This document shows positions 1-64,000 of a stretch of DNA of 64,000 nucleotides, one piece after another; positions within the stretch are counted from its first letter, which is position 1; every line of letters begins with the position of its first letter. Both the position numbers and the translations under genes were made by a program. The stretch is from NCBI GenBank assembly GCA_963768055.1, contig CAVYGN010000001.1, positions 1,624,145-1,688,144 on the forward strand, written 5' to 3'. The notes below the pieces were generated by a model. The model did not search any database. It had not been told where the DNA came from and saw only the letters and a list, made by a program, of their open reading frames with translations. The DNA is from an uncultured Spirochaetota bacterium. GTDB lineage: Bacteria > Spirochaetota > Brevinematia > Brevinematales > JAOACQ01.

Positions 1-946
1 AAAATTCATCGTATCCATGCATGATCAGCTCTATGCGTTTAATATATTCCTCCGGCGCGCTTTCATCCCATCCATGCACGACAAATTCCGGTATAAACAC
101 TTTCAAATGCGCTCCTATTCCGACATCGCTCATAACTACAGGTGTACCGCATGCCATCGCCTCGAGGGGCACGAGCCCGAAGGATTCGAACCTGCTGGGG
201 AATAATACAAGGCTGTACCGGTTGTATAATTTTATTAATTCATCGGTCTTTACAGTCCCGAGATAACCCAGTTTTTCATCACCTTTTTTATTTGTAACAC
301 AATCTATCGATACGCCTAAACCCGCCAGTTTTTCAAGAATATCGAACCCTTTCCCGTAATAATCGTAACGCCCGACAAACAGGCACCGCCCGTTTTTAAC
401 AACCCCGGGGTCTTTTTTGAATTTATCGGTATTTACGCAGTTATAGATCACCCTGTCTACATGAATACCGCCCTTTTCCAGGAAAGTTTTTACAAAATCC
501 GAAACACAGACCACGAATTTTCCCCTTGAGCTGTAATACTCAAGGAGGGTGCCGCGGATAAACGCCAGCCTCTTTTTAATACTTTTATCCATGCCTGGAT
601 AGTTTTCCCTGTAGCCGTATGAGGAGAAATGAAAAAGGTCAATAGCGGCAGGGTGGCGGACGCCGAACCCGTACATACCCGAAGCGATTACAAGGTCGTA
701 TTTTTTCGATCTCGCCGCCTCCCTGAAAACCCTCATCGTAGCATAAGGTTCTCCTATAACCAGGCGCAGAAAGGGGTTTATCCGGAGCTTGAGGCCGGCT
801 GCGTCATCAATGCCCCAGATATCGACATGATGCCCTTCTCCCTTTAAAATTGAAGAAAGCATATTCTGTATCGTTTCCGCCCCGCCGGTTATGCCGGCAC
901 CTTCATCGGGAAATCTGTTATAGCGTGTGATAATTGCGATATTCAT
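1..946 (-). CDS. Glycosyltransferase family 4 (GT-B), runs off the window start
   Basis: Not in the ORF track; translated by hand. Starts MNIAIITRYNRFPDEGAGITGGAE and contains FVGRYDYYGKG and FPSRFESFGLVPLEAMACGTPVV (GT4 E-x7-E motif). ATGA overlap with the upstream gene. Confidence 0.9.
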   Translation of the reverse strand, partial: MNIAIITRYNRFPDEGAGITGGAETIQNMLSSILKGEGHHVDIWGIDDAAGLKLRINPFLRLVIGEPYATMRVFREAARSKKYDLVIASGMYGFGVRHPAAIDLFHFSSYGYRENYPGMDKSIKKRLAFIRGTLLEYYSSRGKFVVCVSDFVKTFLEKGGIHVDRVIYNCVNTDKFKKDPGVVKNGRCLFVGRYDYYGKGFDILEKLAGLGVSIDCVTNKKGDEKLGYLGTVKTDELIKLYNRYSLVLFPSRFESFGLVPLEAMACGTPVVMSDVGIGAHLKVFIPEFVVHGWDESAPEEYIKRIELIMHGYDEF

Positions 947-1953
947 AAACGCGCCTTCATGCGCTTATTACGGATAATTTTTTTAACGGAAAAAGCTAAA
1001 AATGAAAGGTTTTGATATAAACCCCTTTTTGTAAAGGGGAAAAACCTGTATTCTTTTAAAGACGCTTTTTTGTTTTTAAGGAAAACGGGCCTGTTGTTTT
1101 TTATAAAAGAATTGTAGGCGGCTGTAAGATAACCGTCCGCCTTATTTTTCCGGTAATCGGTATTATCGATATATCCGCTAAGGCCCGGGCTGCTTTTTAA
1201 AAAATCATCCATAACTTTAAAAAAAGCAGGTAAATCTTCGCTTCTTTCCCAATATGAAGAACCCTGTCCGGCCGTTCTTCTATAGTTTAATAAAGGCTCG
1301 TCGATAATCGCCATTGAATAACCCTTGTTCATAATCTTAAGCCATAATTCAAGGTCTTCATTGGATGGATAATTGTTGGTAAAACCTCCCGACTGTTCAA
1401 AAATATTTTTACGGGTCATAAAACTCGGGCAGGCGAAAAAATTTCCCGTTTTAATCAAAAAAGGGAGGTAATCGTTTAAATATCCCTGAAAACAGCCTAA
1501 TTCACGGTTCAGCAAACCCGATCTTTCAAGGCCGCGGTAAATGGACGGACAACGAAAAGACGCCGGGTATTCCCCGTAAAATTCCCTGAACCTGGTAAAA
1601 ACACCCCCTGAGTCCGGAATTCTGTCAAGAATAAATTTCTCCCTTTCAACAATACCGGGTTCGTAGATATCATCGGCGTGATAGACCGCTATAAAACCTG
1701 AACCTGCATGCCGGACGGCTTCGCTGATATTCCTTACATATCCTATATTATCCGTGTTTTTAAAATACCTGATCCTTTTGTCTTTCCTTTCAAATTCGGA
1801 GATTATCCCCGCCGTGCCGTCGGTCGAGTCGTTATCGCTGATAATAATTTCAATATTCCCGTAGGTTTGCTCCAGGAGGCTTGACAGCGTCTTTCCTATA
1901 TATCTCCCGGCATTGTATGCCGGTATGCAGACCGAGACCAGATCTTCTTTCAT
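943..1953 (-). CDS. Glycosyltransferase family 2
   Basis: VSVCIPAYN, IIISDNDSTD, HADD and EDLELW motifs. Confidence 0.92.
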   Translation of the reverse strand: MKEDLVSVCIPAYNAGRYIGKTLSSLLEQTYGNIEIIISDNDSTDGTAGIISEFERKDKRIRYFKNTDNIGYVRNISEAVRHAGSGFIAVYHADDIYEPGIVEREKFILDRIPDSGGVFTRFREFYGEYPASFRCPSIYRGLERSGLLNRELGCFQGYLNDYLPFLIKTGNFFACPSFMTRKNIFEQSGGFTNNYPSNEDLELWLKIMNKGYSMAIIDEPLLNYRRTAGQGSSYWERSEDLPAFFKVMDDFLKSSPGLSGYIDNTDYRKNKADGYLTAAYNSFIKNNRPVFLKNKKASLKEYRFFPFTKRGLYQNLSFLAFSVKKIIRNKRMKARL

Positions 1954-3509
1954 TATAAAAATTTACTCCGTATAGCTTTGAATTGGGCGAATATGTATTC
2001 CTTCAGCTCCCGGGGGATAAACAGGTAGCTTAAGAATATATAAGCCGACAGGATTACTAATCCGCCGCCCAGGCGGAGCAATACTAAATTTACCTGAAGC
2101 TGAAGGGCCAATCCCAGCGCTATGAGCGGTATGATAACAAGAAACAAATGCCTGGCGATCGCTCCTACGTCATATTTTAACATGGATCCGCTGCTTTTAG
2201 CCAGTATAAGGGGGGACAGCCATGTCTGGGCGCAGAGGGACCCGAGAATGCCCCCCATGGCCACACCGGCAAGCCCGAACCACTTTGACAGCAAAATAGC
2301 TGCTCCTATATGTATCAGTGCGTCCATCCATCCCATAAGATAAAAATATTTCGTATAATTGAACGATATGATAAGGAAATTATTAAGGTTGACCATCGTT
2401 GAAAGATAGCAGAAAAAGCCGAAGATGAAAACTATCGGTAATCCTGCGTATCCGTCTTTCCCGACCCACCAGAGAACAAAATCCTTGACGAACAGGACCC
2501 CTCCGAGCCACATCATTCCCCCTATCAGCATCGCGAAAAATTGAAAATTCCTGTATGTTTTATTCAGCCAGGCCCAGTTATGATTACCGAACTCCTTGCC
2601 CAGTATCGGGGCGAGCGAACCGTAGAACATCGTACCAATGTTTATCATGATGCTGAAAAGCTTGAAGGTTATCGAATATGGGGTCACTTTGCCGACCGAC
2701 ATCAGATTCGAAATGATGAAATTATCGACGCTGTTAATAACCAGCGAAGCGAAACCGAAAACAGTCAGTCGTATCCCGGTAGTGATTATACTTCTATACC
2801 TCAAATCCTCCGGGGAAAGCGAGGCAGGCTGAATATCCATGGCCTTCGTTTCAGTCTCCCTTCCCTTCCTGTAGACAAAGATATAAAAATAGAGCAGTTT
2901 CACAATATTTAAAAAGAGTGTAATCAATCCTATGCATAACGCGAAAGTCACCAGGGTCCCACGGAAATATATGACAAGACACATAGCGATGAGATTTATA
3001 AAACTCCCGAAGATCCTGAACAGGTTGTCGATGTAAAGCTTCTGGAATCCTGAAAAAGCGGACGATACCAGCGCAAAAGGCCAGTTAATAAAATAGAATG
3101 CCGCGAACACAAGGACCGATACATATGTTTCCTGAATCATTTCCGGCGGGATTTTTCCGAGCAGGTTTATCCATCCTTTATAATACAGATTGACAAGGAA
3201 AAAAATCAGGGAACTTACCATAATTGCTATTAAAAGCATAAAAGCAGAGCGCTTCAAAATTTTAATCTTATGCTTAAATTCCGGATTTTTAGCCATAAGT
3301 ATCGAAGCCGAAGTCTCAATACCGAGGCTCGAAATGCCCAGATAAAAAACCACCGATGTTATAAGCGCCCAGATACCATATTTTTCAACCTTCCAGTATG
3401 AAAGGCTTAACGGGGGCAGTATAAACCCCGCAATGATTGCAGAGAATGTTGCACCGTAGTTCGAAATAAGATTGAATAAATAATTTGTTTTATTGCCTTT
3501 CATTTTCAA
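1953..3509 (-). CDS. Wzx-like oligosaccharide flippase (MOP superfamily)
   Basis: 518 aa, many hydrophobic helices, EKYGIWALITS and SVDNFIISNLM signatures, located in a glycan locus. Confidence 0.85.
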   Translation of the reverse strand: MKMKGNKTNYLFNLISNYGATFSAIIAGFILPPLSLSYWKVEKYGIWALITSVVFYLGISSLGIETSASILMAKNPEFKHKIKILKRSAFMLLIAIMVSSLIFFLVNLYYKGWINLLGKIPPEMIQETYVSVLVFAAFYFINWPFALVSSAFSGFQKLYIDNLFRIFGSFINLIAMCLVIYFRGTLVTFALCIGLITLFLNIVKLLYFYIFVYRKGRETETKAMDIQPASLSPEDLRYRSIITTGIRLTVFGFASLVINSVDNFIISNLMSVGKVTPYSITFKLFSIMINIGTMFYGSLAPILGKEFGNHNWAWLNKTYRNFQFFAMLIGGMMWLGGVLFVKDFVLWWVGKDGYAGLPIVFIFGFFCYLSTMVNLNNFLIISFNYTKYFYLMGWMDALIHIGAAILLSKWFGLAGVAMGGILGSLCAQTWLSPLILAKSSGSMLKYDVGAIARHLFLVIIPLIALGLALQLQVNLVLLRLGGGLVILSAYIFLSYLFIPRELKEYIFAQFKAIRSKFL

Positions 3510-4512
3510 TGCCTAAATTTTTTATAATAAGCTCGATAAAAGCTTCGGCTGAAAAGGGCCTGATTTTATCACTGTTTACGAAGTCCCTTATGCTTGAAAG
3601 GTACCCCTCATATTCGGAGGGCAGCATTCCTTTCATATAACTATAAAGTTCTTCATAGGTCTTGAAATTCCTTTTATCTATAAATGTGCCGGGAGGGATA
3701 AAATCTAAAACATTTGGGGCTCCTAAATAAACCGGAACGCACTGTGCGAAGAAGCAGTCGAATATCTTTTCAGTGATATAGCCGGGGATGTCCCTTGCGT
3801 TTTCATAGCATATCGAAAAATAATATTTCTCCAGCACATTTTTTTTATTCGGTATTCTTCCCCTGTAGCTGCTGTAACCCCTGTAAAAGATCCTCCTGAG
3901 CGTCTCGAAACGGTTGAGCCTCCCTAACGGCCTCGTGAATGTCCTCCTGTCCCAGCCTATGCCGTAAAGGTCGAATTCCTCAGGATGGTTCGATTCGTAC
4001 CACCGAATTGCCTTATCACGTTCGGAATAGAGTTCGCGCGGATCGCTGTTCTTTTTATTGCCGGCGATCATCGTGCAGAATTTTTCTTTCCGGCCATCAG
4101 GGGGTAACAGCTTCTCAGGCACCCTGACGGAGAGCCGGAATTTAAAATATTTAACATTGTCGACCCAGTCATCCCTGTATGTAAAAACCTTTTTAAAATA
4201 ACGGTGGTTATTCCTGTCGGCGTTCGCCGGGTATACGATTTCCACCTCGGTTAAAAAGAGGTAAAGGTCTTTCATGCCGCTCAATTTGGCGAGGTCTATC
4301 CGGGGGGAGCCGGGATAATCGATAAATATGATGCTGTCGAAATCTTCGGGAGGAAACATATCAATCGTATCGATCTCAATTCCCCTGTCATTAAGCGACT
4401 GCTTCAGAAGGATCAGAGGATAACCTATTTCATCCCCGATAGAGTAAGCCGCCGGGTCGAATATCCTGTTTTCCGCGAAATTCTCATAATTGTTCCATAT
4501 ACCTATATGCAT
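3490..4512 (-). CDS. Glycosyltransferase family 10 (alpha-1,3/4-fucosyltransferase-like)
   Basis: GT10 motif YYFSICYENARDIPGYITEKIFDCFFAQCVPVYLG. Confidence 0.85.
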   Translation of the reverse strand: MHIGIWNNYENFAENRIFDPAAYSIGDEIGYPLILLKQSLNDRGIEIDTIDMFPPEDFDSIIFIDYPGSPRIDLAKLSGMKDLYLFLTEVEIVYPANADRNNHRYFKKVFTYRDDWVDNVKYFKFRLSVRVPEKLLPPDGRKEKFCTMIAGNKKNSDPRELYSERDKAIRWYESNHPEEFDLYGIGWDRRTFTRPLGRLNRFETLRRIFYRGYSSYRGRIPNKKNVLEKYYFSICYENARDIPGYITEKIFDCFFAQCVPVYLGAPNVLDFIPPGTFIDKRNFKTYEELYSYMKGMLPSEYEGYLSSIRDFVNSDKIRPFSAEAFIELIIKNLGIENERQ

Positions 4513-4520
4513 CTAAACCC

Positions 4521-6740
4521 CTATTTCAGCCTGTATAAGACCCTTCCCCTGTCGGGTCTGGAAAAATAATCGGTTTCCGTAATAACCGGTTTCTCCGGAA
4601 TTACCGCCTGGCGAAGATCATCCCCCGCGACCCTGGCAAAGGGACCATTTTTATCTTCTAAAAAACCGATTGTTTTACTTTTGATCCTGCTCAAAACGGC
4701 AGTCCTGTCCCCCTGGATGGGACCGACTTCGATATAACGTATATTCTTATTTTTGAGAAATTCGATCCACTTTGCATAATCCGCCGGGTCCGGGATAAGG
4801 GGATAAACAGGTATATTCAATCTTTTCCCGTAGAGGGGATAGTATATATCGCAGAATAAAAATCCGACCGATTCGTTTGTCCTTATATGTTCGTCGATGT
4901 ATTGAGGGATCGAGCCGTAAAAAGCGAAACGGTGAACGTCCCTCTCCTTCTGTATAAAATAAACGGGTATTGCCAGGAAAATAACAAGTAAAACTATCCC
5001 TGATAAAAAAGGGATATATCTCTTGCCCTCTGAAATATCCTTCAAATAGCGTATTATCGGGTTGTCGTAACAAAAGACCGCCCATAACGCGATCGCCAGG
5101 CCGGATATTGCCGCGTAGGGAACGGTTATAACCGCCAGATTGACAAAGATAGGCAGAAACATGCCGGGATTTTTATTTAATAAAGCCGTTAAACTGTTTA
5201 TATCCGAAGAGAATACAAGGTTCCTGTTATACCGTATGGTATCTACAATGATAATATTGAACAGCCCTGCAAGGACGCATAAGGCGGTAAGTGAGATTAT
5301 TACCGGTTTTTTAATTTTCAGCCTGAATAAGGCTATTCCCGAGAGCACGCATAAAGCCGACATAAAAGGGAATGCGTACCGGAAAGCGAAACCGATCCAT
5401 TGCGTCAGTGGATTATCGGCTGAAAACGGCGTGTTCCAGTATAGAAACACGGCGGCAAGGGAAAGGGCTGAAAAAAACAGAATAGAACCTCGCTGGAACC
5501 TGCCGGCCCTATTGAAAAATAGCAGTACGATCGAACCCAGGCTTAATACGGCGATCGCGAGGAAGGGAAGCTGGAGCCTTTTAATTATCTCTATACCGAT
5601 GATTTTCCAGTGCAGAGGATTCCCCCAGTTGAAGAGATGGATCAGGGTAAGGTAGGATAGATCCCCGGCGCTGACACTGCCCGGGAACACTGTTTTGCCG
5701 AACAGGCTGATTTTAACGAAAGCCAGGGGATTACCCGTATCGATAAGGTTTTTAAAATACCAGAAAAACCCTATAAAAGGACTGGAGACGATAAAAAGGG
5801 CCAGGACGGGGATTGAAAATGAAACCGACCCGTATTTTTTTGTAACTAAATTAATAATGATCACTGCAAGAAGCAGGACAAAAAGCAGGAACCCGTAAGG
5901 CAGCCCGGAAGCCTTGATCCCCAGGATCATTATTATTGAAAAAAACGTCATCAGGACGCAATTTACATTGCTGGTTTTGTAATGGAGATAGACAAAATAA
6001 ACTCCGGCCATGAAAAAAGCCGCAAAAGCCAGGTCGATATGAAAGGTGTTTACAGTATTAAGGATCTCAGGTATTGATAGAAGCAGAATGGATGAAGAAA
6101 TGCAGATGAATTTCCCCGCCCCCGCCTCCCTCAATATAAGATATACACTGAGTCCCAGAATAGCCCAGGAAATCAGGTTGGGCATGGCGGCGAACATGTC
6201 GCTGCCGAAGGGGAGGATGAAAAGCGAGCAGAGGACCTCCCAGTTATAGGGATATGGAATCTGAAGATGCCCCCACAGGGAGCCGCTCTGGTACCACGAA
6301 ACTATCGCGGGAAGGTGAAAAGCCAGCGTATCGCTGTCGCCTGCGGGATACAACGATAATTTTAATAAAAGCGAAGCGGATGCGATTAATATAAACAGTA
6401 TCGGGAATTTTTTTTTGCCCTTCAAACCCGGAATTGTAAATTTTTTCGGGTGCAGCCGCAGACCGTTTTCATATAAAAGGAACGATCCTGCAAAAAAGAG
6501 CAAGAGCTCTGTCAAAGTCACCGCTGTTAAGTTAAACAAACCTGCTACGCCCAAAATTATCCCGGTTAAGATCTCGAGGAGGCACCAGAAAAAAGCCAGG
6601 ACCATCAGCCGGCTGGCAAAACCGTCGTTCGCCGTTCCGCGGGTCAGGCCGAGTGTAAAGAACAACGAAAGGGGGAGCGCGCCTGCCAGGATGGCTAAAA
6701 ATAATAAAAGGGCCCGCAGTAAATGAAGGATTTCCATCAA
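4521..6740 (-). CDS. Large polytopic membrane protein, probable GT-C fold glycosyltransferase
   Basis: 739 aa with many TM segments, DSDTLAFHLP loop, YFKNLIDTGNP and RYAFP motifs; next to GtrA/GtrB-like genes. Confidence 0.6.
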   Translation of the reverse strand: MMEILHLLRALLLFLAILAGALPLSLFFTLGLTRGTANDGFASRLMVLAFFWCLLEILTGIILGVAGLFNLTAVTLTELLLFFAGSFLLYENGLRLHPKKFTIPGLKGKKKFPILFILIASASLLLKLSLYPAGDSDTLAFHLPAIVSWYQSGSLWGHLQIPYPYNWEVLCSLFILPFGSDMFAAMPNLISWAILGLSVYLILREAGAGKFICISSSILLLSIPEILNTVNTFHIDLAFAAFFMAGVYFVYLHYKTSNVNCVLMTFFSIIMILGIKASGLPYGFLLFVLLLAVIIINLVTKKYGSVSFSIPVLALFIVSSPFIGFFWYFKNLIDTGNPLAFVKISLFGKTVFPGSVSAGDLSYLTLIHLFNWGNPLHWKIIGIEIIKRLQLPFLAIAVLSLGSIVLLFFNRAGRFQRGSILFFSALSLAAVFLYWNTPFSADNPLTQWIGFAFRYAFPFMSALCVLSGIALFRLKIKKPVIISLTALCVLAGLFNIIIVDTIRYNRNLVFSSDINSLTALLNKNPGMFLPIFVNLAVITVPYAAISGLAIALWAVFCYDNPIIRYLKDISEGKRYIPFLSGIVLLVIFLAIPVYFIQKERDVHRFAFYGSIPQYIDEHIRTNESVGFLFCDIYYPLYGKRLNIPVYPLIPDPADYAKWIEFLKNKNIRYIEVGPIQGDRTAVLSRIKSKTIGFLEDKNGPFARVAGDDLRQAVIPEKPVITETDYFSRPDRGRVLYRLK

Positions 6741-7279
6741 TCAAAGGCCCCCGCTTTTTTTTTATTGAATACGAAAAGCTTGTTCAGCAGAAAAGCAATC
6801 GCCGCCAGGGGAAGTATCAATATGGCGCCCGAGATATAAGCGGACACATGCAGCATATCGAAAATTTTGAGCCCGCCTACGTTTATGCCGTATACTACCG
6901 CGTAAACCGCAAAAAAGCGGAAGATAAGGCGTATGTCATGGACATTGAAAACCAGCCTGCCGACCGTCTGGAAATTAAAAAGTATCCCCGCTGCGGTGCT
7001 GATTAAAGCGGCTATCGAATAATGCAATTTTAAAAATATCAGGAAAGCGAAGGCCGAATATCCGAAAAGAGTGTTGAGTCCCCCTACGATGAGAAAACGC
7101 AGGAACAGGACCCTCAATAATTTTTTAATTAAGGGCACTTCTAATAACCCCCGGACAAGCCGGGATAAACGCCTTTTCAAGGCGGCAAGGTAGTGCCCAT
7201 AGGGCGAATTGATAACAATTAGTACAATTTTATTCTTGAATTCAAAAATTGTTTTTGGAACCACCCTTAACTCAATCAA
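6737..7279 (-). CDS. GtrA family lipid-linked sugar flippase
   Basis: FLRFLIVGGLNT, four TM segments, FLLNKLFVF C-terminus. Confidence 0.88.
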   Translation of the reverse strand: MIELRVVPKTIFEFKNKIVLIVINSPYGHYLAALKRRLSRLVRGLLEVPLIKKLLRVLFLRFLIVGGLNTLFGYSAFAFLIFLKLHYSIAALISTAAGILFNFQTVGRLVFNVHDIRLIFRFFAVYAVVYGINVGGLKIFDMLHVSAYISGAILILPLAAIAFLLNKLFVFNKKKAGAFD

Positions 7280-8207
7280 AATTCACTCTCTCTTTTTCAA
7301 TGACCAGAGGCCTGTTTTTAACCTGCGTATAGATAGCACCGATATATTCGCCTATAACGCCGATAAAAAAAAGCTGAACGGAAGAGAAGAAGAACAGGCC
7401 TATAACCAGGGGAGCTATTCCCACATTGAAATTCTGCCAGTAAATAAGCTTGTAGACGAAATAACCTATCGCCACCAGGAGGCTGATTATAGCCACGCCG
7501 AAGCCGATAAAACTCGCAAGCCTCAGGGGTATTTTGCTGTGATTGACAAAGCCCAGCATGGCCATATCGTAAAGGGTGTAAAAGTTATTCTTGGTCTTTC
7601 CGCCGTATCTTTTCGGCTGGACATAAGGGATTTCCGCGCGGTTGAAACCGAGCTCCGATACAAGCCCCCTGAAGTACGGATAGGGTTCGTTCAAATTCCT
7701 GAGGACCTCTATAAATTTCCTGTCGTAAAGGCCGAACCCAGTAAAATTGCTTATATGTTCGGATTCCGAAAGCTTTTTGATCAGGGCATAGTACATTTTC
7801 CTTACGGCGAATATCAGCGGGTTTTCCCTGCTCTTCTTCTTTACCCCTATGACAATGCTAAAGCCCTCTTCCCATTTTTTAATAAAATCGGGTATCATCG
7901 ACGGGGGGTCCTGGAGGTCGCAGACAAGCGATATGACCGCGTCGCCCCCCGCCTGGAGCATGCCATGGAACGGGGACCGGATGTGACCGAAATTGCGGAT
8001 ATTGACGATAATTTTTATATTTTTATCGGCGCCGGCAATTTTTTTCAGGATTATGACCGTATTATCCGTCGAACAGTTATCGATAAATATATGCTCGTAG
8101 CGGTATTGAGGAAGTTTATCGAAGACCGACTTCACCAGCTTGTACACTTCCTCGACATTGTCCTGTTCATTGTAGCAGGCCGTAAGGACGCTTATAAGTT
8201 TTTTCAT
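7272..8207 (-). CDS. GT2 polyprenyl-phosphate glycosyltransferase (GtrB/ArnC-like)
   Basis: CYNEQDN, IDNCSTD, RNFG and DLQDPP motifs, two C-terminal TM helices, IGEYIGAIY..VKNRP. Confidence 0.9.
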   Translation of the reverse strand: MKKLISVLTACYNEQDNVEEVYKLVKSVFDKLPQYRYEHIFIDNCSTDNTVIILKKIAGADKNIKIIVNIRNFGHIRSPFHGMLQAGGDAVISLVCDLQDPPSMIPDFIKKWEEGFSIVIGVKKKSRENPLIFAVRKMYYALIKKLSESEHISNFTGFGLYDRKFIEVLRNLNEPYPYFRGLVSELGFNRAEIPYVQPKRYGGKTKNNFYTLYDMAMLGFVNHSKIPLRLASFIGFGVAIISLLVAIGYFVYKLIYWQNFNVGIAPLVIGLFFFSSVQLFFIGVIGEYIGAIYTQVKNRPLVIEKERVNFD

Positions 8208-8326
8208 ACTATTTTCTTACCTCTGCAAGGACCGCACACGCGAAATCCCTCGATAATATTCTAAAGAAAGACGGATTTTTGAGCAAATTGTCCGGCTGAA
8301 CGAAAAAAATCCGCGGATGGCACAGA

Positions 8327-8345
8327 TTCCCCCCTTTGGGGGGAA
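8327..8345. repeat. Perfect GC hairpin TTCCCCCC-TTT-GGGGGGAA at the GC-to-AT transition
   Basis: 8-bp inverted repeat read directly; function unknown. Confidence 0.5.
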
Positions 8346-8401
8346 GCAGATGAACATAATTAATGTTAAGTTCAATCATTATTTAAAACACAAAAAAGAT
8401 T

Positions 8402-8430
8402 TTGACAATTTAATGTTAAATAATTAGAAT
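8402..8430 (+). promoter_or_regulatory. Sigma70-type promoter TTGACA-17-TAGAAT
   Basis: Near-consensus boxes with 17-bp spacing; implies translation starts downstream (ATG 8474) rather than at 8429. Confidence 0.55.
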
Positions 8431-8473
8431 GAAACATAAAAACAAAGAGGCAAAATTTATAAAATTTCTAACG

Positions 8474-9190
8474 ATGATATTTTATATTTTCATGTTCATT
8501 ACAATATCTGTCTCAATATATGCTGATGATAAAGTTGGCGGAAAACTTTATTATATTGATGTAACCGGGCTCGAGATTACTAAGCCCCTATACTATAGTC
8601 CCAAATATTTCAGAAACCTTAATGATTTTCAGTTAAACCATTTTATGTTTCCTATGATAGGTTTTATGGCTGTACTAAGTAATCTTGCAGATATTATAAC
8701 AGAATTCGATATAACAAATATAAAAGGGGAGTACTACTCGTCAGCTTATATCTTAATAACTGCGGATTATACAAACTCAATCAGCAATAAATATAAAAAT
8801 GATCCTTCAACATCTTCTCTTGAGCCAATATTACAATGGGATATACAGAATGCGATTACTAATTTTAATGAAATGGGCGAGAAATTTCAGAGAATCAAGG
8901 ATGATTTCTATTATATTATGGGAAATGATAAAAATTACTTTATCGGACCGGTTAATACAAGTGATGATTTATATATATATAAAAAATTTAAAATAAATGG
9001 CAACGATTGGTACTGGATAGCGCAATTTGCCCCGTATTCTGATTATGCTAGGGAAAATGGCAAAATTGAAGGTTTAAATTATTTTTTTTATCACTTTGAA
9101 AAAGGGATAAGATATAGTATATATATAGGCAAAGGGAAAGAATTCGACGCTTTGAAATTCCTTGAACGCTTTAAGCTGACAGGAAAATAA
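8474..9190 (+). CDS. Exported hypothetical protein, orphan immunity-like paralogue 1
   Basis: Signal-peptide-like N-terminus, low GC, shares VGGKLY, ILxTAD, LEPxLQ and YHFxKG..ERFKLTGK with the downstream paralogue. Confidence 0.6.
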   Translation: MIFYIFMFITISVSIYADDKVGGKLYYIDVTGLEITKPLYYSPKYFRNLNDFQLNHFMFPMIGFMAVLSNLADIITEFDITNIKGEYYSSAYILITADYTNSISNKYKNDPSTSSLEPILQWDIQNAITNFNEMGEKFQRIKDDFYYIMGNDKNYFIGPVNTSDDLYIYKKFKINGNDWYWIAQFAPYSDYARENGKIEGLNYFFYHFEKGIRYSIYIGKGKEFDALKFLERFKLTGK

Positions 9191-9255
9191 TGTCGGATTG
9201 TTGAATAAAGGCTAGTTTTCCCCAAATGGTGAAATTCAAGCTTTCCAATACTGAA
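9182..9255 (+). repeat. 74-bp direct repeat, copy 1 (gene 3' end plus downstream hicA remnant)
   Basis: Matches 12629-12702 with 2 mismatches. Confidence 0.95.
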
Positions 9256-9768
9256 TTGATTGACTGGGCTCTAAACTACAATGGAGGCTACGTTCCTGTG
9301 ATATTTAATTCACAACCTAATGGAGGTAATTGAAATGAGGCAGTTTCAAATTTTATTATTTTTTCTAGCTATTGCTGGTGGTGTTTATTCGCAGGAACAT
9401 GTGGGCGGTAAACTGTACACGATTAATGTAATGGGACTTAAGGTAGAAAATCTAACTAATTTTAGTTATAGTCATGAATTCATAGATCAAATTATTAGGA
9501 ATGGGCATGAAGACAAATTTTATGAAGAAAATATAGAATTAGCAAATATGGCAGCATTGGGATATTTAGCGGACAGTATAACAAAGTTTCGTATAAAAAA
9601 TATAGCATATATTTTGGTAACAGCCGATTTTGTTAATGTTGTTTATAAAAATAAAGAGGATGCCGGACTGTCGAGGACCGGGTAGATTCCCCAGTGGCAG
9701 GGGCATGAGATTCCCCACCTTTTCCCGAAAAATACCGTTCTTGATTTTAGAGAGAAATCATAAAACTT

Positions 9769-10515
9769 TCAAATAGTTTTCCCTTCCTTCCGGAAAGATT
9801 TTCCATCTTTGGATTTTACCAGGATTTTAATTGAGCCTGAAACAAGGCGGTCAAGCATAGCCCCTCCAATCACAGGATCAGGGAAGATTGCCAGCCAGTC
9901 CTCCGGAGGCCGGTTGCTTGTCAGAATAATGGACCTGTTTCCAAGCCTTTCATCGACAATCCGGTATAGGTATTCCGTTTCTTCATTGTCGAGTTTTTTA
10001 AATCCGAAATCGTCTATTATCAGGAGGTCTGTTTTAATACACTTTCTGAATAGAGTATTCTTAAACATAAGCTTTTCGCTTTTCAAGTCTTCAAGAAGAA
10101 CCGCGGCTTTCTTGAAAAGAACTGTGTTTCCTCTTCTGCAGGCCTCATGGCCGACTGATTTTGCAATGCATGTTTTACCTATGCCGGGAGGCCCGGCGAT
10201 GACAACAAACTGTCTCATATCCATGAAACGGCAGGACGCGATTTCACGAATAAGCCTTGAAGGGATAGCGCTCTCATTGAAATTAAAATCAAACCCCTCG
10301 AAAGTGTTTTCCTGGCCGAACTTCGCTTCTCTCAGCCTCTTTTTGAGCATGTTATTATCCCTCTGGCATAATTCATCCTGAACTAACAAAGAGAAAAATT
10401 CTCCATAGTCCAGGTTTGATTCTTGAGCCTCCCTGATCCGCATAGGAAGGTTGAATAGCATCCCAGGAAGCTTTAACCTCCTTAAGTTTGCCTCAAGCTG
10501 ATTCTGATGTTCCAT
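9769..10515 (-). CDS. istB: IS21 helper AAA+ ATPase IstB
   Basis: GPPGIGKT Walker A, LLIIDDFG Walker B, TSNR, AMLDRL. Confidence 0.95.
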   Translation of the reverse strand: MEHQNQLEANLRRLKLPGMLFNLPMRIREAQESNLDYGEFFSLLVQDELCQRDNNMLKKRLREAKFGQENTFEGFDFNFNESAIPSRLIREIASCRFMDMRQFVVIAGPPGIGKTCIAKSVGHEACRRGNTVLFKKAAVLLEDLKSEKLMFKNTLFRKCIKTDLLIIDDFGFKKLDNEETEYLYRIVDERLGNRSIILTSNRPPEDWLAIFPDPVIGGAMLDRLVSGSIKILVKSKDGKSFRKEGKTI

Positions 10516-10533
10516 ATTTCCTCCTCATTATCT

Positions 10534-12077
10534 CTATTGAAAGTAATAGCTGCCGTCCCTGGTCATTTCAGACCCTTCTTCTGAAATTTCAAACAGGGTG
10601 TCCTGTTTATCCTTTCCTTCATTTTCCATCCAGCTTTTGAATAGTTTGGGATCGGTTATTTTTGCCGATATTGCTCTTTCACAGACTTTATTAAAGTATT
10701 CTTCTTTCGAGAATGTTTCCATTACACTTAAGAACCCCAGGGCCCTCCGGCAATTCAGATTAGCATGAACAGCAAGGATTTGAAAGATCAACTGGTATGC
10801 GGCTTCTCCGTATTTCCTCGACTGGTCTAATAAATACTTGGGGTATCCCCCGGATAGCATCTCCCTTGTATTCTCCGGAAAATCAGTCTTTTCATATGCT
10901 GCATGTCCTCTTGGTACGACAAATTCCCGGATAAGTTTGTACTGGAAGAAGATCTTCACTAAATTGCCGGTTCTCCTGACAAAGACTTCCTCTCCACGAT
11001 ACCTGGGAGGCAGGGAATACCTCTTTTTCTCGAACTGGACAAATTGGTCCGGGTGTACCTTGGCCTTTTTCCATACGGGAGTCTTAAACCTTTCTTCAGG
11101 AAGCTTCTTAAGCAGGGGCTTCTCTATCGTTTCAAATACCTCTATTGGTTTCAAACCTGTTGTTCCATGGTTCCTCATCCCGTATTCATACCTGCACCAT
11201 TCCAGAGCTTTGATGTTTAATTCCTTTAACGAGGCTCCGGGATTAAGGGCTTTAAGTTTTCTGAAAAGCTCTCTGGCAACAGGGACCATTCTCTCTATCT
11301 TGGCTTTATCCTTTGGTTTCCTTACCCTGCAAGGATCAAGAAAAGTATTGTAATACTCCGCATAATCAGCATATGCCTGATTATATTTAGGATCGTAAAG
11401 GTCCGGTGATATGATGCCGGTTTTCAGATTGTCCAGGGATATTCTTACAGGCACACCGCCGTAAAACTCCAGCATATCCACATTGCTTTCAACGAATGAT
11501 TCCTGGTTTTGTGAATAGACATATTGAACAAATGGCAGCCTTGAACTCGACATTATTCCGATAAAAGACTGCACGATCTTGTTGTGCCCCAGGTATTCCA
11601 TTGTGCCGGCCCTGCCGTAGTCAAGCTGGATCTCCTGACCAGGGTTAGTTTCAATCCGGATGGTTTCCTTTAATTCTTTAGCTGTAAGGCCGCTCTTTAT
11701 CGAGAATCTCTTGAAACTTGTATAGCTTATGTCCAGATTATGCCTTATACAGACAACTTCAAAGGCTGTCTTGGGTTTCATTCCGTTTTTCGGGTCATTT
11801 ATGAGCCCGTACAGCTCATCTTTATATCGTTCAAGTATGCTTGTGCCTTATTTTCATTTTTTGGAGGCCCTACAAAGGGGCGTTTCAGATGGAATTCTTC
11901 CCGGCTTATTGTTTCTCCCGCCTTTTCAAAGCCGTAATCGATAATTTTTTGAATCGCTAGTCGGACTGTTTTCCTATCCCTGTTTTCCTGTTCGGAAATT
12001 TCACTTATGCTTTGATCGGCTTTCCATCGTCTGTAAATGTCATAGTAATCCTGTTCGTTCATAAATCTGTACCCCAT
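10534..12077 (-). pseudogene. istA: IS21 transposase IstA split by a frameshift near 11845
   Basis: HTH N-terminal part (11799-12077) and DDE part (QLDYG, DNLKTG, KAKIER; 10534-11781) are in different frames; the -1 frame reads ILERYKDELYGLINDPKNGMKPK into the second part. Confidence 0.85.
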
Positions 12078-12628
12078 CCATTCCCCTCCGGTTTTTTCCG
12101 GAGAGTATGTTTGATTTTTTAGATTCTGAACAGGAAAAGGTGGGTGGGGAATCTCATGGCCCTGGATGCTAAAAAGTGGGGAATGTGGTGGCCCTGACCC
12201 TGGGGAATCTCATGGCCCTATTTTGCCTTTTTACTGGGGAATCTGGGTGGCCCCGGACAGCCGGACCATATTTAACCCTAGAACCTGCTCTGCAAACAGA
12301 CATGCGAACTGCGGTTACTAACACAAATGATAAAAAATTTTTAAAGGTTAAAGATAATTTTTATGAAGCAATCGGAAAAGATAAGAAATACTTTCTGGGT
12401 ACGATAGGTTTTGATACCTATATTTTTAATAGTGTAGTTATTATTGGGTTAAACTGGTATTGGGAGGCAGAATTTGATGCAAATAATGCAAACGATTCGG
12501 ATAATGGGAAAGGACAGGGGGTATTGTACTATTTTTATCATTTTGATAAAGGGGTAAGATATTGTGTATGTATGATACATGATAAAGATTTCGACTCGTT
12601 GAAATTCATGGAACGTTTTAAGTTGACT

Positions 12629-12702
12629 GGAAAATAATGTCGGATTGTTGAATAAAGGCTAGTTTTCCTCAAATGGTGAAATTCAAGGTTTCCAATACTG
12701 AA
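12629..12702 (+). repeat. 74-bp direct repeat, copy 2
   Basis: Matches 9182-9255 with 2 mismatches. Confidence 0.95.
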
Positions 12703-12734
12703 ATTATTTCCCTTGATGAGTAAAGCTTAGACAT
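12669..12734 (-). pseudogene. Truncated HicA-family toxin (21 codons)
   Basis: MSKLYSSREIISVLETLNFTI* overlaps the hicB-like stop and ends before the catalytic GSH motif. Confidence 0.7.
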
Positions 12735-12936
12735 TGATTTTTTCTCTTCCGATAAAAATATTATTAATTTCAGGCAATTCAACTTCATCCTCAAAGTAAA
12801 GTTCAACCGCTTCTTTAAGGTTATTTGCGGCTTCGTCAATGGTTTTTCCAAAAGAGGAAACATTGACATTCAGACATTGCGAAACATAGTATTCCCCTTC
12901 CTGCCAGACTACAAAATCTACTTCCTTTTCCTGCAT
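12727..12936 (-). CDS. HicB-family antitoxin (short, RNase H-like domain only)
   Basis: WQEGEYYVSQC...VSSFGKTIDEAANNLKEAVELYFE. Confidence 0.85.
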   Translation of the reverse strand: MQEKEVDFVVWQEGEYYVSQCLNVNVSSFGKTIDEAANNLKEAVELYFEDEVELPEINNIFIGREKINV

Positions 12937-13143
12937 ATTTATCTCCTGTAAAAAATGATAATGTTAATTGATCCTTAAATCAAGTTTTATTTTTGGTCAT
13001 TAATGTTGGCTTCCATCAACAGTCTTTGACAAACAACAAAATTTGATAAGATTTTGACAAGCAATTGTTAATTAATTAAAATCTAAGAATAAAAAAGTCT
13101 CAAGTTTTGATTATAGGGCTAAGGGAATTTTGTATTCGACGGA

Positions 13144-14685
13144 GTGAACCGGATCGCCGCCATTTCGGAAACGGCGGCCAGCACGGTTTTCTACCTGCAT
13201 ACCGATAATGTCGGTTCTACTACCCTTGTCACTACCGCTAATGGAACCGCTTACCAGAAGATAATTTATGCAAACTACGGCGCGATCTACAAGGCCTGGG
13301 ACTCCGGGTCGGGAAGCTGGAATTCCCCGAATTCAGGGACCCTTTCAGACATCGGGAACTACGCGTTTACGGGCCAGGAAATAGACGGCGATACGGGGCT
13401 TTTATACTGCGGAGCGCGCTACTACGACCCGGATATCGGGAGATTTATCTCGGCAGATTCACATGTCGACGGCAAGGGCCTCGATACTCAGGGATATAAC
13501 AGGTATTCATATGCGAGAAACAACCCGATCGTTTATAATGATCCGAGCGGGCATGACTGGTTGAATGATTTGTTTGGGGGCTGGAATAAAACTGTAGAGG
13601 GTATTATTGGAGCTGTAGTTATATTAGCCGGTATAATTTCAGTATGCAGCCCCGATTTCTACGGCTCCTCAGCGGTTAGCAATTCAGTTGGATCTTTATT
13701 AATTACAATTGGGTATACAATGCTTTGCTACGCATTTAATGATCCGCAAGCTGCTCAAATAGAAACCACACCAGGCGATATACCAGTAGGACCAGATCCA
13801 GGTAACAATGGTCCTGGAGGCGGTGGCGGGGATAACAATGGCGGAAATAATAATGGAAACGGCGGCAATGGTAATGGAGGCTACCCGATCCCCGGAATCG
13901 GGGGCATGGGGTATCCAGGCGATACCACTACTGATCCCACTACTGTAAATGGCAATATTAACAATGCTGATCCCAATAACCCTAATTCAACGGCAGGAAC
14001 ATCAGGGGTTACATATAATAACGACATATCATGGCAGAACTGGTATAATCCTAGCTTCAATTATACCGCTGGCGGCACCTCACCAAACCTTACAACAACT
14101 GGCGATATAATCTATGATTATAACGGATTACAAACTTACGTTAATAATCAAACTCAAGCACCGGAGCCATGGTTTAATGTAGGAGATACTTCGGCTGCCG
14201 GTTTTTCAGACATGGTTGGTCCAGGATATTATATTTTGACCAGGGATATAGGTGGTGGTGTGTTTGACACATTTGGTTTAACTGATCCAGTACATTCAGC
14301 CTCTTTATTAGTATATACTAATTACGATGGAACAACTAATTTCCTCGCAGATGAGCTTATGCCAAGTAATGGTATGATCGTTTGGGGAGATGGATATTAC
14401 CTAAAAACATTTTCAGGAGTCTTTAATATCAATGATTCAAATTATAATAATTTTTATAATGAAATGTATAAATATAATTTTACCGTTTATGGACCTATGA
14501 ATACTGGGAACGGTAATTATGGCCCAAATTTAGTCGATGAAATGAGTAATAATCTGAATAATTGGGGCCATCCTGCATATTGGTTCTTAGGTGGGCAAAA
14601 CTGCAACAATTTGTCAGAGTATCAGTATAACACTCTATTTCCCGGCTCAATTTGGCCAAAAATTCCAGGAGCAGTAGGTCAATAA
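13144..14685 (+). CDS. 5'-truncated RHS repeat-associated core protein with C-terminal toxin domain
   Basis: YLHTDNVGS, FTGQEIDGDTGLLYCGARYYDPDIGRFISAD and YNRYSYARNNP..YNDPSGH motifs, then TM segments, a G/N-rich linker and an H...Y-x5-NCN tip. Confidence 0.9.
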   Translation: MNRIAAISETAASTVFYLHTDNVGSTTLVTTANGTAYQKIIYANYGAIYKAWDSGSGSWNSPNSGTLSDIGNYAFTGQEIDGDTGLLYCGARYYDPDIGRFISADSHVDGKGLDTQGYNRYSYARNNPIVYNDPSGHDWLNDLFGGWNKTVEGIIGAVVILAGIISVCSPDFYGSSAVSNSVGSLLITIGYTMLCYAFNDPQAAQIETTPGDIPVGPDPGNNGPGGGGGDNNGGNNNGNGGNGNGGYPIPGIGGMGYPGDTTTDPTTVNGNINNADPNNPNSTAGTSGVTYNNDISWQNWYNPSFNYTAGGTSPNLTTTGDIIYDYNGLQTYVNNQTQAPEPWFNVGDTSAAGFSDMVGPGYYILTRDIGGGVFDTFGLTDPVHSASLLVYTNYDGTTNFLADELMPSNGMIVWGDGYYLKTFSGVFNINDSNYNNFYNEMYKYNFTVYGPMNTGNGNYGPNLVDEMSNNLNNWGHPAYWFLGGQNCNNLSEYQYNTLFPGSIWPKIPGAVGQ

Positions 14686-14710
14686 TAAGATAAGCAATAG
14701 TGGAGGGAAT

Positions 14711-15277
14711 ATGTTAAAATTTATGGGGTTTGTTATAATTGCTGTGTTATTGTTTGTAACATATTTTTTCTTTATTGGAAATCGTACAAAGATGTTTGCA
14801 GTGAAAGGATATGAAAATATTGTTAATTGGGAAGGTCCTGCTGAAAGAGATAGAAAAATAATTATAGATGATAATAATATTTTTATTCAGTATACAGTTT
14901 TATTCTTAGCAGATAGGATAAATTCATCATATTCTTATCTAACAATAAAAAACAAAACAGCAAAAAATTTAAAAATATTAAAAGTTGAATTTTATCACAT
15001 TTTTAAAAGCGAATCCTTAGAAAATACTTACACAAACAAAGGGTCTATCGGAAAAGATAGATATACAGATATTCAACCTCCTTTAATATTAAGCAGTAAA
15101 ATTAACCAGGCATTTTTTAATTTTACCTCCAATAAAGTGAGCAAGGGCTTCAACGTCGGTGATATAATTAACGTTATGGTGGAAGTAGAATATGAAGTTA
15201 ACGGTCAGGTTTTAACCGTCAATGAAAATATTCCAATTGTTGTGCAGATGAGGAAAATTCCAATTGCCTGGTTTTAA
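14711..15277 (+). CDS. Putative cognate immunity protein, N-terminally membrane-anchored
   Basis: Immediately follows the RHS tip, GGAGG RBS, very low GC, single N-terminal hydrophobic segment. Confidence 0.6.
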   Translation: MLKFMGFVIIAVLLFVTYFFFIGNRTKMFAVKGYENIVNWEGPAERDRKIIIDDNNIFIQYTVLFLADRINSSYSYLTIKNKTAKNLKILKVEFYHIFKSESLENTYTNKGSIGKDRYTDIQPPLILSSKINQAFFNFTSNKVSKGFNVGDIINVMVEVEYEVNGQVLTVNENIPIVVQMRKIPIAWF

Positions 15278-15775
15278 CAATACAGCACGTAAAGTGAAAG
15301 AAAAATAGATATGTCTCAAATTTTTTACTAGGAAAAGGTATTTTAACCTAATTTATGTTATAACAATAATCATGTTGCTTAGTGAACATTGTTATTATTT
15401 TAAACATATGTCCTACGGCAACCTACTATCATCAGGTACAAAATTAAAAAAGGCAAGTTGATTTTCTTATCTATCTCAAATCCCGGTGATTTGAAGGGAA
15501 ATATTGCATTTATCAGCCGTGATATGGGATTACAATGACAAATGGTATCATTGACAAAAGGTTCCCGGTCGGCATAAAATTCAAAGGCGTATATTTAATT
15601 TTGCAGGGAAATCAATAGCGCATATCGAAAGAAATGTCTTTTGCACAAAACCGGTAATTAGCTTTCATTTACAGATTGTTGAAAGGTAATATGGTGTACG
15701 CCGGTTCTTCGTTTGACTAATAAAAAGCAATGCTATAAACAATTTGCATAAGAATAGATCTTCTTGAGGCATCGA

Positions 15776-15909
15776 ATGCCGAGAGTATTGTATATTAATG
15801 GTTTCCGGTTTTTCTTTTTCAATAATGAACGGAACGAGATGCCGCATTTCATATTATAATCTCCGATCTGGAACTATTAAAGGAGGCATGGCATGGATAC
15901 TTCGGTTAG
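15776..15909 (+). pseudogene. DUF4160-family gene with internal deletion
   Basis: N-terminus MPRVLYINGFRFFFFNNERNEMPH abuts, out of frame, the C-terminus ELLKEAWHGYFG*, which overlaps the DUF2442 start. Confidence 0.75.
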
Positions 15910-16147
15910 ATCAGGGCCGTTTTCAATATCAGCAAGAGCTATAGATGTAAAGACCACAAAAGAAGAATTATCAGTATATCTCGAGGATGGAAGGAAATTG
16001 TCTGTCCCTCTGGAATGGTTTCCGAGGCTGCGGGACGCTACGGAAGCAGAGCTGGCTGATTGGGAATTTATCGGCGGCGGCATCGGCATTCACTGGGAAA
16101 AGCTTGACGAGGACATTTCAGTCCGCGGGTTGCTGGAATCGGAATAG
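15893..16147 (+). CDS. DUF2442 domain protein (putative antitoxin partner of DUF4160)
   Basis: LEDGRKLSVPLEWFPRLRDAT...GGIGIHWEKLDEDISVRGLL. Confidence 0.9.
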   Translation: MDTSVRSGPFSISARAIDVKTTKEELSVYLEDGRKLSVPLEWFPRLRDATEAELADWEFIGGGIGIHWEKLDEDISVRGLLESE

Positions 16148-16270
16148 AAATCAGGAGAAATACCCTCTTGTTGGAGGTGTTTTTTCAATCCTAGAAGAAG
16201 AATTGAAGAATAAAATAGACCTTTTTACTGGTGAATCTGGGTGACAGATTGCATATTGATCGATTCGGCC

Positions 16271-18082
16271 CTATTCGCTCTCATCAAGCAGGGGCACTAT
16301 CATGTTCTCCCTTAATTCCTCCCTGCTCAGGAAGGGATAAAGATCCTCCAGGGGCTTGGAAATGATCCTGCCGTCCGGAAGCTTTTGAGAAGAAAGTTTC
16401 GGCTTGAATTCGTAATCCTCAGGAAGTTTAAGCTCGCAGATCAAGGGCCCGGCATGGCTTAAAACATCCTTTATCCGGTTTTTCAAATCTTTCTGGTTTT
16501 CAATAACCATTGACGGAATTCCGTAAGCGTCCGCTATTTTCCTTATATCCGGAAAGCCGACGCCCGTCGACGGATCCGTGCCTGTCCGCCTCCCGAAGAA
16601 ATTGTCCTGGGTCTGCTTGATCGAGATATATCCGTTATTATTAAAATAAAATAATTTTATGGGAAGCCTGAAAGAAGATACCGTCATTAATTCCTGGATA
16701 TTCATCTGAAGACTGCCGTCCCCGCAAAGGCAGATCACGTCTTTTTTATTGCCGGCGAAACATGCTCCTATCGCGGCGGGCAGATCGTAACCCATCGCGG
16801 CGCAGCCGGAATTCCAGATCACCCTCTGCCCTTTCCTGACAATCCCGTTCTGGAAATACGCTATGCTGGGAGTGGCGTTGCCCGCAACAACTATTGCATT
16901 ATCAGGGAGGCATTCGCTTAATACCGAACAAAAAAAGTACGGATCTATACGGGAATCCTCTCGTTTGTTCTCTTCAGGAACGATAAAATACCTGTTTTTC
17001 CTTTCTATGCACCAGTCGAGCCATCCGGACCAATCAGGGAGTTTTAATCTGCCCATAGCGCCTGTCAAATTATCAAGAAATGCTCCCGCATCGGCCAGGA
17101 TAGAAATATCGGGGACCATCGTATTTTTCAGTAATTCGGATTTATCGATATCGACGACGATCTTTTTTGCTGAACGCGCGAAATACCGGTATGAATAGCT
17201 GATCTGGCGGATATTGTTCCTCGATCCGACCGACAGCAATAAATCCGCGTTTTGCAGCGCGAAATTGCCGCTCCGGTTGCCTATTGTGCCGATCCTGCCG
17301 GCAAATAGAGGATTACCGGTTTCAATTAAATCAAAACCGTTAAAACTGCTGAGGACCGGAATTTTGATTTTTGAGATAAAATTATTTAATTTATCTATCG
17401 CATGCGCAAGGCGGATTCCATGACCGGCTAAAAATACCGGCCTTTTCGATTCAAGAATTTCTTTTATTACTGTTTGCAGCTGGGAACCGGATGGATTTAT
17501 GCCGGCGTCTATCGGATTTTTTATAGTCGAATCAGATGACAGTTTGTTTTCATCTACCTGGGCGGACTGCACGTTCATCGGTATATCCAGCCAGACGGGC
17601 CCCGGCCTCCCGGACAATGCTATTCCGATTGCTTTATCCAGTTCTTCACGGATTTTCATAGGATCGGTGACCATTTTTGCATACTTGGTAAGCGGCCTTA
17701 CGACACTTATAATATCAGTTTCCTGATCGCCCAACTGCCTCAGGGAAATATCCGGCTGTGAGTAAATTGTGGTCTCGAATTTCACCTGTCCGGAAATATA
17801 CAATACGGGGACCGAGTCGGTCCATTGACCCATCAATCCTGTCAGGGTATTTAAACCTCCGGGGCCCGTAGTGACGTTTACAACTGCAAGTTTGCCTGTC
17901 GTCCTTGCATAACCCTCGGCGGCTATGGCGCAAGCCTGTTCATGGTGATTGAAAACACATTCTATACCCGGGCAAAAGCCGAACGCGTCATTGAGATGCA
18001 TCGCTCCGCCCCCGGTTACCATAAAAACATGTTTAACTCCGATTTTATTAAGATATCCCGCAATAAAATCAGCCAAACGCAT
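16271..18082 (-). CDS. ThDP-dependent acetolactate-synthase-like enzyme (YerE-like sugar-branching carboligase)
   Basis: HHEQ, TTGPG, GDGSLQMNIQEL...NNNGY ThDP motif; lies in a CDP-dideoxyhexose cluster with no ilvN. Confidence 0.85.
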   Translation of the reverse strand: MRLADFIAGYLNKIGVKHVFMVTGGGAMHLNDAFGFCPGIECVFNHHEQACAIAAEGYARTTGKLAVVNVTTGPGGLNTLTGLMGQWTDSVPVLYISGQVKFETTIYSQPDISLRQLGDQETDIISVVRPLTKYAKMVTDPMKIREELDKAIGIALSGRPGPVWLDIPMNVQSAQVDENKLSSDSTIKNPIDAGINPSGSQLQTVIKEILESKRPVFLAGHGIRLAHAIDKLNNFISKIKIPVLSSFNGFDLIETGNPLFAGRIGTIGNRSGNFALQNADLLLSVGSRNNIRQISYSYRYFARSAKKIVVDIDKSELLKNTMVPDISILADAGAFLDNLTGAMGRLKLPDWSGWLDWCIERKNRYFIVPEENKREDSRIDPYFFCSVLSECLPDNAIVVAGNATPSIAYFQNGIVRKGQRVIWNSGCAAMGYDLPAAIGACFAGNKKDVICLCGDGSLQMNIQELMTVSSFRLPIKLFYFNNNGYISIKQTQDNFFGRRTGTDPSTGVGFPDIRKIADAYGIPSMVIENQKDLKNRIKDVLSHAGPLICELKLPEDYEFKPKLSSQKLPDGRIISKPLEDLYPFLSREELRENMIVPLLDESE

Positions 18083-19174
18083 TTATAAACCCCTTTTATA
18101 GATTAAATCCTTCAATTCTTCGTTATAAGCGTAAGGGCTGTCTATATCCTCGATTTTTATAGGTTCATCCCTGTTAATCGCCTTCAATAAAACTTCACCG
18201 GACATTAATTCCCGGCATGAAATCTGGCCTTTCAGCAGCGGCACTGCCATATAAATGTCATCGTTTATCAATGCATGCTTGAGGGTGTAACCGGCCGGCA
18301 GGTCGCGTTTCGCATATACGCCCCTGACCAATCCGTCCAGATATTCTATTTCAGCTTTACTTTGAGGCCGGAAATCGCTTCCCGGAGAACCGCTCATTTC
18401 TTTTGCTTTTTTAAAGGCCTTGATCCAAGTATCGATCTGGTGAGGCTGCGAGCAATAAGGAGAAATTTTATAGCCCTCCTCTTCAATATCGATATGTCTT
18501 TCATAAGTTCTCGCGCCCTTTGCATATGCTATCAAAATTGAAGAAGCCCAATCATGGTATTCATGGGTCGAATAACCTATAACATGATTCGGATAACGTT
18601 TTTTCAGGAAATCGATCTGGTTTAAATTCAAATCCGCATCCTCCGACGGGTATAAGGACACGCAATGATTTATTGCCAGAGGTATATTTCTGTTTTCAAA
18701 AAAAGTCACCAGATCGTCCAGATCCTTCAGGGACGCCCCGCCGATCGAAACGATAGTCGGTTTTCTGCACTTTGCCACCGCTTCAATAAGGGGCCAGTCG
18801 TTCATGTCGGAACTGGCGATTTTCAGTATTTGAACCCCCAGGTCGCTGCATAAATCGACCGATTTTTCATCAAACGGCGTGCACATTGTTATACAGCCCG
18901 ATTTTCTTGTTTCTTCGATCAATTTGCCGTATTCATCGACGCTCAGTTGCGTATCCAGAGTTTTTTTTATGTATCTTATATCGTTACGGTTAACATAATC
19001 TTTATGAATAAAATTTTTCACATCCCTGAATTGAAGTTTGATAGCCGCACGGACATTGTTAAAACGTATAATTTTAGAAAATTCACCGATTATCTTCAAC
19101 CCCCTGTCGACCTTTCCCCAGTGGTTGTTTGCCAATTCCAGAACAAATAAATCTTCAAAAAGATCCCTGTTCAT
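18083..19174 (-). CDS. NeuB/N-acetylneuraminate-synthase family PEP-dependent ulosonate synthase with SAF domain
   Basis: ELANNHWG, CTPFD, KIASSD, HCVSLYP, GYSTHE and ERH motifs; C-terminal RGVYAKRDLPAG. Confidence 0.85.
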   Translation of the reverse strand: MNRDLFEDLFVLELANNHWGKVDRGLKIIGEFSKIIRFNNVRAAIKLQFRDVKNFIHKDYVNRNDIRYIKKTLDTQLSVDEYGKLIEETRKSGCITMCTPFDEKSVDLCSDLGVQILKIASSDMNDWPLIEAVAKCRKPTIVSIGGASLKDLDDLVTFFENRNIPLAINHCVSLYPSEDADLNLNQIDFLKKRYPNHVIGYSTHEYHDWASSILIAYAKGARTYERHIDIEEEGYKISPYCSQPHQIDTWIKAFKKAKEMSGSPGSDFRPQSKAEIEYLDGLVRGVYAKRDLPAGYTLKHALINDDIYMAVPLLKGQISCRELMSGEVLLKAINRDEPIKIEDIDSPYAYNEELKDLIYKRGL

Positions 19175-19840
19175 TTAAACCTCCAAGTTTAATAACGTAA
19201 GCAGCTGGCGCATTTTATCCAGCCTGTAATCGGGATTTTCAGAATTTAACTCTTCCCGGTCTCCATATCCCCCGTAAAAAGCGGCGCTGATGCAGCCCTT
19301 ATTCCTGGCTGAACGGATATCGGCGGCTGTATCGCCGATAACTACAGTTTCTTCCCCTTCTATCTGCCATTTATCAAGCAAATCCTGTATTATATCATCC
19401 TTTGAATCGTAACTTTTTACCCCGCCGCTCGCGGTAAAAACATCCTGGAAAAAGCCTCTCAGTCCGAATTTAACCAGTAGCCTTTCCGTCGGAATAAAAG
19501 GTTTATTGGTCGCGACAAATATCTTCTTTTTATTATGAACGATTCTTAAAATTTCTTCAACACCGGGATATATACGTGAGAAAGGATAATCAGACGTATC
19601 ATAGCCTGTCCTGAAACCCGATAAAATTTTTTCCCTCATTTCAATCGATAAATCCGGGTCGATATTTTCGATCATTTTCTTTACCGGCGGTCCTATACGC
19701 AGCTTCTTTTTATTCTCCTCGCTTAAAATAAAACCGTTTTTATAAAAAGAAGATACGATCGTATCGATAATATCCTGCGCAGTATCTATCAAAGTCCCGT
19801 CAAGATCGAAGACAAGGTTCTTTATTTTTATTCCGTTCAT
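19175..19840 (-). CDS. HAD-superfamily phosphatase
   Basis: FDLDGTLIDT, ATNK and IGDTAADI motifs; likely start ATG 19840. Confidence 0.88.
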   Translation of the reverse strand: MNGIKIKNLVFDLDGTLIDTAQDIIDTIVSSFYKNGFILSEENKKKLRIGPPVKKMIENIDPDLSIEMREKILSGFRTGYDTSDYPFSRIYPGVEEILRIVHNKKKIFVATNKPFIPTERLLVKFGLRGFFQDVFTASGGVKSYDSKDDIIQDLLDKWQIEGEETVVIGDTAADIRSARNKGCISAAFYGGYGDREELNSENPDYRLDKMRQLLTLLNLEV

Positions 19841-19844
19841 AGAG

Positions 19845-20726
19845 TTACTTGTCAATGAGCAATTTATTGCGGTCGATAGCCGGCTTGTTATTTTCATAGT
19901 AAGCCATCAAATCTTTAATAGAATCATCAAGGGGGGTAAATCCAAGATTTTTCATCTCTTTCTTCAATCTGAAGTTGTCGCCGCTATATTCCATACCCAT
20001 TCCCGGCAAAGCGGCCCGGATCGGAATATTCTTGCCGGACAATTTTAATATTTTACCGGCTATATCCAGCAATTCGACAGCGCTGTCGGGAGTCACATTA
20101 TAGGCGTGGAACAAAGGGGTTTCTTCGATGAAATATTCCAGGACCGGCATCAAATCGTCAATATACAGATAATCGAAACGCCTGTTTTGATTCATTGTCA
20201 TAGGCAGGCCGAATATCGCTTTGCAGATCATATTCGAAATAAACCGGATGGCATAATCCTCATATTTACCGAAGATCCCGAATATCCTTAAATCGTAAAT
20301 ATTACCGCCTCTTTCAATAAACCGGTCGATAACATATTTGGAGAGCCCATGTTCGTCAAGCGGTACGTGCGTGCCGGCGTATTCTTCTTTCATTTTCGGC
20401 TGATAGTATCTCATATCGTAAACCGCCCCCGAACCCGTGACGATCATCTTGCTGTAATAATCGGCGTTGCGGGCCAGGTTGAAGAAGATCCTCGTATTGG
20501 TATAAAAGATCCCGGCGGGGTCCTTCGCGTTCCTGTGCCCGGGCTTTGCCGCCGCATGGATTATAACATCTATTTTATTATTTTTGATATAATCCCTGAC
20601 CGAATTTTCATCCATAAGCTCGAGTTCCTTATGGCCCGGCGCTTTGATAGTATACTTGCGGGCGAGGGCGGATTCCAGTATGTTCCTGCCGATAAATCCG
20701 CTGCCCCCGGTCAGAAATATATTCAT
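19845..20726 (-). CDS. NAD-dependent epimerase/dehydratase (extended SDR)
   Basis: TGGSGFIG, SGAVY; HGLSK in place of the usual YxxxK. Confidence 0.88.
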   Translation of the reverse strand: MNIFLTGGSGFIGRNILESALARKYTIKAPGHKELELMDENSVRDYIKNNKIDVIIHAAAKPGHRNAKDPAGIFYTNTRIFFNLARNADYYSKMIVTGSGAVYDMRYYQPKMKEEYAGTHVPLDEHGLSKYVIDRFIERGGNIYDLRIFGIFGKYEDYAIRFISNMICKAIFGLPMTMNQNRRFDYLYIDDLMPVLEYFIEETPLFHAYNVTPDSAVELLDIAGKILKLSGKNIPIRAALPGMGMEYSGDNFRLKKEMKNLGFTPLDDSIKDLMAYYENNKPAIDRNKLLIDK

Positions 20727-20736
20727 CTTTATACCT

Positions 20737-21435
20737 TCATTCCCATTCGTCGGTCCTGACGAATACTTCAGGGACTCCTTTATCGAGCATGTACCGCTTA
20801 AAATTAAGGGTCATGACCGGAGGCCCTGAAATAAAGAACACAGAGCCGGCAGAGCCGGCGGGGTTTTCGTTCAAAATCCTTGCTATATCGAGCATGCCCT
20901 TGTCTTCCTGGTCTATTATAAAAGCCCGGAATGACGGATTGATCTCTTTCGCTTTTGCAATCTCTTTATCATATATATAATAATCTTTCGACCGAACGCC
21001 TAAATAAAGCCTCGGATTTGCATACTCCGCGAACAGGCCGCTTGTAAAAAGGGAAAGGAAAGGCGTAACGCCGGTGCCTCCCGCTATAAATACGGTTTTA
21101 TCTTTAGAATGGGGCCTGCTGAAAAGCTCTCCGTAAGGCAATTTAAGCCACAGGTTTTTTCCTGCAGCGATCTCTCCGGCCATCCTTCCGGTAAAAACCC
21201 CTTTTACAGAATAAGTGATTTTAATCATACTGTCGCTCTCGCAGGTCTGCATGGAGAAACACCTGGACTCGGGCCATGGGGCGGACGGGTCGTATTTATC
21301 CAGCGCAAGGTGGAGGAATTGGCCGGGCAGGTATTTATAGGGTTTATCCAGGCTCCGCATCGACAATGTGAATATTCCCGGAAAATGCGGGGTAACGCAC
21401 TCGACCCGGGAAAGGTATTTTTTTATAATCGCCAT
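20737..21435 (-). CDS. FNR-type FAD/NAD(P)H oxidoreductase (E3/RfbI-like, lacking the ferredoxin domain)
   Basis: PGQFLHL, RCFSM, LPYGE, FIAGGTGVTPF and SGPP motifs; adjacent to rfbH. Confidence 0.8.
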   Translation of the reverse strand: MAIIKKYLSRVECVTPHFPGIFTLSMRSLDKPYKYLPGQFLHLALDKYDPSAPWPESRCFSMQTCESDSMIKITYSVKGVFTGRMAGEIAAGKNLWLKLPYGELFSRPHSKDKTVFIAGGTGVTPFLSLFTSGLFAEYANPRLYLGVRSKDYYIYDKEIAKAKEINPSFRAFIIDQEDKGMLDIARILNENPAGSAGSVFFISGPPVMTLNFKRYMLDKGVPEVFVRTDEWE

Positions 21436-21437
21436 AT

Positions 21438-22742
21438 CTAACCCGTGTAATCTTTCATAAAGTCGTTTACCGCGCTTTCTATGTACCGGAGCATATCCTC
21501 CGTCATGCCCGGGTATGTGCCCAGGAAAAAGGTATTGTTCATTATATAATCGGTATTTACAAGGCTTCCCGCAGTCCTGTAATTGACCCCCTCGAAAAAA
21601 GGCTGCCTCGTCATATTTCCCGCGAAAAGATAACGGGTTTCGATGAGTTTTTCGTTCAAATGCCTTACCAGTGCGTCCCTTTTAAAGGGGGTCCCTTCCT
21701 TTAAAGTTACGATATACGCGAACCATGCCGGGTCGGAGTTTTCCGAGGCCTCGGGGATTATAAAATATTTGTCGTACCTTCCGAAGATCCGGCAGTACGA
21801 TTTGAAATTTTTCTTTCTTTTCTCGCAGAAATCCTTAAGCCTGTCCATCTGGGCGCTTCCTATGGCCGCCTGTATATCCGTCATCTTCAGGTTATAGCCG
21901 GCCTCCGAATAAACATATTTATGATCGTAACCCTCCGGCAGGGTCCCGAACTTCTGGCTGAACCTTTTTCCGCATGTATTGTTCTCGCCGCTGCCGCAGT
22001 AGCAGTCCCTTCCCCAATCCCGGAGCGACCTGATTATCCTGGCCAGTTCGTCGTCATTAGTGACTACAGCCCCTCCCTCTCCCGTCGTTATATGATGGGC
22101 GGGATAAAATGATATAGTCGACATATGCCCGAACGTACCGGTATACATGCCCTTGTAAGTACTTCCGAAAGAGTCGCAATTGTCCTCGATCAGCCAGAGG
22201 CTGTTCTTTTTGCATATATCCGTTACGGCGTCTAAATTATACGGATTGCCGAGAGTATGCGCCAAAAAAACGCACCTGGTTTTCGGGCCTAAGGCCTTCT
22301 CCAGCATTTCAATATTTATATTGTATGTGCCCAGGTCGACATCCGCAAAAACAGGGATCAGACCGTTCTGGATAACGGGCGTAACTGTGGCCGGAAAGCC
22401 TGCCGCCACGGAAATAACCTCGTCTCCGGCCTTAAGCCTTTTATCGCCCAATCTTTTCGAAGTCAGGGCCGTAAGGGCAAGAAGGTTCGCCGAGGAACCG
22501 GAATTGGTAAGTATGACATTGGAAACCTGCAGAAAATCCGATATCTTTTCGGAAAATTCCTCCGCGAAACGGCCTTCGGTCAGCCAGAAATCCAGGCTGG
22601 CCTCTATGAGTTTCAGCATTTCCCTCTCGTCAAAAACCCTTCCCGCGTACCTGACGATATCCTTACCGGGCATGAATTTCCTGTTTTTATAATTATCTTC
22701 ATAATAGCGTTTTACAAGCCCGGAGATTTCACTATCCAGCAT
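21438..22742 (-). CDS. rfbH: CDP-4-keto-6-deoxyglucose 3-dehydrase (E1, DdhC/RfbH)
   Basis: NSGSSANL, EDNCD, SFYPAHHITTGEGG (His replacing Lys), RDWGRDCYC..NTC Fe-S motif, GYDHKY. Confidence 0.95.
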   Translation of the reverse strand: MLDSEISGLVKRYYEDNYKNRKFMPGKDIVRYAGRVFDEREMLKLIEASLDFWLTEGRFAEEFSEKISDFLQVSNVILTNSGSSANLLALTALTSKRLGDKRLKAGDEVISVAAGFPATVTPVIQNGLIPVFADVDLGTYNINIEMLEKALGPKTRCVFLAHTLGNPYNLDAVTDICKKNSLWLIEDNCDSFGSTYKGMYTGTFGHMSTISFYPAHHITTGEGGAVVTNDDELARIIRSLRDWGRDCYCGSGENNTCGKRFSQKFGTLPEGYDHKYVYSEAGYNLKMTDIQAAIGSAQMDRLKDFCEKRKKNFKSYCRIFGRYDKYFIIPEASENSDPAWFAYIVTLKEGTPFKRDALVRHLNEKLIETRYLFAGNMTRQPFFEGVNYRTAGSLVNTDYIMNNTFFLGTYPGMTEDMLRYIESAVNDFMKDYTG

Positions 22743-22755
22743 CGATGCTTCCCCC

Positions 22756-25158
22756 TTATTCCAGCTTTTTATAATAAAACATAGTCCCTGTCCTGTCTGC
22801 TATTTTATAATTCTTATCAAGCAAAGTCTTTATAAATGAAAAATAATTATCGTCGACCGGCGAAAGATCGTCGAGGAACACTTTCGGCCTTGAGGTTTCA
22901 AGAATGCTGCTAAGCCTCCCGGCGTCGTCTCGGGTAAATAATTCAATAAAACCCGGATTAAAAGCGGATATTGTCCTGCTGTCGTTCAAATACATTCCTT
23001 CGAAACTCCTGGAGAGGACGATGATTTTTTCACCCCTGGCCGCATATTTTTTTATGAAAGCTATATTATCTTTAAGGAAGTCGCCCCCGCCGGAAGGAAT
23101 TTTAGAAAACTCGAATACGCAGTTCCTTTTGAAAATCAGGTCGTAGATACCTCCCGAATTCGAGAAAATATCGATAAATGAAAACGAAAGAATGAAAATA
23201 ATAGTCCCCGCAAAAAAAGCGGCGGATATATGACGGGACCTTTTTATTTCGGACAAAAGAAGGTCGGCGAATATGGCTATTAAAATAAAAAAATAGCTCC
23301 ATACGTTGACAAGGTTCCAGTTATGGCTTCTTCCCCCATAGTAAACGAAGGTTCCCGTCCCGACAAGGCTTACAAGGAAGATAATCGCCGCATTTTTGTC
23401 GATCCTGTTGTTAATAAAAGCTGCAAAAGCATAAAGAAAACCGATTAGGTAAGTTAAAACTACTATATTCCAGGGGTGAAGAAGCGGCATCGGAAGCATA
23501 CCGAAACCCAGGCCCGAAAAAAGGGAAATTGTTGAAAACATTTTCATTAAATCGGGGAAACTCCCGTAAAACAAGCGGATTGAAAGAGAGTATAATGCTA
23601 AAGAAATAAAGAGGATCAAGGCCGCGTTTATAAAATGAAGAATTATCCTGATTGCGGTTTTCTTAAAATCCAGGTTTTCCAGTTCCAGGTAGCATAAATA
23701 AAACAGCCATGATAAGAAAACGACAGTCCCTGTATCCGGGTTCCATAAAACCGAGATTGAAGATAATATGAAAGAAAGATAATAAAGCCGTTTTTTCCTG
23801 TATTCAAAATATAAGGCTGAAATCATCAAAAGCAGCATGGGGAAGATAAACCTCAAGGGATGATACTGGAAATAAAAATCCCATGTCATTATTTTGCCGA
23901 AAAGATAGCCGAGAAACACGATCGAAGTGAAGCATAAAAAGACAATCGTCCTGTTATCGATAATTTTATGCAGAAAAATCAAAAGGAACCCGAAAGACAG
24001 GCACAGCAGGACTGACATCACGATAGAAAAGCTAAGAATGGAGAGGCCGGTTAGGTTGAACAGGGGGACCAGAAATTGGGGATACAGACCGTAAGTATTT
24101 GTAAAACCGCTGACAAGCAGCGGAACGCCGGCGGCGGCCTGAGTCACGGAATAATATACCGCGGAGAAGCTCCAGAGCGAGTTGAACATTCTTTCGGCGT
24201 CGAATTTAGTCATGAGATTTATAAAATTGAAATCGATATTAAATATGTTAATAGCCGGAATCAGGAGAAATATATATGCATAAACAGCAGAAAAAACAAT
24301 TTTTAAACCCCTGTTTATCTTTCCATCAGCGGGATATTTCATTAAAAAGAAAAATATTGCCGGGAATATTATTAGGCTGTAAATAGAAAACTGCAGGTAT
24401 GGCAGGGATTTTAAAAAATAGAACTGGACGTTAAGAAGATTATGGTCGGGATCGCTGTGAAGGAGCCCTGCCAGGGCGAGACCCAGGAATGCCGGAAAGC
24501 TTGCCGGAAAGGCGATCGAAAATATCCGCCCGGTATTTTTACTGCTTTGTTTGCTAAAAACGGTTTTAAAAAAAATGTAAAAAACAAATGCAAATACAGG
24601 CAACAGGATAAGCCCTGTACCGAAGATCAATCTTTCAAGGGGCTTGGGCTGAAAAATCCCGGGATCCAGGATCGATACTTCGGATGCTTTTTTCAGGATC
24701 GCCCCGATATCGGGATGGTAGAATTTTGTAATTATGAAAGCGATTATGATAAATAATAAAATAGCCGAACACAGGCTGAATATAAAGTATAGGTATTCTC
24801 TTTTAAATCCGGTTAAGTCTTCGGGATCCGCAGGCGGGGTTTTAAATCCCGGCAGTTTTATAAATTGAAAAAACAGGGCCCATAAAAAAAGAATAGCCCC
24901 GAATTTAACGCTTTCCCAGCCCAGGGTCTTCAATTTATCCGCCCAATCGGCAGCCGCCGCTTTGCCTTTAAGCAATGAGCCGCCGTGAAGCAGCAGGCTT
25001 GAGAAATCCCTGTCGTTGATAACGGCGAGACCCAGAAGAAGAAAAAGGAATCCTGCAAGGAACAGGAAAACGCTGCGAGGTTTGATCACAATCATATTAA
25101 TGCCCGCTATTTTCATATTCTTCAATCTGTTTAAGGCTGACTTCAAGCATGTCTTCAT
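22756..25158 (-). CDS. Large polytopic membrane protein (GT-C-like), inside the rfb operon
   Basis: 800 aa, many TM segments, YGLYPQFL, YFQYHPLRFIFP and GRSH motifs; stop lies just before rfbH and start overlaps the rfbG 3' end. Confidence 0.55.
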   Translation of the reverse strand: MKTCLKSALNRLKNMKIAGINMIVIKPRSVFLFLAGFLFLLLGLAVINDRDFSSLLLHGGSLLKGKAAAADWADKLKTLGWESVKFGAILFLWALFFQFIKLPGFKTPPADPEDLTGFKREYLYFIFSLCSAILLFIIIAFIITKFYHPDIGAILKKASEVSILDPGIFQPKPLERLIFGTGLILLPVFAFVFYIFFKTVFSKQSSKNTGRIFSIAFPASFPAFLGLALAGLLHSDPDHNLLNVQFYFLKSLPYLQFSIYSLIIFPAIFFFLMKYPADGKINRGLKIVFSAVYAYIFLLIPAINIFNIDFNFINLMTKFDAERMFNSLWSFSAVYYSVTQAAAGVPLLVSGFTNTYGLYPQFLVPLFNLTGLSILSFSIVMSVLLCLSFGFLLIFLHKIIDNRTIVFLCFTSIVFLGYLFGKIMTWDFYFQYHPLRFIFPMLLLMISALYFEYRKKRLYYLSFILSSISVLWNPDTGTVVFLSWLFYLCYLELENLDFKKTAIRIILHFINAALILFISLALYSLSIRLFYGSFPDLMKMFSTISLFSGLGFGMLPMPLLHPWNIVVLTYLIGFLYAFAAFINNRIDKNAAIIFLVSLVGTGTFVYYGGRSHNWNLVNVWSYFFILIAIFADLLLSEIKRSRHISAAFFAGTIIFILSFSFIDIFSNSGGIYDLIFKRNCVFEFSKIPSGGGDFLKDNIAFIKKYAARGEKIIVLSRSFEGMYLNDSRTISAFNPGFIELFTRDDAGRLSSILETSRPKVFLDDLSPVDDNYFSFIKTLLDKNYKIADRTGTMFYYKKLE

Positions 25159-26170
25159 TATTCCGGTAAGCTTTTATCCAGCCGACTATTTTATCGATAG
25201 CCGTTTCAAGCTTCCAGCGCGGGCGCCAGTCTAGTTTATGCCTGGCCTTGGTGCAATCAAGCTTCAGATATCCGGCTTCATGGGGCCCTTCGCCTGAAAC
25301 TATCCTGTATCGGGCGCCTTCGCCCCATTTTTCACAGATTTTTTTTACTATCCATTCAACCTGCCTGGCGTCTTCATCGTCGGGCCCGAAATTCCAAGCC
25401 TCGGCGTAAAGCGGCCCTTCCTCATAGAGATTTTTTGAAAGCTGAAGGTAGCCTTGAAGCGGTTCCAGGACATGCTGCCAGGGCCGTATTGCAGCCGGAT
25501 TTCTTATCAGTATCTCTTCGCCCTTTAAAATCGCCCTGACGATATCCGGTACCAGCCTGTCAACGGCCCAATCGCCGCCGCCGATAACGTTCCCGGCCCT
25601 TGCCGAGGCAATTGCAGTTTTATGGGATTTCCCGTAACCGGCAGGGTTGAAATATGAATTGCCGTATGCAGATACGACCAGCTCCGCGCAGGCCTTGCTG
25701 GAACTGTAAGGGTCGTACCCCCCGAGACGGTCGGACTCCCTGTATCCGTACACCCATTCCCTGTTTGAATAACATTTATCGGTAGTTACAATAACGGCCG
25801 ATCTTACGCTTTCGGTTTCCCTGACGGCTTCGAGGATATTGACTGTGCCGATCACGTTGGTTTCATAAGTCAGTTTGGGCTCCCTGTACGACTCGAGAAC
25901 GAGGGGCTGGGCGGCCATATGGAAAACGATCTCGGGTTTCATCCCGGCCATCAGCCGCTTGAGGTTTTTATCGTCAAGGATGTTCCCTATATTGTGGTTG
26001 ATAAATTTTTTCAATCCCGATATTTCGAAAAGCGAAGGGTCGGTGGGCGGTTCAAGGGACAGACCTGTAACCTCGGCGCCCATTTTATTCAGCCACATGC
26101 ATAGCCATGAACCCTTAAAACCCGTATGCCCGGTTACAAATACCCTTCTGCCCCTGAAAAAATCATTCAT
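25097..26170 (-). CDS. rfbG: CDP-glucose 4,6-dehydratase
   Basis: VTGHTGFKGSWL, HMAAQPLV, TTDKCY, DPYSSSK, RAGNVIGGGDW, RPWQHVLEPL. Confidence 0.96.
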   Translation of the reverse strand: MNDFFRGRRVFVTGHTGFKGSWLCMWLNKMGAEVTGLSLEPPTDPSLFEISGLKKFINHNIGNILDDKNLKRLMAGMKPEIVFHMAAQPLVLESYREPKLTYETNVIGTVNILEAVRETESVRSAVIVTTDKCYSNREWVYGYRESDRLGGYDPYSSSKACAELVVSAYGNSYFNPAGYGKSHKTAIASARAGNVIGGGDWAVDRLVPDIVRAILKGEEILIRNPAAIRPWQHVLEPLQGYLQLSKNLYEEGPLYAEAWNFGPDDEDARQVEWIVKKICEKWGEGARYRIVSGEGPHEAGYLKLDCTKARHKLDWRPRWKLETAIDKIVGWIKAYRNNEDMLEVSLKQIEEYENSGH

Positions 26171-26939
26171 TCCAGACCTTCCAGCCGGCATTTCCGGAAT
26201 TCCAGAGATTTTCGAGATCGATCTTGTCCCTGAGCGTATCCATCGGTTTCCAGAATCCATGGTGCTTATAGGCCATCAGATGCTTATCTCCGGCGAGCCT
26301 TTCGAGGGGTTCGTGTTCCCAGATAGTCGAGTCCCCTTCTATGTAATCGAAAATCTGCGGTTCGAGAACAAAAAAGCCCCCGCTAACCCAGGCCCCGTCG
26401 CCCCTCGGCTTTTCCTCGAAAGAAAGGACATGGCCGCCGTCGTCAAGGTTAAGGGCGCCGAAACGCCCTGAAGGCTGTACCGTCGTCAGGGTTGCGTATC
26501 TTCCATGATCTTTGTGGAATTTTAAAAGTCCGGGAATATCGATACAGGCGACCCCGTCTCCGTAAGTCATCATGAAGGTCTCGTTTTCGAGGTATTTCCG
26601 GACCCTTTTGATCCTTCCCCCGGTCATGGTGCTCTGCCCGGTATCGATGAGCGTTACATTCCAGGGCTCCACGTTTGTCTGATGGATTTTGATCGAGTTC
26701 TCCTTTAGATCTAAAGTTACATCGGACCTGTGAAGATAATAATTTGCAAAATATTCCTTGATCATGTAACCCTTATAGCCAAGGCAGATAATAAAATCGT
26801 TAAAGCCGAAATGTGAATATATTTTTAAGATGTGCCATAGAATAGGCTGGCCGCCGATTTCAACCATGGGTTTCGGCCGCAGTTCTGTTTCCTCGGTAAG
26901 CCGGGTCCCGAGACCGCCGGCCAGTATCACTACTTTCAC
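26163..26939 (-). CDS. rfbF: Glucose-1-phosphate cytidylyltransferase
   Basis: ILAGGLGTRLTEET..RPKPMVEIG, TMTGGR, TYGDG, GFWKPMDTLRDK; likely GTG start. Confidence 0.96.
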   Translation of the reverse strand: MKVVILAGGLGTRLTEETELRPKPMVEIGGQPILWHILKIYSHFGFNDFIICLGYKGYMIKEYFANYYLHRSDVTLDLKENSIKIHQTNVEPWNVTLIDTGQSTMTGGRIKRVRKYLENETFMMTYGDGVACIDIPGLLKFHKDHGRYATLTTVQPSGRFGALNLDDGGHVLSFEEKPRGDGAWVSGGFFVLEPQIFDYIEGDSTIWEHEPLERLAGDKHLMAYKHHGFWKPMDTLRDKIDLENLWNSGNAGWKVWNE

Positions 26940-27016
26940 ACAATTCACCTGTTCCGTTAGGTTTGATAATACACCTAATTATATGCCGATTATCATGATA
27001 AGTCAAGAACCTGTCA

Positions 27017-27104
27017 GGAGGATTTCTCGGAGCTGCGCTCCTCGAAATGACGGAGCGACTGTCATTTCGAACGCAGTGTTCGTCCTGTAAGGAAGAAATC
27101 CTCC
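27017..27104. repeat. REP/REPIN-like nested palindrome
   Basis: Outer IR GGAGGATTTCT/AGAAATCCTCC, inner IR TCGAAATGAC/GTCATTTCGA. Confidence 0.7.
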
Positions 27105-27105
27105 C

Positions 27106-29268
27106 CTAGTTTGTCAATATAGTTATCCGGCCGTATCCGTAAAACAGGCTGTAAAAATAACGGGTCTGGACAATCCTCTTTATATAATCCCTCGATTCTT
27201 CGTAATCCAGGCATTCTATCCAGAGTTCGTTATCATATAAGTATTTCTTTTTCCAGCGGTTTGCGGCGGGTTCTCCCGCATTGTAGGCGGCAAGGGCGCA
27301 TGGATAGTTGTGGCGGTACTTCCTGAACAGATAATTCAAATGAAAGGCCCCGATTTCCAGGTTGTCCCTGAAATCATAACAGTCGTATTCTTCCTTCTTC
27401 ATATTTTTTTTAATGATGTCGGCAGTCGCCGGCATAAGCTGGGCCAGACCCGCGGCCCCTACGGGAGAGATCGAACTCTTGTTGAAATGGCTTTCCTCCC
27501 TGAATACCGAAAGGGACCAGAGAGCGTCGTTGGTGTTTTTTGAAAAAGCCAGAACATCGTCGAAATAAAGCAGGGGATACAATGCTTTTTTCAATTTTTC
27601 ATCCAGGAGAGGATAGTATTCCCTTCCACCGCAGAGTTTCGTTATATAAATGTTGAGCCTTGCCAGAGCCACACCGTCAAGCCCCAGAGCCCTGTAAAAA
27701 TCCCCATAGTTTAACGCCGCTTTATATCTGCTGAGAGGGTCCGTAATTCTTCTTTCAAGGATATTGAAAATCTCATGATTATAGCTGAGCAAACCCCTGT
27801 TTACAAAAGAGAACCATTTCATGGGAATGATCCCCGCATCGTCGGAAAAAGTTTTACTTAACTCCTCCCGGAAATCATTCTCAAGCCTAGATTTGTCAGT
27901 TGAAAATTCCGTATCGTTAAGGGCGGTAAATGAGCTTAGCCTGTCCGCAGGGGCCATATGGATATTATTCTTTCTGAAATCGGCTATTTCAGAGTTGTAG
28001 ATATTGGAAAAGGAGGAACGAAGGCTTGACTCGTAATTTCCCGAAACTATTCCCTCAAAAGTAAAGGGATGGTATAGATATACCTTAAGGAAGCTTGAAT
28101 AAGCCGATGAGTTGTCCCCGTCGATCAAATCGAAAAGGGCGTTTACATAAAGAAAATATCCGTCGTTTTCATTTTTTTTCAGCATCGCCAGGGCGAAATT
28201 CCTGGCCCAAGCCCTGTTATTCTGTAAAAGGATCCTGAAAATCCTCCTGTTGCCGCCTTCATCGATTCCGCCCTTTAAATCTTTTACCCAGGCGTATAGT
28301 TCGTCAGGCTTATGCAATTTATCAAGCACTCTGATCCAATCCGAAGCGAGTTCTAAAGGGTATTTTTCCATAACCTTCCTGAGTAAAAGATAAGCTTCCC
28401 CGTTACGGCCATGTTCCTGGAGAATACTGGAGAAAAACTCCGCAATATCCGCGGTATATTTCCCCCGGTTGAATCCGTCGTCAAATAATTTCATCGCCCC
28501 GGCAAAATCCCCCTTCCTGCATAAAAGGAAAAGGCGGTTCCGGAATATAAGGTCCTCGTCGTTGGTATATTGTGCGTATCTATTCAGGAGGTAGCCGGCT
28601 TTATCGTCCATATTGAATTTATAAAATACGCCGAGCGAGGGTATCAGCCGGTCGGCGGGAATTCTGTCCAGATCGTTTTGTCCGATAAGGTTGGTTATCC
28701 CGGTAAACACTATGTTGAAATCTTTTTCATCGATGAAATTGAATATATTCGAAAATAAATCATGCTTGCCCTGGACGATATACGAAAAAGTCCTGTACAT
28801 AATTGCGGAGGAATTTGTCTGTTTTAATTTTGCCAGCAGATCGAAATTACCTGTCCTCCATTCGTACAGGAGATAAATTTTAAAAACATCATCATAGTAT
28901 ATCGATCCCGGATCGAGCCGATTGAAGAGGCCGGTTATGCCCTGATTATTTGTCTGAAAGGTATTTAAAACGAGAGAAAAGAAATAAATATAATTGTCCC
29001 TGAAAAATCCCGATTCGGGAAATATGTTAAAACTGTCGGGTGTGATCTTCGAGAACTCCTCCGACGCGTTTTTATAGTCTTTCAGTTCCTGGTAATCCCT
29101 CCCGAGAAGATAAATCCCGATGGGAGTTAATGAACTGTTCGTATCAAGCAGCGCAATGGACCGGCGGTAACTGCCCTCCTTGTAAAGTTTGAGTGCGTCA
29201 TCGAAATTATCCGGGTAAATATAGCCGTAAATTAAAAAAAACAATAAGACGACAGGAAGGGCCTTCAT
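27106..29268 (-). CDS. Soluble lytic transglycosylase (Slt-like, helical repeats plus SLT domain)
   Basis: REESHF, SPVGAAGLAQLMPATA, ALAAYNAG, ESRDYIKRI. Confidence 0.92.
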   Translation of the reverse strand: MKALPVVLLFFLIYGYIYPDNFDDALKLYKEGSYRRSIALLDTNSSLTPIGIYLLGRDYQELKDYKNASEEFSKITPDSFNIFPESGFFRDNYIYFFSLVLNTFQTNNQGITGLFNRLDPGSIYYDDVFKIYLLYEWRTGNFDLLAKLKQTNSSAIMYRTFSYIVQGKHDLFSNIFNFIDEKDFNIVFTGITNLIGQNDLDRIPADRLIPSLGVFYKFNMDDKAGYLLNRYAQYTNDEDLIFRNRLFLLCRKGDFAGAMKLFDDGFNRGKYTADIAEFFSSILQEHGRNGEAYLLLRKVMEKYPLELASDWIRVLDKLHKPDELYAWVKDLKGGIDEGGNRRIFRILLQNNRAWARNFALAMLKKNENDGYFLYVNALFDLIDGDNSSAYSSFLKVYLYHPFTFEGIVSGNYESSLRSSFSNIYNSEIADFRKNNIHMAPADRLSSFTALNDTEFSTDKSRLENDFREELSKTFSDDAGIIPMKWFSFVNRGLLSYNHEIFNILERRITDPLSRYKAALNYGDFYRALGLDGVALARLNIYITKLCGGREYYPLLDEKLKKALYPLLYFDDVLAFSKNTNDALWSLSVFREESHFNKSSISPVGAAGLAQLMPATADIIKKNMKKEEYDCYDFRDNLEIGAFHLNYLFRKYRHNYPCALAAYNAGEPAANRWKKKYLYDNELWIECLDYEESRDYIKRIVQTRYFYSLFYGYGRITILTN

Positions 29269-29288
29269 GCAAATCTCGCCAAAGAACA

Positions 29289-30869
29289 TTAATTCGTTTC
29301 GAAAAGCAGGTCTAAGAAACCCCTTTCTACATTGACTTTTTTTACTATAATATTGACGCTGTCTCCCAGCGTATACTTTTTCCTGGATTTTTTCCCTACC
29401 GCGCAGTAATTCTTTTCATCATAATAATAATAATCGTCATCCATATCGCCGTACCTGACCAGGCCTTCTACGCCGAACATCTTGATCTGTACAAAAATTC
29501 CGAACGATGAAACGCCGGTGATCATGCCGTCGAATTTTTTATTGACCTTACCCTCCATAAAGCGTATGGATTTTATCTTGTAAAAATCCCTTTCGGATTC
29601 CATGGCGACCCTTTCCATAGTTGAAATATGATCGGCGATTTTTCTTAATTCGTCCTCGCTGTATTCGGAATTGGGCGCTTTATCCTTCATAATTGAATTC
29701 TTGATAAGCCTGTGAACGATAAGGTCGGCATAGCGCCGTATAGGGGATGTAAAATGTGTATAGAATTCGAAGCCCAGGCCGAAATGGCCTATATTGTCGG
29801 TATCGTACCTGGCCTGCTGCATGGAACGAAGTAGAAGCTGGCTGACAAGTTCCTTGTGAGGTTTATTCTTCGATTCGTCAAGGACCCTCTGGAGTTCCAG
29901 GGGCGAGGGAATAGGCACTCCGTAAATTTTATGGCCTAGTTTAAGAGCCAGCCTTACAAAATCCTGGATTTTTTCAGGGGTCGGTTCGCTGTGGATCCTG
30001 TATATCGATTTGCCTTTTTCGGCGAGGAATTTCGCGGTCGTCTGATTCGCTACAAGCATGAATTCCTCTATGATCCTTTCCGAGTTCAGGCGGTCCTTCA
30101 GCCAGAATTTAACCGGTTCGCTGTTTTCATCCAGAACGCATTTCTGTTCCCTGAAATCAAGGTCGATGGCCCCTTCCCTGATCCTTTTTTTATATAATAT
30201 CTGATATAGCTCGTTCATTTCGGATAAACTTTTCCTTAGTTCAGGCGAGGGATATTCCTCCCTGCCGTCCAGATAGTCCTGTACTTTCTCATAGGTAAGC
30301 CTATAACTTGTATGTATCACGGATTCATGCAGAGAATATTTAGTTACAGCCCCGTTTGTATCTATATCCATTATAATTGAGAGGGTAAGCCTGTCTTCAC
30401 CGGGATTAAGACTGCAGATACCGTTTGAAAGCTTTTCCGGGAACATTGGAACGACCCTGGTAATAAAATAAAAGCTGTTGGCTCTTTTCTGAGCTTCCCT
30501 ATCCAGGTGGGAACCCTTGCGGACATAATAAGAGACGTCGGCGATGTGGACCCCTAATTTCCAGCCCCCGGCCGTTTTTTCGATAGATACGGCATCGTCA
30601 AGGTCCTTGGCATCGGCTCCGTCTATGGTAAACACCATACTCCGGCGCAAGTCGAGACGCCTGCCTGTTTCCGGGAGTTCGATACCGGCAGGGATCGACT
30701 CCGATTCCTTCAGGGCATTCTGGGGAAAGTTTTCTCTGATCCTGTATTTTTCTAATATCGAATTAAAATCTTCCGCAGCGGATGATTTTTTCCTTTTTTC
30801 CATGAACCGTTTATCTACCGGGGTTCCATCCGCTCTCATTTTACCCTTTTTTTCATTCCGAAGCGCCAA
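29289..30869 (-). CDS. rnr: Ribonuclease R/II family exoribonuclease (RNB plus S1)
   Basis: FTIDGADAKDLDDA, HIADVS, EEFMLVAN, YTHFTSPIRRYADL; C-terminal S1; AGGAG RBS before TTG. Confidence 0.9.
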   Translation of the reverse strand: MALRNEKKGKMRADGTPVDKRFMEKRKKSSAAEDFNSILEKYRIRENFPQNALKESESIPAGIELPETGRRLDLRRSMVFTIDGADAKDLDDAVSIEKTAGGWKLGVHIADVSYYVRKGSHLDREAQKRANSFYFITRVVPMFPEKLSNGICSLNPGEDRLTLSIIMDIDTNGAVTKYSLHESVIHTSYRLTYEKVQDYLDGREEYPSPELRKSLSEMNELYQILYKKRIREGAIDLDFREQKCVLDENSEPVKFWLKDRLNSERIIEEFMLVANQTTAKFLAEKGKSIYRIHSEPTPEKIQDFVRLALKLGHKIYGVPIPSPLELQRVLDESKNKPHKELVSQLLLRSMQQARYDTDNIGHFGLGFEFYTHFTSPIRRYADLIVHRLIKNSIMKDKAPNSEYSEDELRKIADHISTMERVAMESERDFYKIKSIRFMEGKVNKKFDGMITGVSSFGIFVQIKMFGVEGLVRYGDMDDDYYYYDEKNYCAVGKKSRKKYTLGDSVNIIVKKVNVERGFLDLLFETN

Positions 30870-30881
30870 TTTTATCTCCTG

Positions 30882-31214
30882 TCAGTCTATGATATCGATG
30901 ATATTTCCTTTGCCTTCTTCTTTGGGCGCGGGCTTGTAAGGCTCTTTCTCCTGGTTGCCCTTTTTCCTCTTTTCCTTCAGACCGGCTTTTTCGCCCTTTT
31001 TTCTTTCGCCGGATTCGGGGTTTATCTTATTAAAATCCGCTGAATACTGTTCCATATTTTTGACTTTAACATTCGTCTCATTGGATTCTACACGGTTCTT
31101 TTCATAGCTCATCATCTGGCCGCTCTGGGCGGCGTTAGTATGGCGTGCTATATTTTCAGAATGTTCGGGGACTTTTGAAAAAAGAACCTGAAGATCAATA
31201 GGTAATACGCTCAT
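30882..31214 (-). CDS. Conserved-looking hypothetical protein
   Basis: MSVLPIDLQ N-terminus, charged middle, GKGNIIDI C-terminus. Confidence 0.7.
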   Translation of the reverse strand: MSVLPIDLQVLFSKVPEHSENIARHTNAAQSGQMMSYEKNRVESNETNVKVKNMEQYSADFNKINPESGERKKGEKAGLKEKRKKGNQEKEPYKPAPKEEGKGNIIDIID

Positions 31215-31229
31215 AGGCGCCTCTTATTG

Positions 31230-31609
31230 AAAGCAGGCTTGTAAGCCGGGTTCTGTTACGGGAAACATCTATCTTGATTTATTCTTACGAATAAATTCCA
31301 GCGGTTTACCCGCACTCCAAACCGCAAAGCCGCGGCAGAGGAATGCCTATTTAACCTTGCATACGAGGGGGCTTGCCATGCCGGACAGCTTATGCCGTCC
31401 GCGGTGGTCTCTTAAACCGCCTTTTCACCCTTATCTCCGACCAGTAAACCGGTCAGAGACGGTATATTTTCTGTGGCGCTTTCCATCCCCGCCATTTTTT
31501 TGGACGGGGTCCGGCTCTTAACCGGCCTCCTGCTTTTCTATGCCCGGACTTTCCTCTTCGCACCTTTTTGTAATCCAAAGCAGTGCGAAGCGTTTCCCCA
31601 GCCTGCTTT
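31230..31609 (-). ncRNA. rnpB: RNase P RNA (bacterial)
   Basis: Minus strand carries GAGGAAAGTCCGGGC, GCGCCACAGAAA and ACAGAACCCGGCTTAC; P1 pairing AAAGCAGGC/GCCTGCTTT. Confidence 0.97.
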
Positions 31610-31654
31610 ACCTATATTATATATTGCTATTTAAAAGCTCTTTTGTCAAGTCTT

Positions 31655-32578
31655 TCACTGCATAGCCGGACGGGCGGGATAATTTACAAAAGCGATTTCT
31701 TTTACGCTTAAGGCCGGATACAATTCCATTACGTTAAGGTTTCTTTTGCCATGCCTGATCTCAAGATATACTCCGCTATCGTTTGATTCTACAATCCCCG
31801 CGCTGCCGATCTCCTGCTCCTCGGAAACCGCTTCTCCCTCACCCACCTTTCTTTCGCCAAGATAACCGTAAACGGCGAAAAGATCGTCCCCGTAATCGAT
31901 GATAATAACATTATTGTATCCGTTCATCCTGCCTGAAAACCTGACTATGCCTTTCTGAATGCTTTTAATCTTCGTATCTTTATTTAAGAATACGATCACT
32001 CCCCTTCCCTTGTTCCTGACCTGTTTTACCTCACCCAGATCGGCGGGAGGGAGAAATTTTTTGTCTTTTATTTTGTTGCTGTCTTTAGAGATTATCTCGT
32101 TTGTCCGGAAATTCGGTCTTCTTGTAATGAAATATTCGGAATACTCTCTTGATTTGTTCTGTAAAGGTTTAGCCTGTAAAGGATTATTCATATTGTTTTT
32201 TATAATTGGAAGCGATAATACCTGTCCTTCATTAAGATTGCCGTCATAGAGTTTATTGATCTTTTTTACAATTTCGGATTTGACACCGTAATCACGCGTT
32301 ATCTTTGAAAGGTTGTCGCCCTTCCTGACTACATATCTGATCATCCTATCAGGTATAGTAAGCACCTGGCCCTGCATTATTTTGCCTGCCCGGGAAAAGT
32401 TTATGGAAGAGATGACATCGCATGGAACATTGAATTTTTTTGAAATGCTCCACAATGTATCCGATTTTTTTACCCTATATTCAAGAGCATGGCCCTGAAT
32501 AGCTATAATGATAAAAATAATAAAAAGGGTGAAATTGCGATAAAAATGAATAATATCAGCCCCCTTGTCAATATACAC
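31655..32578 (-). CDS. LysM x2 plus M23 peptidase-like domain protein
   Basis: YRVKKSDTLWSISKKF, YVVRKGDNLSKI; M23-like C-terminus lacking the usual Zn-binding His motifs. Confidence 0.85.
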   Translation of the reverse strand: MYIDKGADIIHFYRNFTLFIIFIIIAIQGHALEYRVKKSDTLWSISKKFNVPCDVISSINFSRAGKIMQGQVLTIPDRMIRYVVRKGDNLSKITRDYGVKSEIVKKINKLYDGNLNEGQVLSLPIIKNNMNNPLQAKPLQNKSREYSEYFITRRPNFRTNEIISKDSNKIKDKKFLPPADLGEVKQVRNKGRGVIVFLNKDTKIKSIQKGIVRFSGRMNGYNNVIIIDYGDDLFAVYGYLGERKVGEGEAVSEEQEIGSAGIVESNDSGVYLEIRHGKRNLNVMELYPALSVKEIAFVNYPARPAMQ

Positions 32579-32618
32579 ATAATTGTCGGTAACTGACAGC
32601 CGGTTCTGAACCTATAAC

Positions 32619-32656
32619 AAAATCGGCTCCACCTCCTATAAAGGGGCGGAGCCGAT
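32619..32656 (-). terminator. Rho-independent terminator
   Basis: ATCGGCTCC...GGAGCCGAT stem followed by a T-run on the minus strand. Confidence 0.65.
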
Positions 32657-32670
32657 GTATAAACGACTTC

Positions 32671-32805
32671 TTAAGGGCGGTTCCAAAAGCTCAACTCTTC
32701 AAAAATTTAAAAAATTGAAGCTAATAATTCCGCCCTATGGGCCCTACCTTGCTGCCCCAAAGGGCTTGTCCCCGTAAGGGGGGCAGTTTTTAGAAGGGCC
32801 CTTAA
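32671..32805. mobile_element. TTAA-flanked MITE-like element, copy A
   Basis: TTAAGGGCGGTTCCAAAAGC...GTTTTTAGAAGGGCCCTTAA; 3' half nearly identical to 54041-54177. Confidence 0.75.
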
Positions 32806-32811
32806 GTATTT

Positions 32812-33918
32812 TCAGATAATAGACATCTCGGTTTCATTATCGAACAAATGAGCATTTTTAAGATCGAATATGAAATTAACATTCGTGTCGCCTATATGAA
32901 GAACGACCGACGGATCATACTTCGCGGTAAACGAAGTATTTGAGGTTGAGAAGAATATATGTTCTTCCGAACCGAGATGTTCGACGATTTCCACGTTGCC
33001 GACCCCGATATTGTTGTCAAGCTGGCTGTGGAATGTCGTTTTATCGTAAATATCCTCCGGCCTGATGCCGAATGTAGCATCTTTATTGATATAAGCCCTG
33101 GCTTTGTCAAGGAATTGGCCGGGCAATTTCATCTGAAAGTCCTTGAAATCGGCCCAAAGAGCGCCATGTTTTTCGGATAAAGTCACATTGAAAAAATTCA
33201 TAGGCGGCGTACCTATGAAACCGGCTACGAACTTATTGATAGGATTCGAATATACTTCCATCGGGGAACCTATCTGCTGAATGAGCTGATTGTTCATAAC
33301 CACGATTTTTGTTCCCATTGTCATAGCTTCAAGCTGGTCATGCGTAACATAAATCGAAGTAACTTTCAGTTTCGCATGGAGCTTGATAAGCTCGGCCCTC
33401 ATCTGGACCCTGAGCTTCGCATCAAGGTTAGAAAGGGGTTCGTCGAACAGGAACACTTTGGGTCTTCTCGTGATGACTCTTCCTATAGCAACTCTCTGTT
33501 TCTGACCGCCCGAAAGGGCCCTGGGTTTTCTCTTGAGATAATCGGTTATGTTTAGAGTCGTAGCTGCGTCCATTACTCTTTTTTTGATCTCTTCCTTGGG
33601 ATAGTTCCTGAGCCTGAGTCCGAACGCCATATTTTCTTCAACAGTCATGTGGGGGTAAAGAGCATAGTTCTGGAAAACCATCGCTATGTCCCTGTCTTTA
33701 GGCTGCTTGTTATTGACAAGCACATTGTCGATAAAGATCTCGCCCTCGGAAATTTCTTCAAGGCCGGCGAGCATTCTCAGGGTTGTGGACTTGCCGCAGC
33801 CGGAAGGTCCGACAAGAATGACGAATTCCCTGTCCTTGATCTCGAGGTTAACGTCTTTAACCGCAACAACACCTCCTTCATAAACTTTAGTGACGTGTTT
33901 AAACAACACTTCAGCCAT
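32812..33918 (-). CDS. Sugar ABC transporter ATP-binding protein (MalK/MsmX/UgpC family), stand-alone
   Basis: GPSGCGKST, FQNYALYPH, LSGGQKQR, DEPLSNLDA, YVTHDQ; TOBE C-terminus. Confidence 0.95.
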   Translation of the reverse strand: MAEVLFKHVTKVYEGGVVAVKDVNLEIKDREFVILVGPSGCGKSTTLRMLAGLEEISEGEIFIDNVLVNNKQPKDRDIAMVFQNYALYPHMTVEENMAFGLRLRNYPKEEIKKRVMDAATTLNITDYLKRKPRALSGGQKQRVAIGRVITRRPKVFLFDEPLSNLDAKLRVQMRAELIKLHAKLKVTSIYVTHDQLEAMTMGTKIVVMNNQLIQQIGSPMEVYSNPINKFVAGFIGTPPMNFFNVTLSEKHGALWADFKDFQMKLPGQFLDKARAYINKDATFGIRPEDIYDKTTFHSQLDNNIGVGNVEIVEHLGSEEHIFFSTSNTSFTAKYDPSVVLHIGDTNVNFIFDLKNAHLFDNETEMSII

Positions 33919-34193
33919 CTGTATCCTCCTAATTTTTTTTAATAGAATTTAAGGCATATTACTAATTTTACAATCAATATTTTAAAGGGAAAAACAAAAT
34001 GGTCAATATTTTAACAGTAAAAAATAAATTATATTATTATAAATCATTAATGCCTCAATAATCAACACTTTAAATGAAATATTGCAAAATAATTATCATT
34101 TTCTGCTGAAAAATGCATTTCAACCGCGAAGAGTCCGGTGGGGATGGCTGGGAAGCCGGCGGCCAAAAACGGTCCCTTTCATACCTTTTTACA

Positions 34194-34222
34194 TTGACAA
34201 AAAACCGGCTCTTTTATAAGAT
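34194..34222 (+). promoter_or_regulatory. Sigma70-type promoter TTGACA-17-TAAGAT
   Basis: Near-consensus boxes, 17-bp spacer, about 100 nt before ATG 34323. Confidence 0.7.
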
Positions 34223-34322
34223 ATTTGAGGGCGCTTCTAATCCTTCGGCCCTGCGGGCACCTTCGGCACCCTTACAGGCGCCTTCGGCCCTTCGGATAGG
34301 AAGCTCCCATAGAGAGGTTCCC

Positions 34323-35579
34323 ATGGCCGCTGGAGTCTTCAGTCTCATCCGGTTCAGGAAAGGGGCTTATATTCTTATGGAAGGTCAGCCCGAAAATAAA
34401 GATTTCTATATAATCAAAAATGGGGCGGTCAGGGTAAGCAGTACGATCAATTTCTCGGAAAAACAATCTAAAGACGGTACTGTAGTCCTTAATCCCGGAG
34501 ATTTCTTCGGTGTAATTTCCTGTATGGCAAGGCGTCCCAATCTGGAAACGGTTTCAGCCGAAGAAGAAACCATGGCTGTAGCAGTACCCAGTAATAAATT
34601 CGGCCTATTGATTGAAAATAGTCCGGCTATAGCAATGAAAATCATCCGTTATTTCAGCCGCCTGCTGAGATATTACGACTCTTTTTTATCAGGAATGATT
34701 TCTAAAACCTCCTTACCGGGTATTGATGAGGACTGTCCGGACAGCTTGTTCCAGCTTGGAGAATATTTCTTAAAAAAAGGGAATCCTCCGTATGCCGGCT
34801 ACGCATATCTTCAATTCATCAGTGCGCTGCCGGACAGCCCGAACTGCGACAGGGCAAGGGAAAGGCTGCAGAAGATAGATAAATCATCCATAAAAATCTC
34901 TCCTAAAAAAGATGGAAATATCTTCATTTATGACAGCAAGCAGGTAATATTCCTTCAGGGTGAAACCGGCCATGCCCTGTATGTGATCCAGGAAGGCGAG
35001 GTAAAAATTACAAGATTTTACAACGACCAGGAGATACTGTTAGGGGTCCTGAAAAAAGGAGATATTTTTGGAGAAATGGCTATTCTGGAAGATAAGCCGA
35101 GAAATGCAAACGCTTTTGCCAACGACGGGCTTAAATTAATGCTTATCACAAAACAGAATTTCGATTTTGTCGTTCATAATTATCCGCAGATTGCTACAAA
35201 AATTATTGAAATGCTTTCGGACAGGATCTGGATCATATACCGCCAGATGATCAACATGCTTATAACAAATCCCGAAACCAAGTTATACGATGCATTATAC
35301 ACACAGCTTCTGAAAAACAGGGTATCCCTTGGGAAAAGGCCCTACACTTTCGATTTCGGAGCCGAGGATCTTCTGAAATTCTCCGGGATGCTGGATGAAG
35401 AAGGCTGGGCAATGTGGAAAAACCTCAAGCAGAGCGATAGAGATATCGGCGTTTCACCCGAAGGGAAAATAGTATATGAGGATATTTCGCATATCGAGCA
35501 CAAGATCAATAAAATCCTCAGGCAGAGGGAAATAAATGAAAACTTGATGTCAAAAGCCCAGGAAGACGGGGGGCTTTGA
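34323..35579 (+). CDS. Tandem cyclic-nucleotide-binding domain protein (Crp/Fnr-like)
   Basis: Two cNMP domains (FYIIKNGAV..GDFFG; LYVIQEGEV..GDIFGEMAILEDKPRNANA) flanking a TPR-like segment; GAGAGG RBS. Confidence 0.85.
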   Translation: MAAGVFSLIRFRKGAYILMEGQPENKDFYIIKNGAVRVSSTINFSEKQSKDGTVVLNPGDFFGVISCMARRPNLETVSAEEETMAVAVPSNKFGLLIENSPAIAMKIIRYFSRLLRYYDSFLSGMISKTSLPGIDEDCPDSLFQLGEYFLKKGNPPYAGYAYLQFISALPDSPNCDRARERLQKIDKSSIKISPKKDGNIFIYDSKQVIFLQGETGHALYVIQEGEVKITRFYNDQEILLGVLKKGDIFGEMAILEDKPRNANAFANDGLKLMLITKQNFDFVVHNYPQIATKIIEMLSDRIWIIYRQMINMLITNPETKLYDALYTQLLKNRVSLGKRPYTFDFGAEDLLKFSGMLDEEGWAMWKNLKQSDRDIGVSPEGKIVYEDISHIEHKINKILRQREINENLMSKAQEDGGL

Positions 35580-37003
35580 TGGGCGTCTATAACAATCCGC
35601 TTGAAACAAGGTATGCGTCAGCTGAAATGCTGGAGCTTTTTTCGGAAGAAACGAAGTTCCTGACATGGCGGGACTGCTGGATCGCCCTGGCAGAGGTTGA
35701 AAAAAAACTCGGGCTCAATATTACTTCCGGACAACTGGAAGACCTCCGGGTTAACAGGAGCAATCTAAATATTGAAAGAGCCAGGGAGATTGAAAAAGAG
35801 ATCCATCATGATGTGATGAGCCATATCCGGGCTTACGGAGAAGCCGCTCCCAGCGCAGGGGGTATTTTACACCTCGGAGCTACTTCGGCCTTTGTGACTG
35901 ATAATACCGATATGATAATTTTCAGGAAAGCCCTGTTCCTGGTAAAAAAACGCCTGGTTACCCTGATCGGGACATTGAAAAACAAGTGCATGGAATACAA
36001 GGGATTACCGGTGCTGGGGTACACCCATCTCCAGCCTGCACAGCCTACGACCCTCGGCAAGCGCTTCAGTCTCTGGCTGTACGACCTCTTTCTCGACTTT
36101 AACGAACTTGAACGCCTCATATCCGGACTTACAGCGCTCGGGGTTAAAGGAACAACCGGCACACAGGCGAGTTTTATGGAACTCTTCGATAATAACGACG
36201 AAAAGGTAAAACAGCTCGATAAACTTGTTGCGAAGAAATTGGGTTTTAAAAAAAGTATACCGGTCAGCGGCCAGACGCTGACAAGAAAATACGATGTCCG
36301 GATCCTGGAAGTCCTTTCCGGTATCGCCCAGTCGGCTCACCGTGCGGCTAACGACATTAGAATGCTCCAGCATAGTTCGCAGCTCGAAGAACCTTTCGAT
36401 AAAAAACAGGTCGGATCTTCCGCAATGCCTTATAAACGGAATCCTATCCTTGCCGAAAGGATGACTTCCCTTGCGCGTTATCTTATGAACGACGTTCAGA
36501 ACGCCGTATATACCTATTCATGCCAGTTCCTCGAAAGAACGCTCGATGATTCGGCTAACCGCCGTATTTCCATGGCCGAGGGCTTTCTCGCCGCGGATTC
36601 AATCCTGATCATATACCAGAAATTGATCGGCGGGCTTAATGTTTATCCTGAAGTCATAAAAGCCCATCTCAAGAACAATCTCCCGTTTTTCGCAACGGAA
36701 AATATTTTAATGAAAGCGGTTAAAAAAGGAGGCGACAGGCAGGAACTCCATGAAGCCGTACGCTCTTTCGCAATGAAAGCTGTCGAAGCGGCAAGAAAAG
36801 GACTGCATTACGACATGCTCTCCGAGATGAAAAATAGCGGCATGTTCAAATTGACGGATAAAGAATGGAATACCGTTTCAGATTACAGCATTTATACAGG
36901 AAGGGCTGAAAAACAGGTGGAAGAATTCGTCAGTGAATACATCGACCCTATTTTGAATGAAAATAAAGATTTTCTAGGTTCGAAAGCCGAGATACGGGTC
37001 TGA
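35576..37003 (+). CDS. purB: Adenylosuccinate lyase
   Basis: HDVMSH, HLGATS, THLQPAQ, GSSAMPYKRNP. Confidence 0.96.
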   Translation: MMGVYNNPLETRYASAEMLELFSEETKFLTWRDCWIALAEVEKKLGLNITSGQLEDLRVNRSNLNIERAREIEKEIHHDVMSHIRAYGEAAPSAGGILHLGATSAFVTDNTDMIIFRKALFLVKKRLVTLIGTLKNKCMEYKGLPVLGYTHLQPAQPTTLGKRFSLWLYDLFLDFNELERLISGLTALGVKGTTGTQASFMELFDNNDEKVKQLDKLVAKKLGFKKSIPVSGQTLTRKYDVRILEVLSGIAQSAHRAANDIRMLQHSSQLEEPFDKKQVGSSAMPYKRNPILAERMTSLARYLMNDVQNAVYTYSCQFLERTLDDSANRRISMAEGFLAADSILIIYQKLIGGLNVYPEVIKAHLKNNLPFFATENILMKAVKKGGDRQELHEAVRSFAMKAVEAARKGLHYDMLSEMKNSGMFKLTDKEWNTVSDYSIYTGRAEKQVEEFVSEYIDPILNENKDFLGSKAEIRV

Positions 37004-39639
37004 TGGACAGCATTCAAATGACCCCTATGGTCAGACAATATAACGATATTAAATCACGCCACCGAGATAAGATCCTCCTGTTCCGGGTCGGTGATTTTTA
37101 TGAGATGTTCTTCGACGACGCCAAAGAAGCGGCGAGGGTTCTCAATATAGCCCTTACCTCGCGCAACGATATGCCCATGGCCGGTTTTCCCCACCATGCG
37201 TCATCTCAGTATATTCAAAGACTCATCGCTGCCGGGAAAAAGGTGGCTATTTGCGAACAGCTCGAGGACCCGTCAAAGGCAAAGGGGCTTGTTAAACGGG
37301 ATATCGTCAGCATAGTCACTCCGGGGACCCTTATCGACGAAAATTATCTGGGGAAAAAACAGAACAACTTCCTGCTCTCTTTATACAGCGAAGACGGAAA
37401 TATCGGCCTTACATTTTTTGACGTCTCGACGGGAGACCTTTACTCGCTTTCAAAAAACGGCGGGAAATCGCCATCGGACACCTTGCGTATCCTTCAGGAT
37501 GAGATCGAGAAATTTTCTCCCTCGGAAATCATATTTAACGGAAAATTAAAAGCCGAGCATGGGCTTTTTCACGAACTTGAAGGGACGGGGGTCCTCCATG
37601 AGGCTTTCCCCGAATGGTATTTCGGTAACTTTTTAGATTCAGACAGGTTTCTTGTTCTCCCTGACGGGGCGGCCGGCGATCCCCTGATAAAAAAAAGCAT
37701 CCTGGGCGCTTTCCACTACATTTCCGAAACCAGGGGGGAAAACCCGGAAAGCGATAACACCGTCCTTTTTAAAAATCTCCAGGTATCGCTTGACTCTATC
37801 CATATAATCAGCGGTAAAAATACCGTCGAGCTCGATGATTTTACCATAAGAAACCTTGAACTTGTTAAAAATATGCAGGACGGCGGGAAAAAATATACCC
37901 TTCTCGATATTCTCGACAGTACCATGACCCCTATGGGAGGAAGACTGCTCAGGCAATGGATTTTAATGCCCCTGTACGACTCGAAGGAAATTTATGAAAG
38001 ACAGAACTGCATTGAGGCATTTTTTGACAATGGAATGCTCGTATCGGAAATAAGGGCGGTCCTTGAAAAAATAAGCGATATAGAAAGGCTTTCATCCAGG
38101 ATAGCCCTTAGAAGGGTAATCCCGAAGGAGTTGATTTCACTGTCATTTTCTTTGAAGCAATCCTTGATCATAAAGTCACGGCTCACCAGGGAGGCCGATC
38201 TGAAGCATCTTGGAGAACGGCTTGACGATCTAAGCAAAATATGCACGCTTATCGACTCGTCAATAATTGAAGAACCGTCATCGACTTTCGGCGGCGATGT
38301 AATTAAGGCCGGGTTTAATGAAGAACTCGATTCAATCCGCGCAGTAATGCGCGAGGGAAGGGATTTCATACTTAAGCTCCAGGAAAGCGAGAGAATAAAA
38401 ACCGGTATATCTTCGCTGAAGATCAAATACAACAACATCTTCGGTTACTTCATAGAGATAAGCAAGGCAAATACGGACAGCGTGCCCGGGCATTACATCA
38501 GGAAACAAAGCCTCGTAAACGCAGAGCGCTATACAATCCCCGAACTTTCCGAACACGAAGCGAAAATAAACAGCGCATCGGAAAAAGTCATGAAACTTGA
38601 AGAGGAAATTTTCAACCTCGTAGTGGAAGAAATTTCTGAAAACTCAAGGCTCCTTCAGAAATTAGCGCATACGGTCGCCATCATTGACGTTTACTCGAAT
38701 TTCGCGCTCATAGCAAGGGAAAACGATTATACCAAGCCCCTGATAAACGACGGCGCCGAATTCTACATAAAGGACGGAAGGCATCCTGTTGTCGAAAAGT
38801 ACCTGGGCAGAAATCTTTTCGTTCCCAACGATACCCTGCTTGACGACGAAGATAACAGGATAATTATTCTGACCGGCCCGAACATGGCGGGAAAATCCAC
38901 CTATTTGCGTCAAAACGCATTGATCGCCCTTATGGCCCAGGTCGGCAGCTATGTTCCGGCAAGGGAAGCGCGGATCGGGATGGTAGACAGGATATTCACG
39001 AGGATCGGGGCTTCCGACAACCTTGCCCTCGGCAGGTCCACATTCCTGGTGGAAATGCAGGAAGCGGCAAACATCATTCACGGATCGAGTTCTAAAAGCC
39101 TTATAATAATGGATGAACTGGGGCGCGGTACATCGACATACGATGGGCTTTCGATAGCCTGGTCGGTTATAGAATACCTTCATGACCATAACACGAATAC
39201 GGGCAGGACCCTGTTTGCGACTCATTATCATGAGCTCACCAGGCTGGGCGGGAAAAAGGGGATCAGGAATTACAATATAGCCGTAAGGGAATACGGCGAC
39301 GAACTTATATTTCTACGGAGGGTTATCGAAGGCCCTTCCGACAGAAGCTACGGCATTTACGTGGCAAGGCTTGCAGGGATCCCCCTTGAAATAATCGATA
39401 GGGCTAAGATCATACTCGAAACGCTTGAGGCCGAAGGCGACAAGGCCGGAGAGAGAATAGAAACTATATTCGACAAAAAATACAGGAAGCCCTGCGAGAG
39501 AAAATCGTCTTCGGAAATCGGGCTTTTTGCAGACCCCTCGTATAAGAATGTAATCGATAAAATTCAGAACATCGATATAAACAGAATAACACCCCTGGAA
39601 GCTATAGCTTTTCTCGCTGAAATAAAAAAACTGGTTTGA
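37003..39639 (+). CDS. mutS: DNA mismatch repair protein MutS
   Basis: TPMVRQY, GDFYE, TGPNMAGKST, STFLVEM, DELGRGT, FATHY, SYGI. Confidence 0.97.
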   Translation: MDSIQMTPMVRQYNDIKSRHRDKILLFRVGDFYEMFFDDAKEAARVLNIALTSRNDMPMAGFPHHASSQYIQRLIAAGKKVAICEQLEDPSKAKGLVKRDIVSIVTPGTLIDENYLGKKQNNFLLSLYSEDGNIGLTFFDVSTGDLYSLSKNGGKSPSDTLRILQDEIEKFSPSEIIFNGKLKAEHGLFHELEGTGVLHEAFPEWYFGNFLDSDRFLVLPDGAAGDPLIKKSILGAFHYISETRGENPESDNTVLFKNLQVSLDSIHIISGKNTVELDDFTIRNLELVKNMQDGGKKYTLLDILDSTMTPMGGRLLRQWILMPLYDSKEIYERQNCIEAFFDNGMLVSEIRAVLEKISDIERLSSRIALRRVIPKELISLSFSLKQSLIIKSRLTREADLKHLGERLDDLSKICTLIDSSIIEEPSSTFGGDVIKAGFNEELDSIRAVMREGRDFILKLQESERIKTGISSLKIKYNNIFGYFIEISKANTDSVPGHYIRKQSLVNAERYTIPELSEHEAKINSASEKVMKLEEEIFNLVVEEISENSRLLQKLAHTVAIIDVYSNFALIARENDYTKPLINDGAEFYIKDGRHPVVEKYLGRNLFVPNDTLLDDEDNRIIILTGPNMAGKSTYLRQNALIALMAQVGSYVPAREARIGMVDRIFTRIGASDNLALGRSTFLVEMQEAANIIHGSSSKSLIIMDELGRGTSTYDGLSIAWSVIEYLHDHNTNTGRTLFATHYHELTRLGGKKGIRNYNIAVREYGDELIFLRRVIEGPSDRSYGIYVARLAGIPLEIIDRAKIILETLEAEGDKAGERIETIFDKKYRKPCERKSSSEIGLFADPSYKNVIDKIQNIDINRITPLEAIAFLAEIKKLV

Positions 39640-39667
39640 TAATATTTAATGCCGATCGGAGGATAAA

Positions 39668-40888
39668 ATGCGGAATGCATTACTGGTATTGCCTTTGTTA
39701 ATATTGCTTTTTACAGGATCATGCTCTTTAACTCCCGGCAACGGAAACAACAGCGGCGGCGGCGGAACCTCAAGTTCCCAGGGCAGCGGGCTGGCAATGA
39801 CGCCGCAAATGGGGTGGAACAGCTGGAATGTTTTCGGGGGCAATATAAATGAAGTAAATATCAAGCAGATAGCCGATACGATAGCCGCCGACGGATTGAA
39901 AAGGGCAGGTTATACTTATGTCAATCTTGACGATAACTGGATGGCATCGAGCCGGGACGCTAACGGCAATCTGCAGGCCGATCCCACCCGCTTTCCTGAC
40001 GGCATAACGGCTTTAGCCACTTATGTCCATAATGACGGCCTTAAATTCGGTATTTACGGAGATCATGGGTTCACCACATGCATGGGTGTCCCTCAAAGCG
40101 GAGGATACGGCAATTATCAGCGGGATGCAAATACATACGCATCCTGGGGAGTAGATTACCTTAAATATGACAATTGTAACCTGCCGGCCGGCGACAACCT
40201 ATCAAATGATTATACGCAGATGGCGCAAGCCCTTATAAATAGCGGGCGTCCGATTCTCTTCAGCATTTGCGCCTGGGCCTTTTACCCATGGGAGCCTGCT
40301 ATCGGTAATTCATGGAGGACCACAGGAGATATCAATGACAGCTGGAGTTCGGTTTTAAATAATATTTACGGAAATGCGGAGCTTTCTTCCTATGCAAAAC
40401 CGGGACATTGGAATGATCCGGATATGTTAGAAGTTGGGAACGGCGGACTGAGCGATGACGAATCCTGGTCGCATTTCGCAATGTGGTGTATAATGGCCGC
40501 TCCCCTGATTATTGGAAATGATGTAAGAAGCATGACAACTAACACCCTCGGGATCCTCACCAACACACTGGCGATCTCTATTGACCAGGATCCGGCCGGT
40601 ATTCAAGGAACTGTTGTCGATGGAAATTTCCAAATCTGGGTAAAACCGCTCGGAAGTTCAAACGGCAATATGAAGGCTGTCGCATTATTGAATACTGGAA
40701 GTGCTCCCGCCGATATTACAGTCTTATGGAATCAGATCGGTTTAAGCTCATCAGGGGCTTTGGTTGTAGATTGCAGGTCGGGCGCTGTTCTTGGAACTTT
40801 CAGCACAGGTTATACCGGCAATAACATCCCCTCGCATGGTACCCTGCTTCTTATAGTGACCGCCACTTCATCGGGCAGCGGTTTTTAA
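39668..40888 (+). CDS. GH27 alpha-galactosidase, predicted lipoprotein
   Basis: Lipobox-like FTGSC; TPQMGWNSWN, NLDDNW, DYLKYDNC, WRTTGDI, WNDPDML. Confidence 0.92.
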   Translation: MRNALLVLPLLILLFTGSCSLTPGNGNNSGGGGTSSSQGSGLAMTPQMGWNSWNVFGGNINEVNIKQIADTIAADGLKRAGYTYVNLDDNWMASSRDANGNLQADPTRFPDGITALATYVHNDGLKFGIYGDHGFTTCMGVPQSGGYGNYQRDANTYASWGVDYLKYDNCNLPAGDNLSNDYTQMAQALINSGRPILFSICAWAFYPWEPAIGNSWRTTGDINDSWSSVLNNIYGNAELSSYAKPGHWNDPDMLEVGNGGLSDDESWSHFAMWCIMAAPLIIGNDVRSMTTNTLGILTNTLAISIDQDPAGIQGTVVDGNFQIWVKPLGSSNGNMKAVALLNTGSAPADITVLWNQIGLSSSGALVVDCRSGAVLGTFSTGYTGNNIPSHGTLLLIVTATSSGSGF

Positions 40889-41386
40889 CTTTCTGATACA
40901 TTTATCCCATTCCGCAAGGCCCTGCGGCAAGCCTGAAAAATAACGGATGATATTATTTTTATCGGCGAATAACAAACCGGGAGAAAGTGAAATGGCGTTT
41001 CTGTAATCCTTCGTGTTTTCAATAAATACAAGGCCCCTTTCTTTCGGTAAAAAATCCCGGTGTTCCAGCGGAATTTTTCCTGAATAGAGAACGTAAATGA
41101 TAACTTTGTCAGTGAACATGCTCTTCAGCCCATCGATCCGGTTGTATAAAGTCTCGAGACAATGATGACAGGTTAGATTATCAGCCATTAAGATCAATAT
41201 TTTTTCCCGTCTATCGCTCTGAAAATTGAGACCTTTATTTACATTGTTAATTGCCGTTCCGTTTAAATCCGGCAGCAGCCTGCCGATTACCGAAGGCTGC
41301 TTGATCAGGTACCTGATTCCAAAAATTCCGCCCGCAAACGCCATCGCTATCAATACAATCAAGGAGTAAGCCGTTATCTTTTTCAT
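40868..41386 (-). CDS. Membrane-anchored thioredoxin-like (TlpA/redoxin-type) protein
   Basis: N-terminal TM, IGRLLPDL, CHHC (CxxC), PGLLFADKNNII. Confidence 0.55.
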   Translation of the reverse strand: MKKITAYSLIVLIAMAFAGGIFGIRYLIKQPSVIGRLLPDLNGTAINNVNKGLNFQSDRREKILILMADNLTCHHCLETLYNRIDGLKSMFTDKVIIYVLYSGKIPLEHRDFLPKERGLVFIENTKDYRNAISLSPGLLFADKNNIIRYFSGLPQGLAEWDKCIRKLKTAAR

Positions 41387-41545
41387 ATTTATATCAGTTC
41401 CAAAAAACATGTAAACTCAATGATATAATTATAACAATGTTTATTTAATATGTTAAGCTTTTATACCGGCAAGCATTCAAACGTATTAAATTTAAACATA
41501 AATCTGCGTATCTGTATTAAATAAGACGAAAAACACCAGAAAATC

Positions 41546-41574
41546 TTGACGAAAATGAGTTTTCCCATTATATT
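41546..41574 (+). promoter_or_regulatory. Putative groEL promoter TTGACG-17-TATATT
   Basis: Near-consensus boxes and spacing; no CIRCE seen. Confidence 0.55.
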
Positions 41575-41610
41575 TTTACATTAAAATTTATGGGATAAAG
41601 GAGAGGAAAT

Positions 41611-43239
41611 ATGGCTAAAGAGTTATTATTTTCAAGCGATGCCCACCAGAAGGTAATGGCCGGCGTAGAGAAACTGGCCGCAGCTGTGGGCGCCACATTA
41701 GGACCGCGCGGACGGAATGTAGTTATCGATAAAAAGTTCGGCGCTCCGACAATAACGAGGGATGGCGTAACAGTAGCCAAGGAAATCGAACTTGAAGACA
41801 GGTTCGAAAATATGGGGGCCCAGCTTGTAAAGGAAGTGGCGACCAAAACTAACGATATAGCTGGCGACGGAACTACAACGGCGACAGTACTGGCCTACTC
41901 CATAATAAAAGAGGGTTTCAAGAACGTTACGGCCGGCAGCAATCCGACTTTGATTAAAAAAGGAATCGACAAAGCGGTTGCGAAGGTAGTCGACGAGATC
42001 AAAAAGAATTCCAAACCTGTAGCGGGAAGAGAGGAAATTCGCGACGTAGCCGCGATTTCCGCTAATAACGATCTTGCGATCGGGGATCACATTGCGGACG
42101 CAATGGACAAGGTCGGTAAAGACGGGGTTATCACTGTCGAAGAATCGAAAGTAATGGAAACATTCATTGAAATCGTCGAGGGTATGCAGTTCGACAGGGG
42201 ATATCTTTCAGCTTATATGGTTACAAACTCCGAGAATATGACAGCAGAACTGGACGACCCTTTCATTCTTATTTACGATAAAAAAATCTCGTCACTTAAA
42301 GAAATCGTTCCCCTTCTGGAAAAGATCGCACAGAGCGGTAAACCCCTTCTTATCATCGCGGAGGATGTGGAGGGCGAAGCCCTTGCCACTCTCATAGTGA
42401 ATAAGCTCAGGGGGACTTTGAACTGTGTTGCGGTTAAGGCGCCTGCATTCGGCGACAGAAGAAAAGCAATGCTTGAAGATATTGCTATACTCACAAAAGC
42501 GCAGGTTATATCCGAGGAAAAAGGCATGAAACTTGAGAATACGACCTTGAATGACCTCGGGCATGCAAAAAAGATAAAAGTCGACAAGGACAATACAATA
42601 TTGGTTGACGGCGCCGGTTCAAAAGAAGCCATCCAGGCCCGCGTAAAGCAGATCAAGAAGCAGATGGAGGATACGACCTCCGACTATGACAAGGAAAAGC
42701 TCCAGGAAAGGCTTGCAAAGATTTCGGGTGGGGTTGCGGTTATAAAGGTCGGCGCGGCGACCGAGGTCGAACTTAAAGAAAGGAAAGCCAGAGTCGAAGA
42801 CGCCCTTTCCGCGACTAAAGCCGCAATAGAAGAAGGCATTGTTCCCGGAGGCGGCCTGTCTCTATTAAAATGTCAGAAATCCCTCGATGCTATTAAATTC
42901 GAAACTCCCGAAGAGAAGGTGGGAATCGATATCATCAGGAAAGCCCTCGAATCTCCTATGAGATTGATAGCCGATAACGCCGGCATCGACGGATCGGTAA
43001 TTGTCTATAAAGCCAAGGAAATGAAAGAAGGTTTCGGTTATAACGCGCTGACGGACGATTGGGTCGACATGATCAAGGCCGGTATTATAGATCCTGCCAA
43101 GGTCGAAAGGTCCGCCCTTCAGAATGCGGCGAGCATCGCCGGCCTTCTGCTGATCACCGAAGTGCTTATCACCGACAAGCCTGAAAAAGAAAAGATGCCT
43201 CAGATGCCTGCCGGCGGCGGTATGGGCGATATGTATTAA
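41611..43239 (+). CDS. groL: Chaperonin GroEL
   Basis: [28 protein letters not shown] tail. Confidence 0.98.
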
Positions 43240-43260
43240 ACTAAACCTGGAAATAACAGT

Positions 43261-43288
43261 GGCTGCCTGAAAAGGCAGCCCTTTTTTT
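43261..43288 (+). terminator. Rho-independent terminator of groEL
   Basis: GGCTGCCT-GAAA-AGGCAGCC followed by CTTTTTTT. Confidence 0.9.
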
Positions 43289-43301
43289 AAGGAGTTTTAC
43301 A

Positions 43302-44336
43302 ATGAAAGTTCTGATAATAGGCGGGACCGGCTTAATTTCTACCTCGATAGTAAATCAGCTTGTCTTGCGCGGCGACGATGTGACGGTTTACAACAGGGGA
43401 ATAACCGAAAGGAGGATACCCGGATCCGTAAAAGTAATTACGGGCGACAGGTGGAAATACGGCGAATTCGAAAATCAAATGAAAAATTACACATTCGACG
43501 CAGTAATCGACATGGTGGCCTTCGACCCTGAAAACGCCAGGTCTGTCCTGCGGGCTTTCTCAGGAAGGACGGGGCACATTGTCGTCTGCTCCACGGTCTG
43601 TGTATACGGCGGACCAATGACAAAACTGCCCGCCCGGGATGACGAGCCCCATCGATTCGTGTCTGATTACGGAAGGAATAAATCTATGATCGAATCCATC
43701 CTTCTGGAAGCCGATGGAAAAGCGGGCATGAGAGTTACGGCGTTAAGGCCTTCACAGACTACGGGCGAAGGCGCCGTGGCAAACGGAATATTATTCGACG
43801 ACAGCCTCGTCGACCGCATCAGGAAGGGCCTTCAGGTTATCGTTCATGATAACGGCCGCACCAGATGGGCGATCGCCCATGTATCCGATGTGGCAAACGG
43901 ATTCGTTAATTCCCTGCAAAATCCCAGGGCTTTCGGGCATGCTTACCACCTTACAAGTTCGGAACATACTACATGGGACGGAGTTTATAACGAACTCGGC
44001 AAAGCGGCGGGCGCGATGCCGGATATCGTTCACATTCCCACCGACTGGCTTTACTCGGCCGCGCCCCGAAGGAGCGTCGGCGTAAAATATATTTATCAAT
44101 ACGACTCGATCTTTGACAATACAAAGGCTGAAAAAGATCTTAATTTTAAAACTACCGTTCCCCTGATGGAAACTTTCCGGAGGCAGATACACTGGATGGA
44201 GAAAACCGGGAGGGTTTTACCGGCGGAAAGCGACCGCTTCGAGGATATAATGATCGATTCTTATAAATCGGGCGTCATGCCTCCCTCCGAGGGATGGACC
44301 GATTTTAATACCTGGGGGAATAATACTACAAACTGA
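43302..44336 (+). CDS. NAD-dependent epimerase/dehydratase (atypical SDR)
   Basis: IIGGTGLIS, YNRG, STVCVYG, YGRNK. Confidence 0.88.
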   Translation: MKVLIIGGTGLISTSIVNQLVLRGDDVTVYNRGITERRIPGSVKVITGDRWKYGEFENQMKNYTFDAVIDMVAFDPENARSVLRAFSGRTGHIVVCSTVCVYGGPMTKLPARDDEPHRFVSDYGRNKSMIESILLEADGKAGMRVTALRPSQTTGEGAVANGILFDDSLVDRIRKGLQVIVHDNGRTRWAIAHVSDVANGFVNSLQNPRAFGHAYHLTSSEHTTWDGVYNELGKAAGAMPDIVHIPTDWLYSAAPRRSVGVKYIYQYDSIFDNTKAEKDLNFKTTVPLMETFRRQIHWMEKTGRVLPAESDRFEDIMIDSYKSGVMPPSEGWTDFNTWGNNTTN

Positions 44337-44535
44337 GGGGGCCGAATCGATCAATATGCATATTTGTTTATGAAGTAAAATACTCAATCCGCTGGTTCTA
44401 TTGACTAAAAAATTAAAATTGCTTGTCAGAGTTTTCGTGCCGTCGCAAGATTTCTCGTCTCCCTCAATTTGATTTGTACTAATTATCATTATGTATTATA
44501 ATATGACAGGTTTATAATTTAAGAGGGCCAAGCAA

Positions 44536-46209
44536 ATGATGAATTTCAAGAAATACAAGCATTTCCAGCCTCTCGCCATGCCCGACAGGCAGTGGCCGTC
44601 GAAAACAATCGAAAGAGCCCCGGTCTGGTGCAGCGTCGATCTGCGCGACGGCAATCAGTCCCTGCCGATACCGATGAGCGTAGCTGAAAAGATGGAATTC
44701 TTCAAACTTCTGCTCGATATCGGGTTCAAGGAAATCGAAGTCGGTTTTCCTTCCGCTTCAGAAACGGAATACCGCTTCCTGCGGGAACTCGTCGACAACC
44801 GCCTTATACCCGATGATGTTACTATCCAGGTATTGACGCAGTCAAGAAAGCACCTGATCGAAAAAACATTCGAATCACTTGCAGGTATAAATAAAGCTAT
44901 CGTACACCTTTACAATTCGACATCCGAGCTCCAGAGAAGGGTTGTTTTCAACAAGGATAAACCCGCTATCAAGGAAATAGCCCTCGAAGGGGCTAACATA
45001 ATCGAGGAACTGGCCCATGTTTCGGGGATAAAAAATCTTGTACATGAATACTCACCGGAAAGCTTTACAGGGACGGAGCCCGATTACGCGATCGAGGTAT
45101 GCGAAGCTGTAATGGAAGTCTGGCATGCAACCCCCTCGAAAAAGATAATCCTCAATCTGCCCGCCACGGTGGAAATGGCGATGCCTAATATCTACGCGGA
45201 CCAGATCGAATATTTCAATACTCATATAAGGAACAGGAACTCATGCATGATAAGCCTGCACACCCATAACGACAGGGGCACCAGCGTCGCCGCGACTGAA
45301 ATGGGCCTGCTTGCCGGCGCGGAAAGGGTCGAGGGAACGCTTTTCGGCAACGGGGAAAGGACCGGCAACTCGGATATTCTGACCATAGCCCTCAATCTTT
45401 TCTCGCAGGGGATAGATCCCGAACTGGATTTCAGCAATATCAATAACGTTATTAATTCTTATGAAAAATGCACCCGCATGACCGTCCATCCGAGGCACCC
45501 TTATGCAGGCGAGCTTGTTTATACGGCATTTTCAGGTTCTCACCAGGACGCCATCAGGAAGGGCCTCAGCATTTATGAGCTTAATAAGCCGGAATTCTGG
45601 GAAGTTCCCTATCTTCCAATAGACCCTTCGGATGTGGGGCGCGAATACGAGGCGATCATCAGAATAAACAGCCAATCCGGGAAGGGAGGAGTGGCTTTTA
45701 TAATGGAGCATAATTTCGGTTATAAACTCCCGAAGGACATGCATCCCGAATTAGCGGGAGCTGTACAGAAGGAAACCGACCTTACCGGCAAAGAGCTTGC
45801 CCCCGAACGTATTCTCGAAATTTTCAAGAAAGAGTACCTCGAAAACGATAAGCCTTTAAAGCTGCTTAAGTATAAAATAGAAGAAAACCAGTACCTTACA
45901 CAGAAGGAGAACCTTGTTCACCTCCAGGCGGCAGTTCTATTGAATGGAGCCGAGAAAGAGATCGTCGGAGAGGGGAACGGGCCGATCGACGCATTTTTTC
46001 ATGCAATGAAAGGCATAGATGTCCCTGATTACAAATTTGTCTCATATGATGAACACGCGCTGAGCGAGGGATCGGATTCGAAGGCAGTCTCTTATATCTG
46101 CCTTGAGAATAGGGCGGGCGACAGGATGTACGGCGTAGGAATTGCCCAGAATATCACTACCGCTTCGCTTAATGCTATCGTCAGCGCTATAAACAGGCTC
46201 GGGATTTAA
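44536..46209 (+). CDS. leuA: 2-isopropylmalate synthase (type 2 / yeast-like)
   Basis: SVDLRDGNQ, SLHTHNDRG, GERTGN, RINSQSGKGG, GNGPIDA. Confidence 0.96.
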   Translation: MMNFKKYKHFQPLAMPDRQWPSKTIERAPVWCSVDLRDGNQSLPIPMSVAEKMEFFKLLLDIGFKEIEVGFPSASETEYRFLRELVDNRLIPDDVTIQVLTQSRKHLIEKTFESLAGINKAIVHLYNSTSELQRRVVFNKDKPAIKEIALEGANIIEELAHVSGIKNLVHEYSPESFTGTEPDYAIEVCEAVMEVWHATPSKKIILNLPATVEMAMPNIYADQIEYFNTHIRNRNSCMISLHTHNDRGTSVAATEMGLLAGAERVEGTLFGNGERTGNSDILTIALNLFSQGIDPELDFSNINNVINSYEKCTRMTVHPRHPYAGELVYTAFSGSHQDAIRKGLSIYELNKPEFWEVPYLPIDPSDVGREYEAIIRINSQSGKGGVAFIMEHNFGYKLPKDMHPELAGAVQKETDLTGKELAPERILEIFKKEYLENDKPLKLLKYKIEENQYLTQKENLVHLQAAVLLNGAEKEIVGEGNGPIDAFFHAMKGIDVPDYKFVSYDEHALSEGSDSKAVSYICLENRAGDRMYGVGIAQNITTASLNAIVSAINRLGI

Positions 46210-46970
46210 GAAAATAATCCGCGGATGAATTCCCCTACAGCCCCTATTCCCTTTTCATCGGCGATCCTTATTGTCTGTGTTCCAATTATAGCTATATCGA
46301 CTTTACCTTTTAAGAAATCTATATCGTTTCTATCCTTTATACCGAACCCGATCGCGATCGGAAGGGTTGTGGCCTTCCTGCACCTTTCAAGGTATTGATC
46401 TATCTCCGAATTGAAATCAGTCGATCGACCTGTCACACCCTTTCTCGAAACACAGTATATGAATCCCGAGGCAAAGCCTGAAATGTACTTCATCCTTTCA
46501 AGCCCTGAAACCGGCGAATAGATAAAAATCGGGGAAAGCCCCTTCTCTTTCATGGCTTCGAGATAGAGCGACCCTTCCTCAGGCGGCAGATCCGGCACTA
46601 TCGAACCCTTAATACCCCTTTGGGCCATTTCATTGACAAATTTTTCAACCCCGAAGCGGAAAAGAATATTATAATAGCTCATAAAGAGAAAAGAAATTGG
46701 AAAATCCGCCGCGACCTTTTCCGCGAAATCAAGGCATTTTGCCACTGTGATCCCGCCCTCCAGTGCGGCATGGTTTGCCTTCAGTATGACCGGTCCGTCG
46801 GCAATAGGTTCGGAAAAGGGAATCTGTAGTTCAATAAGTTCCGCTCCCGCCTCGACCATCGATTCAACCATTTTATAAGAAGCATCGAGTGTCGGGTAAC
46901 CGATGACTATATGAGTCATCAGAAGTATATTCCTGGAATTTCTTTTATCTTTTATATATTCCTCAAGCAT
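46206..46970 (-). CDS. trpA: Tryptophan synthase alpha chain
   Basis: ELQIPFSEPIADGPVI, PDLPPEE, RKGVTG, GFGI. Confidence 0.95.
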   Translation of the reverse strand: MLEEYIKDKRNSRNILLMTHIVIGYPTLDASYKMVESMVEAGAELIELQIPFSEPIADGPVILKANHAALEGGITVAKCLDFAEKVAADFPISFLFMSYYNILFRFGVEKFVNEMAQRGIKGSIVPDLPPEEGSLYLEAMKEKGLSPIFIYSPVSGLERMKYISGFASGFIYCVSRKGVTGRSTDFNSEIDQYLERCRKATTLPIAIGFGIKDRNDIDFLKGKVDIAIIGTQTIRIADEKGIGAVGEFIRGLFS

Positions 46971-48201
46971 TGCCGCCTCCCCTGTAGTTATCCGCTTTTT
47001 TAATAATAAAATCCTTCCATTTAGGATCATTCAGCGCATCAGCCACTGTAAATATGTCTTTATCCCCCCTGCCGGACTGATTTATGATTATACAGTCTTT
47101 TTTAGAAAACGCCGGGGCTTCCTTGAAAGCCTGGGCGAAGGCATGGGAACTTTCGAGAGCCGGGATTATGCCCTCTTTTTTCACGGTCAGAGACAAAGCA
47201 TCCAGTGTTTCCCTGTCGGTCGCGGCTTCAAACCTTACCCTGCCGCTCTCTTTGAAATCGGAAAGTATGGGGGAAACCCCGACATAATCGAGGCCGGCTG
47301 CCACGCTGTGGGTTTCAAGCATCTGCCCGTCGCTGTCCTCTAAAAAATATGTCTTATAACCCTGGGCGACCCCTATGCTCGAGTCTTTGGAAGCAAGCCG
47401 CGCGGCATGCCTTTTAGTGTCTAGGCCCTCCCCGCCCGCCTCCACTCCGACCAGCTCGACATTATCGTTTAAAAAAGCGGAAAATATCCCGAGGGCGTTC
47501 GAACCGCCGCCGACGCATGCGTATATCCTCGCCGGAAGCCGGTTTTCCCTTTTCAGGACCTGAATCCTGGCCTCTTTGCCTATGATCGACTGGAAATATG
47601 AAACCATCGCAGGAAATGGGTGGGGGCCGCAAGCGGTTCCCAGAACGTAATGAGTAGAATCCATATTCGTAACCCAGTCCCTTAGCGCCTCGTTTATAGC
47701 GTCCTTTAAAGTCCTCGAACCGACCGTGACGGGGACTACCTCGGCTCCGAGCCTCTCCATCCAGAACACATTTGGCCTCTGGCGCATGACATCGATCTCT
47801 CCCATATAAATTGTGCAGTCGAAGCCGAATTTTGCGGCCATCGTAGCAGTCGCGACCCCATGCTGCCCCGCGCCGGTTTCGGCTATTACACGTTTTTTTC
47901 CCATCTTTTTTACGAGAAGGCCCTGTCCCATGACATTGTTTGCCTTATGCGCACCGGTGTGGTTCAGGTCTTCCCTTTTTATATATATCCTCGCGCCGCC
48001 GAAATATTCTGTCAGGTTTCCGGCATAAGTAAGGGGCGTCGGCCTGCAGGAATATTCAGACATAATATCCTCGTATTCCTTCCAGAATGAGCTGTCAGCT
48101 CTGGCTTTTTCAAAAATATCCGTCAGGTCCCTGATTGTCGGGATAAGGATTTCCGGCATGAAGGCCCCGCCGAACTGTCCGTAATAGCCATTTTTATTCA
48201 T
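46963..48201 (-). CDS. trpB: Tryptophan synthase beta chain
   Basis: KREDLNHTGAHK, AETGAGQHG, VGGGSNA, GLDY, ALESSHA, SGRGDKD. Confidence 0.97.
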   Translation of the reverse strand: MNKNGYYGQFGGAFMPEILIPTIRDLTDIFEKARADSSFWKEYEDIMSEYSCRPTPLTYAGNLTEYFGGARIYIKREDLNHTGAHKANNVMGQGLLVKKMGKKRVIAETGAGQHGVATATMAAKFGFDCTIYMGEIDVMRQRPNVFWMERLGAEVVPVTVGSRTLKDAINEALRDWVTNMDSTHYVLGTACGPHPFPAMVSYFQSIIGKEARIQVLKRENRLPARIYACVGGGSNALGIFSAFLNDNVELVGVEAGGEGLDTKRHAARLASKDSSIGVAQGYKTYFLEDSDGQMLETHSVAAGLDYVGVSPILSDFKESGRVRFEAATDRETLDALSLTVKKEGIIPALESSHAFAQAFKEAPAFSKKDCIIINQSGRGDKDIFTVADALNDPKWKDFIIKKADNYRGGGNA

Positions 48202-48922
48202 AGATTTTTCCTCCCAGGTCCTGGTAAAAAACAAACCTGTCGGTCCTGCATAAAAGTTCGGAATAAAAAGCTTTTTTATTCTGTTTAAAATAGAGTTCTC
48301 TTTTTACTGATAGGGCAGGTTCATTGGTTCCAAGGCCGAGAAGCTTTGCCTCCCCTGCCCTGCAGAATTTTATGCCGAAACTCTGCCTGCCGCCCGCCGG
48401 AGTCAAAAAAAATTCATTCTCGATAACTCCTGAAAGGGGTTGTTTTATTAGATCGAACTTCTCGATACCCTTGAAAAGGCCGGCATCCATAAATATATCT
48501 TCCAGGAGGACGGGAAAACCTTCGGCAATGTTCAGTCTCGACATGTGGTAAACCCGGATCCCATGAAGAGGATTCGTTTTATCTCCAGGTATTATCAATT
48601 CAAGCTTCCTTACCGTTGTCCTTCTGACCTTTATTCCCTCTTTCATGAAGGCGGCGCTGGTCCCGGCAAGAGAAAAAAGATTAACAGCCTTCGGCGCTTC
48701 GCTGACAAAAGTCCCCGAACCTTTGCGTTTCATTATAAGGCCTTTCCGGTGCAGAAGGTCAAGGGCTTGCCTGACAGTCGGGCGTCCTATCCCGTAACTG
48801 CTCGACAAAGCAGTTTCAGAAGGTACCCGGCCGCCCTTTTTCAATTCTCCCGAATCGATCATTTCCTGAAGGTCCCTGGCAAGTTGAAAATAAAGGGGAA
48901 GAGGGGAATCGGGATTGATCAT
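48194..48922 (-). CDS. GntR/HutC-family regulator with UTRA domain
   Basis: PLYFQL, PSETAL, RPTVRQAL, KGSGTFV; overlaps the trpB start. Confidence 0.92.
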   Translation of the reverse strand: MINPDSPLPLYFQLARDLQEMIDSGELKKGGRVPSETALSSSYGIGRPTVRQALDLLHRKGLIMKRKGSGTFVSEAPKAVNLFSLAGTSAAFMKEGIKVRRTTVRKLELIIPGDKTNPLHGIRVYHMSRLNIAEGFPVLLEDIFMDAGLFKGIEKFDLIKQPLSGVIENEFFLTPAGGRQSFGIKFCRAGEAKLLGLGTNEPALSVKRELYFKQNKKAFYSELLCRTDRFVFYQDLGGKIYE

Positions 48923-48950
48923 CGTTTTCCTCCGTAACAGTTTCAATAAG

Positions 48951-48979
48951 ATTATAAAATATATTTGTAAAGTTGTCAA
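48951..48979 (-). promoter_or_regulatory. Perfect sigma70 promoter TTGACA-17-TATAAT for gntR-trpBA
   Basis: Minus strand reads TTGACA ACTTTACAAATATATTT TATAAT. Confidence 0.85.
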
Positions 48980-49053
48980 TACAGCTTTTAAGAATATTAC
49001 TAAATATTTTTATACTAATATTAGAATTTAATTATAAAATACATTAAAATTTC

Positions 49054-49138
49054 TTAAGGGCGGTTATAATACCTCAAGAATATTATCATTTAATATAACA
49101 TTTTTCTGCTTAACTCCATATGTACTTGCGCCCCTTAA
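49054..49138. repeat. Degenerate short member of the TTAA-flanked MITE family
   Basis: TTAAGGGCGGTTATAA...GCGCCCCTTAA ends, AT-rich interior. Confidence 0.5.
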
Positions 49139-49181
49139 AGAAGCGTTTTAAAGAATCGTTAAAAACTAAAAAGGATCTTTT

Positions 49182-50915
49182 ATGCACCCGCTGGAAAAAC
49201 ATCCTATACCGGAAAAAATTAAAAATAGAATGATCTCGATTCTTATGCCCTTCCTTAACGAAGAAAAGATAATCGTTAAAAACACCCATGAAGTCATCAA
49301 TGCCCTGGAGGAAATGGGGCTTAAATTTGAGATCATCCTGATCGACGACGGTTCAAAAGACCGTTCTTATGAATTACTGGCCGAAGAATTCGCTTTTAAC
49401 AGCAAAGTCAGGATTGTAAGGAACATGAGGAATTTCGGCAAGGGCTGGGCTCTTAAAACCGGCTACGAATATTCAAGCGGTTATTACGTGTTGTTCCTGG
49501 ATTCCGATCTCGAGCTTTCGCCCGGACATATTCCGAATTTTTTCAGGGAAATGGTAAAAGAAGATGCCGACGCGGTCATAGGGAGTAAACTCCATCCGCA
49601 GTCCGTTATCGATTACCCTTTGACGAGAAGGATCATCAGCTTATCCTATTATTTTATTATCAGGATATTATTCGGCCTGCCGGTAATGGACTCTCAAACC
49701 GGAATAAAGCTTTTTAAGAGGGAGGCCCTGGAGTTGTCCCTTCCCAAAGTACTCGTAAAAAAATTCGCTTTTGACATCGAACTTCTCATAATTCTTGTTA
49801 AAAGAAAGAAAAAAATCGTCCCGGCCCCGATAGAACTCCGATACAGCCGGAAAAATTTCGGAAATATAAGGTTTGAAACAGCCATGAACACCCTGATAGA
49901 CACGGTTGCGATCTTTTTCAGGGACAAGGTTCTCCATTTTTATGACAGGCCTATGGGGGAAAATAAAAAATATTCTTACACATTTGTACTTTTTCCGGCA
50001 AGATACGACGAATATGAAAAAAAGAGCCTTGGGCATTTCCTGAAAATAATGTACGACGATTACTGTGCGGTATTGATTGGGAAAAACGACATGGGTGTCA
50101 GGGACCAACGCTTGAAATTCTGTAAGTCGGAAGCAGATGATTTCAATACCCGGCTAATGGCCGCCTGGAAAAAGGGGTTGATTACGGGTGAAATAATAAT
50201 ATTTTCCACACTTGAGTGTTATCCGGACGAGAGATTTTTATTTTCGGCCGGAAGGATATTAAGCATTCCGGAGATCGGCAGTACAGGAGGGTATGTAACC
50301 CCCCGGCCGGAACATGCCCCTTTCGAAAACTTCTCATTTTCAGTACTTTCCAGCTTTTTTCTTAATCTCAACCTCGCATACCGTTATAAGCCCTTGAATT
50401 ACATGGAAGTCGGCGAACTCCAGCTTAATGGCCTTTTCATTAAAAGAGATTGCCTGAAAATGGAAAATATGTCAGGAGTACAAAATACAAAGCTCGAATA
50501 CAGCCTGGGAAGCTGGGTAAGGGTTTGCGGAAGAAAGATCGCTTACAGTCCGGACATCATTCTTTACAAAAAGTTCCCGGACAGTCCGAAAGAACTGATC
50601 GATTATGTCAGGACAAGTTCTTCCCAGCGTGCCCGACAGTTCAGAAAAAACCGGATAAATAAACGCACAAGGATCAGAGACAATTTTTATATACTATCTG
50701 TTTTATTACTTATATTTATCCTGGCGGATATCATAGCCCCGTTTTATTTTCATAATATCCTTTTCGCCGCGCCTTTAATCCTGTATTATTCGTTTATGCT
50801 CTTTTGCAGGGTATTGTTTTACGGTTTGAAAGACGGGCTGAAGAGCTTCATATACCTCGCCTATCTTCAGATCGTATATGGCGTCAGGTTCCTGGCGGGC
50901 CTGATCGGAAAATAG
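49182..50915 (+). CDS. GT2 (DPM-synthase-like) fused to a second degenerate GT-A-like domain and C-terminal TM helices
   Basis: MPFLNEE, IDDGSKD, NFGKG, LDSD, DSQTGIK, FAFDIEL. Confidence 0.85.
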   Translation: MHPLEKHPIPEKIKNRMISILMPFLNEEKIIVKNTHEVINALEEMGLKFEIILIDDGSKDRSYELLAEEFAFNSKVRIVRNMRNFGKGWALKTGYEYSSGYYVLFLDSDLELSPGHIPNFFREMVKEDADAVIGSKLHPQSVIDYPLTRRIISLSYYFIIRILFGLPVMDSQTGIKLFKREALELSLPKVLVKKFAFDIELLIILVKRKKKIVPAPIELRYSRKNFGNIRFETAMNTLIDTVAIFFRDKVLHFYDRPMGENKKYSYTFVLFPARYDEYEKKSLGHFLKIMYDDYCAVLIGKNDMGVRDQRLKFCKSEADDFNTRLMAAWKKGLITGEIIIFSTLECYPDERFLFSAGRILSIPEIGSTGGYVTPRPEHAPFENFSFSVLSSFFLNLNLAYRYKPLNYMEVGELQLNGLFIKRDCLKMENMSGVQNTKLEYSLGSWVRVCGRKIAYSPDIILYKKFPDSPKELIDYVRTSSSQRARQFRKNRINKRTRIRDNFYILSVLLLIFILADIIAPFYFHNILFAAPLILYYSFMLFCRVLFYGLKDGLKSFIYLAYLQIVYGVRFLAGLIGK

Positions 50916-50929
50916 AAAATGTTTTACGC

Positions 50930-50960
50930 AAAAAACCCCGTCCATTTGTAAAGGACGGGG
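50930..50960 (-). terminator. Rho-independent terminator of groES (possibly bidirectional)
   Basis: CCCCGTCC/GGACGGGG stem, with an A6 run giving a U-tract on the minus strand. Confidence 0.8.
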
Positions 50961-50986
50961 ATGCGTTAAATTGTTATTATCGATTA

Positions 50987-51283
50987 TTAATCCTTATCCT
51001 TTACTATGGCAAGGATATCATCGGCTGAAACGATAAGAAAATCAGCTCCGTCGATCTTGATCTGAGTTCCGGCGTACTTATCGAAAATTATTTCATCCTT
51101 GGGCTTAACAGTAATGGGTATCAAATCGCCCTTATCATTGGTCTTGCCTGGTCCGACAGCCTCAACTATTCCGGCCTGGGTCTTTTCCTGGGCTGTCTGG
51201 GGAATAAAAATTCCGCCTTTTGTTTTTTCTTCGCTTTCCTTTACCTTGATCAAGACTCTGTTACCCAAAGGTTTTACTTTCAT
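50987..51283 (-). CDS. groS: Co-chaperonin GroES
   Basis: KPLGNRVLIK, TKGGIFIP, AVGPG, KYAGT, DILA. Confidence 0.97.
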   Translation of the reverse strand: MKVKPLGNRVLIKVKESEEKTKGGIFIPQTAQEKTQAGIVEAVGPGKTNDKGDLIPITVKPKDEIIFDKYAGTQIKIDGADFLIVSADDILAIVKDKD

Positions 51284-51358
51284 TATTTCCTCCAATATTA
51301 TTTTATTTTAGATAATAATTTAACTAAAAATTCAAAAAAGGTCAAGTCCTATAGGGCT

Positions 51359-52756
51359 TTAGATTTTCTCTTCGTCGCATAAAATCAGCAGGGCCTTTAA
51401 AAAATCTCTCCTGCTTTCCGCTATCCGGTAATCTTCGAATTTTTTTATTTTAATCTTGCCTCCGAGCACGTCTTCGTAGATATTTAAGAGAGGGCCCGAT
51501 AGTATTGAATAAACCCAATCTCTGGCCATGTTTTTAAGCGCGAATACAACCTTTGCGAAACCTATTTCATCAACTATGAGATCAACCGAGTCTCCGCCGG
51601 AAATTTTTCTCATTACCTCTTTGTTGAAATCCATTTTTCCTACCAGGGGAGCATATGTTAAATCTTTAACTTTCCTGTAGAATTGAGCTAGAGAGAGAAA
51701 CCGCTTTTCCTCGGTAAGCGACCGCGAGAATTCCACATCCTGTCTTATGAGTTCAACTCCATCCTTCGATACATATTTTTCAAAGAAGCCTGCTGCATCG
51801 TTCCATTCAGCAAATGAAAGGGCTTCTACAAGGACCTTTCTCCTGATTTCCGAAAGAATGGCTTGAAAATTCGAATCCCTGTCGAAGGCTGCCAGCCATT
51901 CCGCAACACTTCTTGCCTGCAGCATATGTTTTGCCGCATTCCGCTCGTAACTCCTCGATATAAAATCAAGCGCTTCCATCCCTTTGATGATTATATCAAG
52001 TTCCCTGGCTGCGGCATACAGGTTTCGATGAATAATGTATTTGACCTCTTCGGACCAGCGGTATGTGGATTTTAAACGGGCGAGTTTCACTTTTTCAATG
52101 ACCTGTGCTCTTACCGATTTCGAGAGGTTGTCTGTTATCCTTAATCCGTCGTCTCCAAGGCCATAGATATATGAAGCAAGCATATCGGCTGATGCTATAT
52201 TTTTATGGAGAATATGGTTTAACAGCAGTTGAAGGTCCCTGTCCGATACAGATAGGATAGAATCGGAAAAATTCGGGGGAGGACCCGATAGTTTCCTGTA
52301 AAGAATCTTTTCCAGGGCGCGTATGTGGCCTTCATCGATGAAATCATCCAGGTCGCTGATAGAATGCCCCAGGATTTTAAATATATTCTTGATATTGCTT
52401 TCGAATAGGGACAAAGACCCGGCGAAAACACCAGGACTGCCGTAATTGTAAGGAACAGCCAGGTATTTATTAAACAAGTTACCCGAAAACAACGGCGGCC
52501 TGACCTGTAAAAAAACTTTTTTGCCGCTTATGAGGGATATTATTTTATAGTTTTCAATTTCCTTTGTTACAGTGCTTCGAAGCAATTCAGCTGTCAAATT
52601 ACCGGCCGCAGCCACGCTTAAAGCTGCACAGTCGTCTACCGAATCCTGTTTACTGAAGATCCTCACAGCCAGAAGGATGCTTCCGGACGGCCGGCCGGAT
52701 GAAACTTTATGATATCCCGGATTGAAATTCCGGTTTAATAAAAGATTTCCTATCAT
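51359..52756 (-). CDS. Hypothetical protein with repeated FliG C-terminal-like segments
   Basis: SDRDLQLLL..DNLSK, QAILSEI..LVEAL..YVSKDGVELIRQDVE, and terminal ESRRDFLKALLILCDEEKI. Confidence 0.55.
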   Translation of the reverse strand: MIGNLLLNRNFNPGYHKVSSGRPSGSILLAVRIFSKQDSVDDCAALSVAAAGNLTAELLRSTVTKEIENYKIISLISGKKVFLQVRPPLFSGNLFNKYLAVPYNYGSPGVFAGSLSLFESNIKNIFKILGHSISDLDDFIDEGHIRALEKILYRKLSGPPPNFSDSILSVSDRDLQLLLNHILHKNIASADMLASYIYGLGDDGLRITDNLSKSVRAQVIEKVKLARLKSTYRWSEEVKYIIHRNLYAAARELDIIIKGMEALDFISRSYERNAAKHMLQARSVAEWLAAFDRDSNFQAILSEIRRKVLVEALSFAEWNDAAGFFEKYVSKDGVELIRQDVEFSRSLTEEKRFLSLAQFYRKVKDLTYAPLVGKMDFNKEVMRKISGGDSVDLIVDEIGFAKVVFALKNMARDWVYSILSGPLLNIYEDVLGGKIKIKKFEDYRIAESRRDFLKALLILCDEEKI

Positions 52757-52776
52757 GAATTAATATTAATTAAGAC

Positions 52777-54006
52777 TTACATGTTTTTCAATATCTCCCC
52801 GGCGAATTCGCTTGTCTTAACTTCTTTTGAACCTTCTATCTGCCTCGCGAGGTCGAAAGTCACCGTCTTGCTCATTATAGTCTTTTCAAGGGCTTTTTTT
52901 ATAAGATCGCCTGCTTCATTCCAGCATATATATTCAAGCATCATAACCCCTGATAGTATGACTGAGCCGGGATTGATCCTGTCCTGGTTTGCGTACTTGG
53001 GAGCCGTTCCATGGGTGGCTTCAAAAACGGCGTGATGCTCGCCGATATTCGACCCCGGGGCCATGCCGAGGCCCCCGATCTGGGCTGCTATAGCGTCGGA
53101 CAGGTAATCGCCGTTCAGGTTAGTTGTAACTATAACATCGTAATCTGAAGGTCTTAAAAGGACCTGCTGGAACATGCTGTCTGCGATCCTGTCTTTGACA
53201 ATAACCTTGCCGGATATTTCAGGTCCGGTTATTTCCGACTCGAGAATCACTTTATCCCTGAATTCCCCCGTGGCTACTTCATAAGCCCAATTCTTGAAAG
53301 CGCCCTCCGTATACTTCATGATATTGCCCTTGTGTACGATCGTAACGCTTTTCCTTTTATTCTTCACCGCATAATCAAGAGCCTTCCTCGCTATACGCTT
53401 GCTTCCGAATTCGCTTACAGGTTTTATTCCTATCCCCGAATCTTTTCTTATATCTTTTTTCATGGTATTTCTTAAAAAGTCAATGACGAGCCCTGCTTCT
53501 TTCGACCCTTCCTGCCACTCGATTCCGCTGTATACGTCCTCCGTATTTTCCCTGAAAATGATCATATCGACATCATCCGGATTTTTAACGGGAGAGGGTG
53601 TTCCCTTATAAAACTTAACCGGCCTTATACAGGCGTATAGATCGAGAAGCTGGCGCAGAGTCACGTTAAGGCTTCTGAAGCCTCCTCCGACAGGAGTTGT
53701 CAGGGGCCCTTTTATAGCGACAATATACTCCTTAATAGCCTCAAGCGTCTCGTCGGGGAGATGGCTTTTGTAAAGGGATTCGGCTTTTTCACCGGCGAAA
53801 ATCTCCATCCACAAAATCTCCCTTTTCCCGTTATAGGCTTTTTTGACTGCTCCGTCGAAAACCATTCGGGACGCTCTCCATATATCGGGCCCTGTCCCGT
53901 CGCCCTCTATAAACGGGATAATAGGGTTGTCCGGTATGGATAATTTGCCGTTTTCTATCGCTATCTTTTTTCCGGCCGCAGGGACTTTGATATGCTGATA
54001 ATTCAT
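52777..54006 (-). CDS. icd: NADP-dependent isocitrate dehydrogenase
   Basis: [50 protein letters not shown]. Confidence 0.97.
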
Positions 54007-54040
54007 AAATACCTCTGCCGATAAATAATATTAAAATTAT

Positions 54041-54177
54041 TTAAGGGCGGTTCTAAAAACTAACATTGTTATTAAAAAAAGATGGTCTTACAGTAATAAA
54101 ACCGCCCAATGGGCCCTACCTTGCTGCCCAAAAGGGCTTGTCCCCGTAAGGGGGGCAGTTATTAGAAGGGCCCTTAA
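54041..54177. mobile_element. TTAA-flanked MITE-like element, copy B
   Basis: TTAAGGGCGGTTCTAAAAAC...GTTATTAGAAGGGCCCTTAA. Confidence 0.75.
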
Positions 54178-54226
54178 TATTAATAATAAAGCGGTAAAAA
54201 GGCAATTTTGAATATCGAAACACCTG

Positions 54227-54391
54227 CTAACTTCTTTGCGTTCTTTGAGCCTCTGCTCTGATTAAATTATAAACCATTTTAAACCTCTCCAGAATGATCC
54301 TGTCAAGGGCCAAGGGCTCGCAATATTTAAGAACCTCTTTTCTAAGGGCTTGGTACTCCTGTTCAAGCATCATCTCCTCTTTATCAGGCAT
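54227..54391 (-). CDS. Small hypothetical protein (54 aa)
   Basis: MPDKEEMMLEQEYQALRKEVLKYCEPLALDRIILERFKMVYNLIRAEAQRTQRS; AAGGAGG RBS; below the ORF-track cutoff. Confidence 0.6.
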   Translation of the reverse strand: MPDKEEMMLEQEYQALRKEVLKYCEPLALDRIILERFKMVYNLIRAEAQRTQRS

Positions 54392-54590
54392 ATGACCTCC
54401 TTGATTATTGATAGTCTAGAACATTTCGAGGCCCCCTTAACTCCTCCCCCGTTCTATTATTAGTATCCGTTGTTAAAATATAATAAAGATGGAACCTTGA
54501 AAAATTAGTTGGAAACCGGATAATTTAAATGGAACTTGTTTTGCTTATTTATGTCATACCATCAATGAAGTGTGTTTTAATATGTTTATA

Positions 54591-56642
54591 TTATTTACAC
54601 ATTGATATCAATTCTTTTAACTTTGATTCTATAAGTTTCCAGTCCTCATTATTGCTTTTATATGAAAACTCCATTATCTTTTTTTTAAAATCAAGTAATG
54701 AAATTCTTAATTTATATTCCTTATGAATATCAATTAATACTTGTTTTCCATCACATTTAATTATCCATTTAGATTCCCAATCATCTTTAATAGAAGTTAT
54801 ACGTTTTTGGATTTCAGATAATACAACATCTTTTCTAAAATCTGTTTTTATTCTAATAGAAGATGCTGCGATTTTATCTAGTATAGAAAATAAATTGTTT
54901 ACAGTTTCTTCCGGATTATCAGTTAATATTTCTGTTATTTTTATATAAATTTCATCAGTTAAATATTTAAGTACAACATCTTTTGCTCCAATTTTGTTTA
55001 TTTGCATAAATGCTATATTTTTTATTATTCCCAACATTGACCCTCTTGTCAATCCATCCTGATTTGCTCCGTTTTCTTTGATAACATCAAATATTGTATC
55101 AGAATTAAGTAAATAATTTTCAAGGCAATATCTATCCCATTGAAGTAAGATAACATTTTTAGTTGATTTCAAACTAGTTGGAAGATTATCAAGATCAAAC
55201 AAGAATAACTGATATGAGTCAAGTGTACCTTTTTTATCTTCATCTTGAAGAGTTTTAATATTTTTTTCAATTTCTTTTCTTCCACCTAAATACTTTGCCG
55301 CATAACCAGGCATAATGGTAGTAATAGCAAAATCTAAAAGTTCTGTGTCATGAGGACCTTCTAAGTAAATAATGCCTTTAGTCGATAATAAATCTGTACT
55401 ACTTGAGCCTAATTTTTGTAGAACACTAAATACTTCAGCTTTATCCTTTTTATAAATTACCGAAATATCATTTCCGGATATTAAATGATAGATTTTGCAA
55501 TCATTTCTCTCAAAAGCAGTTGCAAACATTTCTGGGCTATGAGTACTAAGAATAATTTGTCTATTTTTTACATTACAAACAGTATCAATGAGATAATTTA
55601 TAATCTTCTTTTGGACTGCTGGATTTAAATGTAGTTCGGGTTCATCAAAAAGAATTATTCCATTTTCATTAGTAGTAAGATCCATAAATAGTATAGTTAA
55701 TAATAAATTTTTTTCGCCAGAACTCATACTATCTATATCGTAATGGCTTCCTTTTATAGTATCATTTATCCATATTGAAATATTTCCATTTGGATTTATT
55801 CCAACTCCACCAAGATTTTTTCCAGGAAGTAATGAGTCAAATATTAATTCAAATGTTTCTTCTATCATTTTCTTAGATTCATTACTTGAAAAATACATGT
55901 TAATAATAAATTGTTTTATTAATAGGTATTTTGATTGTGGGTTTGCAATATACGATTGAAGCTGCTGATTCGCATTTTGAAAACCGATTTGTAACGGTTG
56001 ATCACCCAAAGGCAAAGATCTATCTGCTGGAAAATAATTAAAATAAGAATATGAATACCCACTTGTCTCACAAAGTATTGCAAGAAACTCTTGATCTAAT
56101 AAAGAAGAACCAGATATAAGTAGATTATCTATAGTTAAACTTGCAATAGCCTTCTTTGTAGTCAATAGAGTTTTCAAATAAGAATCGATTTCCAAACGAC
56201 CTAATTCCATCATCTGTTTTCCAGGTTCACTACTGAGATATTGAGCTTCAGAAAATGATTCACGAAAAACAGGAAATCTATTTGTATTTTGCAAATGCTT
56301 AATAATCAGATTATTAAAGAAAGATTTTTTTACAGTTTCTATTTCTGATTCCTCAATAGAATATTCAATTGATATCTCAAGCTTTTTGGTTCGATCATTT
56401 AACAAAGTGTTTGTAATAACACCTTGTTGATTTGGACTAATAGCTTTAATACTAGTTAAAACCATATTTGTTTCACCTTGTATGTTTGGAAATAAAAAAG
56501 CCTTATTTAAACGAATAGCCTCGAAAATGGTTGATTTACCAACAGCATTTGGACCTACGATTAAAATTCCTTGAGCATCCGTGTTAAATTCAATATCTTT
56601 TATACCTTTAAGATTAATTATTCTAATTTTGGTAATTTTCAT
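54591..56642 (-). CDS. ABC-type ATPase fused to a TOPRIM/DUF4435-like nuclease (OLD-family / fused PARIS-like), probable anti-phage defence
   Basis: GPNAVGKST, MSSGEK, LFDEPELHLNP, STHSP; then YLEGPHD, FDLD, RYCLENYLL, DGK. Confidence 0.8.
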   Translation of the reverse strand: MKITKIRIINLKGIKDIEFNTDAQGILIVGPNAVGKSTIFEAIRLNKAFLFPNIQGETNMVLTSIKAISPNQQGVITNTLLNDRTKKLEISIEYSIEESEIETVKKSFFNNLIIKHLQNTNRFPVFRESFSEAQYLSSEPGKQMMELGRLEIDSYLKTLLTTKKAIASLTIDNLLISGSSLLDQEFLAILCETSGYSYSYFNYFPADRSLPLGDQPLQIGFQNANQQLQSYIANPQSKYLLIKQFIINMYFSSNESKKMIEETFELIFDSLLPGKNLGGVGINPNGNISIWINDTIKGSHYDIDSMSSGEKNLLLTILFMDLTTNENGIILFDEPELHLNPAVQKKIINYLIDTVCNVKNRQIILSTHSPEMFATAFERNDCKIYHLISGNDISVIYKKDKAEVFSVLQKLGSSSTDLLSTKGIIYLEGPHDTELLDFAITTIMPGYAAKYLGGRKEIEKNIKTLQDEDKKGTLDSYQLFLFDLDNLPTSLKSTKNVILLQWDRYCLENYLLNSDTIFDVIKENGANQDGLTRGSMLGIIKNIAFMQINKIGAKDVVLKYLTDEIYIKITEILTDNPEETVNNLFSILDKIAASSIRIKTDFRKDVVLSEIQKRITSIKDDWESKWIIKCDGKQVLIDIHKEYKLRISLLDFKKKIMEFSYKSNNEDWKLIESKLKELISMCK

Positions 56643-56820
56643 TTTTTACCTCTCTTGAAATTCTTTATATTATATTTATTGAATTGTCTTAATTTTTTCA
56701 ACATTATCTTCAGATCGATTTTAATAAATAACTCCAAAGTTTCTTCAGTTATTAAAGAATATAAATATTTGTTTTATATTTTCTTATTTTTACAAGCCAA
56801 ACTTAGTTTAATTTTTCTAT

Positions 56821-57522
56821 TTATTGCAATAATATTTCAGATTGGCTATCATCTTTTATAATATATTTATTAACTAATTCAATAATGGATTTGCATTCTA
56901 AAAAAGGATATATTTTACGAATAGCTTCATCTAAAACTGTTAAATTATAATCTCCACTCCAGCGTTCTGATTCAGAGATTGTAATATTATTCCCATGCTT
57001 TAAATATTTTTCAAGTAAATCCAGACCTAATTCTTTTTGTCCTTTTTCATCTCTAGCATGCCTTGCTTTTGCTACTGTAGACCATGGATCTCTGCCAGCT
57101 TTTTCACCTTTTCCATGTATTAATGATAAGATTCTAGCAACTTTATGAGCCTCATTTATTGAGTATATTGTACAAGGAACTTTTAAATTATCCCTTTTCC
57201 ATTCATCTGAAATGGTTTTAATCTTTATTGAGATTTCTCTTGGGATTTCGATTTCAGTTAAAAATCCATGTAAGATTTTTAATGATGCTACTCTACGATT
57301 TCCCTCTTTTACAAGATGAATTCCTTTGTCAAACATAATAATGATATTTTCTGTAGGGAAATAACCATTATCTAATAGGCTTTCTAGCAATCCCCAAAAA
57401 TAATCAGGACTTATAGCAATCATAGTATTAACAGCATCTATATCACTTTTTTTATGGATTGTTCTGAAATTATCAAGATCTAATGATAATTTATCAACAG
57501 AGATTTCCCCTAATGTTGGCAT
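56821..57522 (-). CDS. ParB/Srx-like domain protein, probably C-terminally truncated
   Basis: LDLDNFR, LLESLLDNGY, VKEGNRRVASLK, PW motif; ends abruptly in AT-rich sequence. Confidence 0.65.
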   Translation of the reverse strand: MPTLGEISVDKLSLDLDNFRTIHKKSDIDAVNTMIAISPDYFWGLLESLLDNGYFPTENIIIMFDKGIHLVKEGNRRVASLKILHGFLTEIEIPREISIKIKTISDEWKRDNLKVPCTIYSINEAHKVARILSLIHGKGEKAGRDPWSTVAKARHARDEKGQKELGLDLLEKYLKHGNNITISESERWSGDYNLTVLDEAIRKIYPFLECKSIIELVNKYIIKDDSQSEILLQ

Positions 57523-57694
57523 GAATATATCCTAAAACAATGATCTTAAAAAGTTATATTCTATTATATATCGCCAATAACCTATATGAATATAAATATA
57601 TAACAACAATTTATTATTATTTTGTTGAATTGGAAGGTTGCAGTTCGGCAGGTTTAGTGACCCAAGGTCAGCATTTTTGAGGATACTTAAATTC

Positions 57695-58210
57695 TATAAT
57701 TAATTATATTTTTCTCTTAAGAATTCAGATTGTCTTTCAAGTTCTGGGAAAAATGCTCGTTCATTTATTCCTATTCTATTTAACTCATCAAGAATTTTTG
57801 CTTTTTAATAAATAAGAAACTTATTTTTATCTTCTTTTAACAAAATCCAATCTTGATTAAGGATAGCCGGGTTATTTTTTTATAATTTATACCAAATAAA
57901 AAGAAGGCGCCTTCTTGTCTTAAAATTCGTTGATTATTCATTTTAAGACGTACACATATAACTGAATTAATAGTTTTAGGATCTATTAAAGGTAAAAAGT
58001 ATGGTTTTTCACTTTTAATTTCATGTAGAAGAGTTTGCATTTCAGGGGTTTCATTATTGAAATTTTCAATTTCATCATTATTTAAAATTAGGGAATCCTT
58101 TAGTATATTAAAACTAAAAGGTCTTTTTGATATATTGGAAATAATTGAAACACTATCACTTTCATAAAGTCGAATTTCCTTCTTAGGTATTCTAAAAAAC
58201 TATTACTTCC
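57695..58210 (-). pseudogene. C-terminal fragment of an FRG-domain-associated protein, frameshifted
   Basis: EVIVF/RIPKKEIRLYESDSVSIISN, LLHEIKSEKPYF, NQRILRQEGAFFLFG, ILDELNRIGINERAFFPELE in shifting frames; no 5' half. Confidence 0.7.
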
Positions 58211-58230
58211 ACACATTAAGGATTATATTG

Positions 58231-58362
58231 ATGCCTAAAAAAGAGAAAAAGAAAAGAAAATCAAAATATGACAAACCCTTCTCACTTTATCCGTTGAATC
58301 CAGATCAGGCACTGGAAATATTTATGAGCATCCCGCTGGAAAAGGTCAAGGAAATTAAGTAG
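58231..58362 (+). CDS. Small basic protein (43 aa)
   Basis: MPKKEKKKRKSKYDKPFSLYPLNPDQALEIFMSIPLEKVKEIK, translated by hand. Confidence 0.5.
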   Translation: MPKKEKKKRKSKYDKPFSLYPLNPDQALEIFMSIPLEKVKEIK

Positions 58363-58437
58363 AAATAGAAAATTGCTATTGACAATATTTTCCTCCACAT
58401 TATACTTTTACCAAAATTCTTAAAGGAGGAATTGAAA

Positions 58438-58665
58438 ATGGCAGACTTTAAAGTCGGTGATGTTGTTAGATTAAAAAGTGGTGGACCTGATATGACCATC
58501 ATTGAAATTTATGGAGATTCAAAAAACACCCCAAATGCTTATGTAGCCAGATTAAAACATAGGATAGAAGGAGATTTGGTTTGTCGTTGGTTTGATTCAG
58601 GAAAGCAAACTGTTGATTTCTTTGGGCCAAACGAAGTGGTACTTATTCCTTCGGGGCAACAGTAA
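58438..58665 (+). CDS. YodC/DUF2158 family small protein
   Basis: FKVGDVVRLKSGGPDMTI...CRWF; AAGGAGG RBS. Confidence 0.88.
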   Translation: MADFKVGDVVRLKSGGPDMTIIEIYGDSKNTPNAYVARLKHRIEGDLVCRWFDSGKQTVDFFGPNEVVLIPSGQQ

Positions 58666-58825
58666 GAGGGCTAAATTCCATCATCGTAGCATAAATGATC
58701 TTCTGATTGTTGTATATTGCCCCACCAAGAACAGATGAGGGTTCCTCATCTTTTACTTTTTCAACAATCAAATCAGGACTTCCTGATTTAAGTTTTACCT
58801 TATCCCCTTTTTTGTAGTTTTTCAT
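58643..58825 (-). CDS. Second YodC/DUF2158-like ORF, convergent, C-terminus atypical
   Basis: YKKGDKVKLKSGSPDLIV; lacks the CxWF motif. Confidence 0.55.
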   Translation of the reverse strand: MKNYKKGDKVKLKSGSPDLIVEKVKDEEPSSVLGGAIYNNQKIIYATMMEFSPLTVAPKE

Positions 58826-59083
58826 TGTAATTTTACCTTGCTTTCCTTTATACTAAATATAAACGGGCAGACAAAATTTCAGAAGGAAAATTGTATGATA
58901 CAACGTGAACTTAGGAGACTAATTAGAGAATCACGTCTTTCTCAAGAAAGAAAGGCTGTTTGGAGAAATATATTAAACCCACATTTCCCAGATGAAATTT
59001 TGTTTTCTTAGAGAAAACATGGCATAATCATATATCAGGATAGGAATTAGATTACTAAAAAACCTTCATAACTGGAGGATTCA

Positions 59084-60421
59084 ATGGGTGAAAGCCAAAA
59101 TCAGGCATTACGAGTCGATTTTGATAAGAGTCTAAGGCTTGAATTTCATGGTTCAACCATTACTTCTGATGCCGGACTACTTGCTTATCGTGAACTTGAT
59201 GACGCATTGGGATTGACAGACATTGCGGCAAAGTGCCTGAAAGATATCAGATTTGGAAAGAACAAACAGCATAGTATTGCAGCACAATTGCGGCAATCCG
59301 TATTCAGCAGGCTTGCGGGATATGAAGACACAAATGATGCGGAACGTCTTTCCGTTGATCCTGCCATGAGGCAGGTTGTCGGGGGAAGAGCTCTTATTCA
59401 TACGGCTGCGTCAACGAGCCAGATGGGAAGGTTTGAAACTGAAGTTCTAACTCTTCCGGATAACATCAAAGCCCTTATGAATCTTTCCGGGCAATGGATT
59501 GACAGGTTAAGGGATCAGGTTCCCATGAGAAATCTTGTTCTCGATATGGACAGCTCTGTGAGTGAAACATATGGAAGACAGGATGGGACTGCATATAATG
59601 GACACTTTGGATGTACTTGTTACCACCCCCTTTTTTGCTTCAACCAGTTTGGCGATGTCGAGTTTGCCCTTCTTCGGGAAGGTAATGTACACAGCGCTGA
59701 TAACTGGAAAAAAGTATTAGATCCAATTGTTGCCCGTTACCGTAATAGAAAATTTCCTCATTACTTCAGAGGGGATGCCGGCTTTGCCAAACCCGAGATT
59801 TACGAGTACCTGGAATCAGAACATTTCAAGTATGCCATTCGCTTACCAGCCAATGATATTTTATACAGTGAAATCGGACATCTCCTTACAAGGCCGGTAG
59901 GACGGCCGTCATATACACCTGTTGTCTGGTACCATGAATTCCTGTATAAAGCGGCATCCTGGGCTCGTGATCGCAGGATAATAGCAAAGGTGGAATGGCA
60001 CCAGGGAGAACTCTTTCCCAGGGTCGGTTTTATCGTTACAAATCTAAGGGCTAAAAAGAAGAAAGTAGTCCATTTTTACAATATGAGGGGAACAGCGGAA
60101 CAATGCATTAAAGAGGGTAAGAATGCTGTAAAGTGGACAAGGCTCTCCTGTCATGATTTTATCGATAATCATGTCCGGCTCCAGTTATTTGTCCTTGCCT
60201 ACAATCTTGGAAACTTCTTCCGGCATTCAGCTTTACCCAGAGTAATGAAACACTGGACCATGACGACACTCAGGGAAAAGCTAATAAAAATCGGTGCAAA
60301 GGTTGTCAGCCATGCTCGCTATGTGGTTTTCCAGATGGCGGAAGTCGCCGTCCCGAAAGGGCTGTTTGCCGTTATCCTTGATAGATTACATAGATTAAGG
60401 CTACTGTTTGGCGTTGGTTAA
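59084..60421 (+). CDS. IS1380 DDE transposase
   Basis: [42 protein letters not shown]. Confidence 0.95.
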
Positions 60422-60556
60422 TACTATTTATTTGATATCGGATTTTTCAAGGGGTTACTGTCGCCTTTTTGTTTAAAGGTTAGCAGAACATCGCCTGAAA
60501 TCTGATTTTATGTTATTATCGAATGAATTTTATATAAAGAAACCTGGATTTTAATG

Positions 60557-60585
60557 TTGACAAAGTTATTTTACGGAATCATAAT
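60557..60585 (+). promoter_or_regulatory. Outward-facing promoter near the IS1380 right end, TTGACA-17-CATAAT
   Basis: Near-consensus boxes with 17-bp spacing, about 50 bp inside the right IR. Confidence 0.6.
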
Positions 60586-60981
60586 AAATCAATCCATTAA
60601 ATGGGAGAGTTTGGGGTGTCATTTGGGAAATATCGGTTAAACAGTGGCAGAGATGATCAAGATATCGATTTAAATGTATTAAGAGAAGCTTGCTTAAACA
60701 ATAATCAATCAGAAACAACAAGAAGGGCTACCGATCAAGCTTTAAGTGATTATCAAATAGAAAACATAATTCTATACAATTATCATATAGAAGAAAATAC
60801 CAATTTAATCAGAGATATAGATTCTTTATTATCAATACCCCATGTATAGTATTTTTTTATATAAAAGCTTTTTTTTGCTTCGTCAAGTGCATAGTTCCGA
60901 ATTTATATTGTCAAAATTCATTATTACTTTTTATTGGAGAATTTGTTAAGGAAGTAAACATTTTTATTGATTTTATAAATT

Positions 60982-61090
60982 TGCGTAATCCGGGGCACCA
61001 GACGAAACCTTCCATGTAATCCGTTTCAAATCTGCCACCTAATCCTGTTGAACCCTGCCGGGTATTCCGGGTGAAATTTCCCCTGGATGA
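60982..61090. mobile_element. Solo IS21-like terminal remnant
   Basis: TGCGTAATCCGGGGC start and repeated TAATCC...CTGCC / TATTCCGG units, GC-rich within AT-rich DNA; no transposase. Confidence 0.45.
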
Positions 61091-61253
61091 TTTGATTAGA
61101 TATGATGGTTGGGGATTTTAGCTTGTAATTTAAGGGGATTCTATTTTGGAAACACCCAGGGGAATTCGCCATTCATTTAATTTTCTTTAATACGTTTTTC
61201 AAATTCTATCATAAATTTGACTATTGAATGACAGAATTTATTAATTAATTAAA

Positions 61254-61979
61254 TTATTCACAAATAATATGTTGAGTTGGAATAGTCTGATATTCAATAT
61301 CATAAATCCAAAAGTTTCCAACATTATTAAAGGGAAACCAACAATCACTCTTATTTGGTACCCTAAATTTTTCTAACCTGTATGTATCTTTATTCTGATT
61401 TGAGTATTCAACCTGACAAAATACTATCCCTATTCCTTTAGCTAATACTACTAATCTTTTTGTGTAACAGTAACCAGTATAATTTAAAGGAAACTCGAAG
61501 GAAGATTCAACGGCAATACAGTTAGATATTTTCCTCTTAATCTTATTTGGAATTTTATCATACGGAACACTATTAAGCCTTTTGGTTTTTATTTTTGTCT
61601 TAAATCCATCACTTTCTTGATTTTCAATCCATTCAGAACTTTCATGAAGGATGTATTTACCTGGTGAGATTATGACATGGGTAAATGAATTTATAAACGC
61701 GTACCTATTAACATAAATAATTTCAGAGTTGTTAGTTAGTAATAGATCCATAAAACCCACTGCATTATCAAGACTGCTTTTGGTTAGAATTAAACGCATT
61801 GAATGAATAAATCCAGTCGACTCCTGATGAGATACTTTTTCTATTACCTGATAACATTCTTTATGATGTCCACCTCCTTTTATACGATACTTTGAAGAAA
61901 AGTAAATGTTAAGATAATATCCGATAAACGCTAGAACAAGAGCTATTATTATTGAAATTAAAGTCATTGATTGATCCAT
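61254..61979 (-). CDS. Membrane-anchored hypothetical protein, last gene of the rSAM operon
   Basis: N-terminal TM helix, beta-rich body with AKGIGIV; starts 35 bp after the rSAM stop. Confidence 0.7.
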   Translation of the reverse strand: MDQSMTLISIIIALVLAFIGYYLNIYFSSKYRIKGGGHHKECYQVIEKVSHQESTGFIHSMRLILTKSSLDNAVGFMDLLLTNNSEIIYVNRYAFINSFTHVIISPGKYILHESSEWIENQESDGFKTKIKTKRLNSVPYDKIPNKIKRKISNCIAVESSFEFPLNYTGYCYTKRLVVLAKGIGIVFCQVEYSNQNKDTYRLEKFRVPNKSDCWFPFNNVGNFWIYDIEYQTIPTQHIICE

Positions 61980-62014
61980 ATTTGAAATCCTTAAGTAAAC
62001 GGAATCTTATTTTA

Positions 62015-63337
62015 TTAATTTATTTGTTTGCTCCAGCACATAACATCCTTTCTACGAATTCCATCATTGGTAAGATTGTAATTGCATCCACCACCACATT
62101 TATTTATAAACTTACATCCAATACAATCAAGTGGTGATTTTGATATTATTTCCTTACCAAATTCTGCTGCTTTTTGCCATATTTTTTCAAGAGAGTCTTT
62201 TGGATATTTGCCAAGATGATAATTTCTCATATGTGGACATGGTGTAACAGTCCCATCCGCACAAATATTAAGCACATCATTTCCAGCATTACAAGGACCA
62301 AGAACAGAATAGCTTTCATTAACTAAGTGCGGGTAAAAACATAAAGGTTCAAACCCGATAACAGTTTCACTATGTTTTTTTTCAAGCAAAACTAATTTTC
62401 TGGAAACTTTTTTTAACTCATTTATACTCAAGGAAAGCTTTTCTCCATTTGGTCCGGAAGGCATATAACGAAAAACCACAAATCTATCAGCTCCATTTTT
62501 AAATGCTAAATTCGCAGTTTTTTCTATCAGGTTCCAGTTTATAGATGATACTGTCATTGCGACTCTAGTTTCGATACCAATTTTGGAAAATATTTTAAGC
62601 GCATTAATAGCCTTATTATAAACTCCATTACCACGAATATAATCATGAACAGTAGGCGGACCATCTAAACTTATCTGTGCAATACCCAAACCTGCATTTT
62701 TTAGTTTTATCGCATTTTTATTGGTTATAAAAACACCACTAGTACTAATAGCAGTTTTTATTTTTGTTGAAGCACAACGACTCAAATATTCCGGAAGATT
62801 TTTGTCAAGGGTCGGTTCGCCTCCTCCAAAACCAACAGTCATAACTCCAAGTTTTGTTAGTCCATCTATAAGTTGAAATACCCACTGACTCCTATCTTCA
62901 AAATTTTTCTCTTTCTTAATCTTTGCCCTTGTATAGCAGTGAATACATTGCAAGATACATTTATCTGTAATTTCAATAAAAGCGCTAAGTGGCGCTGAAA
63001 GCTTTGGGGTAAATTTTAAATTTACTTTTGTGAAATTATATCTATCGAATCTGGGGAAGGAATTATTATCAACAACCTTTAGTATTCCTATTTGAGATAA
63101 TTCATTAATAAAGCTTTCGATCATATTTTTATCGATTCTCGGGTATTTTATTAGCACCTTTTCGGTAAGATTTCTAACAGATATTGGAATTTTGCAATTC
63201 TCAAGAATTGTTGTTCCAACTCTATTAAGTTTAAAAAATTGGGGAACATCAGGTCGCTCAAGTTCAAAAGGTACTAAAATAATTGAGCCGAAAGTTTCAT
63301 TCCTTAAATTAATTCCTTTATGTAAAAATACCTTCAT
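62015..63337 (-). CDS. Radical SAM/SPASM peptide maturase with N-terminal PqqD-like RRE
   Basis: RRE-like FFKLNRVGTTILE..FINELSQIGIL; CILQCIHC; GGGEP; SLDG; SPASM CNAG..ADGTVTPC..CIGCKFINKCGGGC..CW. Confidence 0.92.
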   Translation of the reverse strand: MKVFLHKGINLRNETFGSIILVPFELERPDVPQFFKLNRVGTTILENCKIPISVRNLTEKVLIKYPRIDKNMIESFINELSQIGILKVVDNNSFPRFDRYNFTKVNLKFTPKLSAPLSAFIEITDKCILQCIHCYTRAKIKKEKNFEDRSQWVFQLIDGLTKLGVMTVGFGGGEPTLDKNLPEYLSRCASTKIKTAISTSGVFITNKNAIKLKNAGLGIAQISLDGPPTVHDYIRGNGVYNKAINALKIFSKIGIETRVAMTVSSINWNLIEKTANLAFKNGADRFVVFRYMPSGPNGEKLSLSINELKKVSRKLVLLEKKHSETVIGFEPLCFYPHLVNESYSVLGPCNAGNDVLNICADGTVTPCPHMRNYHLGKYPKDSLEKIWQKAAEFGKEIISKSPLDCIGCKFINKCGGGCNYNLTNDGIRRKDVMCWSKQIN

Positions 63338-63423
63338 GGGTTTCTTCTCAGTAAAAACTTAACAATAGCATCGATGAAAGCTCCTGACTCACAATGGCTT
63401 GGATTAACCTCCGCAACAATCAT
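63334..63423 (-). CDS. Possible 29-aa translationally coupled micro-ORF
   Basis: MIVAEVNPSHCESGAFIDAIVKFLLRRNP with ATGA overlaps at both ends. Confidence 0.35.
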   Translation of the reverse strand: MIVAEVNPSHCESGAFIDAIVKFLLRRNP

Positions 63424-63638
63424 AATAGCTCCCAAGGTTTCTTTACACCATAAGCTTTACATGGTCCACAAGACCAATCAGGGCGCTGTGAACACGAAAT
63501 ATGAAGTGGAACTATTTCAGGTATTTCCTCCAATAATAAATCACTTCTAACGAGATGCTCATCCGCATCTTTTTGCAATTTGCTCTCATTTACAATGTCT
63601 TTAGGTAATTCACCTTGATATAAGTCTGTTTTTTCCAT
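63420..63638 (-). CDS. Putative RiPP precursor peptide (72 aa)
   Basis: GGAGG RBS; acidic leader (..DLLLEEIPEIVPL) and core HISCSQRPDWSCGPCKAYGVKKPWELL; lies between two SPASM genes. Confidence 0.75.
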   Translation of the reverse strand: MEKTDLYQGELPKDIVNESKLQKDADEHLVRSDLLLEEIPEIVPLHISCSQRPDWSCGPCKAYGVKKPWELL

Positions 63639-63652
63639 AAGTACCTCCAAAT

Positions 63653-64000
63653 TTAATTTGCCATTTTATTATTTTTAGCCCATTTGCCACTATAGGGGTC
63701 ATACAAGCATCTATTGTTTTTTTTATAAATGTTATTTATATTTTCTTCATAAGCCAATGGTCTGCAATCTGTACAAATATACTTAAATTCACATTCTTTA
63801 CATATTTGCACATCATCCAATGTCAGTGTCCAAGGCTGCGAAATTGCAACATCAATAATATCTTCAAAATTATCAGTAATTATATCTCCCAATATCAAGT
63901 CTCGAGCATGAGGGCATGGGACAACTTTACCATCGAAACGTAAAAACAGCATGTTTCCCCAACATGAATTATATCGTTTAGAATATAGGAATGATTGTGG
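63653..64000 (-). CDS. SPASM-domain (radical SAM-type) protein, 3' part only
   Basis: YNSCWGNMLFLRFDGKVVPCP..CKECEFKYICTDCR..RCLYDPYSGKW; frame open to the window edge. Confidence 0.88.
   Translation of the reverse strand, partial: PQSFLYSKRYNSCWGNMLFLRFDGKVVPCPHARDLILGDIITDNFEDIIDVAISQPWTLTLDDVQICKECEFKYICTDCRPLAYEENINNIYKKNNRCLYDPYSGKWAKNNKMAN

Follow-up and report, generated by a model that had tools for sequence, protein, structure and literature searches.

Radical-SAM/SPASM enzymes are a main source of new peptide chemistry, and several described systems resemble the locus analyzed here, as follows. SuiB (streptide), CteB (SCIFF), SkfB, and TigE are maturases with an RRE–radical-SAM–SPASM architecture. 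In mycofactocin, PQQ, and GeoRSP systems the RRE is a separate protein, and precursors of the mycofactocin/PQQ type are characterized by a C-terminal Val-Tyr or by Glu-x3-Tyr. Grasp-with-SPASM systems combine a TIGR04193 protein with a TIGR04192 ATP-grasp enzyme. In thuricin CD, two maturases of the radical-SAM/SPASM type, TrnC and TrnD, are encoded beside the genes of two precursors, TrnA and TrnB, and a cooperative pair is plausible (PMC12093266). The ranthipeptide maturase PapB, the substrate of which carries a Cys-X3-Asp thioether motif six times, accepts Cys-Xn-Asp thioethers with n = 0–6 (PMC9413430). According to PMC10288494, the chemistry of uncharacterised radical-SAM enzymes is not reliably predicted from sequence.

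The window, i.e., the whole 64,000-nt stretch of DNA that was analyzed, ends inside a group of four minus-strand ORFs encoding enzyme 1 (rSAM1), a 72-residue peptide, enzyme 2 (rSAM2), and a 241-residue protein (Table 1). This is the four-gene arrangement described in the first-pass annotation. The gaps are 14 nt from the enzyme 1 stop codon to the peptide ATG (63636–63638), 82 nt from the peptide stop codon to the enzyme 2 ATG, and 35 nt from the enzyme 2 stop codon to the 241-residue ORF. The window cuts the enzyme 1 gene, which is complete in L002, a stretch of the same genome in which positions 3653–4894 correspond to window-equivalent 63653–64894. The earlier description of the first gene product as a SPASM protein is therefore right about the domain but not about its being a bare SPASM protein, as the complete gene encodes a 413-residue radical-SAM/SPASM enzyme. 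The enzyme–peptide–enzyme cassette is 2.9 kb long and AT-rich, as had been noted, with a GC content of 31.8% versus 41.4–41.6% for the genome; it sits within a low-GC tract of ~19 kb.

Table 1. Positions of the features of the locus (window numbering; L002 numbering where indicated).
Feature	Position	Strand	Remark
Enzyme 1 (rSAM1), 3' part	63653..64000	-	whole gene 413 aa, to window-equivalent 64894
GGAGG ribosome-binding site of peptide gene	63644..63648	-	5-nt spacer to ATG; read from the sequence
Precursor peptide gene, 72 aa	63420..63638	-	stop codon included
Peptide residues 36–47 (LEEIPEIVPLHI), predicted RRE recognition sequence	63498..63533	-	conservation and complex model
Peptide residues 48–60 (SCSQRPDWxCGPC), presumed modification site	63459..63497	-	
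Peptide residues 61–72 (KAYGVKKPWELL), tail	63423..63458	-	kept in 8 peptides, different in 4
Enzyme 2 (rSAM2), 440 aa	62015..63337	-	
241-aa ORF, membrane-anchored	61254..61979	-	
Imperfect direct repeat (~210 nt), left copy	61020..61235	.	repeat pair brackets all four genes
Direct repeat, right copy	L002 5128–5335 = window-equivalent 65128–65335		beyond window end

The locus is probably a compact, horizontally moving RiPP-type cassette, in which two enzymes flank a precursor made up of leader, recognition stretch, and core, and in which the core would receive a Cys thioether and a second modification. The peptide is considered first. Its 72-residue form is favored over a 76-residue form starting at TTG because homologues likewise start ME(N/K)T, and the strong ribosome-binding site claimed for it is present. 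The leader (residues 1–39) is acidic, with a pI of 4.4 and a charge of −6.4, and the core (residues 46–72) is basic, with a pI of 8.6 and a charge of +1.8, much as the first reading of the sequence had it. Also borne out is the C-x7-C-x2-C pattern with two Trp and one Tyr, i.e., C49, C57, C60, W55, W69, and Y63. Among 12 peptide relatives the leaders are divergent. P40, I42, and L45 (P-x-I-x-x-L) are invariant in 12/12, and so is the segment S48–C60, SCSQRPDWxCGPC, except at position 56; the spacings C49-x4-D54 and D54-x2-C57 are thereby fixed. The earlier stress on aromatic residues holds for W55, which is invariant in the 12 peptides, but not for Y63 and W69, which vary. The four peptides with a different tail (P0256–P0259) are possibly cut at contig ends.

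In comparisons of distant pairs, the 36 C-terminal codons of the precursor gene have pS values of 0.80–1.0 versus pN values of 0.06–0.13. This substitution pattern indicates that the gene is under strong purifying selection, the protein being held while synonymous sites are saturated. Since conserved copies of it are also enclosed by this pair of enzyme genes at other loci, the small ORF is more than a chance reading frame.

No Pfam or NCBIfam family matches the peptide at E ≤ 0.01, and a search of NCBIfam with three of the peptides gave no match at E up to 10. The precursor models of SCIFF, mycofactocin, PqqA, and subtilosin are presumably among those of NCBIfam or Pfam, and the search result agrees with the earlier reading, which did not recognise the core as any of these four. 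The peptide lacks both the C-terminal Val-Tyr and the Glu-x3-Tyr, as read from its sequence; it has nothing in common with SuiA, CteA, or SkfA. No PDB chain matches it, and in IMG/VR there was no peptide relative, the radical-SAM matches there being distant only. Literature searches found no paper containing the peptide's motif strings and none joining radical SAM, RiPP, and CGPC; supplementary sets, such as the ~15,000-protein compendium of PMC10288494, which might list the enzymes, fall outside these searches. The peptide thus represents an undescribed precursor family.

Both enzymes combine an RRE-like, a radical-SAM, and a SPASM domain. In rSAM1, the RRE-like N-terminal domain is followed by a radical-SAM core with C106/C110/C113 (CxxxCxxC) and a SPASM domain with seven Cys (C311, C327, C365, C368, C374, C377, and C396); all of these Cys are invariant in 24/24 aligned family members. 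rSAM2 has an RRE-like domain at about residues 1–90, a radical-SAM core with C127/C131/C134, and SPASM Cys C349, C367, C405, C408, C414, C418, and C434, and these ten are invariant in 18/18 relatives. C188, C333, and C359 are extra Cys specific to the rSAM2 orthologues, so that C333 and C359 add to a SPASM count that is otherwise the canonical seven in both enzymes. The number of SPASM Cys, seven versus at least eight, was considered as a marker of thioether-forming versus C–C-forming enzymes and dropped as too weak. PF04055 (Radical_SAM) matches the two enzymes with 77 and 72 bits, and PF13186 (SPASM) is above its gathering score in both. As the SAM-cluster Cys and the seven-Cys SPASM motif are kept, both enzymes are probably catalytically competent.

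The RRE-like N-termini of the two enzymes align with each other (hhalign probability 94%, E 1e-7). PqqD (PF05402) matches residues 31–86 of rSAM2 with 17.7 bits, under the gathering score of 23.4, and is among the precomputed assignments of orthologue P0007 and of several rSAM1 relatives. An AF2 model of rSAM2 has a strand–helix N-domain and a SPASM region of low confidence (mean pLDDT 59). Its best fold matches are SuiB (with SuiA), SkfB, TigE, and CteB, all RRE-bearing peptide maturases, although identity in these fold alignments is only 14–19%, and the best PDB sequence matches are SkfB (53–59 bits) and SuiB (57 bits). The locus also differs from these systems in having two enzymes per peptide. 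The two enzymes are 24% identical to each other, and the first proposal, a radical-SAM/SPASM peptide-modification cluster with two different maturases, is supported.

Neither enzyme reaches a curated NCBIfam cut-off, nor do more distant relatives of both. The scores for rSAM2 and rSAM1, respectively, are 112.7 and 62.1 bits for MftC (mycofactocin; cut-off 265), 90.4 and 53.4 bits for PqqE (PQQ; cut-off 381), and 129.9 and 64.4 bits for GeoRSP TIGR04303 (cut-off 400). For AlbA/SkfB/StsB (cut-offs 850/300/625 bits), rSAM2 scores 66.7/81/72.2 and rSAM1 65.5/64.9/83.8. SynChlorMet ScmE and ScmF, each with a cut-off of 400 bits, give 104 and 72 bits and 82 and 71 bits, His-Xaa-Ser HxsB and HxsC give 56 and 65 bits (cut-offs 370 and 268), and the PapB model NF047865 gives 68 bits for rSAM2 (cut-off 340).

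The rSAM1 tail, CxxCEFxYxCxDCRP ... CLYDPYxGxW, resembles that of grasp-with-SPASM proteins, and the first-pass annotation had proposed such a link, with an ATP-grasp gene to be sought beyond position 64000. In contrast to those proteins, rSAM1 has a canonical radical-SAM core, and its match to TIGR04193 is confined to the C-terminal ~116 residues (model positions 223–338 of 342; 74.5 bits versus a cut-off of 175). The same model is matched at E ≤ 1e-10 by each of the 24 sequences sampled from the wider rSAM1 family. TIGR04192 has no match at E ≤ 0.001 in the genome itself (94.75% complete) and none in the scanned ORFs that surround the cassette. With a score this far under the cut-off and no TIGR04192 match in the genome, membership in grasp-with-SPASM is rejected. 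In the literature listing, grasp-with-SPASM and TIGR04193 are named in only two papers.

A few metagenome contigs carry the enzyme–peptide–enzyme unit as well. Its order is the same at L004/L003 and at L006, and L007 shows the peptide with rSAM2. Orthologues of all three genes have the same longest-contig sizes (8191 and 3821), as do orthologues of gene pairs (6385, 40088, 2184, and 5500). The earlier reading was to fall if homologous enzyme pairs lacked a short ORF; instead, the short ORF is conserved beside them. The pairwise identities of rSAM1 and of rSAM2 correlate across five loci (r = 0.97). In a comparison with the nearest copy of the cassette, homology is lost 10 nt past one enzyme gene and 32 nt ahead of the other. 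No cassette orthologue was found in 60 relatives of the genome, in 400 genomes of the phylum, or in 60 relatives of the other carrier. The distribution is rare and patchy, and the cassette lies in mobile, defence-rich DNA. The three-gene unit is a rare, mobile RiPP-type cassette that was horizontally acquired. At the compared loci it is not accompanied by any conserved gene for a protease, a transporter, or immunity, which would be unusual for an exported natural product and raises the question of how a host benefits from a mobile minimal RiPP unit.

The 241-residue ORF does not belong to this unit. It has an AAGGA ribosome-binding site and one N-terminal transmembrane helix, and here it is probably co-transcribed. 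It was not seen at L004 or L006, and the 400 other phylum genomes did not yield it in a single case (0/400); for these reasons it was rejected as a core component; the earlier inclusion of a membrane-anchored protein in the cluster is not sustained. It has no detectable relatives, with neither a family nor a PDB match found for it, and a single-sequence AF2 model (mean pLDDT 37) is confident only for the transmembrane helix, residues 3–30. The ORF is a local passenger outside the conserved cassette.

How the enzymes might engage the peptide is suggested by a model of rSAM2 in complex with the peptide. The model scores 0.73, the best of three controls scores 0.00, and in this kind of modelling 58/80 solved complexes but only 2/110 mismatched pairs reach that mark. 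The runs have at least 44% of contacts in common, with a partner pLDDT of at least 43; the alignments used were shallow and custom-made, and how the peptide itself folds is uncertain. In the modelled interface, peptide residues 36–50 face rSAM2 residues 31–41 and 61–85, plus 346–355 and 367–368, and the tightest contacts are between peptide residues 40–45 (PEIVPL) and rSAM2 residues 34–41. This outcome may reflect likeness to solved RRE–leader complexes, such as 5v1t and 5wgg; the docking of the leader on the RRE-like domain in the model would parallel the SuiB, CteB, SkfB, and TigE group.

We propose the following for the cassette. The peptide would consist of three parts, a poorly conserved acidic leader, a short recognition stretch (K-P-E-I-V-P-L), and the invariant 13-residue motif. 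The recognition stretch is predicted to form a strand that docks on the RRE-like (winged-helix) domain at the N-terminus of enzyme 2; by analogy, it may dock on that of enzyme 1. SCSQRPDWxCGPC would then be fed into the radical-SAM active sites. At least one Cys-derived thioether would form, the most economical candidate being a ranthionine-like link from C49, C57, or C60 to the invariant D54; the invariant Cys/Asp spacing falls within the range that PapB accepts (PMC9413430), although the motif occurs once here rather than six times. A second event could take place at W55 or at the remaining Cys, the CGPC pair may stay as a redox-active or disulfide element, and the two enzymes might work one after the other or form a TrnC/TrnD-like complex. 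The earlier suggestion of two different modifications yielding a new doubly modified macrocycle may hold, and a cooperative pair like TrnC/TrnD is just as possible. Gene order, conservation, selection, domain make-up, and the rare, patchy distribution are observations and leader–RRE docking is a model prediction, whereas modification as such, the residues and bonds involved, and the role of the product are inferences.

Other explanations have to be weighed against a cassette in which each enzyme contributes a modification. The enzymes could be an obligate pair forming one complex, as TrnC/TrnD of thuricin CD, and making a single kind of cross-link, so that only one radical-SAM activity is strictly needed. 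Their tight co-divergence (r = 0.97) and the single precursor always flanked by both are in line with this arrangement. It is nevertheless doubtful, if possible, as thuricin CD has two precursors and each locus here has one, and as the enzymes are only 24% identical with all cluster Cys kept in both. A further difference from thuricin CD is that no transporter is conserved with the cassette. A different possibility is that the product stays in the cell as a peptide-derived redox cofactor or a redox-active mini-module around W-x-C-G-P-C, following the logic of mycofactocin, PQQ, or CTQ. As in mycofactocin, PQQ, and GeoRSP, the core is invariant, here across loci with saturated synonymous sites, and conserved genes for export, a protease, or immunity are lacking; GeoRSP (130 bits), MftC (113), and PqqE (90) are among the best-scoring named models for rSAM2. 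The CGPC that follows Trp resembles the thioredoxin active-site motif WCGPC, but the likeness is to a five-residue motif and an extra residue follows the Trp. We consider such a cofactor unlikely, given that the model scores are far under the cut-offs (400, 265, and 381), that the cassette is not accompanied by a dependent oxidoreductase, and that rarity, patchiness, and a mobile, defence-rich setting are ill-suited to a metabolic cofactor. A specific form of it, in which the enzymes rigidify SCSQRPDW around a W-x-CGPC dithiol to give a self-contained, cross-linked intracellular redox peptide rather than an exported antibiotic, i.e., a mobile three-gene cofactor or mini-oxidoreductase, is quite unlikely.

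It is also conceivable that the cassette serves in conflict or defence, the modified peptide acting on phages or competitors. Its neighbours in the window are a fused AriAB (PARIS), a truncated PD-Lambda-5_A, and an IS4-type transposase, and at L006 a HEPN (Cthe_2314-like) protein is encoded 2 kb downstream. That the cassette lies in a variable island says little about its function, however, and PADLOC returned only a generic radical-SAM similarity to viperins (46–65 bits) and nothing for the peptide; with no relative found in IMG/VR, a defence role appears highly improbable. Least credible of all is that the small ORF encodes a Cys-rich redox or Fe–S partner of the enzymes instead of their substrate, or is non-functional. 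Its three invariant Cys (C-x7-C-x2-C) could bind metal. Against this stand its conserved place between two maturases with RRE-like domains, its typical precursor organization (a variable leader, then a recognition stretch, then an invariant core), and the complex model, which docks the peptide on the RRE-like domain; a spurious ORF is ruled out by the strong purifying selection.

With only three genes, a single precursor, and sharply defined ends, the cassette lends itself unusually well to testing, and it can be cloned whole. Its presumed target, the invariant 13-residue motif, holds few reactive residues, namely three Cys, one Asp, and one Trp, and any bonds formed would define a new family of precursors. 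The presence of two distantly related maturases on one short motif raises the question of sequential action versus a complex.

In the surrounding DNA, L002 1–8000 gave no Rfam match at E ≤ 1, the 82-nt spacer 3' of the peptide gene folds no better than its shuffles (z = +1.25), promoter and terminator scans gave counts not above those of shuffled sequence, and no tRNA was found near the island. The two direct-repeat copies are 86% identical over 118 nt and 78% over 209 nt and are the only full copies in the genome. An Xre-type HTH gene has its 3' end within the right copy, and the left copy retains only a 15-codon remnant of such a gene. The fused AriAB protein of the window (335 bits, full length) lies ~4.6 kb from the cassette.

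Two radical-SAM enzymes, rSAM1 and rSAM2, encoded on either side of a 72-residue peptide, form a real, rare and mobile enzyme–peptide–enzyme unit, more than a chance arrangement. The cassette belongs to a well-known kind, the radical-SAM/SPASM RiPP systems, and its precursor family is undescribed. The gaps between the four successive genes listed in the table are 14, 82 and 35 nt. GGAGG lies upstream of the peptide's ATG with a spacer of 5 nt, and the ribosome-binding site of the 241-aa ORF is AAGGA. The four genes are preceded, at a distance of 385 nt and on their own strand, by a gene for an 82-aa Xre-type HTH protein. The cassette is 31.8% GC, versus 41.4–41.6% for the genome, and lies within a low-GC tract that extends from ~54000 to ~73000 (window-equivalent coordinates). 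The four minus-strand ORFs, the peptide's ribosome-binding site and the AT-rich island DNA are thus as the first-pass annotation described them. That annotation took the first gene to encode a SPASM protein. The SPASM tail is there, but the window cuts the gene at 64000, which is why the tail alone was seen; the complete gene encodes a radical-SAM/SPASM enzyme of 413 residues. The annotation's interpretation of the cluster is borne out in part.

Features of the cassette, its surroundings and a related locus (window coordinates unless stated, the window being G000:C1:1624145-1688144; L002 is the locus reading past the window end, its coordinates being window coordinates minus 60000; L006 is another cassette locus)
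Feature	Position	Strand	Basis or match
rSAM1, 413-aa enzyme	63653-64894 (cut by window at 64000)	-	ORF reading, continued in L002
72-aa peptide	63420-63638	-	ORF reading
rSAM2, 440-aa enzyme	62015-63337	-	ORF reading
241-aa ORF	61254-61979	-	ORF reading
Imperfect direct repeat, ~210 nt, bracketing four genes	61020-61235 and 65128-65335 (window-equivalent)		
683-aa fused AriAB (PARIS anti-phage) protein	54591-56642	-	PDLC02981 full length, 335 bits
233-aa ORF	56821-57522	-	PD-Lambda-5_A positions 1-222 of 491, 339 bits
77-aa ORF	58432-58665	+	phrog_3261
60-aa ORF	58643-58825	-	phrog_3261
IS4-type transposase	59084-60421	+	DDE_Tnp_1_4, 437 bits
Ankyrin-repeat protein, N-terminal hydrophobic segment	L002 5632-6573	+	PDC-M72A, 148 bits
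Pentapeptide-repeat membrane protein	L002 8825-10183	-	
Repeat protein	L002 11103-12389	+	weak EPTP match
Cthe_2314-like HEPN protein	L006 7637-8410	+	41 bits, 2 kb downstream of cassette

Both enzymes carry the Radical_SAM and SPASM Pfam domains, with 24% identity between the two sequences. All 24 aligned family members of rSAM1 keep its SAM-cluster cysteines (C106, C110 and C113) and its SPASM cysteines (C311, C327, C365, C368, C374, C377 and C396); the corresponding ten cysteines of rSAM2 are present in all 18 aligned relatives. Three other rSAM2 cysteines, C188, C333 and C359, are invariant in the six cassette orthologues and absent from 12 more distant relatives; from this distribution, they may be an extra cluster ligand or a redox pair specific to the cassette.

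Searching the radical-SAM family models yielded no NCBIfam assignment: neither enzyme reaches any curated cut-off, and their more distant relatives likewise score below every one. The top scores, in bits against cut-off, are 130/400 (GeoRSP), 113/265 (MftC) and 90/381 (PqqE) for rSAM2, and 94/500 (AhbD), 84/625 (StsB) and 75/650 (WgkB) for rSAM1. The curated models rule out the mycofactocin, PQQ, GeoRSP, SynChlorMet, His-Xaa-Ser, subtilosin, SkfB and StsB systems. A likeness of the rSAM1 tail to grasp-with-SPASM maturases had also been reported. The resemblance is real, but membership is rejected: the match covers the last 116 positions alone and, at 74.5 bits, falls short of the cut-off (175), and a search of the host genome for the partner ATP-grasp family, TIGR04192, gave no match.

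The best matches in a PDB sequence search were SkfB (53 and 59 bits), SuiB (57 bits, for rSAM2) and PqqE. rSAM2 was also modelled with AF2 from six sequences (mean pLDDT 59); the model is confident in an RRE-like N-terminal domain and the barrel and weak in the SPASM region. Its first fold match is SuiB with SuiA, followed by SkfB, TigE and CteB, each a peptide maturase with an N-terminal RRE. The tentative RRE assignment draws on these fold matches, on a PqqD match in rSAM2 that falls below threshold (17.7 bits against 23.4), on PF05402 as precomputed for orthologues and relatives of the enzymes, and on the hhalign alignment of the rSAM1 and rSAM2 N-termini (94%, E 1e-7).

The peptide family was assembled as follows. 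Word-indexed searching across 5.8 billion proteins returned 4 peptides, and profile searching across 1.84 billion representatives (E <= 0.001) returned 7, the window's own being counted in each; with the peptides read from L006 and from L007, a further cassette locus, there are 12 distinct sequences. All 12 share M1, P40, I42 and L45, as well as S48-C49-S50-Q51-R52-P53-D54-W55-x-C57-G58-P59-C60, whereas the N-terminal 35–45 residues are scarcely alignable. The tail AYGV(K/R)(K/R)PWEL(L/V/I) is retained in 8 of the 12, with W69 replaced by Cys in one of these; it differs in the other four (P0256–P0259), which may be incomplete. Over the last 36 codons, distant pairs (the window or the metagenome contig L004 against L006 or L007, plus L006 against L007) give pS of 0.80–1.0 versus pN of 0.06–0.13. 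Conservation acts on the protein sequence of the peptide, not on the DNA.

No Pfam or NCBIfam model matches the peptide, even at E up to 10 for NCBIfam; the PDB has no match at E up to 10, and the motif strings are absent from the literature searched. The core thus lies outside the curated families searched, as first suggested, and the undescribed family is defined by P-x-I-x-x-L ... SCSQRPDWxCGPC. In its layout, with an invariant core behind a variable acidic leader and a short conserved stretch, the peptide resembles a RiPP precursor whose product is fixed. The CGPC pair following the Trp resembles a thioredoxin active site, which we treat as a lead only, towards an improbable reading of the product as a redox-active intracellular peptide.

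A complex model of rSAM2 and the peptide, made with our own shallow alignments and with an uncertain peptide fold, scores 0.73; the highest-scoring of 3 controls has 0.00. Of 80 solved complexes, 58 attain this mark, as do 2 of 110 mismatched pairs. Between runs, at least 44% of contacts agree, with a partner pLDDT of 43 or more. On the peptide side, the interface is confident for residues 36–50. The tightest modelled contacts place PEIVPL (peptide 40–45) against rSAM2 residues 34–41, with further contacts to helices 61–85 of the RRE-like domain; S48–S50 are positioned near rSAM2 residues 346–355 and 367–368, in the SPASM region. As modelled, the docking would coincide exactly with conservation, P40, I42 and L45 being invariant. 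The model supports binding of the peptide by rSAM2. Since solved RRE–leader complexes exist (e.g., 5v1t), the pass may instead reflect likeness to these.

PMC10288494 indicates that the reactions of such enzymes are not readable from sequence. The invariant reactive residues of the core are C49, D54, W55, C57 and C60. The guess that we favour is the formation of one or more thioethers, either Cys-to-Asp (ranthionine-type) or Cys-to-Cα. According to PMC9413430, PapB tolerates Cys-Xn-Asp with n = 0–6, a range that covers the C49-x4-D54 and D54-x2-C57 spacings. A second event might take place at W55 or at the remaining cysteines. rSAM1 and rSAM2 might work one after the other, or might form a complex as TrnC/TrnD do (PMC12093266).

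The three genes travel together. L004 and L006 have rSAM1, peptide and rSAM2 in the order and orientation of the window; L007 has peptide and rSAM2 at a contig end, and L005, another locus, begins with the peptide's final residues directly before rSAM2. The short ORF is therefore kept beside homologous enzyme pairs, as the reading in the first-pass annotation requires. L004 and the MAG contig L003 share 99.95% identity. At the nucleotide level, the window and L004 are homologous over 2931 nt (85.6%); the homology begins 32 nt before the rSAM1 start and breaks off 10 nt beyond the rSAM2 stop, and the flanks of L004 and L006 are unlike the window's and unlike each other. In the protein database, orthologues of all three genes share longest contigs of 8191 and 3821 bases, and pairs of orthologues share 6385, 40088, 2184 and 5500 bases; from these lengths alone, they seem to be co-located. 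Pairwise identities of the two enzymes over five loci correlate at r = 0.97 (ten non-independent pairs).

The 241-aa ORF was earlier read as a membrane-anchored member of the operon. It encodes a single-pass membrane protein, but it is a local addition: no counterpart is present in the remaining 113 nt of L004 or the 3.6 kb downstream in L006, no paralogue in the host genome, no match among 400 further genomes from the phylum, and no family, PDB or fold lead was obtained. The cassette has no conserved companion gene for a protease, an exporter or immunity, and the three low-GC-tract proteins found beyond 64000 include neither protease nor transporter. Thus, the product may draw on functions of the host, work intracellularly or be freed by lysis.

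The cassette is rare. A pattern scan of one genome per species (185,579 species) gave 60 pattern matches, one of which, L003, encodes a relative; a metagenome scan gave 87, leading to 4 loci. No rSAM2 orthologue was found in 60 host relatives (12 of 61 genomes hit at E <= 1e-20; best non-self 123 bits versus self 834) or among 60 genomes related to the other carrier, and no rSAM1 orthologue in 400 phylum genomes (166 versus 550 bits). The flanking repeats share 86% identity across an ungapped stretch of 118 nt and 78% when 209 nt are aligned. The Xre gene has its 3′ end in the right copy; the left retains a 15-codon remnant of an Xre-type gene, and this remnant lies ~20 nt past the stop of the 241-aa ORF. 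This structure fits acquisition by recombination.

The repeat's first ~57 nt (window 61020–61076), forming its outer end, are a small dispersed element with an internal AATCCGG...GAAAC(C)TGCC periodicity, also found at G000:C2:1147004–1147060 and C2:340121–340175 of the host genome. Elsewhere in the tract, the AriAB protein has AAA_15/AAA_21 and DUF4435 Pfam domains, and the 233-aa ORF beside it is apparently what is left of a defence gene after truncation. The IS4-type transposase, at ~44% GC within 26–35% GC surroundings, is taken to be a later insertion. The two phrog_3261 ORFs are convergent and overlapping and encode paralogous small proteins of a family whose function is unassigned in phrog. 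L006, the 56%-identity cassette locus, has a weak AHJR-like nuclease match directly upstream and, with its HEPN protein, is a second conflict-type neighbourhood.
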